DNA from: Scyliorhinus canicula
Lineage: Eukaryota
Length of the DNA stretch: 64,000 bases
Direction: 5' to 3'
Assembly: GCF_902713615.1 (NCBI RefSeq)
Contig: NC_052151.1
Coordinates: 17,285,238-17,349,237 of the forward strand
Numbering within the stretch: position 1 is the first letter of the stretch; each line of letters starts with the position of its first letter. Position numbers and translations under genes: made by a program. Shown here piece by piece: positions 1-64,000 of the stretch. Under the pieces are notes generated by a model, which searched no databases, was not told where the DNA came from, and was given only the letters and a program-made list of their open reading frames with translations.

Positions 1-164
1 TCTCATTCTGGCCTTGTGTGTATTCATGATTTTCATCCTTCCACCACTAGCAGCTACCTGGACTCCAAGCTCCATAATTCCTTCACTAAATCTTGCCAGA
101 TTTGTTTTCTCCTTTACAATATTATTAAAATCTACCTCCTTCCTATTCTAATATCTTCAAGTGG

Positions 165-432
165 CTTGATGTTAGCACTGTTTCTTCACAGCTCCAGGGT
201 CGCAGGTTCGATTCCCGGCTTGGGTTTGCACGTTGTGTGTCTGGGTGGGTTTCCTCCGGGTGCTCTGGTTTCCTCCCACAAGTCCCGAAAGATGTGCTTG
301 TTAGATGAATTGGACTTTCTGATTTCTTCCTCAGTGTACCCGAACAGGCGCCGGAGTGTGGCAACTCGGGGACTTTCACAGTAACTTCATTGCACTGTTA
401 ATATAAGTCTAATTGTGACACGAATAAAGATA
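165..432 (+). mobile_element. tRNA-derived V-SINE (HE1-type head/core) with alternative 'GCCTACTTGTGACA' tail (family B)
   Basis: B-box-like GGTTCGATTCCC, V-core GGGTTTCCTCCGGGTGCTCTGGTTTCCTCCCAC, tail CCGAACAGGCGCCGGAGTGTGGC...TAAGTCTAATTGTGACA. Confidence 0.8.
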
Positions 433-519
433 AATTTCATTTGACAACAGTCCTGTAAAATTCCTGGAGGTTTCACTACATAAGTGGCTGTTTGTGTTCA
501 AAACGTTTAATATATTTGA

Positions 520-750
520 TAAGGTAGATAGAAAAATGTTCTTCTTTCATGGGGAAATCTCAAGAACAAGAATTTAGGTCATCCAGAAACAAAACCAGGA
601 AGCACTTTATCACATAAGGTGCAGATCTTCCCCATAAGATCGAATCTTGGGCACAATTGAAGCTTTCAAAATTGAAGTTGATATTATTGTTGTTAGGTAA
701 AGGTATCAAGGGATTAAAGAGCAAAGACGAGAAAGCAGTTGAAGTGCCAA
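520..750 (+). mobile_element. Old CR1/HER1 LINE 3' fragment
   Basis: Degenerate similarity to the CR1 3' region at 6380-6620 (GGTATCAAGGGATTA...GCAG). Confidence 0.5.
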
Positions 751-1070
751 TCATAGAATCCCTACAGCGTAGATCATTCGGCCCATCAAGTCTGCACCGA
801 CCCTCTGAAAGAGCTTCCTACCTAGGCCCACACCCCACCTTATTCCCCATAACCCTGTAACCCCACCTAATCTGGACACAAGGGGAAATTTATCATGGCC
901 AATCTCCTAACCTGTACATCCTTGGAATGTGGGAGGCAACTGGAGCACCCGGAGGAAATTCATGCCGACATGGGGAGAACGTTCAAACTCCACACAGTCA
1001 CCCAAGGCTGGAATTGAACACAGATTCCTGGCGCTATGAAGCAGCAGTGCTAACTACTGTGACATTGTGC
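751..1070 (-). mobile_element. HE1-like SINE (V-SINE, HER1-type tail)
   Basis: Reverse-strand tRNA head, V-core and tail ending GATTCTATGA. Confidence 0.85.
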
Positions 1071-2725
1071 CACCTACTGATCAAACGGAACAACAGAGCA
1101 GGGTCAAGAGGCTGAATGGCCCAAGGTGCCTAAGCATCACTCAACACCAAGAACTGGTGCGCTGCTGGACTGTGCTGCCTTCTATCTTACGCTGTGCTCC
1201 TGTGCCAGATGGCACCAACCAAGTTTCAGCAACAGATTTATCTGGTTTTGTCTTGCATTTGTAATGGTGTGGCATAAAAGTGGGAAAATGTTTAAATAGA
1301 AAAAATATAAACGGTCTCGCTTTGAAGAACAGTAAGCTGGAATTTATAGATGATCAATTCCCACAGCATTGCTTTTCTCCCAGAGACCCAAAATCGTCCG
1401 TTAGTTGTACCATGTGAAAGGGGACAAGAATAGAAGAATCAAGAATACAATGGAATTCATCATATAGTGGCCTTTGTAGCTGAGTTAATCACATATATGG
1501 AAGAACCAAGCAGGTAGCTATTAAAAATGGCCAAGGGAAAACTAACAGCGAAATGGGATTGCAGTAAATAGCTGCAGTGTGGAGCTGGCAGAGACATAAA
1601 GGGACCAAATTAGTTTCTTCATTTGGAGGCTTCTACGATAAACTGCAAACTAAAATAATAATGGTGATAAAAAGTCAGAAAGATTTTACGTATAACCGAA
1701 TTACCACCCAGAAGCATTAACCCCAATTCCACTACAACTTACACTGAAGAACCCTCAGCAACCTCAGACATTTCTTCAATCATATTAGCATTTATTGGTG
1801 CATAGTCATCAGGAATAACTAATTCCTGTTAATTTATGGTATGGCTGTCACCATGGGTGCGAGAGAAATGAAACAGGATCCCATTCGAGCAATTTTAGCC
1901 GGGCCATTTCCCGTCGCATTAAACACTTCACTTCTGGGCCTCGGCAAGGAACACCCCACTAAGGTCACACTTAGTACCATTTCCTGCACGAACCTGGGAC
2001 CTCAGCGCCATGAGACGGCAGTGCTAACCACTGTGCCGCAGTGTTGCCAGATATAAATTAGTCTTAACAGTTATAATGGATCACTTTTCATTTTTGTGGG
2101 GGTGGATTCAAATAGATTTTCACATGATCTTAAACATTAGAGAATGATGCCGGCATGCTTAAGTGGCGAGAATCTATTTTAATGGGACAAAAGGCATTAT
2201 AGGGGCAGACATTTTGTTCAGGATTCGGTCTCTTATGATATCAAAAACAAAATCAGTGATGTCTCAGTATAGGCAGCAAGAGTACGGAGCAGTAATCCTT
2301 CAATAGTATTAATGGTGTGACGTTTCATATAGCCACATCATCAGGAAATCTCTGCCTTGAGTAATTTATTCATTTCACTATCCATAGAGATCGCTGTGGA
2401 AAAATCAATGATTAAATGCTGGAGTCACAGTTAGATAGTAAAACATCCACCATTAATTCTATCAAGAAAATAAGATTTCGTTTAACTATATAAAAAGTGG
2501 TTTGTTCATATTTCAACTATCAAGTATGAACTATTGGATGAATGGGAATTGACGAAACAACAATATCCAGTAGCACTCAAGTTTTAAATCAATGATGTTA
2601 AAAGATTTGCAGTGTCAAAGAAAATGGTCCATACAATCCAGATAGACAGTAATCCAATTTTGAGGGCTCAACCAGCAGACCTCAGGCTTTAATACTATTT
2701 ATAACACTACACTAACCCCTCCTAC

Positions 2726-2763
2726 CTTCAATTGGATTGCATCCAACAGATCACTGACAGATC
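2726..2763 (-). CDS. Candidate 38-nt coding exon of an unidentified host gene, (G)SVSDLLDAIQLK
   Basis: Minus strand gtctctttcacttacAG|GATCTG...TTGAAG|GTagga; only one frame is open (phase 1 in, phase 0 out); lies in non-repetitive sequence. Confidence 0.6.
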
Positions 2764-2809
2764 CTGTAAGTGAAAGAGACTTTAGATCACACTTTCAGAA
2801 GGATACCCT

Positions 2810-3050
2810 AAAAAGCTTCACAAGTAATTAAATATGGCAGCTAATGTTTACACAAGGTGCAAAATGAGCAGATCAACAACTAGTTAATCTGTTCTTGTAG
2901 GTTAGTTGAGCAAGAAATATTGGCCAGGTCAGGATTAGAGAACTCCCTCCATTTCCGTCTACCTGGGAGAACAGATGGGATTTAGCGTAACTTTTCTGAA
3001 ATACAACATTCCCTCAAAATGGCACTGAAATTTCAGTTCCTACACAACCA
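2810..3050 (-). mobile_element. Ancient DeuSINE/SacSINE1-like fragment
   Basis: AAATATTGGCCAGG...GAGAACTCCC resembles the Deu-domain copies at 43230 and 57255. Confidence 0.45.
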
Positions 3051-3267
3051 TAGTTGAAAAGTAGGACCTCAAAAGGTAGTGAACTCAGGATTACAATATG
3101 AATTCAGAATCCAGTAAAGGAGGGGGAAAAAGATAATAAAGAGAGAAAACAAATTACGAGGGCAAACTAGCGAGGAATATAAAACTGATAATAAGAGCTT
3201 CTTTTAATTATATAAAAAGAGAGGTCAAAGTGAACATAGGCACCTTAGAAAATGAATCTATAAATAA

Positions 3268-3560
3268 TCTTTTTATAATAATCTTTATTGTTGTCACAAG
3301 TAGGTTTACATTAACACTGCAATGAAGTTACTGTGAAAATCCACTAGTCGCCACAGTGTTCAGGTACACGGAGGGAGAATTCAGAATGTCCAATTCACCT
3401 AGCAGCACATCTTTCTGGGCTTGTGGGAGGAAACCAGAGCACCAAGAGGAAACCCACGCAGACACGTGGAGAACTTGCAGACTCCGCACAGACAATGACC
3501 CAAGTGGGAATAAACCCCGGGTCCCTGGCACTGTGAAGCAATAGTGCTAACCACTGTGCT
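3268..3560 (-). mobile_element. V-SINE family B
   Basis: Reverse complement of the same head/core/tail as 165-432. Confidence 0.85.
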
Positions 3561-3676
3561 ACAGAATCTAGGACATAGTTATGGGAACAAGAAAATGGCA
3601 GAGGAGTTAAACAGATATTTTTCATCAGGCTTTATGGTAGAAGATAGTTTGAACATCCCATTAATACTGAAGAATA

Positions 3677-3722
3677 TGGGGGGGGGGGGGGGGGGGAAGA
3701 AAGAGAGAGAGAGAGAGAGAGA
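3677..3722. repeat. Compound microsatellite poly(G)-(GA)n
   Basis: ~20 G followed by an (AG)n run. Confidence 0.9.
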
Positions 3723-4221
3723 TGAATTAAAATAAGTCACCTTCACTGGAGAAGAATTAGACAAATTAATGGGGCGAAAGGCAGATAGGTCCAATGGCCT
3801 AGTGGCTTACATCCTAGGATCCTAAAAGAAGAAGCTAAAGAGATAGTGGATGCAATGGCTATAATTTTCTAAAATCCTTGTAATCTGGACATGTGCTGGA
3901 GGATTGGAAAACTACCAATGCGACACCTATTCAAAAAGGAAGGCAGCACAAAGCAGTTATCGATATGCAATTTGGCCTAATATCTAATGTTGGAAAAATG
4001 TTGGAATCAATTATTAAGGATGTAACAGCAGCACATTTAAAAATCATAATCTAATCAAGCAGAGTCAGCACAACTTCAAGAATGGGAATCGCATCTGACT
4101 AATTTATTACTGTTTTTCAAGGAAGTCTCAACTATAGTGGATAAAGAGGAACTAGAAGAGGTGTTGTATTTGGACTTCTAGCATGCGTTCGACAAGGTAC
4201 CTCTCAAAAGGCTCAGTCATT

Positions 4222-5520
4222 TACGGGATGTGGGCATCCTTGGTTAGGCCTGCATTTGTTACCCACCCCTAGTTGCGCTTCAAAAGGTGGTGGGGATTGC
4301 CTTCTTGAACCGCAGCAGTCCCCACGGTGTAGGTGCACCCACTGTATTGTTAGGGAGAGAATTCCAGGATTTTGCCCCCACGACAGTGAAGGAACGGTGA
4401 TATATTTCCAAGTCGGGGTGGTGAGTGACTTGGAGTGGAACCTCCAGATGGTGGAGTTCCCAGGTTATCTGCTGTTCTTGTCCTTCTAGATGGTAGCAGT
4501 CATGGGTTTGAAAGGTGCTGCCTAAGGAACCTTGGTGAGTTACTGCAGTGCATCTTGTACGCATGGCTGCCACTATTCGTCAGTGGTGGAGGGTTTGAAT
4601 GTTTGTGGAAGGCTGCTTTGTATTGGATGGTGTCAAGCTCCTAGAGTGTTGTTGGAGTTGCACTCACCCAGGTAGGTGGAGAGTATTCCATTGCACTTCT
4701 GACATGTGTTTTGCAGATGATGGACAGGCTTTGAGGCGGGGGGGGGAGAAAGAGTTACTCAGCGGAGGATTCTTAGCCTTTGATCTGCTCTGGTAGTCAC
4801 AGGTCAGGAGCCGAGTGACCCTGGCGAAATCCAAGCTGAGCATCCGTGAGCAGGTTATTGCTGAGTAAGTGCTGCTTGATAGCACTGTTTTTTGTTTACA
4901 TTAAAAAAAAGTTATTTTCTTTTCCAATTAAGGGGCAATTTAGCGTGGCCAATCCACCTAACCTGCACATCTTTGGGTTGTGGGGGGTGAAACCCACGCA
5001 GACATGGAGAGAATGTGCAAACTCCACATGGGCATTCACCCAGGGCCGGGATTCGAACCCAGGTCCTCAGCGCCGCAGTCCCAGTACTAACCACTGCGCC
5101 ACATGCCACACCCTCACTGCGCCATTCGCCGCCCCCTCGATAGCACTGTTGATGACTCCTTCCATCACTTTGCTGATGGAGAGTAGACAGATAGGGCAGT
5201 AATTGGCTGGGTTGGAGTTGTCCTGATTCTTGTGTACAGGACACACCGAGGCAATTTTACACATTGCCAGGTAAATGCCTGTGTTGTAGCTATACTGGAA
5301 CAGCTTGGCTAGGGATACGGCAAGTTCTGGAGCACAAGTCTTCAGTATTGTTGCTGAGATATTGTCAGGGCCCATAGCCTTTAAAGTATCCAGTGCCTTC
5401 AGCTGTTTCTTGATATCACGGAGTGAATCGTGTTGGCTGAAGATTGATGTGTGTGATGCTGGGGTAGGAGGAGACAGAAATGGATCATCCACTCGACACG
5501 TCTGGTTGAAGACTGCTGGA
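4222..5520 (-). mobile_element. Jockey/L2-CR1-group LINE fragment ('LINE-B')
   Basis: ORF 5067..5729 segment KAMGPDNISATILKTCAPELAVSLAKLFQYSYNTGIY..NYCPICLLS; 3' tail shared with 29100-31060. Confidence 0.8.
4905..5110 (-). mobile_element. HE1-like SINE, short form, nested in LINE-B
   Basis: tRNA head and V-core ending CCCCTTAATTGGAAA; GATAGCACTGTT occurs on both sides of the insertion. Confidence 0.8.
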
Positions 5521-5685
5521 GGTAGTATATTGGCATAGATAGAGAACTGGCCAGTGGGCAAGAAACTAAGTGGAGATAAAGGGTTATTTTTCAGGTTGGC
5601 GACCCAGTAACCAGTGGGGTTCCACAGGGATGATTGCTGGAACTGCAACTGTTTATAATATGTATTAATGACTTGGAGGAAGGAA

Positions 5686-5860
5686 TGAAATGAAAATGAA
5701 AATCGCTTATTGTCACGAGTAGGCTTCAATGAAGTTACTGTGAAAAGCCCCTAGTCGCCACATTCCGGCACCTGTCCGGGGAGGCTGGTACGGGAATCGA
5801 ACCGTGCTGCTGGCCTGCTTGGTCTGCTTTAAAAGCCAGCGATTTAGCCAAGTGAGCCAA
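5686..5860 (-). mobile_element. Short tRNA-derived SINE family C (no V-core; 'GAAGCCTACTYGTGACAATAAGCGATT' tail)
   Basis: Near-identical to copies at 24032, 60742 and 60950. Confidence 0.85.
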
Positions 5861-7162
5861 ATTAGCAGAAGACACAAAAATTGGCGGAAAGGCAAGTTGC
5901 AAGAGGGATACAAACAGTTTGCAAAGAGATATTGATAGGTGGACAAAATGCTGGCAAATGGATTATAATCTGGGAAAATGTAAAGTTGTTCATTTTGGAA
6001 GGGAGAACAGAGCATTTATTATTTAAATGGAGAATAACTGTAGAAGCTGCAACACAAAGCTGCAGCACGAAATACAGAAAGCTACCAAACTGATGTAACA
6101 GGTAATCAGGAAGGCTAATGGAATGTTGGCCCTTAGGGGGTTGGAGTGTGAGAGTAGGGAAATCTGTACACATTACTGGTGAGCCCACTCCTGGAGTGCT
6201 GAGAGCAGTTTTGATTCCCTTATTTTGTTAAAGACAAGATATTATTTCACAGAAGGTTCACTAGGATGATCCCCAGTATGGAGGGATTGTCTTATGATCA
6301 AAGGAACAGGTTGGGACTCTACTATTGGAATTAAGAATGAGAGATGATCTCATTAAAACATATAGGATTCTTAAGGGATTTGACAGGGTAAATGCTGAAT
6401 GTTTCCCCTCACAGGACAGTCTAGGACCAGAGGACATTTTCTCAGAATAAAGAGGTGCAATTAAGACTTCGATGAAGAGGAATTGCTTGAGGGTTGAGAA
6501 TCTTTGCAACTCCTTGCCACAGAGAGCTATGGGGCAGATTCCTTGCGTATATTTAAGGTTGAGATAGATGCTTGATCAGTAAGGGAATCAAGGGTTACGG
6601 AGAACGGGCAAGAAAGTGGACGCGAGGCATGCTTTATCAGTCATGATAGTATTGAATGGTGGAGCAGGCTTGAGGGGCCGAACAGCCTACTCCTGTTCCT
6701 ATTTCTTATGGTCTTACAGAAGCAGCCATCATGCCAATCATGTTGATGCTAGCAGTTTGCCACAGCATTCAAACACTCCCCACACCCCTTTAAAGTACTA
6801 AGTACCAGTCTACAAATTGACTTCTCTCTAAACCCAAGTCCAAATAGCTTACATATGCACAAAGAATAAAGAAATGTGGACACAGCACTGACATCTAGAG
6901 TACACTATATCTAACCCTCTGTTTGTCCATTTGTCACCAAATGTTCATCCACCGTCAAAAATCACCCTGCACCATACTGCGACATTACCACATACACCAC
7001 ATTCCTATTTTTAAACAAGTTGCTTACTGAAAACATTCCAAAAATGCACTAACTGTATTCCCTTAATCTATCAATCGAGTCACCTTTTCAGGAAAAACTG
7101 ATCTGCTAAATCCAATGGGTTCTAACGAATCCATGGTAGCTGTCCTCGTTTAACTCTATTTC

Positions 7163-7390
7163 GGGGCAGCAAGGTGGCACAGTGTTTATCACTGCTGCCT
7201 CATGACGCCAAGGTCCCAGGTTCGATCCCGGCTCTGGGTCACTGTCCGTGTGGAGTTTGCACATTCTTCCCGTGTTTGCGTGCGTTTCGCCCCCACAACC
7301 AAAGATGTGCAGGGTAGGTGGATTGGCCACGCTAAATTGCCCCTTGGAAAAAATGAATTGGTACTCTAAATTTAAATTTTTTTTTTTTAA
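7163..7390 (+). mobile_element. HE1-like SINE, short form
   Basis: GGGGCAGCAAGGTGGCACAGTG head, GGTTCGATCCC, V-core. Confidence 0.85.
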
Positions 7391-7864
7391 ATAAAAAACT
7401 ATTTCTAAACATTCATTAATTTAATCCCGAATTATGCATTTGAGAAGAAATCCCATAGTTGATGTCACGAGCTGAAGCACTGGAGTGGGGCTTGAAACCA
7501 CAACCTTATGACAAAGGTAAGTATGACAGCACCAAGCCCAGTTGGCCCTCTAAAAATGCAACAAGGCGAACAGCATTTGAGAATGCAGAATTAACCCAAA
7601 TTTCCGAAAACATGTAGGTGAGATGTAGAAAGGTATAGGCACACTGTAACAAATGAGAAACATTAAATTTGGACAATGACCTGAACGTCTTGTTTGAAAT
7701 GGCTTCCCCGTCCTCTGTTAACATAATAACCCAAAACGAGCAGCATCAGCAAGTCAGATTGAGAGAAATTTTCACAATGATGCAGTAAAGCAACAAGACA
7801 GATCAGTGGGATGGAAATTCAAACCTTTAGCATAATAAGATGTACCAAGGCTTTTCAGAGGAGC

Positions 7865-8015
7865 ATAATAACAATCTTTATTATTGTAACAAGTAGGCTT
7901 ACATCAACACTGCAATGAAGTTACTGTGAAAATCCGCTAATCGCCACACTCCAGCGCCTGTTTGGGTACACGGAGGGAGAATTCAGAATGTCCAATTCAC
8001 CTAACAAGCACGTCT
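7865..8015 (-). mobile_element. SINE family B 3' half
   Basis: Tail sequence as at 3268. Confidence 0.75.
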
Positions 8016-8039
8016 TGACAACGAACCCCATAAGGGGTA

Positions 8040-9300
8040 TTCGGTTAGATGACCAAAGGTTTGGCCAAAGAGGTAGTAAAGGAACTTAAAAGGAAAAAAG
8101 AGAGGTGGAGGGATGTAGGTCAGGAATTCTAGAGCATAGTGTCTAGGAAAATGAAAGAATGGTGATCAATGGCGGAACAATTAAAAGTCAGGGATGTTCA
8201 AGAAGTCAGTTAGATGTCAGTTAGGCTCAGGCTGCAGGAGATTACAGAGATAGGGAGAGGTGAGTGGGGAGAAGAGGGATTTGAAAACGAAGGGGAGAAT
8301 TAGAAATAGAGGGATTTGAAAACAAAGGGGAGAATTTTAATCAAGACATTGCTTGAGAATAGGTGAGCAGAACCAGGGGCGAGTTAAGGCAGGAGAAGCA
8401 GAGCTTTCAATGATCACAAGTTTACAGGGAGTAAAAACGTGGGAGATTAGCCCAGGAAATGCATTGGGAGAGTCAAATCTGGGGATAACAATAGCATTGA
8501 CGAGATGAACTAAGACAGGGATGAAGTTAGACAGTGTTATGGCAGCGGAAGGTGGTTTCAGTGATGGCGTGATTATATGGCAGGAAGCTCAGCTTGGGGT
8601 CAAACAAGCTACTTTGGCCTCAGACAATTGATAGCAAGGGGGATGGAGTGGGTCATTAGGGAATGGAATTTGGAACAGGGAACAAAAGCAATGGCTTCCT
8701 AATATTTAAATGGAGAAAATTTCTGTTCATCCAATACTGGTAATTTCGGGAGTGGCGGAGTTGAGAGGGGTAGTTGCGAGGTAGAGCTGGGTGTCGATAG
8801 TGTACATATGAAACTGATGCCTTTAAATAATGACACCAAGGAGCAGCACATTGATGAGAAACTGGAGGAGCCAAAGATAGATCCTTGAGGCGACAGAGGT
8901 AATGGTGTGGGTTCAGAAGAAAAGCTACTGCAAAAGATACCGAGGAACCTTTCAAGAGCAGTTCAATCGGCTGGACAATGGAGGAGAGGAGTTAGAGGAA
9001 GACATTGTGGTCAACCATATCAAAAGCTACAGATTGGTCGGGAAGGATGAGGGGGAACGGTCACCTTTGCTATCGTCACCGATAATAGCCATTTCAATAC
9101 TGTAGCAGGATTGAAGACCTGACTGGAAGGATTCAAGTGCTGAGTTCTGGGAGATAGGTACGGAGAAGAGTACAACTTACATTTAAGTAGAGCTTGTAGC
9201 ATAGCAAAACAGAGATATGTTTTTACAGGAGCAGAATTCAATAAAATTATTTCACCAAGCCAAAGAGACGACATTAGGATAGGTGGTTAAAACCTTGGTG
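8040..9300 (-). mobile_element. Old L2 LINE remnant
   Basis: Minus strand at 8770-8900 reads PQGSIFG...ISFHMYT.DTQLYL, an L2 RT YADD-region variant. Confidence 0.65.
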
Positions 9301-11499
9301 AAAGGAGCACCTTTAAAAAGGAGATCGAGGTGGGGAGAAATTTTGTAGGGTATTCCAGAGTTCAGGATCTAAACAGTAGACTGCCAATTATGGGGCAATT
9401 GGGATCAGGACTGCAAGAATTGGAGAAACAGCATGGGGTTTTCTGGCCTTGCCCACCATCAGATCGTTTGGTCCAGATCGAAAGACAATGGAGGCAGAAG
9501 CTCAGGCCTCTATATTCTTGCCTTCACTAAGACCACTTGCTTCCACCTCTAATACCAGCAGCTGTCTCAGCTCATGTGTTTCAACCCGTATCCATGCCGT
9601 TGCTAGTTCCAGGCACACACATTCCAATAGGATACTGAGGTTCATAATACTCGGTGCTGTTTGAAACAATTGTCATAGAAATGAATTCAATCTGTGGCTA
9701 GTGAATGGGGTTTTGGGCTTCGGTCTTTCCAATGCTTAACTGAAGGACATTTGTTTGGCACATCCTGTTGGACAAGCCTCATGGCAACACAGAAGTGGTG
9801 GAGGCGTTGAGAGTAATAGTTCCGCTGAGTAGTTTTAACAGGAGACTGCTGTGTACCATCTGATACTTCTTAAATCTGTCAGGTTTGATTATGAATTTTC
9901 AATGTAGATTCCAATCCACTCTCTTGCAGGCAAGGGCATTCCCTAAACCATGCAAAGAAGCCAACCTTTTCCTCCCTAAATTCTCACTACGGTCAAATCC
10001 AAATTATTGTACCAAGTCTCCCTTTCCAATTTAATTTTCCTGACCCTCATTGGAAAACGACAGGTTTTTCAATTTGGGATTCCAGAGCCCAAGGCGACCC
10101 CTATATTACCTCAATGTTTCTTGATCATTATTCCGATTTCTTTATTTATTACTTTAGATAGTACATTATTTATGTTTTATGTAGTGACTAAAAACTGTTC
10201 TCTCTTCCTTTGGCTGGTTGACAGTCTTTCTGAATGTTGAACGGAATGAGTTGACATATGCACAGCTTGAAAACAACTGCTCAAAGCTGTGCAGTTCCTA
10301 ACTCAGTCTCTCCTTTCTTCTACAATTTTCAAATATGGAAAACATAGCATCTAATGACTAATTCTGGATTTATCCCATTTCCTTTCCACTGGAGTGACTC
10401 CTGCAGTCTAGGCCTTTGCACTGTCCCCTCACCCAATTTATTCAAATACATGAGATTCCTATATTGAGCTTGCACTATATTTCTATTAAGGACTTTGCTG
10501 CTGCATTGCGACAGGTCCCGTTGGTTCTGCAGTTTTAGGTGTTTCATCCTCTCTAATGACTGCCATTAAGAACATCTCAACATACTGGCCATCTCCAGCT
10601 GATATTCCAGCAGGTTTGACTTGCCCCCACCAACACAGTGACAATCAAGCTTTCCTGAAGTAAAAATGAATGAGAATAAAAATCCGTCACATAATTTCAG
10701 CTTGCATCTACTAACGGTTTTAAACTCAAATGGATTTTTAAAAATCTGCCACGGCTTTGTTACACCTTCCGCAATTCAACTTCAGAATATTCAGACCAAA
10801 CATAAGAGGATATAAACCCTCCAGTTTTTATTTAAAACATGTCGGAAACATCATGATTTTGAAAAGATGCAAAGCAAGCTCAATAGACAAAAGATTTAAA
10901 CTTTGGACTGAAAATTGAACCAACACAGAAATGTTTACAATGCCATTGCATAATTGCACCTGATTAATAATACCAGTTCAACACAAACTGGGTGTTGGAG
11001 GAAATCAGCATTTAAGTAGGACACAGATCATGGCGCTCAAGACTGCATGTACTACAAAAGGTGGCCACAAACAAATTTTCATTGGTGAAAAAAAACCTCT
11101 GACGGGGCAGTGAATGGTGAACAAGTGGTAAAAGTGGAGCTGTCTGCTTATGTCACCAGCAAAACAGCAGTAACGGAACCCAGAGAGTGAGCATTTGAAT
11201 TCTATTACTGTAACTTGTAAAACAGAATTCAGTAAACATGGACATTTGTGGCCGATCAGGATTGATGCTGTTGGACTGTTGTTAAAAACTCACTAATTAC
11301 TATCCTGTACGCTGGAGTCTTTTGGGTGGTTAAAATCACCAATGTGGCAAATTGAAAACATGTCACCATGGTGAAGTAAACAATATTACTTATATCCAGT
11401 ACTGATAAATCATGCCCAAAATAGAACACATTTCACCAGACCAAAAAGCAGTTTTAAACCACATTATTTTTTAAAGTTGGTGGCAGCAGCATCCTTCCA

Positions 11500-12000
11500 T
11501 CTGTTTAAGTTGGAATCAGCAAATCAAGTCTATTGGAGGTGTGGTGGCTGCATATGGTGCACTTCTGCTGATAGCTGAAGAGACCAATTTTTGAGAAGCA
11601 GGTTCTTCCACAAGGAGCTATCCAGACATGGTTGTTATTTTCAGTATTGGAACCGGTTGTCAAGCTGCTGTAGCCACCAATCATGGCAGTGCACACTAGC
11701 CCACAGGTGACAGACATTTACTTTTGTCATCAGCTAGTGTCTATCAGGTACAATAAAATAATTTTCGGGCCTTCAGGTTATCCTGAAGCTTTGGGCTTCC
11801 TACTGATCATTTGGCGCCAACTATCTCACATTACAGAAAATTCATATATGTTATCATCTTCCATCTTGCAAATGTACCCAGACAGTGAAGTCACTGCTGC
11901 TTGAGGAGTGTCAATGCAAGACTGATGTACTAATAGGGTGAATAAAATTGTCCATACAATTTTGATGTCAATTGAATCCTATTTGGGGTGAGCAATTATT
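11500..12000 (-). mobile_element. Old RTE LINE 3' remnant
   Basis: LLKQ..LHCLG.ICKMED...TLADDKSK and the C-terminal zinc-finger-like CGRTCFSKIGLFSYQQKC. Confidence 0.65.
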
Positions 12001-12394
12001 TTTCCTTACAATTAAGCAATTTTCTTCCTTTCGTCAAATGGCAATAATGGGGTGCACACTAGCCCACAGGTGACAGACATTCACCTGACACTGAAAAGTA
12101 TCCATTATTTGAGCATCAGCTTTTCTTTTCATCCATTTCAACAGGACACTCCAGGGACTTCACCTCTAATCAGATCAAGTCCATTATAATAATATTATTG
12201 TGGTGACTAATCGGCAGACAGCAACAAAACGTCATCAAAAATGACAGCACTTGCCAGTCAAGGCAGTCTCAGGCCCTCTCCCATCCCTTTCCCTCCGTTA
12301 CATTAATTACTAGATCAATGCCGCTTCATGCCCTCGTCTGGATCCATTTCCTATTTCTACCACTCCCTCACTTTCACATGGTCCATCTAAGACA

Positions 12395-12990
12395 CTTCCC
12401 TTCCTTGACCACTCTGGTGATTAGAAACTCAGATTCCAGCTCCTCGTACCTTGTAAGGACGCCATCCCATTCTCCCAGTTTCTCTGCCTCCGGTGCATCT
12501 TTTGATAATGCCACATTCCAAAACAGTGCTTTGTACATGCCTTTTTCCTCAACACAGGCTCTTCTCTTCTCCTCCCCCCCCCCCCCCCCCAAACACATAC
12601 TGTACCAACCCATTTCCTGAATCTCCACCCTCATTCTTTCCACAGCCTACAAGAATCATGACAGGGTCCCTCTTGTCATCACTTATCAACTCACCAGCCT
12701 CCGCATTCAAAGGATCATCCTCCACCATTTCCACCAACTCCAGTATGATGCCATCACTAAACACAAGTTGTTCCCCTCACCCCCCCCCCCCCCCCCCCCC
12801 CCCCAGTTAGCATTTCTCAAGGACCCCTTCCTTTGTGACACCTTGGTCCACTCTTCCATCACCCCCAAGCCCTCATCTCCTTCCCAGGTTATCACAGAAG
12901 GTGCAAGATCTGCCCCTCCTCACTGTATACAAGGCCCCAAACACTCTTTTAAGGTGACACAGTATTTCATCCGCACCTCCTTGGCTTACT
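12395..12990 (+). mobile_element. Penelope-like element ORF remnant (RT thumb/linker toward GIY-YIG)
   Basis: CKDAIPFSQFLCLR, DNATFQNSA, DRVPLVITY, LCDTLVHSS; frameshifted, with poly(C) tracts. Confidence 0.75.
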
Positions 12991-13173
12991 GTGTTCTCTG
13001 CTACCCACTGTGGTAACCGCTATGCTACTGTGCTGCCATATTAGTCACAATTTACAGGCCACAAACTTTTTGCGGAGCCTAATGTTTCCAGAGGCTCCGG
13101 ACTCCCAAGTCCTTTAGAGTCAGTGCAGACACAATGGGCTGAATGGCCTCCTTCTGCACTGTAGGGATTCTTA

Positions 13174-13520
13174 TCATAGAATTTACAGTGCAGAAGGAGG
13201 CCATTCAGCCCATCGAGTCTGCACCGGCTCTTGGAAAGAGCACCCTACCCAAGGTTAACACCTCCACCCTATCCCCATAACCCAGTAACCCCACCCAACA
13301 CTAATGGCAATTTTGGACACTAAGGGTAATTTTCATGGCCAATCCACCTAACCTGCACATCTTTGGACTGTGGGAGGAAACCGGAGCACTCAGAGGAAAC
13401 CCACGCACACACACGGAGGATGTGCAGACTCCGCACAGACAGTGACCCAAGCCGGAATTGAACCTGGGACCCTGGAGCTTTGAAGCCATTGTGCTATCCA
13501 CAATGTTACCGTGCTGCCCT
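13174..13520 (-). mobile_element. HE1-like SINE, full length, young
   Basis: Near-identical to 38998-39342; abuts an opposite-orientation SINE tail at 13117-13172. Confidence 0.9.
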
Positions 13521-13841
13521 ATGACTCTATTGACAGCTAAAAAATATTGAAACCTTTTGACAATGGCCCCGGCTTTAAACCGCAGAATCAAATGGATCAA
13601 TTTTCCAATAGTGGCATCACTAATCGACTGCAGGCAATCTTTTACCACAATGTTTTTTTCAGAACATCGTGGTGATTCTTCTCTCTCCCTCCCCCCCACC
13701 CTTTCGAAAATCAATTATTTTCTTTCAACTGGATTGATTTATTCGCATCGCCAATGTTGTGGTATGAGGTAAAGCGATGAGGCAGTGGAAAATCCCACGG
13801 CGATTAACAAAATAAGAACTTTATATGGGCACTTCCATTTA

Positions 13842-14182
13842 GGGGCAACACGGTAGCATGGTGGTTAGCATAAATGCTTCACAGCTCCAGGGTCCCAGGT
13901 TCGATTCCCGGCTGGGTCACTGTCTGTGCGGAGTCTGCATGTCCTCCCCGTGTGTGCGTGGGTTTCCTCCGGTTTCCTCCCACAGTCCAAAGATGTGCGG
14001 GTTAGGTGATTGGCCATGCTAAATTGCCCGTAGTGTCTTAAAAAGTAAGGTTGGGAGGGGGGGGGGGGGTTGTTGGGTTACGGGTATAGGGTGGATACGT
14101 GGGTTTGAGTAGGGTGATCATGGCTCGGCACAACATTGAGGGCCGAAGGGCCTGTTCTGTGCTGTACTGTTCTATGTTCTAT
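13842..14182 (+). mobile_element. HE1-like SINE, full length
   Basis: Last ~60 nt almost identical to the HER1 3' end at 62755-62815. Confidence 0.9.
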
Positions 14183-14506
14183 ATTGCAGAACGGGCATTG
14201 CAGAACAGCAACACAGGTCTAGTTCCCTCGACTCCAAGGCTTACTCTGATGATACCCTGCTACCCAGGTCCATACTCTGGCACCCCGTTATAGGCTAAGG
14301 CTCACGTGCTCCATCCCTCCTGGCTCACAAAGAATACCCCCTTAAAGGGGCCATGCTATCACAATAGTGTCCAGCATTAGATGTGATTCTGCAACTGGAC
14401 AACACTTACTGAACAACCCTGAGTGCTAATAATGCCATTAACAACCAATTTAAGAGCACCAGTCGGGCTCAAAATATGGCTCACTCATGTTTGCTGGAGC
14501 CTACAT

Positions 14507-14693
14507 ATAGAACAGTACAGCACAGAACAGGCCCTTCGGCCCTCGATGTTGTGCCGAGCAATGATCACCCTACTCAAACCCACGTATCCACCCTATACCC
14601 ATAACCCAACAACCCTCCCCCCTTAACCTTACTTTTAAGGACACTACGGGCAATTTAGCATGGCCAATCCACCTAACCCGCACATCTTTGGAC
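14507..14693 (-). mobile_element. HE1-like SINE 3' half
   Basis: Reverse complement of ~13985-14182. Confidence 0.85.
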
Positions 14694-15248
14694 ATATGTT
14701 GTTATGCAAAGCCCTGACCTCTGAAAACATAATCACAGAACTGTTACAGTGCAGGAAGAGGCTATTCGGCCCACCACGTCTGCATCAGAAATAATATGTG
14801 CAGCTTCTGTGCCTTTTTCAATTAAATAAAAACATGGAAAACAATTATTTCCTGGTACATTCCCCCGGCGGCACTCCAGCCAGGGATGAATTGCTTTTTT
14901 TGAATTTAAATAAAAGCTTGGAGAAAATGTATTCCATGGTGTATTCTCCATGGCAACATCTCAACCAGAATACACTTTCCAATCAATCAGCACCCTATTC
15001 TCATGCAGGTTAAATATTTGCTCCATTTGAAATTTGATATTCTTGTTTCTGTCCAAACAAGTGCAAGACATTAAGCTTTGAGAACATATCTTGTTGCGGC
15101 AATAACTGGAAACACTAGATGTAGATTTGTTCATCCGATTTTAACACTTGAAGCATCCCTTGCATTCATTCAACTGTCGTCCCATCATTGATGGGGTCTT
15201 CAGCTGTTCAAAACCCCCAACAACTCTCAGTTCCCCCAATTTATTTTA

Positions 15249-15449
15249 GAAAGTCTTACAACACCAGGTTAAAGCCTGGCAGGTTTGTTTCGAATCACTA
15301 ACTTTCGGAGCACAGGTCCTTCCTTTACCTGAGGAAGGAGCAGTGCTCCGAAAGCTAGTGATTCTAAACAAACCTGTTGGACTTTAACCAGGTGTTGTAA
15401 GACTTCTTACTGTGCTCACCCCAGTCCAACGCCGGCATCTAAACATCAT
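15249..15449 (+). mobile_element. Palindromic non-autonomous Penelope-derived element
   Basis: Inverted repeat 15251-15405 plus ~44-nt tail; 10-bp TSD ATTTATTTTA (15239-15248 / 15450-15459); same family as 29507-29702. Confidence 0.8.
15324..15362 (+). ncRNA. Minimal type I hammerhead ribozyme motif
   Basis: ttac-CUGAGGA-A-GGAGC(AGU)GCUCC-GAAA-GCU-A-guga; predicted cleavage after CUA at 15357. Confidence 0.7.
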
Positions 15450-15622
15450 ATTTATTTTAAGACCATCCTTAAAAATTACCACGGGATTACTTTTTCGCCA
15501 TCTAATATTTTTTATCCCTGCAGAAGTGTTTTTAAAAAAAAATGTTAGGCTCTGCAAGAATGCTGGCTGCAGCAACATAGAGTACCTAATATACTGGTGA
15601 GGCCATACCATTCAATTATTAC

Positions 15623-15634
15623 CTTGGTGTTTTC
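15623..15634 (-). CDS. Candidate 12-nt microexon GAAAACACCAAG
   Basis: Minus strand ACTAAC branch point ~28 nt upstream, TGC motifs, tttatattgcAG|exon|GTaata; frame-preserving. Confidence 0.55.
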
Positions 15635-15984
15635 CTGCAATATAAATGGAGTTTAATGCAAGTTAGTTGGAACTTAACCTGCACGGTGCTTCTGATTTAA
15701 TAGGAGATTGTATTTACTGAGCTACTTCTCAGAAAATCAGTGTCTGAGGAAGGTTAAACAGCAAATCCTTTTAATTGAAGTTTAAAAGCATGGACTTTAC
15801 CCTCAGAATCATAGAATGGTTACAGCATAGTGGGCCATTTGGTTGGTCGTGTCTGCACCAGCTCTCCATTGGAACAATTTTTCTACTGCCACTTCCCCGC
15901 CTTCACCCCATAAATCCTACATGTTCTTCCTTTCCAGATAACAATCCAATTTCCTCTTCAACACCTTGACTGAGTCTGCCTCCA

Positions 15985-16290
15985 CCCAGCTTACTCACTC
16001 TTCCAACTTCTTCCATCGGGCAGGAGATACAGAAGTCTGAGAACACGCACAAACAGATTCAAAAACAGCTTCTTCCCCGCTGTTACCAGACTCCTAAACG
16101 ACCCTCTTATGGACTGATGTAATCTCTTCACACGTCTTCACCCAATGCCTGTATCTATGCATTGACATTGTGTATTTTATGTTTGCCCTATTATGTATTT
16201 TATTTTCATGTATGGAATGATCTGTTTGGGCTACATGCAGAACAATACTTTTCACTATACCTCAGTACATGTGAAAATAAACCAATCCAA
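15985..16290 (+). mobile_element. Rex1/Babar-clade LINE 3' end
   Basis: LFQLLPSGRRYRSLRTRTNRFKNSFFPAVTRLLN plus a 3' UTR shared with 38755-39495. Confidence 0.8.
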
Positions 16291-16575
16291 CCACACTCAA
16301 AAGCAGTGCATTCCAGATCCTAACCACTTGTCATGTGAAAATGTTTTTCTTCATGTCACCATTGCTTCTTTTGTCAATGACTTTAAAGTTGTGTCCTTTA
16401 GCACTCTACTCTCTAACCAATGGGAACAGTTTCTCCCGGAACTACTCTGTCCGGACATATTATTTTGAATAACTCCGTCAAATCCCCCCGCAGCTTTCTG
16501 TTCTCCAAGGAAAGCAGTCCCAAATTCTCCAATCTATCTTTGGAACTGAAGCTCCTCATCCTTGGAACTATTTCC

Positions 16576-17090
16576 ATAGAATTCCTACAGTGTAGAAGGA
16601 GGCCATTTGGCCCACTGAGTAGGCACTGACCCAGGCGGCAAGGTGGTGCAGGTTAGCACTACTGCCTCACAGCACTGAGGACCCAGGTTAGATCCCAGCC
16701 CCAGGTCACTGCCCTTGTGGAGTTTGCACAGATGTGCAGGGTCGGTGAATTGGCCACGCTAAATTGCCCCTTAATTGGAAAAGAAGAATTGGGAACTCTC
16801 AATTTTAATAAAAAGTATGTCCTGACCCTCTGAAAGAGCACCCTACTGGGTCCACTAACCCACTCTATCCCTGTAACTCCACCGAACCTGCACATCTTTG
16901 GATACTAAGGGGCAATTTTGGCATTGTCAATCCACCCAACACGTACATCTTATGGGACTGTGGAGGAAACTAGAGCACTGGAGGAAAACCATGCAGACAC
17001 AGGGAAAAAGTGTAAACTCCACACAGTCACCCAAGGGCGGAATTGAACCTGGGCACGTGGTACTGTGAGGCAGCAGTGCTAACCACTGCC
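16576..17090 (-). mobile_element. HE1-like SINE with a second SINE (16632-16815, +) nested inside
   Basis: Tail at 16576-16631 resumes at CTGACCCTCTGAAAGAGCAC after a plus-strand short SINE. Confidence 0.75.
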
Positions 17091-17376
17091 AATTCTGTGC
17101 CAATTCACACTCTAAAGCCTTCACATCGTTCCTCAAACATGGTACCCAGATGTGGGCACAGTACTCCAGCTGAGCCCAAATCAATACAAGTTTAACATAA
17201 CCACCTCAGCCCTTTCCATCTCTTTATAGGTTCTGCTTCGTCCTGCACTTGAGTATGTCAACAGATAGCCTGCTCAGGACTAACCACTAATTCTGGTCAA
17301 AGTCTAGGGGTTGGGAAAGTGCAAGGCAAAATGAGACAAGACTAACAGCATGATAATCTAGCAACATAGTAATAAA

Positions 17377-17548
17377 GGGGCTAGTTTAGCACAGTGGGCT
17401 AAACAGCTGGCTTGCAATGCAGAACAATGCCAGCAGCGCAGGTTCAATTCCAGTACCGGCCTCCCCGAACAGATGCTGGAATGTGGAGACTAGGGGCTTT
17501 TCACAGTAACTTCATTGAAGTCTACTTGTGACAATAAGTGATTATTAT
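17377..17548 (+). mobile_element. SINE family C
   Basis: GGGGCTAGTTTAGCACAGTGGGCTAAAC head, GGTTCAATTCC, family C tail. Confidence 0.85.
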
Positions 17549-18079
17549 AAATCCTGATGCTGTCCTATTCACTTCACTGACAGAGGGCAAACGAAACATT
17601 TCACCTCATGCCAGAGATCAAATGCAGTCCAGGATGAACAAATACAATCTTCTGCTCTTTCAAACAAATTTTACATGCGATTCTACTAGCTAATATGCTT
17701 GGTTCAGGTGCAATCATAAGATAAACTCTCCATAATTCAGCACTAAACGGTCAGCAGCATTCAGGTTTGCCGAAACTTTACCAAAAACACATTGAAGTAA
17801 GGTGGTTTTGCATCTCCGTTCCAAATAAAAAAAGCTGTGGTACTACAAGTCCTACTGTCATAATGAAAACTGAAGAACTATTGTCAACTAAAATGCCAAA
17901 TGGATCTGTATTAAGTGAGCACAGGCAATGGAAAACAAGTCCCAGTTTCCTTTGTAAGGCTCTTGGTCATTCTGAAAGGGTCTCCACACAAAATAGCAAC
18001 CAATATTTTCTCTTTCAGATGCCAACCTAGTGAACACTTCTAATATCATCTGCTTTCTGCTAAAGTTTATTAGATTTGA

Positions 18080-19431
18080 TGTTAAAGCCAACTAATCAAA
18101 TTGGAAAACAAAGGTAGTTTTAAGGGATTTATATTTGTATTGGTAAACATGAGAAATAAGGTATAGTTTTAAGTGGGTTTAATTGGAAGGGTAAAAGCTA
18201 TAGTTAGACAAAGGTGTTTGTATACATGGAGGCTGGTTAAGTTCCAACTGCGATACTTTTGTGCTGCAAGGGTTACAATATGAAAAATAAATAGAAGGCA
18301 ACTACAGGCCCTTGAAAGGTTTAAAAAAAACTTTTACATTTTAGTTGTATATTTTGCAGTTGGAGACAGGAAATTGGGGACTGAACATCTTACAACACTG
18401 CCAGGAGAAGCTGGACAGACAAGAGAGTTGCAAAGATGCAGGTTTCCTAATGAACAAGATACAGTCCAGATAACTAGGGAATTGGAACAGAATGAACGTC
18501 TAAGTCAACTGGAGTTATGAGAACAGAGACCAAAGTATTGTTCAGAAGAATTCAAGGAAGAGTAAACAAAGTGTGCTGAGTTAAAGAGACAATTGCAGTA
18601 ACCATATTTTAAAATGGGACAGCAAACTTCAGGAGGTAGATAAAACGTATGATGCCATTTTAAGGGTCAGGGTATCGAGAGTTAAAGCAATTGTGAACAG
18701 TTTGTACAGCAGTCAAGTCAAAGAAATCCTACAGGGGGTGTAAATCCTGGACTGGATTCACTGTTAAAAGTGGAGCAGAAACTCTGGTTAAAAGAATGAT
18801 TTGGAAAACTTGGATTGGATCTTGGAATGCAAACTGCTAAGGGACAGCATTATTGAGAAAATAATTTGAAACCATGATTTTGGGAGAGGAGTTTTGAAAT
18901 TCTCATGTGACAATTATCTGGAGGGATTCAGATGAGAAATCCACAGACACTAACTTGGGTTCAGAGTGGAGTGAGTATTTGGCCACAGCCAATCTGTGTG
19001 CTTTAAGGGGACTGTGTGTTAATGAGACTATTACAGCCTAAGATGTACATTGCAATGATTGTTCCACAATTAATAAGGGGTTCGGGGTTATGGGGAGAAG
19101 GCAGGAGAATGCGGATGAGAAAATATCAGCCATGATTGAATGGCGGAGCAGACTCGATGGGCCGAATGGCCTAATTCTGCTCCTATGGTTTTATGGTAAT
19201 CAGTGTTAATCTTAAAATCTGTGTCTTGATAAGCTAAGGGGGGAGTATTGTATAATAATCCAACTTTTCATTTTTAATAAATGCTTTTATTCTTATTGTC
19301 AAAACTAATTAGAGGCCCTGTGAATTTGTTTTTCCACGTTTTATAAGAAAAGTAAAAGTTACAGCCTTTTGAGCCAGGGCTTAATTCTGAGATCTTCCTG
19401 TCCAGTTATAACATCAACTGGGATTGTAACA
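18080..19431 (+). mobile_element. Possible solo LTR containing a HER1 tail fragment (~19070-19197)
   Basis: TGTTA...TAACA terminal inverted ends and AATAAA near 19276; no clean TSD. Confidence 0.4.
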
Positions 19432-19820
19432 GAGATAAAATCATCTAAAATGAAAGGATACCTGGATTAATAATTTGTTAAGGCAAGCTGGAGAGTCAAG
19501 GACAAGATCAATGCACAGGACCAATAAATTATTTAAATTGTCAACACCAAGCAACGAAAATTCAAATCGAAGCAATTAGCATACTCAACTAAAAAGAAAT
19601 CTGTATGTACTTAAATCGATTGAGCACAGATGGTTTCATTGAACCAGTAACTCAATTCCTGCTGTACAATGGCTACTTTCAGGCTTTGGGAACAATGCTT
19701 TAGGCCTATCAGCTGACTGCAGAATTATACTAAAATCTTCCCTCCCCCACTACAGTGCACTGAATGTATCATGTACAATTCAGCACTTAAGCCACAAGAT
19801 TGACTCAGCAGTGGGCAGCA

Positions 19821-19860
19821 GGATCAGACATTGGACACCAGGATCAGACACTGGACACCA
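19821..19860. repeat. Tandem duplication of a 20-bp unit
   Basis: GGATCAGACAYTGGACACCA x2. Confidence 0.9.
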
Positions 19861-20194
19861 TAAGTATTTGCTGGATGACTGTCACATGCAAAATGCTGCC
19901 AAACAAAAATAGTGGGTGGGTTATGTTCCAGGTAAATTTAAAACCCTTGACTCGAAGAACACAGGAACAGGAGGACACCTTGCCCCTCAAGCCTCTTCTG
20001 CCATTCAATGATATCATGGTTGACCCAGGGCTTAATTCCATTTCCAGTCCTTGCCCGATATCCCTCAACCTTATGTTTAAAACTAACAATGGACCCAGCA
20101 TCAAATTTCAATGGGGGGGGGGGGGGGGGGGGGGGGGGGGAAAGAGAGAGAGAGAGAGAGTACTCTGAAAGAAGCAAAACCTCATTTAAAATTA

Positions 20195-20330
20195 AAGCAG
20201 ATCAAGGCAGGCCAGCAGCACGGTTCAATTCCTGTATCAGCCTCCCCGAACAGGCACCGGATTGTGGCAACTCGGGGCTTTTCACAGGAACTTCATTTGA
20301 AGCCTACTTGTGACAATAAACAATTTTCAC
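20195..20330 (+). mobile_element. SINE family C, 5' truncated
   Basis: AAGCAGGCCAGCAGCACGGTTCAATTCC...GAAGCCTACTTGTGACAATAA. Confidence 0.8.
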
Positions 20331-21067
20331 TCATCAGTTACTACTGCCTCATGTACTTAGACATAACTCTAACACCTCCAAGTAAGTGTTAACTCAGCGT
20401 TTTGCTGAGGGTCCAATCTCAAATGAAATCCGAGGACCATTTTCAGAAGTTATGCATCAATGTTTCTCACCTCTACATAATAGGCTCACAATTTCCAGTT
20501 TGCAAAAGGGTGGCATTTCCCCCATAATTGCAATGGGGTGGGGGTAAGCAAGCAACTTTAAAAGGAGCATTTTTACAGGCTTGGATTGAAATCCCTCCCT
20601 TCCAGTCCCACTGCAACACTCCTAGCTGGAGTAGTTTCACAGGCAGCAGGATCAGATCTTCACAGTTGTATGTAATCCATATGACCATCATTCAGGTGTG
20701 GACTTTTGCTGTATGCAAAGGGTGCCAACACAGCCAAGTCCAACCTTGCTCCCAGCAAAAATAATTGTCCTCTGTTTCCCATTTCTGTTTGGGAATCTGA
20801 TTCTGCACACTTGCACATCAATTTCTGACCTCAGATAATTAGAAAGTTGGGAAGATGCTCCCATTACATACAAAGTTAGATCTTCAGGCAAAGTAGAGCA
20901 GGGAGAAAAGAGAAGTAGTGAGTAACAAATAACAGGAACAGCAGTGAACTAGGTAGGTCAGGCAGAGACAAGAGTGTCTCCAAATTTGGGAGGGGAGGGA
21001 GGAGAATGTTTGATAGTATGAGGCGCAAGTCACTGAGAAAAACGTGAGAATGAACATCCTTTTTAAT

Positions 21068-21720
21068 AGTCTTCTTCTTGGGCAGTCGCTCAGGGTCGAG
21101 GATGAATTGCTTCCAGGTCAGGGGAGGTGGGTTCTGCGGTGGTGGAAAGTCCGATCCTGGATCCACACACTACCACATGTTTGGCAGGTGGTCTTTGATA
21201 AGGTGGGTGTGACGCTCTGGATTCTGCACTCTCTTTCTGCTGTTTACACTTGGCCTCCGCGCGCTCCACCCACGATGCTCAAGGTGTTTGGCACCTTCGC
21301 GGATGCTTTCTCTCCAGCTTGTGCGTTCTAAGGTAAGCGATTTCCACTTGCCGATGGGGATGCTGCATTTATTTAGGAAGGCTTTCAGAGTGTCCTTGTA
21401 GCTTTTCCTATGCCCACATAGTGATCATTTGCCTTGGAGGAGCTCAGAGTAAGGCACTTGTTTGGGGAATCTTGTGTCGAGCATGCGGGCAATGTGGCTC
21501 ACCCATCGTATGGTCAAGCATGACCAGTGCCTCAATACTGGGGATATTGGCCTGGGAGAGGACACTCACGTTGGTACACCTATCCTGCAACAAGATTTGC
21601 AGGATCCGCAGAGGTAACATTGGTGATATTCCTCCAAGGATTTGAAATGTCTGCTGTACATGGTCCATATTTCTGATGCACATAGGAGGGCGGGGACCAC
21701 GGCTGCTCTGTGGAAAACAT
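21068..21720 (-). mobile_element. RTE LINE 3' fragment
   Basis: RAAVVPALLCASEIWTMYSRHFKSLEEYHQCYL; DRCTNVSVLSQANIPSIEAL; KSYKDTLKA; ends in a GAA repeat. Confidence 0.85.
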
Positions 21721-22714
21721 GGGAATGACTGGTTAACTCATGCCAGAATTCAAAGCTTTGGTGGAATAGCAAAACTGAAAGGTTTCATACTGAATTGTGC
21801 TAGATACGTAAGTAAATATACTTCTATTATACACAAGGTATTTCTACTAAAATGATTGCATGTTGCTAAAATAGTGTTCCTGTTGCCAAACCTGTGACTA
21901 GTTAGCAAATTCTATTCGTCAACACTGGTCTTCGAACTGCAAAATGTCATTTTATAGCAGCTTTAAATTAGCAGCTTCCTTCTTTATATTACTGGTAATG
22001 AAAATCTTGTGTCTCATCTCATGAGCAGAAATATAATTATGTTTAAAGACCAAATCCAAATCTCTGAGCAGTATATGCATCTGTTGCACCCAGTGACGCA
22101 GCAAAATCTAGGTTTCACTGGTTTAAAAGAAATTTAAATTTAAACCCTATAAATTAAAAATGCTAGGATGCAGGCTCCAACAAATAAAACATAACTCAAG
22201 AATCCACAAACAGCAAATGACAAATTCACTCAGATTTCAATTTGTGGTTTACATTGTTTAAGGGAGAGATGGTCAGGAACGTAGAGAACTACTTCTTGCT
22301 CTTCAAAATAGTGCTTTTGCATTACCAATCTCGACTATTGCTAGTCTAACAGTTGACTGTTCAAAGTTTTCTGGAGCAATTCATTAATAAATAAGTTAAA
22401 ATAATCAACTAAAAATTAAGCTTTTAAGGATGAACTATTTTTTGAATCCAAGTACAAAATATCTGGTCTGGAACATATCTCACTGTTTACTTAACACAAA
22501 ATAAATGCAAGTGCCCTCTCTGTAGTCGACTTTTCAACGAGAACCCGTAAAAGACCAACTCCACAGTACATATTTAAAATAGAATAGCATCAGAATAGAA
22601 ATTAAATTTTATCCCAAACAATTTCAATATCTCTGGTCGATTTCTGTTCCTCCTTCCCTTTTCAGTCTATGTTGTGGTTTAATTCAAAGTAGAAAAGAAT
22701 TCATTGAAAAGCCG

Positions 22715-23055
22715 AATAGTGCAAAGGGTCCGGGTTCAATTCCGGCCTTGGGTGACTGTGTGGAGATGGCACTTCCTCCCCGTATCTACGTGGGTTTCCT
22801 CTGGGTGCTCCGGTTTCCTCTCAGTCCCAAAGATGTGCAGTTTAGGTGGAATGATCATGATAAAATTGCCCCCTGGTGCCCAGGGATGTACAAGTTAGGT
22901 GGGGTTACGAGGATAGGGTGGGGGATTGGGTCTGGGCGGGGTGCTATTTCAGAGGGTCGATGCAAACTCTGCGGGCCTGGGCGGGGTGGTTTTTCAGAGG
23001 GCCGTGCAGACTCAATAGGCCGAATGGTCTGCTTCTGCACTGCAGAAATTCTACA
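22715..23055 (+). mobile_element. HE1-like SINE with internal ~45-bp duplication
   Basis: V-core; CTGGGCGGGGTG...TTTCAGAGGG occurs twice. Confidence 0.8.
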
Positions 23056-23239
23056 GTTCTGTTTACCAATTAACGTTTGACTCACTAAATGAAGTGTTCT
23101 CCATTGCATAATATATTAATTCCTACAGATACAAAAGACTTGTCTTGGAAAGCAAGACAGACAGCAATGACTCACTCAAATGGTAATACTCCCCTTGGCT
23201 TTAGTTTCCATGGCAGCTTTTTTTACATCACACAATAAC

Positions 23240-25700
23240 AGAAAATATAATGCAGAAGAGGCCCTTTGGCCCATCGAGTCTGCACTGACACATGAAAAAC
23301 ACTTGACCTACATACCAAATTCCATTTGCTAGCACTTTGCCTATCGGCTTTAATGTTATGACGTGCCAGGTGCTCATCAGGTACATGTTGGTAACTTCGA
23401 CATGATCTCCCCGCTTTTGTAATCTATGTCTCCATTGATAAAGGCATATGCCTTTTTCACCACCCTATTAACTTCCCTCCTGGCTTCAGAAATCGACAGA
23501 CAAACACGTCAAGGTCCCTTTGTTCCTCGGAACAACCCAGTATCATGCCGCTCTTTGAAAACATTTTTGCCACATTTCTCCTTCCAAAGTACAATAATCA
23601 CCTCTCACTTTTCAAGGTCAAATTCCACGTGCCACTTATCTCATTTGACCATCTCATCTATATCTTCCTGCAATCCAAGACACTCAACCTCTCCCGGCCA
23701 ATATTTGTGTCATCCGCAAACTTACTGATCCTACCCCCCATATCGTATCTATATCGCTTATATAAATGACAAGCAATGGGGACCAGCACAGATCCCTGTG
23801 GTACGCCACTGGACATTGGCTTCCAGTCACCAAAGCAGCTATCTGTCATCACATTCTGTCTCCTACAGCTAAGCAATTTTTTAATCCACCATATCAAATT
23901 ACCCTGTATCCCATGTGCATTTGCCTTATTCATAAGTCTCCCATGTGGGACCTTGCCAAAGCTTTTGCTGAAATCTATGTAAAATTCATCAACTGCACTA
24001 CCCTCATCTGTACAACTGGTCACCTCCTCAAAAATTGAAAATTGAAAATCGCTTATTGTCACAAGTAGGCTTCAAATGAAGTTACTGTGGAAAGCCCCTA
24101 GTCGCCACATTCCGGCGCCTGTTCGGGGAGGCTGGTACGGGAATTGAACCGTGCTGCTGGCCTGCCTTGGTCTGCTTTCAAAGTCAGCGATTTAGCCCTG
24201 TGCTAAACAGCCCCTTCAAGAAATTCAAGCAAATTCAAGAACAATGCACAGGAACAGGCCCTTCGGTCCTCCAAACCTGTACCAGTCATGATACCACCTT
24301 TGGCCAAAACCCTCAGCACTTCCTAGTGCCGTATCTTCTATGCCCATCGTATCCATGTGTTTGTTAAGATGCCTTTTGAACACCGTTAATATATCTGCTT
24401 CCACAACCTCCCCCGGCAGCGCATTCCAGGCACTCACCACCCTGTGTGTAAAAAAAAACCTGCCTCATACATCTCCTCTAAACTTGCCCCGCAGACCTTA
24501 AACCTATGCCCCCTGGTGACTGACCCCTCCACCCTGGGAAACAGTGCCTCCCCATCCACTCTATCCATGCCCCTCAATCTTGTAGACCTGTATCGGGTCA
24601 CTCCTCAACCTCTGTCATTCTAATGAAAACAGTCAGAGTCTATTCAGCCTGTCCGCATAGCTAGACCCTCCAAACCAGGCAACATCCTGGTAAACCTCCT
24701 CTGTAGGATGACCTCCCTCTGACAAAGTTATGTTGCCTATTCCTGATCAAAATTTAGATTCTCTCCTTCAGAATTTTCTCCAATAGTTTCCCTACCACTG
24801 ATGCGAGACTCACTGGTGTGTAGTTCCCTGGCTTATCTGTACAACCCTTCTTAAATTGTGGAACCACATTAGCTGTTCTTCAGTCCTCTGCCACCTTTCC
24901 CGTGGCCAAAGAATAATTTAAAATTTGGATCAGAGCCCCTGCAATCTCCTTCCTTGCTGCTCACAACAGCCTGGGACACAATTCATCCGGACCTGCCGGT
25001 TTGTCCACTTTTAAGCTTGCCAATACCTCCAATACCTTGTCCCTCCCTCTGTCAATTTGCTCAAGAACCTCACAGTCTCTCTCCCAGATTTCTACATCTA
25101 CCTCCTCATTCTCTTGGGTGAAGACAGATGTGAAGTATTCGTTCAACACCCTGCGAATGTCCTCTGGCTCCACCCGTAATTTGCCCCCTTGCCTATTCTT
25201 TCCCCTGGTTGTCCTCTTCCCATTGATATACTTATAGATTATCTTGGGATTTCCCGTACTTTTATCAGCCAGAGCTTTCTCGTATCCTCTCATTGCTCCG
25301 ATAATTATTTCCTTAAACTCCATCCTGCACTTTCTGTACTCCATCAAAGCCTCCGTTGATTGGCTCCCCTTGTACTTGCTAATAGCCTCTCTTTTCCTTC
25401 TCATTGTATCCTGAATATCTCTGGTCATCCATGGTTCTCTGGGCTTGTTACACCTTCCCATCACCCTAGATGGAATATGTTGGGCCTGTACCCTCCACAT
25501 TTCCTTTTTGAATGCCCCCCACTCCAACCGCCACTGTTCTTTTGTAGACTTCCCTATAAGTAACTCTTCCCAGTCTTCCTCATTTTATTAAAATCCACTC
25601 TCCCCCAATCCAAAACCGTTTTTTGCAACTTGTTGATTTCTTTATGTATAACAAATTTAAATTGCACCACATTGTGGTTACTATCACTAAAATGCTCCCT
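23240..25700 (-). mobile_element. CR1/HER1 LINE ORF2 remnant with nested SINE C (24032-24213) and HER1 3' piece (24236-24705)
   Basis: DFSKSFGKVPHGRL, SGVPQGSVL, ISKFADDT, AGPDELCPRLL, EPWMTRDI. Confidence 0.85.
24032..24213 (-). mobile_element. SINE family C, full length
   Basis: Near-identical to 60742-60925. Confidence 0.9.
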
Positions 25701-26369
25701 CTCCAAAAACCTCAACTGAAGAAACAGGAATTCACCCAGTTGAAACATTTCAAACTCACCAATATATAAGCAGACAGAATCACAGCACAGAAGGAAGCCA
25801 CCCTGCCCACCATGTGACTGTCGCTCTTAAAGAGCTAGCTACTTAGTTCCATTTCCCTGCTCTTCTCTCAATTTCCCAATATTTTCAACTTGAAATATTT
25901 AGTCACTTCCCTTTTGAAAGACATAACATTCTGCAAAATCCCCCTTGCTGTTTTGACAATGGTACTTAATTTAAGTCCTTTAGTTTATAATTCAGCAACG
26001 AGCAGAAATAAATTTTCCCTTATTACTGCCTCAAAACTATCAATTTTGTATAGTATTGCTTATTTCTCCTGGTTCTAATGAAAAGAGCCCAAGGTTTTTT
26101 AGTCACTCACTGTTGGTTTCAATACACGAAATACCAGTACACAGGCTGAGTCACACTGACTTTCTTGATCATTCAAATTGTTGAATTAGTAATGTGTACA
26201 ACCATTGTAAATTGCAGAGATACATAATTACAACATCACCAAATTGGCAAGATAAAAATAGGTACATTTTACATTGACGATGAAAGCTTAATTTTGCGCA
26301 GTTACATTTGCAAAATGCTGCACTTGATTTAATTACTCATTCGACCATCGTCTTTGCAGGGAGGTTTTC

Positions 26370-26402
26370 TAGTGCTGTTGGGGAGTGTTTAAACTAATTT
26401 GG

Positions 26403-26437
<35 letters not shown>

Positions 26438-26920
26438 CAGTGGGATCCTGAAAGAAGGTTCAGCAGGGGGAGATACACAGCCAAAATTAGGAGAGACAGC
26501 AAGTGAGTCAGGGAGGCTTAGACGTTCTTGACCAGATAAGTCACAAGGGAGTATGGCAAGATTGAATGGATGCAAGTGTAATGCAAGGAGTCTGACCAAC
26601 ATGCTAGGTGAGTTGAGGGCACAAATTAAAACATGGGGGTTTGATGTTATTGCTGTCACTGAGACATGGTTAAGAGGGGGGCAGGATTGGAAGTTCAATA
26701 TTCCAGGATATAGGATCATCAGGCGAGACAGGGGTGTGGTAAGAAATAGGGGTGCTGCAATTTTGATCAGAAAATCAATTACAGCAGTAAGGAAGGACAA
26801 CATCATAGAAGCCTTACGGATACAAGTTTTAAACCAAAAAGGAGCAATCACATTGCTGGGAGTATTCTATAGGTTCCCCAATAGTCTGGAAAAAATAGAA
26901 GAGCAAATATGTAGGGAGGC
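26370..26920 (+). mobile_element. CR1 ORF1 end / ORF2 endonuclease N-terminal fragment
   Basis: NARSL..LGELRAQIKTWGFDVIAVTETWL..QDW..NIPGY..IRRDR. Confidence 0.85.
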
Positions 26921-26924
26921 AAGG

Positions 26925-27860
26925 CCAAGACGTCGGCTCCCAAGTTTTCTCTCAATTTCGCAAAAGTTTCAACTTGAAATATTTGGTCAGTTCCCTTTTT
27001 AAAGAAGATCGCCACATCTGGACTCATCAGCACCCTCATTTGTAATACTTCTGACATGATGCCAGCAAACCTCTGCCAGAAACATCTCAGCCTTGGACAT
27101 GCCCAAAACATATATATATGGTTCGCAGGACCCCTCTCACAGCACCCACACCTATCCTGCACCTCCTCAAGGAACCTGCTCATCCGGGTCACAGTCATGT
27201 GTGCCCTGTGGACCACTTGAAATTGTATCAGGCTGAGCCTGGCGTACGGCAAGGATGCATAAACTCTCCTCAGGACCTCCTCCCATAACCCAGCCTCCAA
27301 CTCCCCACCCAGCTCTTCCTCCACTTTCTTTTCACCTCCTCTATCGGGGCTCCCTCCCACTCCATCAGCTCCTTATAGATCTCCGAGACCTTCCCCTCTC
27401 CTACTCCTGTTCTCGACCACCTTATCCTGTAGCCCATTGGGCGGCAGGTACGGCAAGGTTGAAACCTGCCTCCACACAAAATCCCTCACCTGCAGGTAGC
27501 GGAAGCCATTCCCCCTGGCAACTCAAACACCTCCTCCAGCCTCAGGAAACCCTCATCAAAAAAGGGATGCCCAAATCTCCCGATCCCTGCCCGCATCCAC
27601 CCCGAAATGCCCCCTTGGAACAAACCGGTGGTTATCACATATGGGCACCCACACTGATGCCCCCTTTAATCCCATATGCTGCCTCCACTGTCCCCATACT
27701 TCAGGGCTGCCACTGCTATCGGGCTTGTGGAGTACCGAGATGGCGAGAACAGCAGAGGTGCCATCAATATTGCCCCCCAAACTAGTGTCCTTACATGAAC
27801 TCCACCCGTTCCCATACCTACCCCTCCCCCACTATCCACGTCTTGACCATCACAATATCA
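26925..27860 (-). mobile_element. L1-clade LINE ORF2 C-terminal fragment
   Basis: ARLSLIQFQVVHRAHMT..C..C..GPANHIYMFWACP; same family as 40226-42452. Confidence 0.85.
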
Positions 27861-28294
27861 AGTGCAGACTTGATGGGCTGAATGGCCTCATGCACTGGGG
27901 GATTCTGTGATTCACAAAGTATTCATTTAGAACCCTACCTACATCCTCTGGTTCCACACACAAATTACCACTCTGGTTCTTAATGGGCCCTACTCTTTCC
28001 CTAGTTATCCTTTTGCACTTACTGTACTTGTATAAAGCAGCTTAGGATATTCCTTTATTATACCTGCCAGTATACTTTCAAGTCCCGTTCTTACTCTCCT
28101 AATTTACTTTTTAAGTTCACTCTTGCACATTTTATACACCTTTCGTGCTTCTGCTGTTTCGAAGCCTCCCATTTCTTTTTATTCAATGCTGTATCTCCCC
28201 CGATATTCAGGGTTCACACTTTTTCTTTATTGGAACATGTTAGGCCTGTACTCTCCCTATTTCCTCCTCGAATGCGTCCCACTGTTCTGTCACA

Positions 28295-28299
<5 letters not shown>

Positions 28300-28332
<33 letters not shown>

Positions 28333-28500
28333 AGTAACACCTTTTCCCACCTGCGGGGTTTCACCGGGATCTCTGCATTCACCTTTTTGAAGAACACCTT
28401 GGGAATAAAGATTGGGAGACTCTGGAAAACAAACAAAAATCTTGGAAGGACTGTCATTTTAACTGTCTGTACCCGTCCCGCCAATGACGGGAGCAGACAC
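28300..28500 (-). mobile_element. L1-clade fragment
   Basis: LAGRVQTVKMTVLPRFLFVFQSLPIFIPK. Confidence 0.8.
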
Positions 28501-29506
28501 TTTTAAGTAAAGCTGAATTTCATCAACTATTACTGGGTGGCGAATAGTATGGTCAATTCACCTAGTTTGCACATCTTTTGGTGCGGAGAACCCGGCGAAA
28601 ACTGAAAAGGTAGAATTCCGAATGGACTACAGAAGATACAAAATGGATGCCGCCTGATATAAAATGAACTCTAAAAGTCAATATTCTTGACCCTATGTTA
28701 TTATCAGTGCCTTCTGCTGAAGTAGTAAAACTTTGTGCAAAACAAGTGATCCACAACCAGATGCATCTGGAGAGACAATGGGCAGTTGGCAACCTTTGCT
28801 CAATGCCTGTATTCTTAGCTATTTGTAACTGACAAAGGAGCCCCAAATTAAGGAACTAGCAAGGAATGAGGAAGGACATGTTTCAACGTGGCTGGGCTAT
28901 TGACCCCATGGCTTTATGTAACCGTTATCTATGTAATGAATTGATTGGGTAAGGCAAACTTCCAATTAGAGGCTATAGGAGCTAACTTGTAGCCATTTAT
29001 GGCATTAAAGATGCATGTCATGAATTTTGACACAAACAGAATTGATTGGGTAAATGTAAATGCAAACCAATTCCGCTTTCCTTCTGTATATTAACCCAGT
29101 GCGACCTCAGCTCAGGTGAGAAAAGGTGCTGCACAGACCAGGCTCTACAAACATCCCCATCCTCAATGATGGAGGAGCCATATATGTGCAAAAGACAAGG
29201 CTGAAGCATTTGCAAAAATCTTCAGTCAGACACACCGAATGATGATCCATCTCGGCCTTCTTTTGAGGTCCCCAGCATCACAGATGTCAGTCTTCAGCCA
29301 ATTTGATTCACTCATGCAATATCAAGAAATGGCTGAAGGCACTGAATACTGAAAAGGCGATGTTCCCTGATAATATTCCAGCAATAGAACTGAAGATTTG
29401 TTGTCCAGACCTTGCCGTACCCCTAGCCCTACTGTTCTAGGACAGCTGCAATACCAACATCTACCCAGCAATGTGGAAAACTGCCCAGGTGTGTCATTTA
29501 CACAAG

Positions 29507-29702
29507 GTTAAAGTTCAACAGGTTTGTTTCGAATCACTAGCTTTCAGAGCGCAGCTCCTTCCTCAGGTGATCAGATTCACCTGATGAAGGAGCTGCGCTC
29601 CAAAAGCTAATGATTCGAAACAAACCTGTTGGACTTTAACCTGGTGTTGTAAGACATCTCACTGTGCCCACCCCAGTCCAACGCCGGCATCTCCACATCA
29701 TG
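29507..29702 (+). mobile_element. Palindromic non-autonomous Penelope-derived element nested in LINE-B
   Basis: Inverted repeat ~29505-29642 plus the same tail as the 15249 copy; 8-bp TSD TACACAAG (29499-29506 / 29703-29710). Confidence 0.85.
29532..29572 (-). ncRNA. Minimal type I hammerhead ribozyme motif
   Basis: GAUCAC-CUGAGGA-A-GGAGC(UGC)GCUCU-GAAA-GCU-A-GUGAUU with 6-bp stem I; the plus-strand mirror core (29581-29609) has GAAA>AAAA. Confidence 0.7.
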
Positions 29703-31344
29703 TACACAAGAAACAGGACAAATTTAACCCAGCCAATTACCGCCTTATCAGTCTATTCGGCATCTTCAGCAAAGTGATGGAAGGAGTCCTCAACAGTGCT
29801 ATCATGCGGCACTCACTCAGCAATAACCTGCTCACGGAGGCTCAGCCAGGGTCACTCAGCTCCTGACCTCATTGCAACATTAGTTCGAACATGGACAAAA
29901 GAGTAGAATGCCAGAGATGAGGTTTGAGTGACCGCCCTTGACATCAAGGCAGCATTTGACCAAGTACATAAAGGAGCCCTAGCTAAACAGGAGTTAATGG
30001 GAATCGAGAAGAAAATCTCCGCTGGTTGGAGTCACACCTGACACAAAGGAAAATGTATGGTGATTGGAGGTCAATCATCTCAGCTCCAGGACATCACTGC
30101 AAGGGTTCCTCAGGGTTCCTGTGCCAAACCATCTTTAGCTGCTTCATCAATGACCTTTCTTCCATCATAAGATCAGAAGTGGGGATGTTCGCAGATGACT
30201 GCACAATGTTCAGCACCATTCGGAGTCCTCAGACAATGAAGCAGTCCATGCCCAAATGCAGCAAGTCCTGGACAATTTCCAGGCCAGGGCTGACAAGTGG
30301 CAAGTTACATTTGTGCCACACAAGTTCCAGACAATGACCATCTCCTACAAGAGAGGATCTAACAATTACCTCTTAACATTCAATGGCATTGCTATCGCTG
30401 AACCCCCGCAAATCAACATCCCTGGGGGTTACCACTGATGAGAAACTGAACTGTACTAGCCACATTAGTACTGTAGCTACTAAGGCATGTCAAAGGCTAG
30501 GAATCGTATGACGAGCAACTCACTTCCTGACCCCCCCCGCCAAGCCTGTCCACCATCTACAAGGCGCAAGTCAGGAATGTACTTGCCTGGATGAGTGCAG
30601 CTCCAACAACACTCAAGAAGCTCGTCACCATCCAGGGTAAAGCAGCCCGCTTGATTGCCCCCCCTTCCACAAACATTCAAACCCTCCAATACTGAACTTT
30701 GGCAGCCGTGTACACCATCTACAAGATGCACAGCAGTAACTCGCCAAGGTTCCTTAGACAGCACCTTCCAAACCCATGACAACTACCATCTAGAAGGGCA
30801 AGAGCAGCAGATACCTAGAAACCCCACCACCTGCAAGTTCCCCTCCAAGTCACTCACCACCCTGACTTGGAAATATATTGCCTAGTCACTGGGGCAGAAT
30901 CCTGGAACTCCCTCGCTTACAGCACTGTGGGTGTACTTACACGTTGGGACTGCAGCGGTTCAAGAAGGCAGTTCACCACCACATTCTGAAGGGCAAATAG
31001 GGATGGGCAATAAATGCTGGCCTAACCAGTGACACCTGCATCCCACAAAATGAATTTTTAAAAGTATCTCAGCTTTTACCCCACATTCGCATGGGCCTAT
31101 GAAGTCATCAGTTCTTTGCAAATCTGTTTGCAACACAAATGACAAACATGGAGATATGTAATAAGCTCTCCTTTTCTATGTGAATGCACGGAGTGTACAA
31201 AGCTAGTTAATCCAGTAATTTCTGCTTCCCCCACTTACTGTTTTAATTACTAATAAAAACCAGTTCCCCAATGCCTCAGTGGGTAAATAGAGCTTCTGGT
31301 ATATTTGACTATGCAGACAAAGAAGATGCAAAGTTGTGTCATTG

Positions 31345-31518
31345 ATGTGGGTGTCACTGGCTAGGACCACATTTATTGCCCATTCCCAATTGTCCATCAG
31401 GTGATGATGCGCCACCTTGAATCGCTGCAGCCCATATGGTGTAGATACACCCATAATGCTGTTAGGGAAGGAGTTTCAGGATTCTGATCAGTGACAGTGA
31501 AGGAATGGTGGTATATAG
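31345..31518 (-). mobile_element. LINE-B 3' tail
   Basis: Reverse complement of ~30880-31045. Confidence 0.7.
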
Positions 31519-31519
31519 C

Positions 31520-32150
31520 ACATAGACAGTACAGGCCCTTCAGCCCACAATGTTGCACTGACCACTTATCCTAATCCAAGATCAACCTAACCTACACCCC
31601 TTCAATTTACTGCTATCAATGTGCCGTCTAAGAATCACTTAAATGCCTCTAATGACTGTCTACACAACCTCTGCTGGCAGTGCATTCCACGCACCCACCA
31701 TTCTCTGTGTAAAGAACCAAACTCTGACATCTCCCCTATACCTTCCTACAATCACCTTAAAATTGTGTCCCCCTCATAGCAGCCATTTCCACCCTGGGAA
31801 AAAGTCTCTGGCTATCCACCCTATCCATGCCTCTCATCACTTTGTACACCTCTATCAAGTCACCTCTCTTCCTTCTTCTCTCCAGTGAGAAAAACCCTAG
31901 CTCAATCAACCTTTCTTCTAAGGCCATACCATCCAGTCCCGGCAACATCCTGGTAAATTTCATCTGCACCCTCTCCAAAGCATCCACATCCTTCCTATAA
32001 TGAGGCAACCAGAACTGGACACAATATTCCAAGTGTGGTCTAACCAGGAATTTATAAAGCTGCAGCAAACCTCGCGGCTCTTAAACTCAATCCCCCTGTT
32101 AATGAAAGTCAACACACCATACGCCTTCTTAACAACCCTATCAACCTGGG
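31520..32150 (-). mobile_element. CR1/HER1 3' fragment
   Basis: LYKFLVRPHLEYCVQFW...LERRRKRGDLIEVYK. Confidence 0.9.
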
Positions 32151-32159
32151 GGTGTTACC

Positions 32160-33690
32160 TTTTTGCCTTGCTAGATCCAGCTTTCATTACTTCAGAATCC
32201 AGGTGGCCATGATTGGGCCTCGTTTCACAAATTAAATTATACTAGTCTGGTTAATGGGGTCAAATCAGGAGTAGGATAACCTCCCCTATTCAATGGCGAG
32301 CAAGGTCCAGATTATAAAATGAATGTGCTCAAGGGTTTTATTTCATTTGCAATGTCTCCCGACATACTTCCATGTCAAAATTAATAAATTAGTTGGGCGG
32401 GTAAGTCCCAACTCCATGGGGCACCCTCCAAACAAATAAGCAATCAGGAGGTTTGGTTTTAATCAATTTTCTTTTTTTGTTGGGCAGCCAATATTGAGAA
32501 GATAATAGGGTTGTTTAGTGATCCGGTTCCATGTGGGGCAAATGGAGCAGAGTTCCTGTAAGGATTCTAACCTTGGTGCACTAGTAACTGTATTACTGCA
32601 CTTCTCTGGCAAAATGTTCCTAGAATCCAGTAGTGGTGTCCACACTGAGAATCTGGAAGCAGTTCAGACAACTTTTCAAAACTTAGTGTCATGTCTGTGC
32701 TGGCCCCTATCTGCAACAACCACCTCTTTTTGCCAGCGGGTCTACACTCAATGTTAAGGTCATGGGAGGGGAAGAGTTTGAAGAGGTTTGGGGACTTGTT
32801 CCTGAAGGGAAGGTTAGTCAGCTTTAAAGGAGTTGTCGGATACATTTGAACTCCCTGGTTTCATTCTGTTTATACATGTTAAGATTTGCGATTCTTCGTG
32901 CAAGGCTTTGCCCTTAGCACCACCCTCCCCCATGTAGAAGATGATTTTGGTCTTTGGCCGGGTCTATTGTGGGGATTATTTTGTGCATATGCAGCCAGAT
33001 CCCATCAGCGGAGTTGGCTCCATTGAAGGTGGTAAATGAGAAATGGGAGGGTGAATTGGGTACTATTCTGGATGAGGTACAGAGCGAGGCTCTTCACAGG
33101 GTCAATTCCATGTCTTGTGCTCCGTTTAGTCTGATCCAGTTCAAGGTGGTGCACACGGCTCATCTGACCAGGGCAAGGATGAGCGGATTTTTTCTCTGGG
33201 GTGAGCATTGTTCTCGGGGTCCAGCTGAACACACTCATATGTTCTGGTCCTGTCCCAAGTTAGCAAGCTTTTGGGTCTCTTTCTTCAACTATGTCAGAGA
33301 TACTTAATGTCGATCTGGATCCATGTCCTCTGGTAGCCATTTTCAGGGTATCAGATTCACGGTGCTGCAGACAGGGGTGAAGGTGATGACTTCTCCTTTG
33401 CCTCATTAATAGTCCGGAGAGGAGTTCTGCTTGGGTGGAGGTCTCCTGCTCTGCCCAGTGCCTCGGCTTGGTTGGGTGACCTCATGTCATTTTTATATTT
33501 GGAGAAGGTCAAATACACATTAAGGGGTTGATGGAAGGGTTCTACTGAGGATGGCAGCCATTAATTTCATTTTTTAAAGAGCTAGTCATCATTAGTTAAT
33601 GGGTTTAATTAATTTGCGCTTTTTGTTCGTCGTGTTCATTGCCATTGTAACTTGATTTGTTTCATATCATTTTTGTTTATAATTAAAACA
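32160..33690 (+). mobile_element. Older L1-clade fragment (ORF2 C-terminus plus 3' UTR)
   Basis: FSLIQFKVVHTAHLT...CSRGPAEHTHMFWSCPKL; FLYLEKVKY. Confidence 0.75.
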
Positions 33691-33767
33691 TTTTAATGAC
33701 AAAATTGACTGAATGGCTGTGCTTGCGTGTTGCATCATTTTAGGATGTGCATTAGAGACCATGTTCC

Positions 33768-34532
33768 ATAATAGAACAAAGAAAATGACAGCACAGGAAC
33801 AGGCCCTTCGGCCCTCCCAGCCTGCGCCGATCCAGATCCTTTATCTAAACCTGTCCCCTATTTTCCAAGGTCTACTTCCCTCTGTTCCCGCCCGTTCATA
33901 TACCTGTCTAGATGCCTCTTAAATGATGCTATCGTGCCCGCCTCTACCACCTCCGCTGGTAAAGCGTTCCAGGCACCCACCACCCTCTCCGTAAAAAACT
34001 TTCCACGCACATCTCCCTTAAACTTCCCCCCCCCCCTCACCTTGAAATCGTGACCCCTTGTAACTGACACCCCCGCTCTTGGAAAAAGCTTGTTGCTATC
34101 CACCCTGTCCATACCCCTCATAATTTTGTAGACCTCAATCAGGTCCCCCCTCAACCTACGTCTTTCCAACGAAAACAATCTTAATCTACCCAACCTTTCT
34201 TCATAGCTAGCACCCTCCATACCAGGCAACATCCTGGTGAACCTCCTCTGCACCCTCTCTAAAGGATCCACATCCATCTGGTAATGTGGCGACCAGAACT
34301 GCACGCAGTATTCCAAATGTGGCCTAACCAAAGTCCTATACAACTGTAACATGACCTGCCGACTCTTGTACTAAATACCCCGTCCGATGCTGTATGCCTT
34401 CTTGACCACTCTATCAACCTGCGTTGCCACCTTCAGGGTACAATGGACCTGAACTCCCAGATCTCTCTGTACATCAATTTTCCCCAGGACTCTTCCATTG
34501 ACCGTATAGTCCGCTCTTGAATTGGATCTTCT
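33768..34532 (-). mobile_element. Young CR1/HER1 3' fragment
   Basis: 164-aa ORF LYRTLVRPHLEYCVQFWSP...VVGAWNALP; TTCTTTGTTCT tail. Confidence 0.92.
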
Positions 34533-34666
34533 GTTAAAATGTGTTAGATAATGTTAAGTGATTCAATCAGATAGTACCAACGCACAGAACCCAATCACAT
34601 TCCAATAATGACCTCAATCGGAGTTGGGTGGCATTGCCAAATTATCTTCAAGTTACAATATTAACT

Positions 34667-34840
34667 GAGCTAGTTTAGCACTGGGCTAAAGAGCTGGCTT
34701 GCAACGCAGAATAATGCCAGCAGCGCAGGTTCAATTCCCGTACCGGCTTCCCCGAACAGGCACTGGAATGTGGCGACTAGGGGCTTTTCACAGTAACTTA
34801 ATTGAAGCCTACTTGTGACAATAAGCGATTATTATTATTA
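34667..34840 (+). mobile_element. SINE family C
   Basis: Same head and tail as 17377. Confidence 0.85.
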
Positions 34841-35639
34841 TGATGATGTGCCTGCGCCCAGGTAGCAAGAATACTGGCACATAGACATGATGTCACCACC
34901 ATGTCAGTTTGACTTGGGTGTCATAGTGGCTGCATTCCAAGACAAGAGATCTACAATAGGGTGAACTGTGCTGACCATTGTACCCAATCTCAATAGTACT
35001 CCGAGGGATCCTTGTCACAGTCAAACTAAGGGCAAGTGTAAATGGGAGGACAAGGTGCACGGCATCCACAGAAAATGTGTTGAGAACAGCTCAAACGTAA
35101 CCCATTAGCTCACAGGATAACACTATCCTGCTTCAGATTTCAAAATGCATCCCTCTCGCTTTCAAACACACAGAACCCTCTTACAATTTATTTATAAATA
35201 CATTTTAAAAACTTTTAAACAGCCAACCACTTCAAATCTGTAGAACTACTGTTGCTACAATTCATTTACTGGGAAAGTAACGCTTAAGCAGACGTCAGTA
35301 GCATAGTCAATATCTCCCACTAGTGTACTTGGTGCACCGTCTGTCCGTTAAATGGACAATAGGAATAGGATCACATTTTCTACAGCATCAAAAGCTTCTC
35401 TTGGGACCCATGAAAACTCAGATACTGTCCATGGGGCATTTGTGGTTTCCTTTATTGGAATGGAAACACAATACAAAAAAAAAGTGTGTGACTTTACAAC
35501 GTGAAATTATAAATATTTTTTAAAAATCCTTCATTTGGTGTTGCAGTTTTACTTGAACTTTATTTAACAGCAGGCTCTAATCATTTAGAGTAAGGTGCTT
35601 AAATGAAGCAACACAAGGGGCAGATAGATATAATGGAAT

Positions 35640-37510
35640 GAGGGGAACACAACAACAACTTTATTCACACTAAGTAAATTTAAAAGGCAATGTCGTGGTC
35701 CAGGAAGTTGGACCAGCATTGACAATGTGACATTGGAAGTTGTTGACAGCTGCACATATCTAGGCTCCATAATCACAAGTAATCTGTCATTTGATGCTGA
35801 AAACAGTACACGCATCATGGAAGCTGCAGCTATTACGTCCAAGCTGAGTGAGACAGAGTGTGGAATAACAGAAACCTGATCGAGAACAATAAATGCGAGT
35901 CTGTCAAGCCGAAATTCTCCAGACACTCTCCTACAGTGGTGAGACCAGGAGAACATATTAGATAGGAGCCTTGGCATCTCTTGGCAAGACAAGGGGTTCT
36001 GGAGAGTGCTCGTTCCATCAGCATATATTCATTGCTGAGCTAACATCGGTGCTGGCTCCACCACATTCAACAAATGGATGATGTACACACAAAGTGCTTC
36101 TGTATGATAAACTGGCCACTCGATTACAACTTCTTGGTTATCCATACTTCTGCTACAGAATGTCTGTAAGCGTGATATGAATGTTGAATTTGACTGAATT
36201 CTTTGAGGAGGTAACTAAGTGTGTAGATGAAGGTAGAGCAGTTGATGTTGTATAGATAGATTTTAGTAAGGTGTTTGATAAGGTCCCCCATGGTCAGCTC
36301 ATGAAGAAAGTAAGGTACTGTGGATAAGTAACCAATTAGATAAGTAACTGGCTATCACATAGAAGACAGAGGGTGGTGGTGGATGGAAAATTTTCAGACT
36401 GGAGACCAGTTACCACGGTGTACCACAGGGATCAGTGCTGGGTCCTCTGATATTTGTGATTTTCATCAATGACTTGGAGGAGGGGGCTGAAGGGTGGGTC
36501 AGTAAATTTGCTGATGACACCAAGATTGGTGGAGTAGTGGAGGGCTGTTGTAGGCTGCAAAGAGACATTGATAGGATGCAGAGCTGGGCCGAAAAATGGC
36601 AGATGGAGTTTAACCCTGATAAGTGTGAGGTGATTCATTTTGGTAGTAGAAATTTGAATGTGGATTACAGGGTCAACGGCAGGGTTCTGAGGAATGTGGA
36701 GGAACAGAGAGATCTTGGGGTTCATGTCCACAGATCTCTGAAGGTTGCCACTCAACTGGATAGAGCCGTGAAGAAGGCCGAAAGTGTGTTAGCGTTTATT
36801 AACAGAGGGCTTGAGTTTAAGAGCCGCAGGGTTATGCTGCAACTGTACATGACCCTGGTGAGACCACATTTGGAGTAGTGTGTGCAGTTCTGGTCACCTC
36901 ATTATAAAAGAAGGATGTGGAAGCATTGGAAAGGGTGCAAAGGAGATTTACCAGGATGCCGCCTGGTTTGCAGGGTAGGTCTTATGAGGAAAAGTTGAGG
37001 GAGCTAGGGCTTTTCTCTTTGGAGCGGAGGAGGATGAGGGGCGACTTAATAGAGGTTTATAAGATGATGAGGGGGTTAGATAGAGTGGACGTTCAGAGAC
37101 TATTTCCTCGGGTGGAGGTAGCTGTTACAAGGGGGCATAACTATAAGATTCAGGGTGGGAGATATAGGAGGGATATCCGAGGTAGGTTCTTTACTCAGAG
37201 TGTGGTTAGGGTGTGGAATGGACTGCCTGCTGTGATAGTGGAGTCGGACACTTTAGGAACTTTCAAGCGGTTATTGGATAGGCACACCAGAATGACAGGG
37301 AGTGGGATAGCTTGATCTTGGTTTCGGACAACATAGAGGGCCGAAGGGCCTGTTCTGTGCTGTACTGTTCTATCTATCTAATGTGGTGGACATTGACACT
37401 GACAACTGGGTGACGATGACCTCTGAAAGCTGACTGTTTGGAGAGGTATTGAAAGAGGTGAGCAGAAACAAAAAGCTCAGTTGACAAACAAGAGGCCAGC
37501 AAACTGTGCA
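35640..37510 (+). mobile_element. Old RTE LINE interrupted by HER1 (36185-37379)
   Basis: LEVVDSCTYLGSIITSNLSFDAE; CKRDMN|VVDIDTDNW reads through once the insertion is removed. Confidence 0.75.
36185..37379 (+). mobile_element. 5'-truncated HER1/CR1 LINE copy 1
   Basis: NLTEFFEEVT...SKFADDTKIGG...RPHLE*; AATGT TSD at 36180-36184 / 37380-37384. Confidence 0.92.
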
Positions 37511-38047
37511 AAAGATGATCAAAGTGGGGCACCTGAGTCACACCTTTTATTCTTTAATGGAGTATGGACATTAATGGCTAGGTATTTACTGTCCACTCTA
37601 ACAGCCCTCGAGAAGGTGCTGGTGAGCTGCCTTCTTGAACCGCTACAGTCCATGTGCAATACAGTTACCATCAGGCACAAACCATTGTCTTCTCCACTGC
37701 AACTCATCCACACACCGATGATTTGCTTCACAACTAATTAATTATTGCATAGGCAAACATCACCACATCAACAGCACTGCCATCATCGGCCCTCTGTTAC
37801 TTCTTGCTAGAGTGCATTAAACATCGTTTTCCTTTAAGAAATCCTTGTGAGGGTTCCTTAATTCACCTGCAGTTTTCCCATGTATAAACAAGACAATTCA
37901 TGCATAAACAATGAAAATTCTAGTTGATTTTTTTGCTGAGATAAGAGGGCTCATCAACTTGGATGTTGCCACTCCTGGCTTTAGCTGGATGAACACAGCT
38001 CCCGCAAAACCAGATGCAGTACAAGCAGAAGAATAGATATGGCTTAC

Positions 38048-38210
38048 CTTCACAAGTACTGCAAGAAGCAAAATACCCAAGCATCGGAAACCTTAAACAA
38101 ATAGCAGCACAAACTGGAAAGTCCAGAGGCCGGCATCCAGATAGAAGACAATGAAAAAGCCGGCTGGAAATAATATCTTGACCTTCCCTTCTATGGAATG
38201 GCAGACAGTT
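38048..38210 (-). CDS. Candidate 163-nt exon of an unidentified host gene (NCLPFHRREG...PMLGYFASCSTCE; possibly a partly 5'-UTR exon starting at MLGYF)
   Basis: cctcccactctctcctttAG acceptor and strong AAG|GTAAGC donor; one open frame ending in phase 1; unique sequence. Confidence 0.5.
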
Positions 38211-38754
38211 CTAAAGGAGAGAGTGGGAGGCCATCACCAAGGAAAATTTTACATAGCTTGCTAATTTTACATGTTTTAGCGCTGTGAGGGGAGTTGAATC
38301 TCTGTGTGGGGAGCACAGAAAATTTAAACTTGGAAGGAAATCTCAGAACTACTCTTTGACTAAAGAGCACTAGGTCTTTTTTTTTTTAAATCTGCTTTTT
38401 GTTGGGGTGAATAAACAGGAGCTCTTAAAATTATCAAATATCTTGGACAGGTGTTAAGGCAAAAAGCTCCAAGTAAATTTACTATTGATTCAGACAAAAC
38501 CTCACCTACCTATCCCGAAAAAAGTTTATCGTGAAAGCCTAGGTTATTCTATCTCAAAAGGAATTATAATTTGTCCTGCTTTGTTCAGGAAGTCAGATTT
38601 TGCATTTCTAGCCATGTAGGGGGACTGGATGGAATTCCAAGACAGAATATTTACTCCAACATCTGACTTGTTCAGAAATTATTCATTTCTAACATTTCAG
38701 TGCTGTAAATACTATTTGATGCCATGTCATTCTACGTATTCAAAATCAAAGGTG

Positions 38755-39495
38755 AAGCCCGCCTCCCATCCACTGACTGTCTACACCGCTCGCTGCCTTG
38801 GGAAAGCGGGCAGCATAATCAAAGACCCCTCCCACCCAGGTTATTCTCTCTTCTAACTTCTTCCATTGGCAGGAGATACAAATGTTTGAGAACAATCACC
38901 AATAAATTCAAAAACAGCTTCTCCCCCGCTGTTACCAGACTCCTAAATAGCCCTCTTATGGACTGAAGTGATCTTTCCACGCATCTTCTCTACAGTTTAC
39001 ATAGAATTTACAGTGCAGGAGGCCATTCGGCCCATCAAGTCTGCACCGGCTCCTGGAAAGAGCAGCCTACCCAAGGTTAACACCTCCACCCTATCCCCAT
39101 AACCCAGTAACCCCACCCAACACTAAGGGCAATTTTGGACACGAAGGGCAATTTAGTCTGGCCAATCCACCTAACCTGCACATCTTTGGACTGTGGGAGG
39201 AAACCGGAGCACCTGGAGGAAACCCACGCACACATGGGGAGGATGTGCAGGCTCCGCACAGACAGTGACCCAAGCCGGAATCGAACCTGGGACCCTGGAG
39301 CTGTGAAGCGATTGTGCTATCCACAATGCTACCGTGCTGCCCTACACTCTGTACGCTTCATTCAATGTCTCTGTTTATGTATTTACATTGTGTATTTAAA
39401 GCATGTTCTATGTTTTCATGTATGGATGATCTGCCTGGACTGAATGCAGAACAATACTTTTCACTGTACCTCAGTACACGTGACAAGAAGTCTAA
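38755..39495 (+). mobile_element. Rex1/Babar 3' end with nested HE1 SINE
   Basis: RCLGKAGSIIKDPSHPGYSLF..GRRYKCLRT.TNKFKNSF. Confidence 0.8.
38998..39342 (-). mobile_element. HE1-like SINE, full length, young
   Basis: Near-identical to 13174-13520. Confidence 0.9.
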
Positions 39496-40225
39496 ATCTG
39501 ACTTGATGAAAGCGATTGAGTGGTGAATGTTTTCTCTAAAAACCACACTGTTGATTGAGGGAGACACAAAGTAAAAATGCAGAAACAAACATGCAGAATT
39601 GTAGAAAGATAAAATGCTGAATCACTTCGGATATTATAATAATCAGAGCTTGGGGAGGGTGTGGGTAGGTAAAGAGGAGATTGATGGACATTAACTGAAA
39701 TGTCACCATGTCACATGCTCATTAAACAATTCAAAGGAAACAGAGTGTCAACCCTCTTCTCCTCAATTGCTTAATCATATTATTGGTTTGCCAATGACTC
39801 AAGTCATCAGGAAATAAAAGCAAAAAGCACCACAAGGATTAGTTTACACCCATGCAATATAAATACAAATGTAGATACTACTTTATGCAATGGATGGTTA
39901 AGATTTGGAATGCTCTGCTTGAAAAGACGGTGGAAGCAGATTCAATAGTCGCTTTCAAAAGGGAATTATATATTTGAAGGATTAAAAAAACTCCAGGGTT
40001 TTGGGGTACTGCACTGCTCATGAAAAGATTTGGTACAGGTTCGATGGGACATAGTACGATCCCATGATTCTATATAAACTTTTTGGCCACCAGCCAATAG
40101 ATAAACTTATCTGTTCACCAGGGTTTTAATGAATCTCATATAATGGATTGTTCGATCAGGATGATGAGCATTTGACAGGATCAAAGTTATCACTGATAAA
40201 GTAGTCTATAACTTGTAGCCTAAAA

Positions 40226-42452
40226 TGCGGAGAAGGCCTTCGATAGGGTTGAGTGGGAGTATTTGTGGGAGGTGTTGGAGAGGTTTGGGTTTGGGGAGGG
40301 GTTTATCCGGTGTGTGAGGCTGCTCTACGAGGCCCCGATGGCGAGTGTAGCCACAAATAGGAGGAGGTCGGAGTACTTTCTGCTGTGCCGGGGGACGAGA
40401 CAGGGGTGCCCCCTGTCCCCCTTGCTCTTTGCGTTGGCGATTGAGCCCCTGGCCATGGCATTGAGGGAGTCAGGGAACTGGAGGGGCCTGGTGCGGGGTG
40501 GGGAGGAGCATCGAGTGTCACTGTATGCGGACGACCTGTTGCTGTATGTGGCGGACCCGGTGGGGGGATGCCAGAGGTGATGAGGATTCTTAGTGAATTT
40601 GGGGGTTTCTCGGGGTATAAGTTGAACCTGGGCACGGGTGAGGTGTTTGTGGTGCATCCGGGGGATCAAGGGGAGGGGATTGGTAGGTTCCCACTGAAGC
40701 AGGCAGGGAAGAGCTTCAGGTACCTAGGGGTCCAGGTGGCGGGGAGCTGGGGGCCCTGCACAAGCTCAACCTCACAAGGTTGGTGGAGCAGATGGAGGAG
40801 GAGTTTAAGAGGTGGGATATGTTACCGCTGTCACTGGCGGGGGAGGGTGCAGTCCGTTAAGATGACGGTGCTCCCGAGGTTTTTGTTCCTGTCCCAGTGC
40901 CTCCCATCCTTATCCCGAAGGCCTTTTTTAGGAGGGTCAACAGGAGTATCACGGGATTTGTGTGGGCGCATGGGACTCCGAGGGTGAGAAGTGTGTTCCT
41001 GGAACGAGGCAGGGGCAGGGATAGGGGGGGCTGGCATTGCCCAACCTCTGTGGGTACTATTGGGCTGCCAACGCAGCGATGGTGCATAAGTGGGTAATGG
41101 ACGAGGAAGGGGCAGCATGGAAGAGGATGGAGGTGGCGTCCTGTGTGGGCACGAGCCTGGAGGCGCTGGTAACGGCGCCGTTGCCGCTCCCTCCAACGAG
41201 GTATACCACGAGCCCGGTGGTGGTGGCTACCCTCAAAATTTGGGGGCAATGGAGACGGCATAGGGGAGAAGTGGGGGGCTCGATGGAGGCCCCGATACGG
41301 GGGAACCATTGGTTTGTCCCAGGGAGCATTGATGGCGGATTTCTGGGCTGGCACAGGGCAGGGGCTAGGAGGTTGAGGGACCTGTTTGTGGAGGGGAGGT
41401 TCGCGAGCTTGGGGGAGTTAGAGGGGAAGTTTGGGCTCCCCCCGGGGAACATGTTTAGGTACATGCAGGTGAGGGCACTTGCCAGGCAGCAGGTGGAGGG
41501 GTTCCCCTTGCTGCCCCCACGAGTGGTGCGGGATCGGTTGCTCTCGGGGGTGTGGGTTGGAGGGGGAGGATTTCGGACATATACCGGGTAATGCAGGAGG
41601 TAGACGAGGCCTCGGTGGAGGAACTGAAGGGTAAATGGGAAGAGGAGCTGGGTGAGGAGATTGAGGGGGGGGACATGGGCGGATGCCCTGGAGAGAGTGA
41701 ATTCCTCCTCTTCCTGTGCGAGGCTTAGCCTCATACAGTTCAAGGTGCTGCACAGGGCCCACATGACTGGGACGAGAATGAGTAGGTTTTTCGGGGGCGA
41801 GGACAGGTGTGCTGGGTGCTCGGGGAGCCCAGCGAACCACGCCCATATGTTTTGGGCGTGCCCAGCGCTGGGGGAGTTTTTAAAGGGGGTAGCAAGGGCG
41901 GTGTCGAGGGTGGTGGGATCCAGGGTCAAGCCAGACTGGGGACTCGCAATTTTTGGGGTTGCAGTGGAGCCAGGAGTGCAGGAGGCAAAAGAGGCCGGTG
42001 TTCTGGCCTTTGCGTCCCTAGTAGCCCGGCGGAGGATCTTGCTCTAATGGAAGGATGCGAGGCCCCCAAGCGTGGAGGCCTGGATCAATGATATGGTGGG
42101 GTTCATTAAATTGGAGAAGGTGAAATTTGCCCTGAGGGGATCAGTACAAGGGTTCTTTAGGCAGTGGCAGCCTTTCCTGGACTTCCTGGCAGAACGGTAG
42201 GGAAATAGGCCGGCAGCAGCAGCAACCCGGGGGGGGGGGGGGGGGGCTGTGTACATGGGTTTGTGGGATGTGGCGGGTGTTATCTCTTTCCCTTTTGTTG
42301 TTTGGGTGCTCTTTTGTTTTTTTCCCTCTTGTTTGTAGTTGTTTTTGAAGTTGGGTGGGTATTGTTCTTGGGGTGTTACCGCGGTTGTTTTTTTAATAGA
42401 GTTAAGATGTTTATATTTTGTAAAAATTTCAATAAAAATTATTTTTTAAAAA
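40226..42452 (+). mobile_element. 5'-truncated L1-clade LINE (RT plus C-terminal zinc knuckle, 3' UTR, A tail)
   Basis: AEKAFDRVEW, RGTRQGCPLSPLLF, SLYADDLL, C..C...PANHAHMFWAC; AATAAA at 42431; 16-bp TSD AACTTGT(A/C)GCCTAAAA at 40210-40225 / 42453-42468. Confidence 0.95.
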
Positions 42453-43229
42453 AACTTGTCGCCTAAAAGCAAATTAAAAATATTAACTTTATTTCAAATT
42501 GCAATCTAGCTTGTAATTAGGATGCCCAATTCCACTCCAGTGCTGAATGGGATAACAGAACACTTATGCTTCTAACACTGGGTCTCATCAGGTAAACACA
42601 TCATAATTACAGTTCCAGTGGTTAAACCAACCAAAGCTACTTCAGTTAATTGATTTTAGTCAGAATGGCAGGAGGAGTGCTGCAGTCAGGATTGCATTCC
42701 AGGCACAAGTTGGGGTGGGTGGCAAGATGGGCAGGAGAAACCACTAGAGTTCTTTATCCTGTTCTCTATCTAGTGACCAACGCTGCAACAACAGCTTGCC
42801 CTAACATGAGGTTAACAGGATTGGGCTGCGCATGTTGCCACCCCATTTCTTGCAATTCAGTCTTGGTTCTCACACTATAGTGGAAAGTTGAGAGGTACAC
42901 AGGAGCTATAACGAGTCATCATGAGTCATTACATTAATATACAAGACAATTAATCAGGACAGCTACCAATGAACACAGGGCTGTAGAACAGTGTTAAATG
43001 TTTCACAGAAGTTAGGCTCATTTAATTCTGCTTACTTATGAGCATCAGTATAGAAAACCAAGCATCAGTCTCGTTATTGCTCGGTGTATTTGGCATACCA
43101 TTATGAATATTTGACCTGATATACTTGCGTTATATGGCATTCCACATTCATTACCTATATTTTCACCACAACCACCTTCACCTTTGAAGAAAATAATTAT
43201 TTTTACAGGGCCTTTCTCCAGCCATCGGC

Positions 43230-43616
43230 ATCTCAAAGCATTTTACAGTCTGAAGACTGTTTATAATGTCGGAAATAAGGCAACCAATATGACAAAACGT
43301 TAACAAACTTCATAATGACCAGATAATTTATGAGATGACAATTCAGGGATAAATATTGGCCAGAATATGACGGATAACAACACCCTTCCTGTTTCTTTGA
43401 AATAGAGCCTTGGGATCTTTTATGCACGTCTGAGAGCATGGGACTTTGTTTTAATCTCTCACCCATAAAGGTAGTGTCTGGCAGGGTAGCAGTCACTTAC
43501 TATTGCACTGGATGGAGTTTCAGCTTTGATTTTGGTGCTGAAGTCCTAGAGTGGGACTTGAACCATGAATCTCTGACTTTGGCAAGAGTGCTACCAACTG
43601 AGCCACAGCTGACACT
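43230..43616 (-). mobile_element. DeuSINE / SacSINE1-like ancient SINE
   Basis: tRNA head GTGTCAGCTGTGGCTCAGTTGGTAGCAC...GGTTCAAGTCCCAC; Deu-like AAAAGATCCCAAGGC...CTGGCCAATATTTATCCC. Confidence 0.7.
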
Positions 43617-44281
43617 GTACCAATGACAGGTATTCAACTACCAATACCCAAGTATAGTGCTGAACAGCTAAACGTGCTCTTTCAGATGCAAACGTGCTTA
43701 TGACCACATCTGTAACGATACTGCTATATATTTTCAAAATTAAAAATGGATGAAAGCTGCTCTCTTTACTATTTAAAACCTGTGCTAGAACCTCCCAGGA
43801 TTTAACCATCAGATGGTAGCTCTATGAAACTATTACACACTACTGAAACTTTAGTGGAAACATTGCATATGCACCCGGTGTCTATATGTGCCTCATGCTG
43901 CACAGACCTACGTGGGCAAGAGCCATTGGAGATATTAATCTTCGTGACACTGCATTATACCTTTCTATATACATTTCTCTTCTATAATGCCCTAACCAAA
44001 GTTTCAGAACAAACAGTTCTACCAAAGTACAGCATTTTCTTCAATTTGACGATCTAGACTCAAATTATTGTTACAGGCATAAACCAGTGTGACATTTTCC
44101 ATTTCTCACAATAACTGTGGATAATTTCTGAAATGAAGATCCTAATGCCAAAATAAGATCACAGTATGCTTTCTGCCCAGGTAGAAAAGTGGCCAAACTG
44201 CTCGTGCCAAGCATTTGCAATGAGGTATAGGAGACATTAAGCGACCAATCAAGATGGTTTTACAGAACATTGCATTGATCC

Positions 44282-44365
44282 CAAAGAGAAAATGCTGGAA
44301 AATCTCAGCAGGTCTGGCAGCATCTGTAGGGAGAGAAAAGAGCTAACGTTTCGAGTCCAGATGAC
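44282..44365 (-). mobile_element. Penelope pseudo-LTR fragment truncated within a hammerhead motif
   Basis: GTCATCTGGACTC-GAAA-CGT-T-AGCTC...CAGATGCTGCCAGACCTGCTGAG; 11-bp TSD TGCATTGATCC (44271-44281 / 44366-44376). Confidence 0.75.
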
Positions 44366-44424
44366 TGCATTGATCCAATGTAACTGCCTCTTCCCCTTAC
44401 CAATAGCATAATTATTGAAGTAGT

Positions 44425-44660
44425 AAAGGGCACTGATTAGTTGGCAAGTCGAATCAGACTGGTTAAAGTGTTGCCATGGAGATTGCAACAGGGGTCTATT
44501 GTCCATTCTGTGTGACAATGCTTCGACTAGAGTCAACTTGCCAACCAATCAGCAGGCCTTCTCTCACGCGGCACAAATCACTGCTCCCTTTGAAATTTGG
44601 CATTCTTGTGTCCGTCCAGATAAGTGCAAGATGAAAAGCTTTGACAGCATTACTCAGGTT
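44425..44660 (+). mobile_element. Decayed Penelope-like terminal repeat with partial inversion
   Basis: CTGATTAGTTGGCAAGT / ACTTGCCAACCAATCAG inverted pair; related to 14945-15090; degenerate hammerhead-like CAGATAAGTGCAAGATGAAAAGCTT. Confidence 0.45.
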
Positions 44661-47600
44661 CTCTCCTACCAAGTAACTAATAGCATAATTATTCAATATC
44701 TAGCTGAAGAAACAGTTTAAATGAGGTGGGGGCGGGGGTAAACCAGTCCAACTCTTGTTTGAAAAAAGCAAAAAGCCATGCTGTGTAAACACATCAATCA
44801 TTACACCTTGCAATGCAAACCTTTGCAGCACTTTCACAATCTGTTGACTGGAAAACTGGCTTGCTCCCAATGAACACTGTAGTATTTGATAATACTCACA
44901 CAAGAAACATTTTCATTAATCACATTGCTGCCTCCTCATCAGGCAGTATCCAGATCAGGTTCTGCAACTTGCAACCCGAGAAAAATGATGCAGACAGTAC
45001 ATAACACAGCAATATACACTTGGATGATTTTTTAGGGAAAATATATTAGAAAATTAGAGTAATGACACCACCTTTTTGCTAACATATTAAATTTCTGCAC
45101 CATCAGGCATTTAGTTTAATTCTCTTCATCTAATCGAGGAAAGGTGTTGTCTTTACATGAGCTGGGTTATCGAAATACAGTTCAGGTACTGAATTTACTT
45201 CACCCATATGATGATATATCTTTTTGGAGGGGCTGCATTTACAACTGAACTCAATTGTCTGGTAACTCTTGTGCCAATTAGATGCAGATTGTACCAGGAG
45301 AAAAATGGCACATTCAACCATGTCAGAAAACTAAATCCCCAAAGATAAAAGGTTTTATTTTAAAATCTAAGCATACAAAGTATAAATAAATACTAAGTAT
45401 TGAGTACTCGAACACATGCTTGAAGCATTTCCTTTGCCTTTAATTTCCCAATTATGGGAAAATTGGATGCAGCTTGTTCTCTTTGTAACAGTAAGTGGTT
45501 GAAAAACAATTTAGTATTTCAGCGAAAATGACTTTGGTCACTTTGCTCCTCATCTTTCTATTGCCATGGGTTAGAGAGCTGTCAAATGAAAGATAAGATG
45601 ATAATACATTAATATAGGGTTGGGGGGGGGGGGGGGGGGGGGGGGGGGATGTAGCCCTCACATCCCATGCCGCTAAAATTCACGGAGGAAGCTATTGGCA
45701 CTTAGTCGGTTTGCCTTCATACTACCCAACTACTCCCTTGGCAGCAGAGAATTACAGAAGATCAGGCAATCACAGCAAATCACTTGGAGCAATTAAAAAG
45801 GAATCAGAACTAAACAAATTTTAAGAACTTGTCATTATGAAAAACCTTGAGGGTTTAAAAAATGATCAGCAATAAAATAGATTTTTAAATAATTAAATTA
45901 TATGCTGAACGTGCACAGTGAGAAAAATCATAAGGTCTTTTTAAGTTTCGCACAAAGATGGGAAAGCACTGGTTTAATAACTGAACCATTTTCAATATGA
46001 CAGACTCACAAACTTTATGCTTTTTTGCCATGTCTCAAAAATAAAGTTCCCATCTTAGTGGCGTAAGCTCCATGTGACATCTTTATATATTAGGTGGCAT
46101 ATGGACCATTTCAAAGCTCGATCGTGCATTACATTACTTTAGGCAACAGGCAGGTCTATGGGTCTGATGTTGGCATTCCAAGGTTGGTTGAGTCATTTGC
46201 AACATGGCATGCATCTACATATGAACAAATGAATTAGGAGCAGGCCATTCAGCCCCTGAAGTCCTCGGTCATTAAATAAAATGACTGATCTTATTGTGGC
46301 CTCAACATCTTTCCGTCCTACACCCATGCCTTTTGATTTATTTGTCTATTTCAGCCTTAAAGATATTGGAGTCTGATGGTTAAAAATATGTATCAACATA
46401 AGAATTATGGGAGCAATAAACTTGTGAGATCTGTAGCAAGGAACAGAATGTCCAGCTATGAAGTGAGCACAGGAGCGGTCATCTCATGCAAGACATGAAT
46501 GCTGCTATGGCTTGGGTGGCCAGTGATTGAACGCAGACCCCTGTATTGTGCCCCTGAGAAAAATACAACTCCCTGAAAGGGACACGACTCCCTGAGCATT
46601 TGTGACTAAAAGAAAGACAGTGATTGATTAGCGCTTGCCCTGTGAGTATGTGACTGGAAACATGATCAGTGCCAGCAAGATCTGTCTATAAGGAGAGACA
46701 AAGGAACTTCTGGAGCAACAATCTGCAGGAATAACCATCAAGAAGCAGCACCCTAGGTTTGGACCTGGATGACACGGAATCCACCAAGAAGGAGACAGAT
46801 CATCTCATTTATTAACAGGTGGTATTTAGGTCCAAGCCATGAGCTTTGATACCTTAAGTAGAACAGTGTTTGATACCTTGTGTAATAGAACTTTTGATAT
46901 GGGTTTTTGCTACTTTGTGGTAACATGGTGAGGTATAATAAGGGAGATTACTGAACAATAATTTGAGAGCTCGTCTTACTTTCCATAGCACAGGAGTAGG
47001 GAAAGACTATTTAAACCACCTTGTGGAAGTTGGCCAGCGACAGAAGCTCCTGGGAGGATTCCTTGTGTTGGGGATGGGGGAAAAAAAAGAGAGGGGTAAA
47101 AAACGAGTGAGATTGTTGAAACCGAGCAAGTAATAACAGGATAGTCAGAGATTATCCGCAGGAAAAAGAAATGGAAGTCTTGATACATGCGTAATGAATT
47201 TTACAAAACGTCACTGTGGGAATTGGTGCTCCGAAGTACCGTAATGAACAGAAGGAAGAGTCAGAGGGAAATAGACAAGTCAAAGTCTCTACTCACAGCC
47301 CAAAAATGGTATGTGAGCCGAGAGACGGATAAAGACGACAGTGGGGTCAGAGCTATAGACGGAGGAGGCATGGCGGATGAGTTTAGAAAAGCTAATTAAC
47401 GATTTGGAAAAAGTGTTTGAATCAATGTATTCTGAACACACATTTGAAACAAAATGTCATTCAGGATAATTATTGGTTTTATTGAATGCGAGATTAAATG
47501 ATATTTCACAGACTTTAATCAAATTGAAAAGGAAAACTTTGCTATCTTTGTGTTAGCAGCTGTGATTTTCCTCGTCTGTGAGTCGGAATCTAGTGCCTGC

Positions 47601-48231
47601 GTCAATGAATTGTATTAGTTTACCCTCAGTGGTCAGGGTCTGGTTCTGTTAGTCGTCTAAAAGTTGCTTGTTGAACGCATGTATGTAGTTGTGTTTCGAA
47701 TTAGGTTGAGTGAGAATGGTAAAATGAAAGAGAAGTTGTTAAAACAATTGCTGGAGAGTGGTGATTCTGGGGCAATGAAATATGGTGCTTTACACTTTGG
47801 TTTAACTTCAAAAATCGTCTCCCCCCCCCCCCCCCGGTGGCTGCGAAAGTGCCAAACCTATTTTTTGATATTAATTCTTGGGAATTTACTTTATTGTTTG
47901 AATTTTAATTATAGTTTTTGAAGATAGAAAAATGCTGGCCGTCTTCATTCATTTCCTTCGCTTTCTTTGCACGTTGTTTTAATTTCATTTAATTTCATGG
48001 AATGAAAAGAAAATAATTAATGGTGTGGAGATGGTGTGCAAATATGGAAGCTTCAAGTGATTGAGCTTGTGTCACGAAAAGAATTGTGTGGATTTCTCTT
48101 TGTTTCTTTTTAATTTTAAAGTTTTAACATTTTTGCTCCTAAATTTTGATTTTGCAATAGTAGTTTCAATAGAGTTTAAAATCAAATTGGACCTGTGAGC
48201 TGGATTAAAAGTAATTTGTTGTCTTGCCGAT

Positions 48232-48925
48232 TTATGGGAGGATTTGTTAGGTGGATAAGGTGCCCGTGAGGGGATTAAGGCTAAATTGAGGGATTGTGGC
48301 GAGAGGTGCTGTGGAAGGGTGAATGCCTTAACCTCGTGTGAAAAGCTGGGGCTGATACAGCTGAAGGTTGTGTACAGGGCGGACCTGACAAAGTCGAGGA
48401 TGAGCCAGGGGTTTAAGAGGGTAGAGGATATATGTGAGCAGTGTGGGAGGGGTCCTGCTAATCAAGTGCATATGTTCTGGTCCTGCCGGGTTGGAAACGT
48501 TCTGGGGGCCAGTTTTCAACATCACCTCAGTGGTTTTACACATAGATATGGAGCCCGGTCCCAGAGGCCATATTCAGGGTGTCAGACCAGCCAGAGTTGC
48601 AGACAAGTGCAGGGACAGATACTTTGGCCTTCGTCTCGCTGATTGCTCGCAGGCAGGTCCTGTTGGGGTGGAGGTCAGTTTCACCACCCAGTGCCTCGGC
48701 ATGGCGGGGGGACCTATTAGAGTTCTTAGCCTTGGAGAAGGTGAAATTTGCCTCCCCCCCCCCCCCCCCCCCCACCCCAAGGGCAGAGAGTGATGGGTCC
48801 CACAAGAGTTGAGGTTTCTTCATTTTGGCGAGTTGGTTACCGTCAACTGTTAAGGGGTGAGTTTAATTTGTTGGGTGCGTTTTTTTGTAAAATATAAAAT
48901 TTTGACAAATGGAATAAAAATACCT
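48232..48925 (+). mobile_element. L1-clade 3' fragment
   Basis: KLGLIQLKVVYRA..CEQCGRGPANQVHMFWSC; LEFLALEKVKF; AATAAA. Confidence 0.85.
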
Positions 48926-49399
48926 TTAAAATCAAACAAAAAAATGTAACAAGGCAAATGACAATATTTTGGAAACTACTTTGAATACAATTCTCAGAAA
49001 GTAAATGGAATATTTGTAAAAATCAAGTACATAAATTGGAATTTGGAAATAGCCAGTTTGAGCGTGAAAGCTTCCTGGGCACTCAGTTCAATATTGTGGG
49101 GGAAGAAGGATCTATAGCTTGGAATTCTAATCCAGTGCTCTTTGTTTAAGGAGACCATGCACGCTTTTGTTCTTTTAGTTTTTCAAGGGGCAGTGATGAT
49201 ATCATTGCATTTCAAAACACTTGTTCTGTTTTCCCCAACGGGCGAAGATTTTACTGTTTTCTGTTTAATTAATTATACATCTAATTTGCTGATTGAGAAA
49301 CTGGCAAGATACATCTAGACCAAATTAAATAATTTGGCTGCAAGCCAAATATATCTTTTGTTTTTTTCAAATTGATGAATCATGAAGTCACACAGGATC

Positions 49400-49940
49400 A
49401 GAGGTGAGGTGGTAAGATGGATACAGAGCTGACTCGGTCACAGAAGGCAAAGGGTAGCAGGAGAAGGGTGTTTTTCTGAATGGAAGGTTGTGACCAGTGG
49501 TGTTCCAAAGGGATTAGTTCTGGGGTGTCTGTTTTTGTGGAATACATAAGCGAGCTGGAGGAAAATGTAGCCGGTCTGATTAGCAAGTTTGCAGATGACA
49601 TCGAGGTTGGTGGAGTGACAGATAGTGTTGAGGATTGTCAAGAGGATACAGTAGGACATAGATAGGTTGGAGACTTGGGCAGAGAAATGGCAAATGGAGT
49701 TTAATCTAGACGAATGTGAGGTAATGCCTTTTGGTAGGTCTAACATAGAGGGGAAATATACAGGAAATGGCAAACCTTTTAGGAATATAGAAAGTCAGAG
49801 AGTTCAGGGCATTACGGTCCACAGATCTTTGAAAATGGCAACACAAGTGGACAAGGTAGGCCAAGAAAGCATACAGAATGCTTGCCTTCATTAGACGGGG
49901 CATCCAGTATAAAAACTGCCAAGTCATGCTACAGTTGGAC
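49400..49940 (+). mobile_element. CR1/HER1 RT fragment
   Basis: ISKFADDIEVGGVTDSVEDC; WAEKWQMEFNLDECEV. Confidence 0.85.
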
Positions 49941-49944
49941 ATGG

Positions 49945-51000
49945 ACTGCTTCATTATCTGAGGAGTTGCGAATGGTGAACATTGTTTGCAGGTGACTGCA
50001 CATCCCCACTTCTGACAGAAGGGAGATCATTGATGAAGCAGCTGAAGATGGTTGGGCCTAGGACACTACCCCGAGGAACTCCTGCAGTGATGTCCTGGAG
50101 CTGAGATGATTGACCTCCAAACACCCTAGCCATCTTCCTTTGTGCCTGGTATGACTCCAACCAATGGAGAATCCCCCCCCCCCCCCCTGATTCCCATTAA
50201 CTCCAATTTAGCTAGGGCTCCTTGATGCCATACTCGGTCAATCGCTGCCTTGATGTCAAGGGCAGTCACTCTCACCTCATCTCAGGCATTGAGCTCTTTT
50301 GTCCATGTTTGAACCAAGGCTGTAATGAGAGGTGACCCTGACGGAACCCAAACTGAGCTTCTGTGAGCAGGTTAGTGGTGAGCAAGTGTCACTTTATAGC
50401 ACTGCTAATGACTCCTTCCATCACTTTTCCGATGATGGAGAGTAGACTGATAGGGCGGTAATTGGCTGGGTTGTATTTGTCCCGTTTGTGTACAGGACAC
50501 ACCTGGGAAATGTTCCACATTGCCGGGTAGATGCCAATGTTGTAGCTGTACTGGGAGAGCTTGGCCAGGGGTTCAGCCAGTTCTGGAGCACAAGTCTTCA
50601 TGTCTATTGCTGCGATATTGTCAGGGCCCATAGCCTTTGCAGCATCCAGTGCCTTCAGCTGTTTCTTGATATTAGATGGAGTGATTCAAATTGGCTGAAG
50701 ACTGACATTTGTGATGCTGGGGACGTCCGAAGGAGAACGAGATGTATCATGCACTCAGCACTTCTGACTGAAGATCGTTGTGAATGCTTCAGCCGTGACT
50801 TTTGCACATATGTTGTGGGCTCCTCCATCATTGAGGATGGGGGTATTTGTGGAGGTTCCTCATCCAGTGAGTTGTCTAAATATCCACCACCATTCACGGC
50901 TGGATGTGGCAGGACTACAGAGTTTGGATCTGATGCGTTTGTTGTGCAATCACTTAGCGCTGTCTATTACTTGCTGCTTGTACTGTTTGGCATACAAGTA
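49945..51000 (-). mobile_element. LINE-B RT fragment
   Basis: GPDNI...CAPELAEPLAKL..NYRPISLLS; AGVPRGSVLGPTIFSCFINDL. Confidence 0.85.
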
Positions 51001-51252
51001 TAATAATCTTTATAATCTTTATTATTGTCACAAGTAGCCTTACATTAACACTACAATGAAATTACTGTCAATGTCCAATTCACCTAACAGTGCGTCCTTC
51101 AGGACTTGTGGGACGAAACCGAGCGCCCGGAGGAAATCCATGCAGACATGGGGAGAACATGCAGACTCCGCACAGACAGTCACCCATGTGGGAATATACC
51201 CAGGCCCTTGGCACTATGAAGCAACAGTGCTAACCACTGTGCTACCGTGCCG
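51001..51252 (-). mobile_element. SINE family B
   Basis: Tail and V-core as at 3268. Confidence 0.8.
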
Positions 51253-51315
51253 CTCTATGATGACATAATGGAAGGGTTTCCTCTACAATTTGTTCATGGT
51301 ATAAAAATCATTTGA

Positions 51316-51520
51316 GCTGGGCAGCACGGTGGTTAGTCCTGCTGCCTCACGATGCCAAGGACCCCGGTTCACTGCCCATGTTGAGTTTGCACATTCTCTC
51401 CAAGTCTGCGTGGGTCTCATCCCGACAACCAAAAAAGATGTGCAGGCTGGGTGAATTTGCCACGCTAAATTTCCCCAGAATTGGGAAAAAAAATAATAAT
51501 CCAGTACTCTAAATTTTTTT
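51316..51520 (+). mobile_element. HE1-like SINE, short form
   Basis: GGGCAGCACGGTGG head; V-core. Confidence 0.75.
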
Positions 51521-52084
51521 TTATAAATCGGTTGAACTACTTTTTGCCTGTACTCAGTTATTTAAACCTTAAGGGGACATAGTTTCTGTATGGTAATAGG
51601 AGACAAAACAAATTTGAGCAATGACTATTGAGAATTTAGATTTATAATGATAGCCGTGAAAGAGATTAAACAGACAAAGCATGTGAACGCCTAGAATGAT
51701 ATGGAATGTTTGATTGTTGAAAGGAAAAACATATGGTATTGGACAGTATTGTTTTTACAAGGGTAGGTATAAAAAAGGATGATAGTTAATATGAAGTAAT
51801 GGTATATCGTGTATGCATGTATGTAACCGAGCAGGTAATAGCAGTTGGATTAAGTTCCGAATACAGAAGCGAGGCAGGCTATGAGAGGACTCCTATTTCG
51901 GGTAGCAATCGGGCAAGCGTAGAAAGCCCCCATCAATATTTCCACCTTCTGCCCAAAGCCTCAAATTCCAGCCAGGATAGGTACCAATATCAGATTTCTC
52001 CCCGAAACCTGCTATGGATTAAACAGTAACCAGAACCCATCAGAATGTTTATAGAGCAAATTACTGTGAATGCAGGAATTTGAA

Positions 52085-52183
52085 GCAAAAACAGAAAACA
52101 TTGGACAATCTCAGCAGGTCTGACAGCATCTGTGGAGAGACGGGAGCTAACGTTTCAAGTCTCGACGACACTTTGTCAAAGCG
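52085..52183 (-). mobile_element. Penelope pseudo-LTR fragment with hammerhead variant
   Basis: GCT-TTGACAA-A-GTGTCGTCGAGACTT-GAAA-CGT-T-AGC; same family as 44282. Confidence 0.7.
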
Positions 52184-52631
52184 GACACATGTAGATGTTG
52201 CCCAGCAAGCTAGGCACAGCGAAAAAGAAATTGGGACCATAAAAGACATTAGTTGGTGGGAAGATACTAGGAATTGGGGCACAAACCTACAAATACACCT
52301 GTGGATAAGAAATGAATTGCTTTGCATATTCTCATTATGATAATATTGATATGTGTTAGTGAGAAAGAGAGAATGAATGTTGAAATGAGACTGCAAAGTT
52401 GTGACATGGCTCAGAGTTGAATGTGGACTCGGAAAGTAGGTGGGTATAGTTATGATCCAATTCGCTAATACTCAACAGATCTGAATGGGGGAGGGCTGTA
52501 GCCTGATGGGTATATGTGAATACACCGGCAAAGCCTGATGGTTAAAAAGGCCAACTCTGTATCAGAATAAGAATTGTGGGAGCAGCATAAACTACTGTGA
52601 TTTGCCACAAAGAACATAATGTCCAACTATG

Positions 52632-52860
52632 GAGTGACTGTCTGTGCGGAGTCTGCATGTTCTCCGTGGGTCTCCTCCGGATGCTCCGGTTTCCTCCCAC
52701 AAGTCCAGAAAGGCATGCAGTTAGGTGAATCGGACATTCTCAAATCTCCCTCTGTGTACCCGAACAGGCACCAGAGTGTGGAGACCAGGGGCTTCTTACA
52801 GTAACTTCATTGCAGTGTTAATGTAAGCCTACTTGTGACATTAATAAAGATTATCATTAT
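52632..52860 (+). mobile_element. SINE family B, 5' truncated
   Basis: V-core plus GCCTACTTGTGACATTAATAAAGATT tail. Confidence 0.8.
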
Positions 52861-53744
52861 ATTCATTCACTGAAGCACCAGGAAGCTCGTCATTCATTTT
52901 CTTTGATATTGGGTTTTTTGTGCTGCTTATCCTATCCCCATCTAAGTTATATAACTGTTTTGAGTAGATAACGGTGCTCTCTCATGAACTTTGTCAACAT
53001 GTGGGAACTATAATACAGGTTAAATATCTGGACTGGCAGTACGTTGCAGGGTAGGAATTGTAAAACTTTAAACAAGAGGGTACCTTGAGCTGATGGGCAG
53101 CAGAAAAAGGATAAAAGCAGTGACTTTTAGCTACTATTCGAAGGTGTTTATTTCTCCCTCTGATTTGAGTCACGAATGTGAAACAATCAGTGTTACAGCA
53201 CAAGCAATTTGGATCAGGTTTGCATTGGCATTTTCTCCCACATGAACTACCTAATGCTCAATCTCTACACTGCAATATTCCTCTTTTACAGGCAACTACC
53301 TAATCATAGTGAGAGTTTGTGGACTGTTCCGACAAGGGTTTGGGAGTCTTTTGGACTTGATTGGAATTTATACAGGATGGATTTCAAAGATATTGAGTGT
53401 TATGTAGGTGAAGATTAACAGCAAAATAACAATAGCTAGACAGACTTTATCATTAGCCAGTAATTTCTGTTGGAACGGTGAAAGCATGAATTGGAGGGGA
53501 GGAGAAAAGAGAGAAATGGCTTCTTGGGTTGGGCCTCAGAAGACTATCAACAACCAAAGTAACTGTACTGCAATATTAACTTGTGGCAACCGAGATGAAT
53601 GAAAAACTCTTTCAGGATCTGAATATTAAGTATTTATTGAAAGTATGGTACTATTTATCCAACATCGGAGATGCACAATTTAAGAGCCATTATTGTGTGA
53701 AGAATGAGCAGGATTGTAATTCAGAAAGTACTGACATATCTTGG

Positions 53745-54960
53745 ATGAATTTTTAAAAATGCTCATGAAAATAACTTTTATAATAGTGTGGTGGTTTGCT
53801 CGGGAAAATTTCAAGGCTAGGTAAGGACCCAAAGGGATATAGTCACATACAGAAATAATGGCAAATGTTATGCTACTATTCAAGAAAGGAGAATGGGATA
53901 AGCCAGAAAACAACAAGCCAGTCAGCCTAAAATCAGTGATGGGGAAGTTATTGGAAATCAATATCAGAGAGAAAATAAACTTTCATTTGAAAGACAATCA
54001 AGGAATACCAGCACGGATTTATAAACAGTAGATCAGGTCTTGATTGAACATGGAAGGTTGATCAAGGTAGATGCTGTATATAAACTTTCATCAGGCATTT
54101 CACAAAATGTCATACAGAAAGCTTATTAAAGTGGAAGCCAATGGAACGAAGGGTAAAGTGACAGGATACAAAATTAACTCAGTGGCAGGAAGCAAAAAGA
54201 GAGGATGAATGTTTTTCAGGCTGGGAGGTGGCTTGCAACAGTGTTCCCCAAAAGCCTAGAGTCTGGTGTCTATACACAGCATTAAAATTTGCATATGTTA
54301 CCAAAATTGGCAATGCAGGAAACAGTAACGAGGATAGATACAGACTTCAGAACGACAGTACGGTGAAATGAGCAGAAGCATGGCAAATGGAGTCCAATGT
54401 GGAGATTCATGAAATGGTGCATTTTAGGACTAACATGGAAAGACAACAAACAAAAATGGCATGATTTTTAAAAGAACAAAAATGCCCATAAACATAAATC
54501 TTTAAAGGTAGTCAAATAAACTAAGGTGGCTAATGAAAAAGTGCATGGTTTAGGGAACTTGGGTTATAAATAGAAGAACAGAAGACCAAAACAAACATCA
54601 TATTAGAGATCATACTAGAATTTTACAAACCATTGGTTTTGTCACTTTCTTTATTAGAAAAGGTACAAAGGACGTTTACGAGGTTTTTCAGTTATGAAGA
54701 GAGATGGAAGAGCGAGGATTGTACTCCTCAGAAGGTTAAGAGGTAACCTAACAGAATATTCAAGATGAGGAGAGGTTTTGATAGAATAGGTGGAGGAAAA
54801 TGAAATACCTCTAGCACATTGGTCAGTGACTAGAGATCATGAAGTCAAATCATTGGAAAAAGATCGGAGGGGAGACGGGGAAGAAACTACCCAGAAAGCT
54901 GCTTGAAGTGGATTTCTGAAATTATTTTAAAAGCGAGTTGAGCAGTTAGAGGGCAAGGGA
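53745..54960 (+). mobile_element. Old CR1 RT remnant
   Basis: ANVMLLFKKGEWDKPENNKPVSLKSVMGKLLE; WQME. Confidence 0.7.
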
Positions 54961-55206
54961 CTTAGGGGGGCTATAGAACCAGCCTTCCAGTCACAAAGCA
55001 CCCTTTAAACATTTCTCTTTCCTTCCTGTAACAGAGCCAATTGTGGATGAAACTTGCCACTTTCCCTTGGACCCAGTGAATGTTTCATTTTTCTGACAGA
55101 TATGCCATGTGGGACCTTGATGAAGGCCTTGCTAAAAATGACTACATCAAATATGCTACCTTTATTGGCCCTCCTTGTTACCTCCTCAGAACGTAAAATG
55201 GCATTG

Positions 55207-55500
55207 GACGGCACGGTGGTGCAGTGGTTAGCACTGCTGCCTCATGGGCACCGAGGACCCGGGTTTGATCGCGGCCCACTGTCTGTGTGGCGTTTGCACA
55301 TTCTCCCCATGTCCGCAAGAGTTTCCTCCCACAGTCCAAACATGTGCAGGTTAGGTGGATTGGCCATGCTAAATTGCACCTCAGTGGGTTATGGGGATGG
55401 GGCAACGGTGTGGGCCCAAGTTGGGCGGTCTTTGAGGGGGTCATTGCCGACTCAATGGGCCAAATGGCCTTCTTCTGTACTGTAAGGATTCTATGATTTC
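55207..55500 (+). mobile_element. HE1-like SINE
   Basis: GGCACGGTGGTGCAGTGGTTAGCAC head; tail GATTCTATGATT. Confidence 0.85.
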
Positions 55501-55904
55501 ATGATTTATTCACGGTTAAGGATGCTAAACACCTGAATATTTCCTCACCCAGTATTTCACATGCCTCCTACAATATCTGTTGTTTCAATCTCTTTTGTAA
55601 AAACAGATGCAAAGTATTCATTAAGAATCATGCCCACATCTTCTGCCACCCGACACAAGTTACCTCTTTGTCTCCAATTGGCCTTCCTCTTTCCTTACTT
55701 ATCCTCTTACTTTTTATTTATTTACAAATCATACCTGGGCTTTTCTTGATTTTACTTGCCAATATTTTTTCATGTCTTCTCTTTGTCTTCCTAATTTCTG
55801 TTTTCATTTCAACACTGCACTTTCTATACTCCAAGCTTTCTGTAGTGTTGAGTTCTGAACATCTAATATAAGCTTTCTTTTTTATGTCTTACTCTGCTCT
55901 GTAC

Positions 55905-56889
55905 TGTAGCCACCTAAGATGGACACTGGGCTACAAAATGGAGAACCGCTAAGGCTGCAGGGAGAAAACAGTCTTAGCAAGGACAAGCAGTTTGCAGAAG
56001 GATAATTAGCATTCTGCACGTACAGAAACCAGTTTGTGGCCAGGTGCAGAATCTCAGCCAAAGGTGTAAATGGCAACAACGATTTACATAGTAATGGGGT
56101 GATCCAGATCCAGGCCCACACGATAGAAACATTTAGGTATGAATGGATACTTTTGAGTAGACGCCCAGACAAAACGGCACCATAAGTATCCATCACAAAG
56201 CACCATAGAGACCGCCCCACCCATCGAGAAGCGACCCTCAGATTGGGGGGTTTTGAAAATATCGTTTGGGAGAAGGCCCGATATACAGCAGGTAGAGACC
56301 GCCCCGAAGAGGCACGGACTTTGGGGGACCTATAAAAGTAGACCCCGCACATGGCCCGGTCTGTTGTTTTTGGCTCCGGCTCTCTGCTGTTTTCATCGCT
56401 TTGCTGATACATCGCATCCTGACTCCAGTTCCATCACCAGCCGTTGAGCCACCAGCCATCGAACTGTAAGTGTCACCACAACGATCGCTACGTGATCCAG
56501 ACTTTACTAGACCCTGACGATTATAAGACCCTGAGAGTTGCAGACCAAGAACGGGACGAAGGCCTCGCTCCCTGACCTTGCCTGTTCCTGTCTAGATAAG
56601 TATTTTAGTCGTTTAGTTTAGAAGTAACTTAGTCTCTTTAGCGTATGCATGTGTATTTATTATATTGGTTATAATAAACACAATCGTTTGAACTTACTAA
56701 TCGGTGTACAGATTTATTACTTTGAACCTGACCTTGATGTACTTGTGAGGTGTCTAAATACGGCACCTGGCGACTCCCGAGCAGAATTATATACACAGAG
56801 CTGTAGTAGTGTTAAGCACACGGCCTTTAAACGGAGGCGTGTTAATACACTCCAATAAAACACGTAACACTCAAGTAAAACGTGCAACA
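55905..56889 (+). mobile_element. Young solo LTR (985 bp; Gypsy or ERV1-type)
   Basis: TGTAGC...GCAACA ends; 4-bp TSD GTAC; TATAAAA at 56331; AATAAA at 56673 and 56854; duplicated TAGAGACCGCCCC; CpG-rich. Confidence 0.9.
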
Positions 56890-57254
56890 GTACGTTTTGG
56901 GATGTCGTCAAGGCGATGGGGGTGAGTGGGGGGGAAAGAGAGAGAAGAGGGGCGGACACCATCTAAATTGGAAAGTCTCGCCATTTTTCTTTATGGAAAC
57001 ATATTTGTTCTGAATACTCTTTAGTTCATCCTCGAATACCTCCAACTGCTCCAGCATGGATTTACTTTCAGTTGCTGTTTCCAGTACATTTTCGCTAAAT
57101 CACTTCTCAGCTTAGTAAAACTGGCCTCCCCCGCCCGCCCTTCCCCCCCCACCCCAACTTAAAACTTTTAGTCCTGAGCTTTCTTTAACCTTTTCCATAA
57201 CTACTTTAAGTCTAACTGAATCAGGTTTCAGGGCTGGATGTTGGTCACATGATC

Positions 57255-57695
57255 AGGGAAACACCCTTGCATTTTTTTTGAATAATGCCATGGGATCTTT
57301 TACATTGACTTGAGTCGGTAGATGGGATCTTTGTTTAATTCCTCACCTAGAAAGACGGGACCTCCTCAGAACCTAAAATGGCATCGGGTGGCACGGCGAC
57401 GCAGAAGACCCGGGTTCAATCCCGGCACCGGGTCACTGTCCGTGTGAAGTTTACACATTCTCCCTGTGTCAGTGTGGGTCTCGCCCCCACAAACACAAAG
57501 AAATTGGTGCAGGATAGGTAGATTGGCCATGTTAAATTGCCCCTTAATTGGAAAAAAAAGAATTGGGTACTTGAAATTTATAGAAAGAAAACTAAAATGG
57601 CATTCCAGTGCAGTAATGTGCTCAAGCCGAGTAGATTTTGAAGCCACACACTTGAGTCAGGAGCAAGATTACTTCCACTGAGCCATCACTGACAC
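57255..57695 (-). mobile_element. DeuSINE-like SINE with nested HE1 short SINE (57385-57580, +)
   Basis: AATAATGCCATGGGATCTTTTAC Deu core; CCACTGAGCCATCACTGACAC head; CTAAAATGGCAT duplicated around the nested SINE. Confidence 0.65.
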
Positions 57696-57729
57696 CCAAG
57701 TCACCACTGCACTAACATAACGTGACATT

Positions 57730-58240
57730 TCAACACAGTGCTATATGGAGGAGAGTTGCATCATTGAAGAAGTCATCTTTAATCCCCTTACTTTGTCTTC
57801 TTAGGCATATGTAAAATATCTTAGTGTGTGGTTTTAAAAGATACAACTTTTCCTAGTGCCCTGGCCAGTATTTATCCTTCAAACAACACTGTCATAACAG
57901 ATTATCTGGACATTAATCTCAATCCTGTTTATGGGATTCTGCTGGGTAGATTTTGGCTGCATCTTCGCCTAGATTACATAATCAAAACAAATTATTGTCA
58001 ATAAAGCACTTTGGGAAGTCTTTGGGATACAAAAAGTATCGCTTCTCGGTTTTTTGGCGAAGATGAACGCGAGGTCAGGTGTAAGGCCTGGATCTGGGTT
58101 TTCTTTCTTGTTGGATTCAATTTGAATTGGTTTTTGGGAGTAGGCAGGGATTAGGGCTTTGCCCTGTCCACACTGAGCTCTGGCTTTGTAATTCCGATAA
58201 AGTTTTAAAAAAAGGTGTCACGCAATGCAAGCTTTTCTTT
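57730..58240 (+). mobile_element. DeuSINE-like SINE whose tail is interrupted by the U2-headed element
   Basis: CCCTGGCCAGTATTTATCCTTCAAACAAC; AAAGCACTTTGGGA...AATGCAAGCTTTTCTTT. Confidence 0.6.
58038..58213 (+). pseudogene. U2 snRNA 5'-end-derived chimeric retrocopy / candidate SINEU-like element
   Basis: ATCGCTTCTCGGTTTTTTGGCGAAGATGAA matches 26/30 nt of the U2 5' end; ~140-nt non-U2 body; A-rich end. Confidence 0.65.
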
Positions 58241-58789
58241 ATATGATGCCCTGTTTTAGTTTAGCAATACTGAAGGTACAACTGACCACACATTTGTTCA
58301 AAGATCTGCCAGCTAAATTCAATGTAAACAGGACAAAAGTTTAATATACAGTAATTCCTTTAAAATTATAAGTTACTGCTAATTTCTGCATCTGCTTTCT
58401 TAGATCATGATTCAGCAACTTGAGGAATAAGAATAAAAACCTGCAAAATAAAGTATCAAACTGGCTATCAGAGTTTGCAGTGGTGCAGCATGGTACCCTG
58501 CCAGTTTACTGTTTTCCATTACAAAGGTACTGGTTGTGCCTCCTCATTTCCAAAAAGGCATTCTATACAATGTTTAAAGAATAAGTCACAGCTCCAGGCT
58601 TCTTTTTTATAAAATCAAATGATTTTAGTTCTAGCCTCGAGCAAATTCCTGATTTTAATTGCTCCACCATCGGCGTCTGCGCTTCAGCTGCCCATGGCTT
58701 CCTTCTATGCTGGAACTATTCTATGATTCCAAGCTCCAAATCCTTGGACTGCCTTCCCACACTTCTCCACACCTGTCTCAGCAGCACGT

Positions 58790-59110
58790 GGGCAGCACGG
58801 TAGCACATTTGCTTCACAGCTCCAGGGTCCCAGGTTCGATTCCCGCTTGGGACGCTGTCTGTGCGGAGTTTGCACATTCTCCCCGTGTGCGCAGGGGTTT
58901 CCTCCGGGTGCTCCGGTTTCCTCCCACAGTACGAAGAGGTGCAGGTTATGTGGATTAGCCATGATTAATTGCCCTTAGTGTCCAAAAAGGTTAGGTGGTT
59001 ACTGTGTTACGGGGATAGGATGGAGGCCGGGTCTTAAGTAGGGTGCTCTTTCCAAGGGCCGGTGCAGACTCAATGGGCCGAATGGCCTCCTTCTGCACTG
59101 CAAATCTTAT
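58790..59110 (+). mobile_element. HE1-like SINE
   Basis: Head, V-core and tail present. Confidence 0.88.
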
Positions 59111-59414
59111 GATTCTTCCTTTAAGGTGTTCCTGCAAATGTACATATTTGATCAAACCTTTCCTCATCTTTACTAGTATGTGGTCCGGTGCCAAATTTTG
59201 CTTGATAACACTCTGGTGACATTTCACTATGTTAAAGATACTATTTAGATGCAAGCTGTTCTTCATTCATCGTTAACTTTTAGATACCACCCAGGAAGAG
59301 GAGAATTCAATACGTTTCTGAAGTAGTGCTCAAGGGGGCCAAATTAACATCAATGATTATCCAGTCATAATCCAGAGGGGCCTTGAGAATCTATGTAAGG
59401 GTGTATGTTAGAGA

Positions 59415-59545
59415 GGTGTCCCTACACCTCAGGGACTACAGCGGCTCAGGAAGGCAACTCACCACCACCTTCTGAAGGGCAACTAGGGACGGGCAATAAA
59501 TGCTGCCCTAACCAGTGACAGCCACATCCTTAAAATGAATTTTAC
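59415..59545 (+). mobile_element. LINE-B 3' tail
   Basis: GGGACTACAGCGGCTCAGGAAGGC...GGGCAATAAATGCTG. Confidence 0.7.
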
Positions 59546-59729
59546 AAAAAGGTGGAAGGGAAGGCATTAGGTTAAGTAAACTTTCCAAGTAATCAATCCT
59601 TTTAGCGTCTAGGGAAGACAATGGCACAAGTGATGGTGAGAGGCAGAGGCGGCAATGTTACGGAGGTAAACATAGGTAGATGGAGCTGAAACATGTTCGG
59701 AAACTCAGCTTGAGGACAGATAGGAAACA

Positions 59730-60740
59730 CAGAATTCTAAGTGCAGGAGGAGGCCAGTCAGCCTATCGTGTCTGCATTAGCTCTCCGAATGAGAACTTCA
59801 CCTAGTGCCATTCTCCTGTGTTCTTCCCGCAACCTTGTGTACTTTTCAAATAATAATCTTATGCCCATTTCAATGCCTCTATTGAACCTGCCTCCATCAC
59901 ACTCTCAGGCGGTGCATTCCAGACCCTAATGACTTGCTGTGTAAAAAAATGTTTCCCCTCATTTCACTTCTGCTTCTTTTGACAATTACTCCAAATCTAC
60001 ACCCACTTGTTCTTGATCAGTTCACGAGTGGAAACAGTTTCCATCTATTTACTGTGCCCTGGCCCCTCATGAACTTGAACACCTCTATCAAATCTCCTCT
60101 CAGCATTCGGAGAGACCTAACTGCTCCAATCTTACTTCATAATTGAAGTTCCTCATCCCTGGAACTACTCTCATGAATATTTTCTGCACACTCTCCAATG
60201 CCTTTTCTTCCGTTCTAAAATGCAGTGCCTAAAACTGTACACTATATTCCAGCTAGGGTCTATAAAAGTTCAACTTGCTCTTGTACTCTATGCCCCTATT
60301 AATAAAGCCGAGGATACCGTATGTGTTATTTACTGCTCTCTCCACCTGCCCTGCCAACTTTAATGATTCATGCACATGTACACCCAGCTCCCACTACTGC
60401 GGCACTCCCTTTATATTATACTGTCTCTCCTTGTTCTCCCTACCAAAATGCAGCACCTCACATTTCTCTGCATTGAATTTCATCTGCCACCTATTCGTCA
60501 TTTCACCAACTTGTCTATGCCCTTTTGAAGTTCTACACTGCCCTATTCACAGTTCAGAATGCTTCCAAACTTTGCATCATTCCTAAATTTTGAAATTGTT
60601 CCCTGCACAAAGTCTAGGTCTTAACATATACCAGGAAATCATGAGTTCCAATACCAACCACTGGGAAACTCCACTATAAACTTTCCTCCAACTCCCAAAA
60701 AATCTATTAACCATTACTTTCTGATGCCATTGAAAAAAAT
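59730..60740 (-). mobile_element. Old CR1 remnant
   Basis: Minus-strand QMKFNAEKCEV, YGILGFINRGIEYKS. Confidence 0.7.
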
Positions 60741-60741
60741 A

Positions 60742-60925
60742 TGAAATGAAATGAAAAGAAAATCGCTTATTGTCACAAGTAGGCTTCAAATGAAGTTACT
60801 GTGAAAAGCCCCGAGTCGCCACATTCCGGCGCCTGTTCGGGGAGGCTGGTACAGGAATTGAACCGTGCTGCTGGCCTGCCTTGGTCTGCTTTCAAAGCCA
60901 GCGATTTAGCCTGGTGTTAAACCAG
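60742..60925 (-). mobile_element. SINE family C
   Basis: Full copy. Confidence 0.9.
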
Positions 60926-60949
60926 GTGCAAAAACATGAGAATTCTATG

Positions 60950-61118
60950 CTCACTGGGCTAAATCGCTGGCTTTTAAAGCAGACCAAGCAGGCCAGCAGC
61001 ACGGTTTGATTCCCGTACCAGCCTCCCCGAACAGGGGACGGAATGTGGCGACTAGGGGCTTTTCACAGTAACTTCATTGAAGCCTACTCGTGACAATAAG
61101 CGATTTTCATTTCATTCA
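60950..61118 (+). mobile_element. SINE family C
   Basis: Head-to-head with the previous copy. Confidence 0.9.
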
Positions 61119-61590
61119 TTCATATTTCAACAAACTAATTAAGTTAGTTTAATTTGTAACAAACAACTTTAGCAATGAGTTTTTTTAAAGGAATTTTGAT
61201 CCTAGACTTCAGTGTTCAAATATTATGCTAGTTACATGTTTAACTATGTTTGAGGCAAGCACCTTCACAGCTAGCTAGTTGTATTGGTGCATTAGCTTCC
61301 ATATTCACATGAGCCACAAATTTATGCTAGCACCCAAAAGTAATAGTTATCCATTCAGTCCCATCGGTAAAAATAGTCGTTATTCTGATCTGGTTACATT
61401 ATTCCCCTCCAATCTAACAACATAGCTGCTATCTTATTCGACCCCAAGCTGATCTTCCAACCCCTAATCATCATCACATAGAGGCTGCCTATGTAACACT
61501 GTCTGCCCAGTTACTTGTTGACACACACCACTGTTATCCCCAGATTCAACATTCCAAATGCTCTTCTCACCAACCTCCCATCACAAATTT

Positions 61591-62815
61591 GATTGAATTC
61601 TTTCAGGAGGTTACTAAGTGTGTAGATGAAGGTAGAACAGTTGATGTCGTACACATGGATTTTAGTAAGGCATTTGATAAGGTTCTCCATGGTCGGCTCA
61701 TGAAGAAAGTAAGGAGGTGTGGGAAAGAGCGAAATTTGGCCAATTGGGATAAGTAACTGGCTATCACATAGAAGACAGAGAGTGGTGGTAGATGGAAAAT
61801 TTTCAGACTGGAGACCAGTTACCAGCGGTGTACCACAGGGTGCTGGGTCCTCTGCTATTTGTAATTTTTGTAATCAATGACTTGGAGGAGGGGGCTGAAG
61901 GGCGGGTCAGGAAATTTGCTGATGACACCAAGATTGATGGAGTAGTGGAGGGCTGTTGTAGGCTGCAAAGAGACATTGATAGGATGCAGAGCTGGGCCGA
62001 AAAATGGCAGATGGAGTTTAACCCTGATAAGTGCGAGGTGATTCATTTTGGTAGAAGAAATTTGAATGTGGATTACAGGGTCAACGGCAGGGTTCTGAGG
62101 AATGTGAAGGAACAGAGAGATCTTGGGGTTCATGTCCACAGATCTCTGAAGGTTGCCACTCAACTGGATAGAGCCGTGAAGGCGGCCAAAAGTGTGTTAG
62201 CGTTTATTAACAGGGGGGCTTGAGTTTAAGAGCTGCGGGGTTATGCTGCAACTGTACATGACCCTGGTGAGACCACATTTGGAGTAGTGTGTGCAGTTCT
62301 GGTCACCTCATTATAGGAAGGATGTGGAAGCATTGGAAAGGATACAAAGGAGATTTACAAGGATGCTGCCTGGTTTGCAGGATAGGATAGGTCTTATAAG
62401 GAAAGGTTGAGGGAGCTAGGGCTTTTCTCATGGAGCGGAGGAGTACGAGAGATGACTTAATAGAGGTTTATAAGATGATGAGGGGGGAATAGATAGAGTG
62501 GACGTTCAGAGAGACTATTTCCTCGGGTGGAGGTAGCTGTTACAAGGGGGCATAACTACAAGATTCAGGGTGGGAGATATAGGAGGGATGTCCGAGGTAG
62601 GTTCTTTACTCAGAGTGTGGTTAGGGTGTGGAATGGATTGCCTGCTGTGATAGTGGAGTCGGACACTTTAGGAACTTTCAAGCGGTTATTGGATAGGCAC
62701 ATGGAGCACACCAGAATAACAGGGAGTGGGATAGCTTGATTTGGTTTCGGACAATGCTCGGCACAACATCGAGGGCCGAAGGGCCTGTTCTGTGCTGTAC
62801 TGTTCTATGTTCTAT
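61591..62815 (+). mobile_element. 5'-truncated HER1/CR1 LINE copy 2
   Basis: Highly similar to 36185-37379; AAATTT TSD at 61585-61590 / 62816-62821; inserted in an L2-like relic. Confidence 0.92.
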
Positions 62816-63109
62816 AAATTTTAGCCGAACTGAAGCTTTGCTGTCCAGCTAATTGGCACAAAGTCCTTCTGACTCATCCCTACACCCTGGTCTTCCACTG
62901 TTTCAAATTTAAAACTTTAATTATTTGTGTCGGCATACCACATCTGAACAACCTTCAATGTCAAATCAGTCAACTCCCTCCACTCCCCACACAACCTACA
63001 ACTCCCCTCTTGTATATTCACCCTCCCTTTGATCCAGGGCTTTCAGCCATCTCAGTCGCTCCCTCTGCAATTTCCTCCTGAAATTCCTTCAACGCCCTTT
63101 TTGACTTTA

Positions 63110-63445
63110 TGGGCGGCAGGGTAGCACTTTTGCTTCATAGCTCCATGGTCCCAGGTTCAATTCCTGGATTGGGTCAGTCTGTGCAGAGTTTGCACGTTCT
63201 CCCAGTGTCTGCGTGGGTTTCCTCCGGGTGCTCCGGTTTCCTCCCACAGTCCAAAGATGCACAGGTTAGGTGGATTGGCCATTCTAAATTGCTCTTAGTT
63301 TCCAAAAAAAGGTTAGGTGGGGTCACTGGGTTATGGGGATAGGGTGGAGGTGTGGGCGTAAGTGGGGTGCCCTTTCCAACTGTGGGTGCAGACTTGATGG
63401 GCCGAATGACATTCTTCTGCACTGAAAGTTCTATAATTCTATGAC
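63110..63445 (+). mobile_element. HE1-like SINE
   Basis: Head, V-core and tail present. Confidence 0.88.
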
Positions 63446-63577
63446 TATAACACCCACATGTATTGAAGCATTTTGTCACGTCTCTTTTTAATCTCATGCG
63501 CTGGACAAATTTTATTTTTCTTTGCTGTGCCTAAAGGGGTCTTTAATTGAACGATATAAAATACTAGTTGTATATTT

Positions 63578-64000
63578 ACCACCCTCTTGTGAAAAAAAAA
63601 CTTGCCTCGCATATCAGTTCTAAACTTTTCCCCATGCTTTAAACTTGTGTCCCTTTGTACTAGACTCTCCTACCCTTAGGAAAGAGCATCTGACTATCCA
63701 TTCTGTCCATGCCATTCATACTCTTGTAGATCTCCATCAGATCGCCTCTCAACGACGAACAGACCACGTTTATCTTAACCTCTCCTCGTAGCTAATGCCC
63801 TCCATACCAGGCAACACCCTAGTAAACGCTTCTGTACCCTCTTCAAGGCATCCACATCTTTCTGGTAGTGTGACGACCAGAATCGTACACAATATTTCAA
63901 ATGAGGCCTCACTGAGTTCCTGTATAGTTGCAACATAACTTGCCAATTTTTATATTCAATGGCCGCATGCCTTCTTGACCACCTTATCCACATTTGTTTT
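63578..64000 (-). mobile_element. CR1/HER1 3' region fragment
   Basis: LYRNSVRPHLKYCVRFWS. Confidence 0.85.

Follow-up and report, generated by a model that had tools for sequence, protein, structure and literature searches.

Penelope-like elements (PLEs) carry minimal hammerhead ribozymes in which one base between positions 9 and 10.1 is unpaired, G10.1 pairs with C11.1, the 15.2-16.2 segment is palindromic, loop 3 is missing and helix I is short (PMC4209133). The published PLE hammerheads cleave weakly or need protein (PMC4209133; PMC11167929). PLE insertions contain an inverted, 5′-truncated copy in head-to-head arrangement, a palindromic junction, a tail of 30-40 bp at one end only, and target-site duplications (TSDs) that vary in length and are given as 8-10 bp (PMC3846280; 10.1101/2021.04.23.441226).

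For PAc, the Poseidon element of Anolis carolinensis, work in vitro has shown cleavage and extension of both strands, with reverse transcription starting at two internal sites which bracket the tail (PMC11167929). The start is in an AC-rich stem-loop, at +111-118, which is 85-92 nt from the ribozyme cut at +26, while protein binding needs RNA sequence 3′ of the start site, up to +172. The motif favoured by the PAc endonuclease is ATT (PMC11167929). According to a preprint, animal retrozymes are derivatives of PLE pseudo-LTRs and are present in its one sampled cartilaginous fish (10.64898/2026.07.22.740005).

The window, that is, the whole 64-kb stretch of shark DNA analysed, holds only two copies of a hairpin-shaped insert of ~200 bp, at 15249-15449 (copy 1) and 29507-29701 (copy 2), and blastn and nhmmer detected no tandem copy of the hammerhead-bearing unit in it. 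All anatomical features found here are already published for PLEs; as far as we found, the shark family has no published name.

Anatomy of the two insertions

The inverted repeat of copy 1 consists of two arms (15251-15324 and 15332-15405, 74 nt, 88% complementary) separated by a fold-back loop of 7 nt (15325-15331). Its left arm (15249-15324, minus strand), as delimited by the inverted repeat and a four-arm alignment, is an inverted partial copy without the tail. The right, sense arm (15332-15405, plus strand) alone is extended, by a tail of 44 nt (15406-15449, plus strand) which ends in CATCAT and is 71% A+C in its last 35 nt. The identical 10-mer ATTTATTTTA, an AT-rich TSD that includes ATT, flanks the insertion on both sides (15239-15248 and 15450-15459).

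Copy 2 is composed of arms at 29500-29570 and 29577-29647 (71 nt, 92% complementary) around a loop of 6 nt (29571-29576). The left arm proper (29507-29570, minus strand), placed by the arm alignment and the inverted repeat, is again an inverted partial copy without the tail, and at its outer end it overlaps with the target through a microhomology (ACAC.AGG). The sense arm (29577-29647, plus strand) continues into a one-sided tail of 54-55 nt (29648-29701, plus strand) with the same CATCAT end. The left TSD (29494-29506) matches the right one (29698-29710) over 13 nt with one mismatch, TACACAAG being the perfect core at 29499-29506, and the first 4 nt of the right TSD (TCAT) are common with the element end. 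Two paralogous LINE copies in the window (50786-50189 and 5512-5139) align uninterrupted across this point, by which copy 2 is identified as an insertion. Since these paralogs show the empty site, where they read ...TCCTGTACACAAGAA..., the duplication (GTACACAAG, with a single mismatch) measures 9 nt, and 13 nt at most when TCAT is counted, which puts the end of copy 2 at 29701.

In both copies the fold-back axis is located immediately 5′ of the hammerhead, the two axes being no more than ~10 nt apart, and both sense arms start a few nt from the 5′ edge of the ribozyme. The tips differ by 9-13 nt, that of copy 1 being 13 nt shorter, and at their outer ends the left arms differ by ~10-17 nt. 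The four-arm alignment contains no arm-specific substitution common to both copies. From the predicted ribozyme cut to the 3′ end there are 92 nt in both cases (in copy 2 from the cut-equivalent position 29609/29610). A third copy comes from a metagenome contig of shark origin (L005). It shares the 3′ end and has one 5′-truncated arm only and an 11-nt TSD; this is how a retroelement behaves. The 3′ end reads ...ACATCAT in three out of three copies, with TSDs of 10, 9-13 and 11 nt.

An earlier note on this DNA had described two independent insertions, each a palindrome with a tail ending in CATCAT. The inverted-repeat search and the arm alignment bear out the shape, and the separate TSDs together with the empty site of copy 2 bear out the independence. 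Its limits for copy 1 and the start of copy 2 stand, the end of copy 2 being 29701 and not 29702; each copy has its own TSD as it had proposed, with the perfect core in copy 2, but the duplication there is longer (9-13 nt). That both copies fold back at nearly the same point holds for their axes, but not for the tip of copy 1 with its missing 13 nt.

Hammerhead motifs

A custom descriptor of the minimal hammerhead, in a relaxed version for copy 2, was applied to both strands of the window, with 100 shuffles as control. It matched exactly twice, at 15329-15357 (plus strand) and 29566-29538 (minus strand), and in 0 of the 100 shuffles. The catalytic boxes C3-U4-G5-A6-N7-G8-A9 and G12-A13-A14, and an H17 that is not G, are present in both cores.

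In detail, the intact core of copy 1 reads CUGAGGA, an extra A, a helix II of 5 bp closed by a loop of 3 nt, then GAA, and finally AGCU and A17. The cut is predicted between 15357 and 15358, and stem I has 4 bp (15325-15328 paired with 15358-15361). The core of copy 2 is intact apart from a G10.1-U11.1 wobble; together with a stem I of 6 bp (GAUCAC, 29572-29567, paired with GUGAUU, 29537-29532) it forms a near-intact minimal hammerhead at 29532-29572 on the minus strand, and stems I and II form in the minimum-energy fold of this single arm. The extra A, between A9 and 10.1, is found in four out of four arms, next to G10.1-C11.1 in the plus-strand core of copy 1 and G-U in the minus-strand core of copy 2. 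AGCU leads directly to A17, that is, loop 3 is absent and 15.2-16.2 is palindromic; a monomer therefore cannot close helix III and a dimer is needed.

The opposite arms carry damaged motifs. In the left arm of copy 1 the remnant (15324-15299, minus strand) lacks C3-U4-G5 and is altered in helices II and III; the fold-back loop of this copy overlaps stem I and C3-G5 of the plus-strand core. The sense arm of copy 2 contains an inactivated core (29581-29609) with G12 changed to A at a CpG, and the first base of its stem I is changed from G to A. Variation in helix II among the four arms comprises changes in the loop or damaging ones, with 0 compensatory pairs. For the RNA of the whole palindrome, a single long hairpin is predicted, at -111 to -122 kcal/mol.

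The motifs share with the minimal hammerheads of PLEs (Cervera and De la Pena 2014, PMC4209133) the CUGANGA and GAAA boxes, the unpaired base between A9 and G10.1, the closing pair G10.1-C11.1 (a wobble in copy 2), the 5-bp helix II and the helix I of 4-6 bp. The lack of loop 3 is also common, with a palindromic AGCU by which helix III is possible only between two molecules, as is the dispersal of most copies in truncated elements, with motifs that are single or on opposite strands. Unlike the published cases, there are here two motifs per copy, back to back and ~10-30 nt apart.

The earlier note had called for a search with the Rfam hammerhead models. Those of types I, II, III, HH9 and HH10 gave no match at gathering thresholds, nor, on two 500-nt regions, even at E up to 10, which is expected because the motif has no helix III hairpin. 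The cores that the note had recognised on the plus strand of copy 1 and the minus strand of copy 2 are the only two descriptor matches (the latter with its wobble), and its damaged mirror cores were found in both copies. The predicted fold also agrees with the long hairpin which it had expected to bury the ribozyme. Its view of a ribozyme on each strand is not supported, as a usable core is present in only one arm per copy.

Origin of the insertions

Both loci are probably old, dead-on-arrival inserts made by the reverse transcriptase-endonuclease of a shark PLE. They look like PLE descendants by their motif and architecture, not by sequence homology, and in this sense the mobile, Penelope-related and hammerhead-bearing sequence proposed in the earlier note is supported. 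The template would be a 3′-terminal piece of a PLE-type RNA, ~125 nt long, comprising the minimal dimer-type hammerhead of the pseudo-LTR and 92 nt with an AC-rich end, where reverse transcription would start. The first cDNA, primed at the distal start site, would carry the tail, and the second, started ~44-55 nt further in, would lack it. By analogy with published PLE work, we infer two-strand priming and a palindrome with a one-sided tail built afresh at each insertion, without a palindromic master as template. The hammerhead would be a passenger from the parent pseudo-LTR and would do nothing in these copies, because their transcript would lock it in a hairpin of ~70 bp without a dimer partner.

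The same head-to-head, inverted and 5′-truncated copy with a palindromic junction is seen in Pen2a_Av of Adineta vaga, in Penelope/Poseidon and in Naiad, where the inverted copy is likewise shorter by the one-end tail and the TSD range (8-13 bp) and the microhomology at the 5′ junction are the same. The shark copies differ in having no ORF and no second, direct pseudo-LTR, in consisting of just ~125 nt of the element end, and in a tail of 44-55 nt instead of 30-40. With PAc (PMC11167929), compared by structure and not by sequence, they share the spacing from cut to start (92 nt here, 85-92 in PAc) and an AC-rich start region; the target of copy 1 is AT-rich with ATT. Unlike PAc, there is no ATG at helix II. 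A PAc-like cleavage and extension of both strands from two start sites would explain the palindrome with its one-sided tail; the connection of both-strand extension with inverted copies is drawn in the present analysis and is not a claim of PMC11167929.

An ORF for a PLE reverse transcriptase and GIY-YIG endonuclease is absent from the copies, which with their ~200 bp and no ORF are to be regarded as stubs or non-autonomous copies rather than as elements. Among the scanned ORFs of at least 120 aa, one gave a domain match above the Pfam cut-off, a LINE AP endonuclease, and pattern scans of public collections for a unit homologous to the pseudo-LTR returned chance matches only. Certain observations count against the PLE-stub origin. 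Sense arms which start at the ribozyme's 5′ edge in both copies are rare under random 5′ truncation, and therefore point to a template RNA with a defined 5′ end or to an inherited palindrome. The tails of 44 and 54-55 nt exceed the published 30-40 bp, the distance of ~10-17 nt between the left-arm outer ends means that a precise second start site is not evident, and Rfam matches are lacking up to E of 10.

The inherited palindrome is the model of the earlier note, namely a fixed, non-autonomous unit of ~200 bp with a ribozyme per strand, transcribed and retrotransposed whole, whose left arms would be 5′-truncated. The nearly coincident fold-back axes just 5′ of the hammerhead and the fact that both left arms end 44-55 nt short of full length are in its favour, yet it appears improbable. 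The shorter tip of copy 1, whose loop cuts into the CUGA box, the different left-arm ends and the 0 shared arm-specific substitutions all speak against a propagating unit, and PLE integration routinely yields this architecture, whatever the size of the insert (PMC3846280; 10.1101/2021.04.23.441226). Furthermore, a transcript folded at -111 to -122 kcal/mol would be a poor template and ribozyme. By analogy with PAc, a retrotransposed copy would be without the RNA 3′ of the start (+111-118, needed to +172), and the palindromic copies would therefore lack what re-mobilisation needs.

A retrozyme-like, ORF-less parasite of Penelope, with tandem or circular masters of ~125 nt and unit-length copies whose ends are one point of a circularly permuted unit, is likewise considered unlikely. 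It would account for sense arms beginning at the ribozyme edge and for a 3′ end (ACAUCAU) that resembles the 5′ strand of stem I (GAUCAC, AUUCAC) and that, in the minimum-energy folds of the two copies, is paired with the GUGAU which directly follows the cut site; the preprint derives animal retrozymes, one cartilaginous fish included, from PLE pseudo-LTRs (10.64898/2026.07.22.740005). As with metazoan non-LTR retrozymes (PMC7229834; 10.64898/2026.07.22.740005), which are presumably PLE-mobilised too, the copies are short, ORF-less, related to PLE pseudo-LTRs and of hammerhead type I. Retrozymes, on the other hand, form tandem arrays and circularising monomers, and here the copies are solitary and inverted, in a 64-kb window without a tandem copy. 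The terminal resemblance, a post hoc observation, covers 5-6 nt, the stability of the fold is not above that of shuffles (z = -0.2 to -1.4), and the reported units of Chondrichthyes average 363 bp (10.64898/2026.07.22.740005). An origin outside PLEs, either as a SINE mobilised by a LINE and inverted through twin priming or as a MITE bounded by terminal inverted repeats, with a hammerhead likeness by chance, is very improbable, even though the Rfam models are unmatched, no PLE gene is nearby and the window contains a further head-to-head palindrome, that of another repeat at 60745-61116. L1-type twin priming would join non-overlapping RNA segments, and the arms here are the same 71-74 nt; a MITE would need symmetric ends and a constant TSD in place of a one-end extension of 44-55 nt and TSDs of 10, 9-13 and 11 nt, and the single-arm, 5′-truncated L005 does not fit it. 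No tRNA or other Pol III head was found in the copies, and a full descriptor which included the non-catalytic features typical of PLEs had 0 shuffle matches.

The insertions as possible records of PLE integration

As PLE stubs, the copies add a shark family to the many genomes with truncated, inverted and hammerhead-bearing remains of PLEs, and as found this matters little. A bolder proposal, tentative and on present evidence rather doubtful, is that the 125-nt piece (the hammerhead and 92 nt) is the whole RNA of an ORF-less Penelope parasite with its 5′ end fixed at the ribozyme edge, and that the head-to-head mini-insertions with their one-sided tail were left in vivo by a dimeric PLE enzyme which primes both target strands from two different start sites. 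If true, they would be an in vivo trace of the two-strand, two-site priming so far seen only in vitro, with the Anolis element. Because such copies are very short, each of their two ends, the junction and the tail can be resolved to a single base, and a genome-wide census of the family would thus offer inexpensive natural data with which to test the integration model derived in vitro for PLEs, with its cleavage and extension of both strands and its two internal start sites of reverse transcription. Where they are located in transcribed introns, the long hairpins may also give double-stranded RNA.

Structure and insertion of the two palindromic copies

By motif and architecture, the palindromic insertions at 15249-15449 (copy 1) and 29507-29701 (copy 2) are Penelope-type stubs, representing a shark family with the minimal hammerhead typical of the class. 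They are the only two such loci of the window, as determined both by blastn of each copy and by nhmmer with an arm-derived profile, and the description of them in the earlier note proved accurate apart from small corrections (e.g., the end of copy 2 at 29701). A weak nhmmer match at 60887-60973 was found to be a different repeat.

The inverted repeat of copy 1 consists of two 74-nt arms (15251-15324 and 15332-15405), which are 88% complementary around a 7-nt loop. The respective arms of copy 2 are 71 nt long (29500-29570 and 29577-29647), 92% complementary, and separated by a 6-nt loop. In the four-way alignment of both copies in both orientations, only the right arm is extended (44 nt for copy 1, 54-55 nt for copy 2), and the copies share the 3′ terminus ...GGCATCT..ACATCAT. 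The identity between the two copies is ~82-84% (blastn).

The proposal that the copies are independent insertions, each with its own target-site duplication (TSD), holds for both loci. The TSD on either side of copy 1 is perfect and 10 nt long, ATTTATTTTA. Copy 2 is placed within a decayed LINE of the + strand (26553-30337), with the AP-endonuclease domain upstream (Pfam Exo_endo_phos, 26553-27002) and the FADD reverse-transcriptase motif (30026-30337) downstream. This LINE family has at least two more members in the window, at 50189-50786 (-) and 5139-5512 (-), with ~78-80% identity. When the flanks of copy 2 were joined, with one TSD copy removed, and aligned to the LINE paralogs within the window, they aligned unbroken to those at 50786-50189 and 5512-5139, which read ...TCCTGTACACAAGAA... 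across the empty site. This identifies the TSD of copy 2 as GTACACAAG, with a single later mismatch. The target and the end of the element additionally have TCAT in common; this 4-nt microhomology places the end of the element at 29701. At its outer end, the left arm of copy 2 also shows a microhomology overlap with the target.

Further copies were sought by translating the open frames of the element into protein queries. The word-indexed protein search with these frames gave no candidate, and the exhaustive representative search gave a single protein (P0001), encoded on a 1001-bp metagenome contig (L005; JGI metagenome 3300026616, contig Ga0262470_19730) which carries a 5′-truncated copy of the element at 149-225. 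The contig is evidently host, shark-like DNA rather than microbial, and P0001 is a spurious gene call whose ORF runs through the repeat. This third copy is a single 5′-truncated arm with an identical ...CATCAT terminus, after which come 12 additional bases. It has a terminal near-duplication of 9 nt (TCTACATCA / TCTACAGCA) and a TSD of 11 nt; being single-armed, it has no bearing on the fold-back. Palindromic copies would rarely be called as genes, because the CUGA box contains an in-frame TGA with no start codon thereafter. Scans with a DNA pattern of the arm matched neither metagenome nor viral contigs, and a pattern of the tail had no match in viral contigs. Four other tail matches, in GC-rich bacterial contigs, shared the 21-mer only and were attributed to chance.

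The constant 3′ end, the varying 5′ end and the varying TSD lengths, L005 included, indicate a retroelement and not a DNA transposon. A MITE was similarly rejected, since there is additional sequence at one of the two ends and the TSD lengths vary.

Hammerhead cores

No hammerhead was detected with Rfam, either at gathering thresholds in the whole window or at E values up to 10 in both loci; the sole models responding were miRNA hairpins, whose matches to the palindromes are spurious. A custom descriptor of the minimal hammerhead of Penelope-like elements (PLEs) was defined by its 5′ part (CUGANGA, with the U3-A8 variant also accepted, an optional bulge, and a helix II of 4-9 bp) and its 3′ part (GAAA, a palindromic helix III insert, U plus a non-G base, and a helix I with a minimum of 3 bp). 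Applied to both strands of the window, it identified exactly two sites, 15329-15357(+) and 29566-29538(-), and none in 100 shuffles. A stricter descriptor retained only the site at 15329-15357(+), with none in 200 shuffles.

A core, intact in copy 1 and, save for a G10.1-U11.1 wobble, also in copy 2, is present where the earlier note had placed it, and the mirror cores are damaged, as it also stated. The consensus of the two sites is CUGAGGA-A-GGAGC-NNN-GCUC(C/U)-GAA-AGCU-A, followed by GUGAUU(C), with a helix I of 4 bp (copy 1) or 6 bp (copy 2). In the left arm of copy 1, C3-U4-G5 have been removed by the fold-back and helices II and III are also changed; in the right arm of copy 2, G12 is replaced by A at a CpG. 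Compensatory changes in the helices were absent among the four arms available.

Beyond the search pattern, PLE minimal hammerheads have a recurrent base between positions 9 and 10.1, a recurrent G10.1-C11.1 pair, palindromic 15.2-16.2 positions without loop 3, and a short helix I, and truncated elements carry two motifs, placed on opposite strands (Cervera and De la Pena, PMC4209133). All these features are also found in the shark copies.

The RNAs of the full elements are predicted to fold into single hairpins (-111 to -122 kcal/mol), and a single arm is predicted to form helices I and II. Neither the sense unit nor the post-cleavage product had a predicted fold more stable than shuffles, and therefore no conserved 3′ structure is claimed. 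The 3′ end, ACAUCAU, resembles the 5′ strand of helix I, a likeness noted post hoc, and pairs with GUGAU in the predicted folds, which are no better than those of shuffles. In copy 1, the GUGAU that follows the predicted cut (15358-15362) is complementary to the last five bases, AUCAU (15445-15449); in copy 2, the equivalent is AUGAU (29610-29614) against AUCAU (29697-29701). This end complementarity may be fortuitous, or it may be left over from a master that was tandem or circularly permuted.

Origin of the palindromes

Based on a fold-back at nearly the same point in both copies, the palindrome had been proposed to be a fixed non-autonomous unit with a ribozyme on each strand, a reading to be refuted by scattered inversion points. 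Within the window the tips are indeed close, but they are not identical: 13 nt of the copy 2 tip are missing from copy 1, whose fold-back loop falls inside the CUGA box. Counted on the sequences, the distance from the cut position to the outer end of the left arm is 48-50 nt for copy 1 and 31-38 nt for copy 2. In none of the 71 shared columns do both left arms agree against both right arms; a single column (1/71) separates copy 1 from copy 2 and the remaining changes are private. Taken by itself, this substitution pattern would fit construction at each insertion and equally perfect palindromic masters, which an arm-by-arm comparison cannot separate. Given the differing tips and left-arm ends and the absence of arm-specific shared substitutions, the fixed two-strand unit is not supported. 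In addition, the RNA of PAc, the Poseidon element of Anolis carolinensis reconstituted in vitro, needs sequence beyond the start site, to +172, for activity (PMC11167929), so by analogy a retrotransposed copy would lack sequence needed for its re-mobilisation.

Insertions of PLEs are highly 5′-truncated with short TSDs, are often preceded by a head-to-head inverted 5′-truncated copy with palindromes at the inverted junction, and have a tail of 30-40 bp at one end only (PMC3846280; 10.1101/2021.04.23.441226). One such insertion, from a rotifer, has a 31-bp tail, and its inverted pseudo-LTR falls 37 bp short of the direct counterpart. The shark copies have the same architecture, reduced to the last 125 nt of the element. 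Twin priming of the L1 type joins different RNA segments and was rejected, as both arms here are the same segment.

In PAc, the hammerhead cuts 26 nt into the ORF, and an AC-rich stem-loop at 111-118 nt, 85-92 nt past the cut, is where reverse transcription starts; two start sites bracket the tail, and the enzyme cleaves AT-rich ATT sites, with cleavage and extension on both strands (PMC11167929). Similarly, the distance from the predicted cut to the 3′ end is exactly 92 nt in each of the shark copies, A+C makes up 71% of the last 35 nt (50% for the window), and the AT-rich target of copy 1 includes an ATT. From this geometry we infer a two-strand, two-start mechanism, in which both target strands would each have primed a cDNA, one from the distal start site and the other from ~44-55 nt further in. 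The link between the PAc mechanism and the shark palindromes is drawn here by analogy and is absent from the PAc paper. Both sense arms begin within a few bases of the 5′ edge of the ribozyme, which suggests a template RNA with a defined 5′ end at that edge.

Other repeats of the window

A near-perfect palindrome of ~370 bp, belonging to a repeat other than the Penelope stubs, is located at 60745-61116. Its arms (60789-60879 and 60988-61078) are 91 nt long and 93% complementary; additional inverted matches pair 60750-60789 with 61077-61116 and 60880-60916 with 60952-60988. Within the unit is a stretch similar to a tRNA 3′ end, ...GGTTTGATTCCCGTACCAGCCTCCCC..., and the unit has simple-repeat ends of the ATGAA/TTCAT type on both outer sides. 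In contrast to the asymmetric Penelope stubs, this palindrome is symmetric; head-to-head fold-back copies thus occur in this genome outside the Penelope family as well.

A separate LINE ORF at 31757-32068 (-), on the strand opposite to the LINE hosting copy 2, encodes a conserved C-terminal region of the CR1-like type (...LEYCVQFW...ERVQ...LERRR..GDLIEVYK...).
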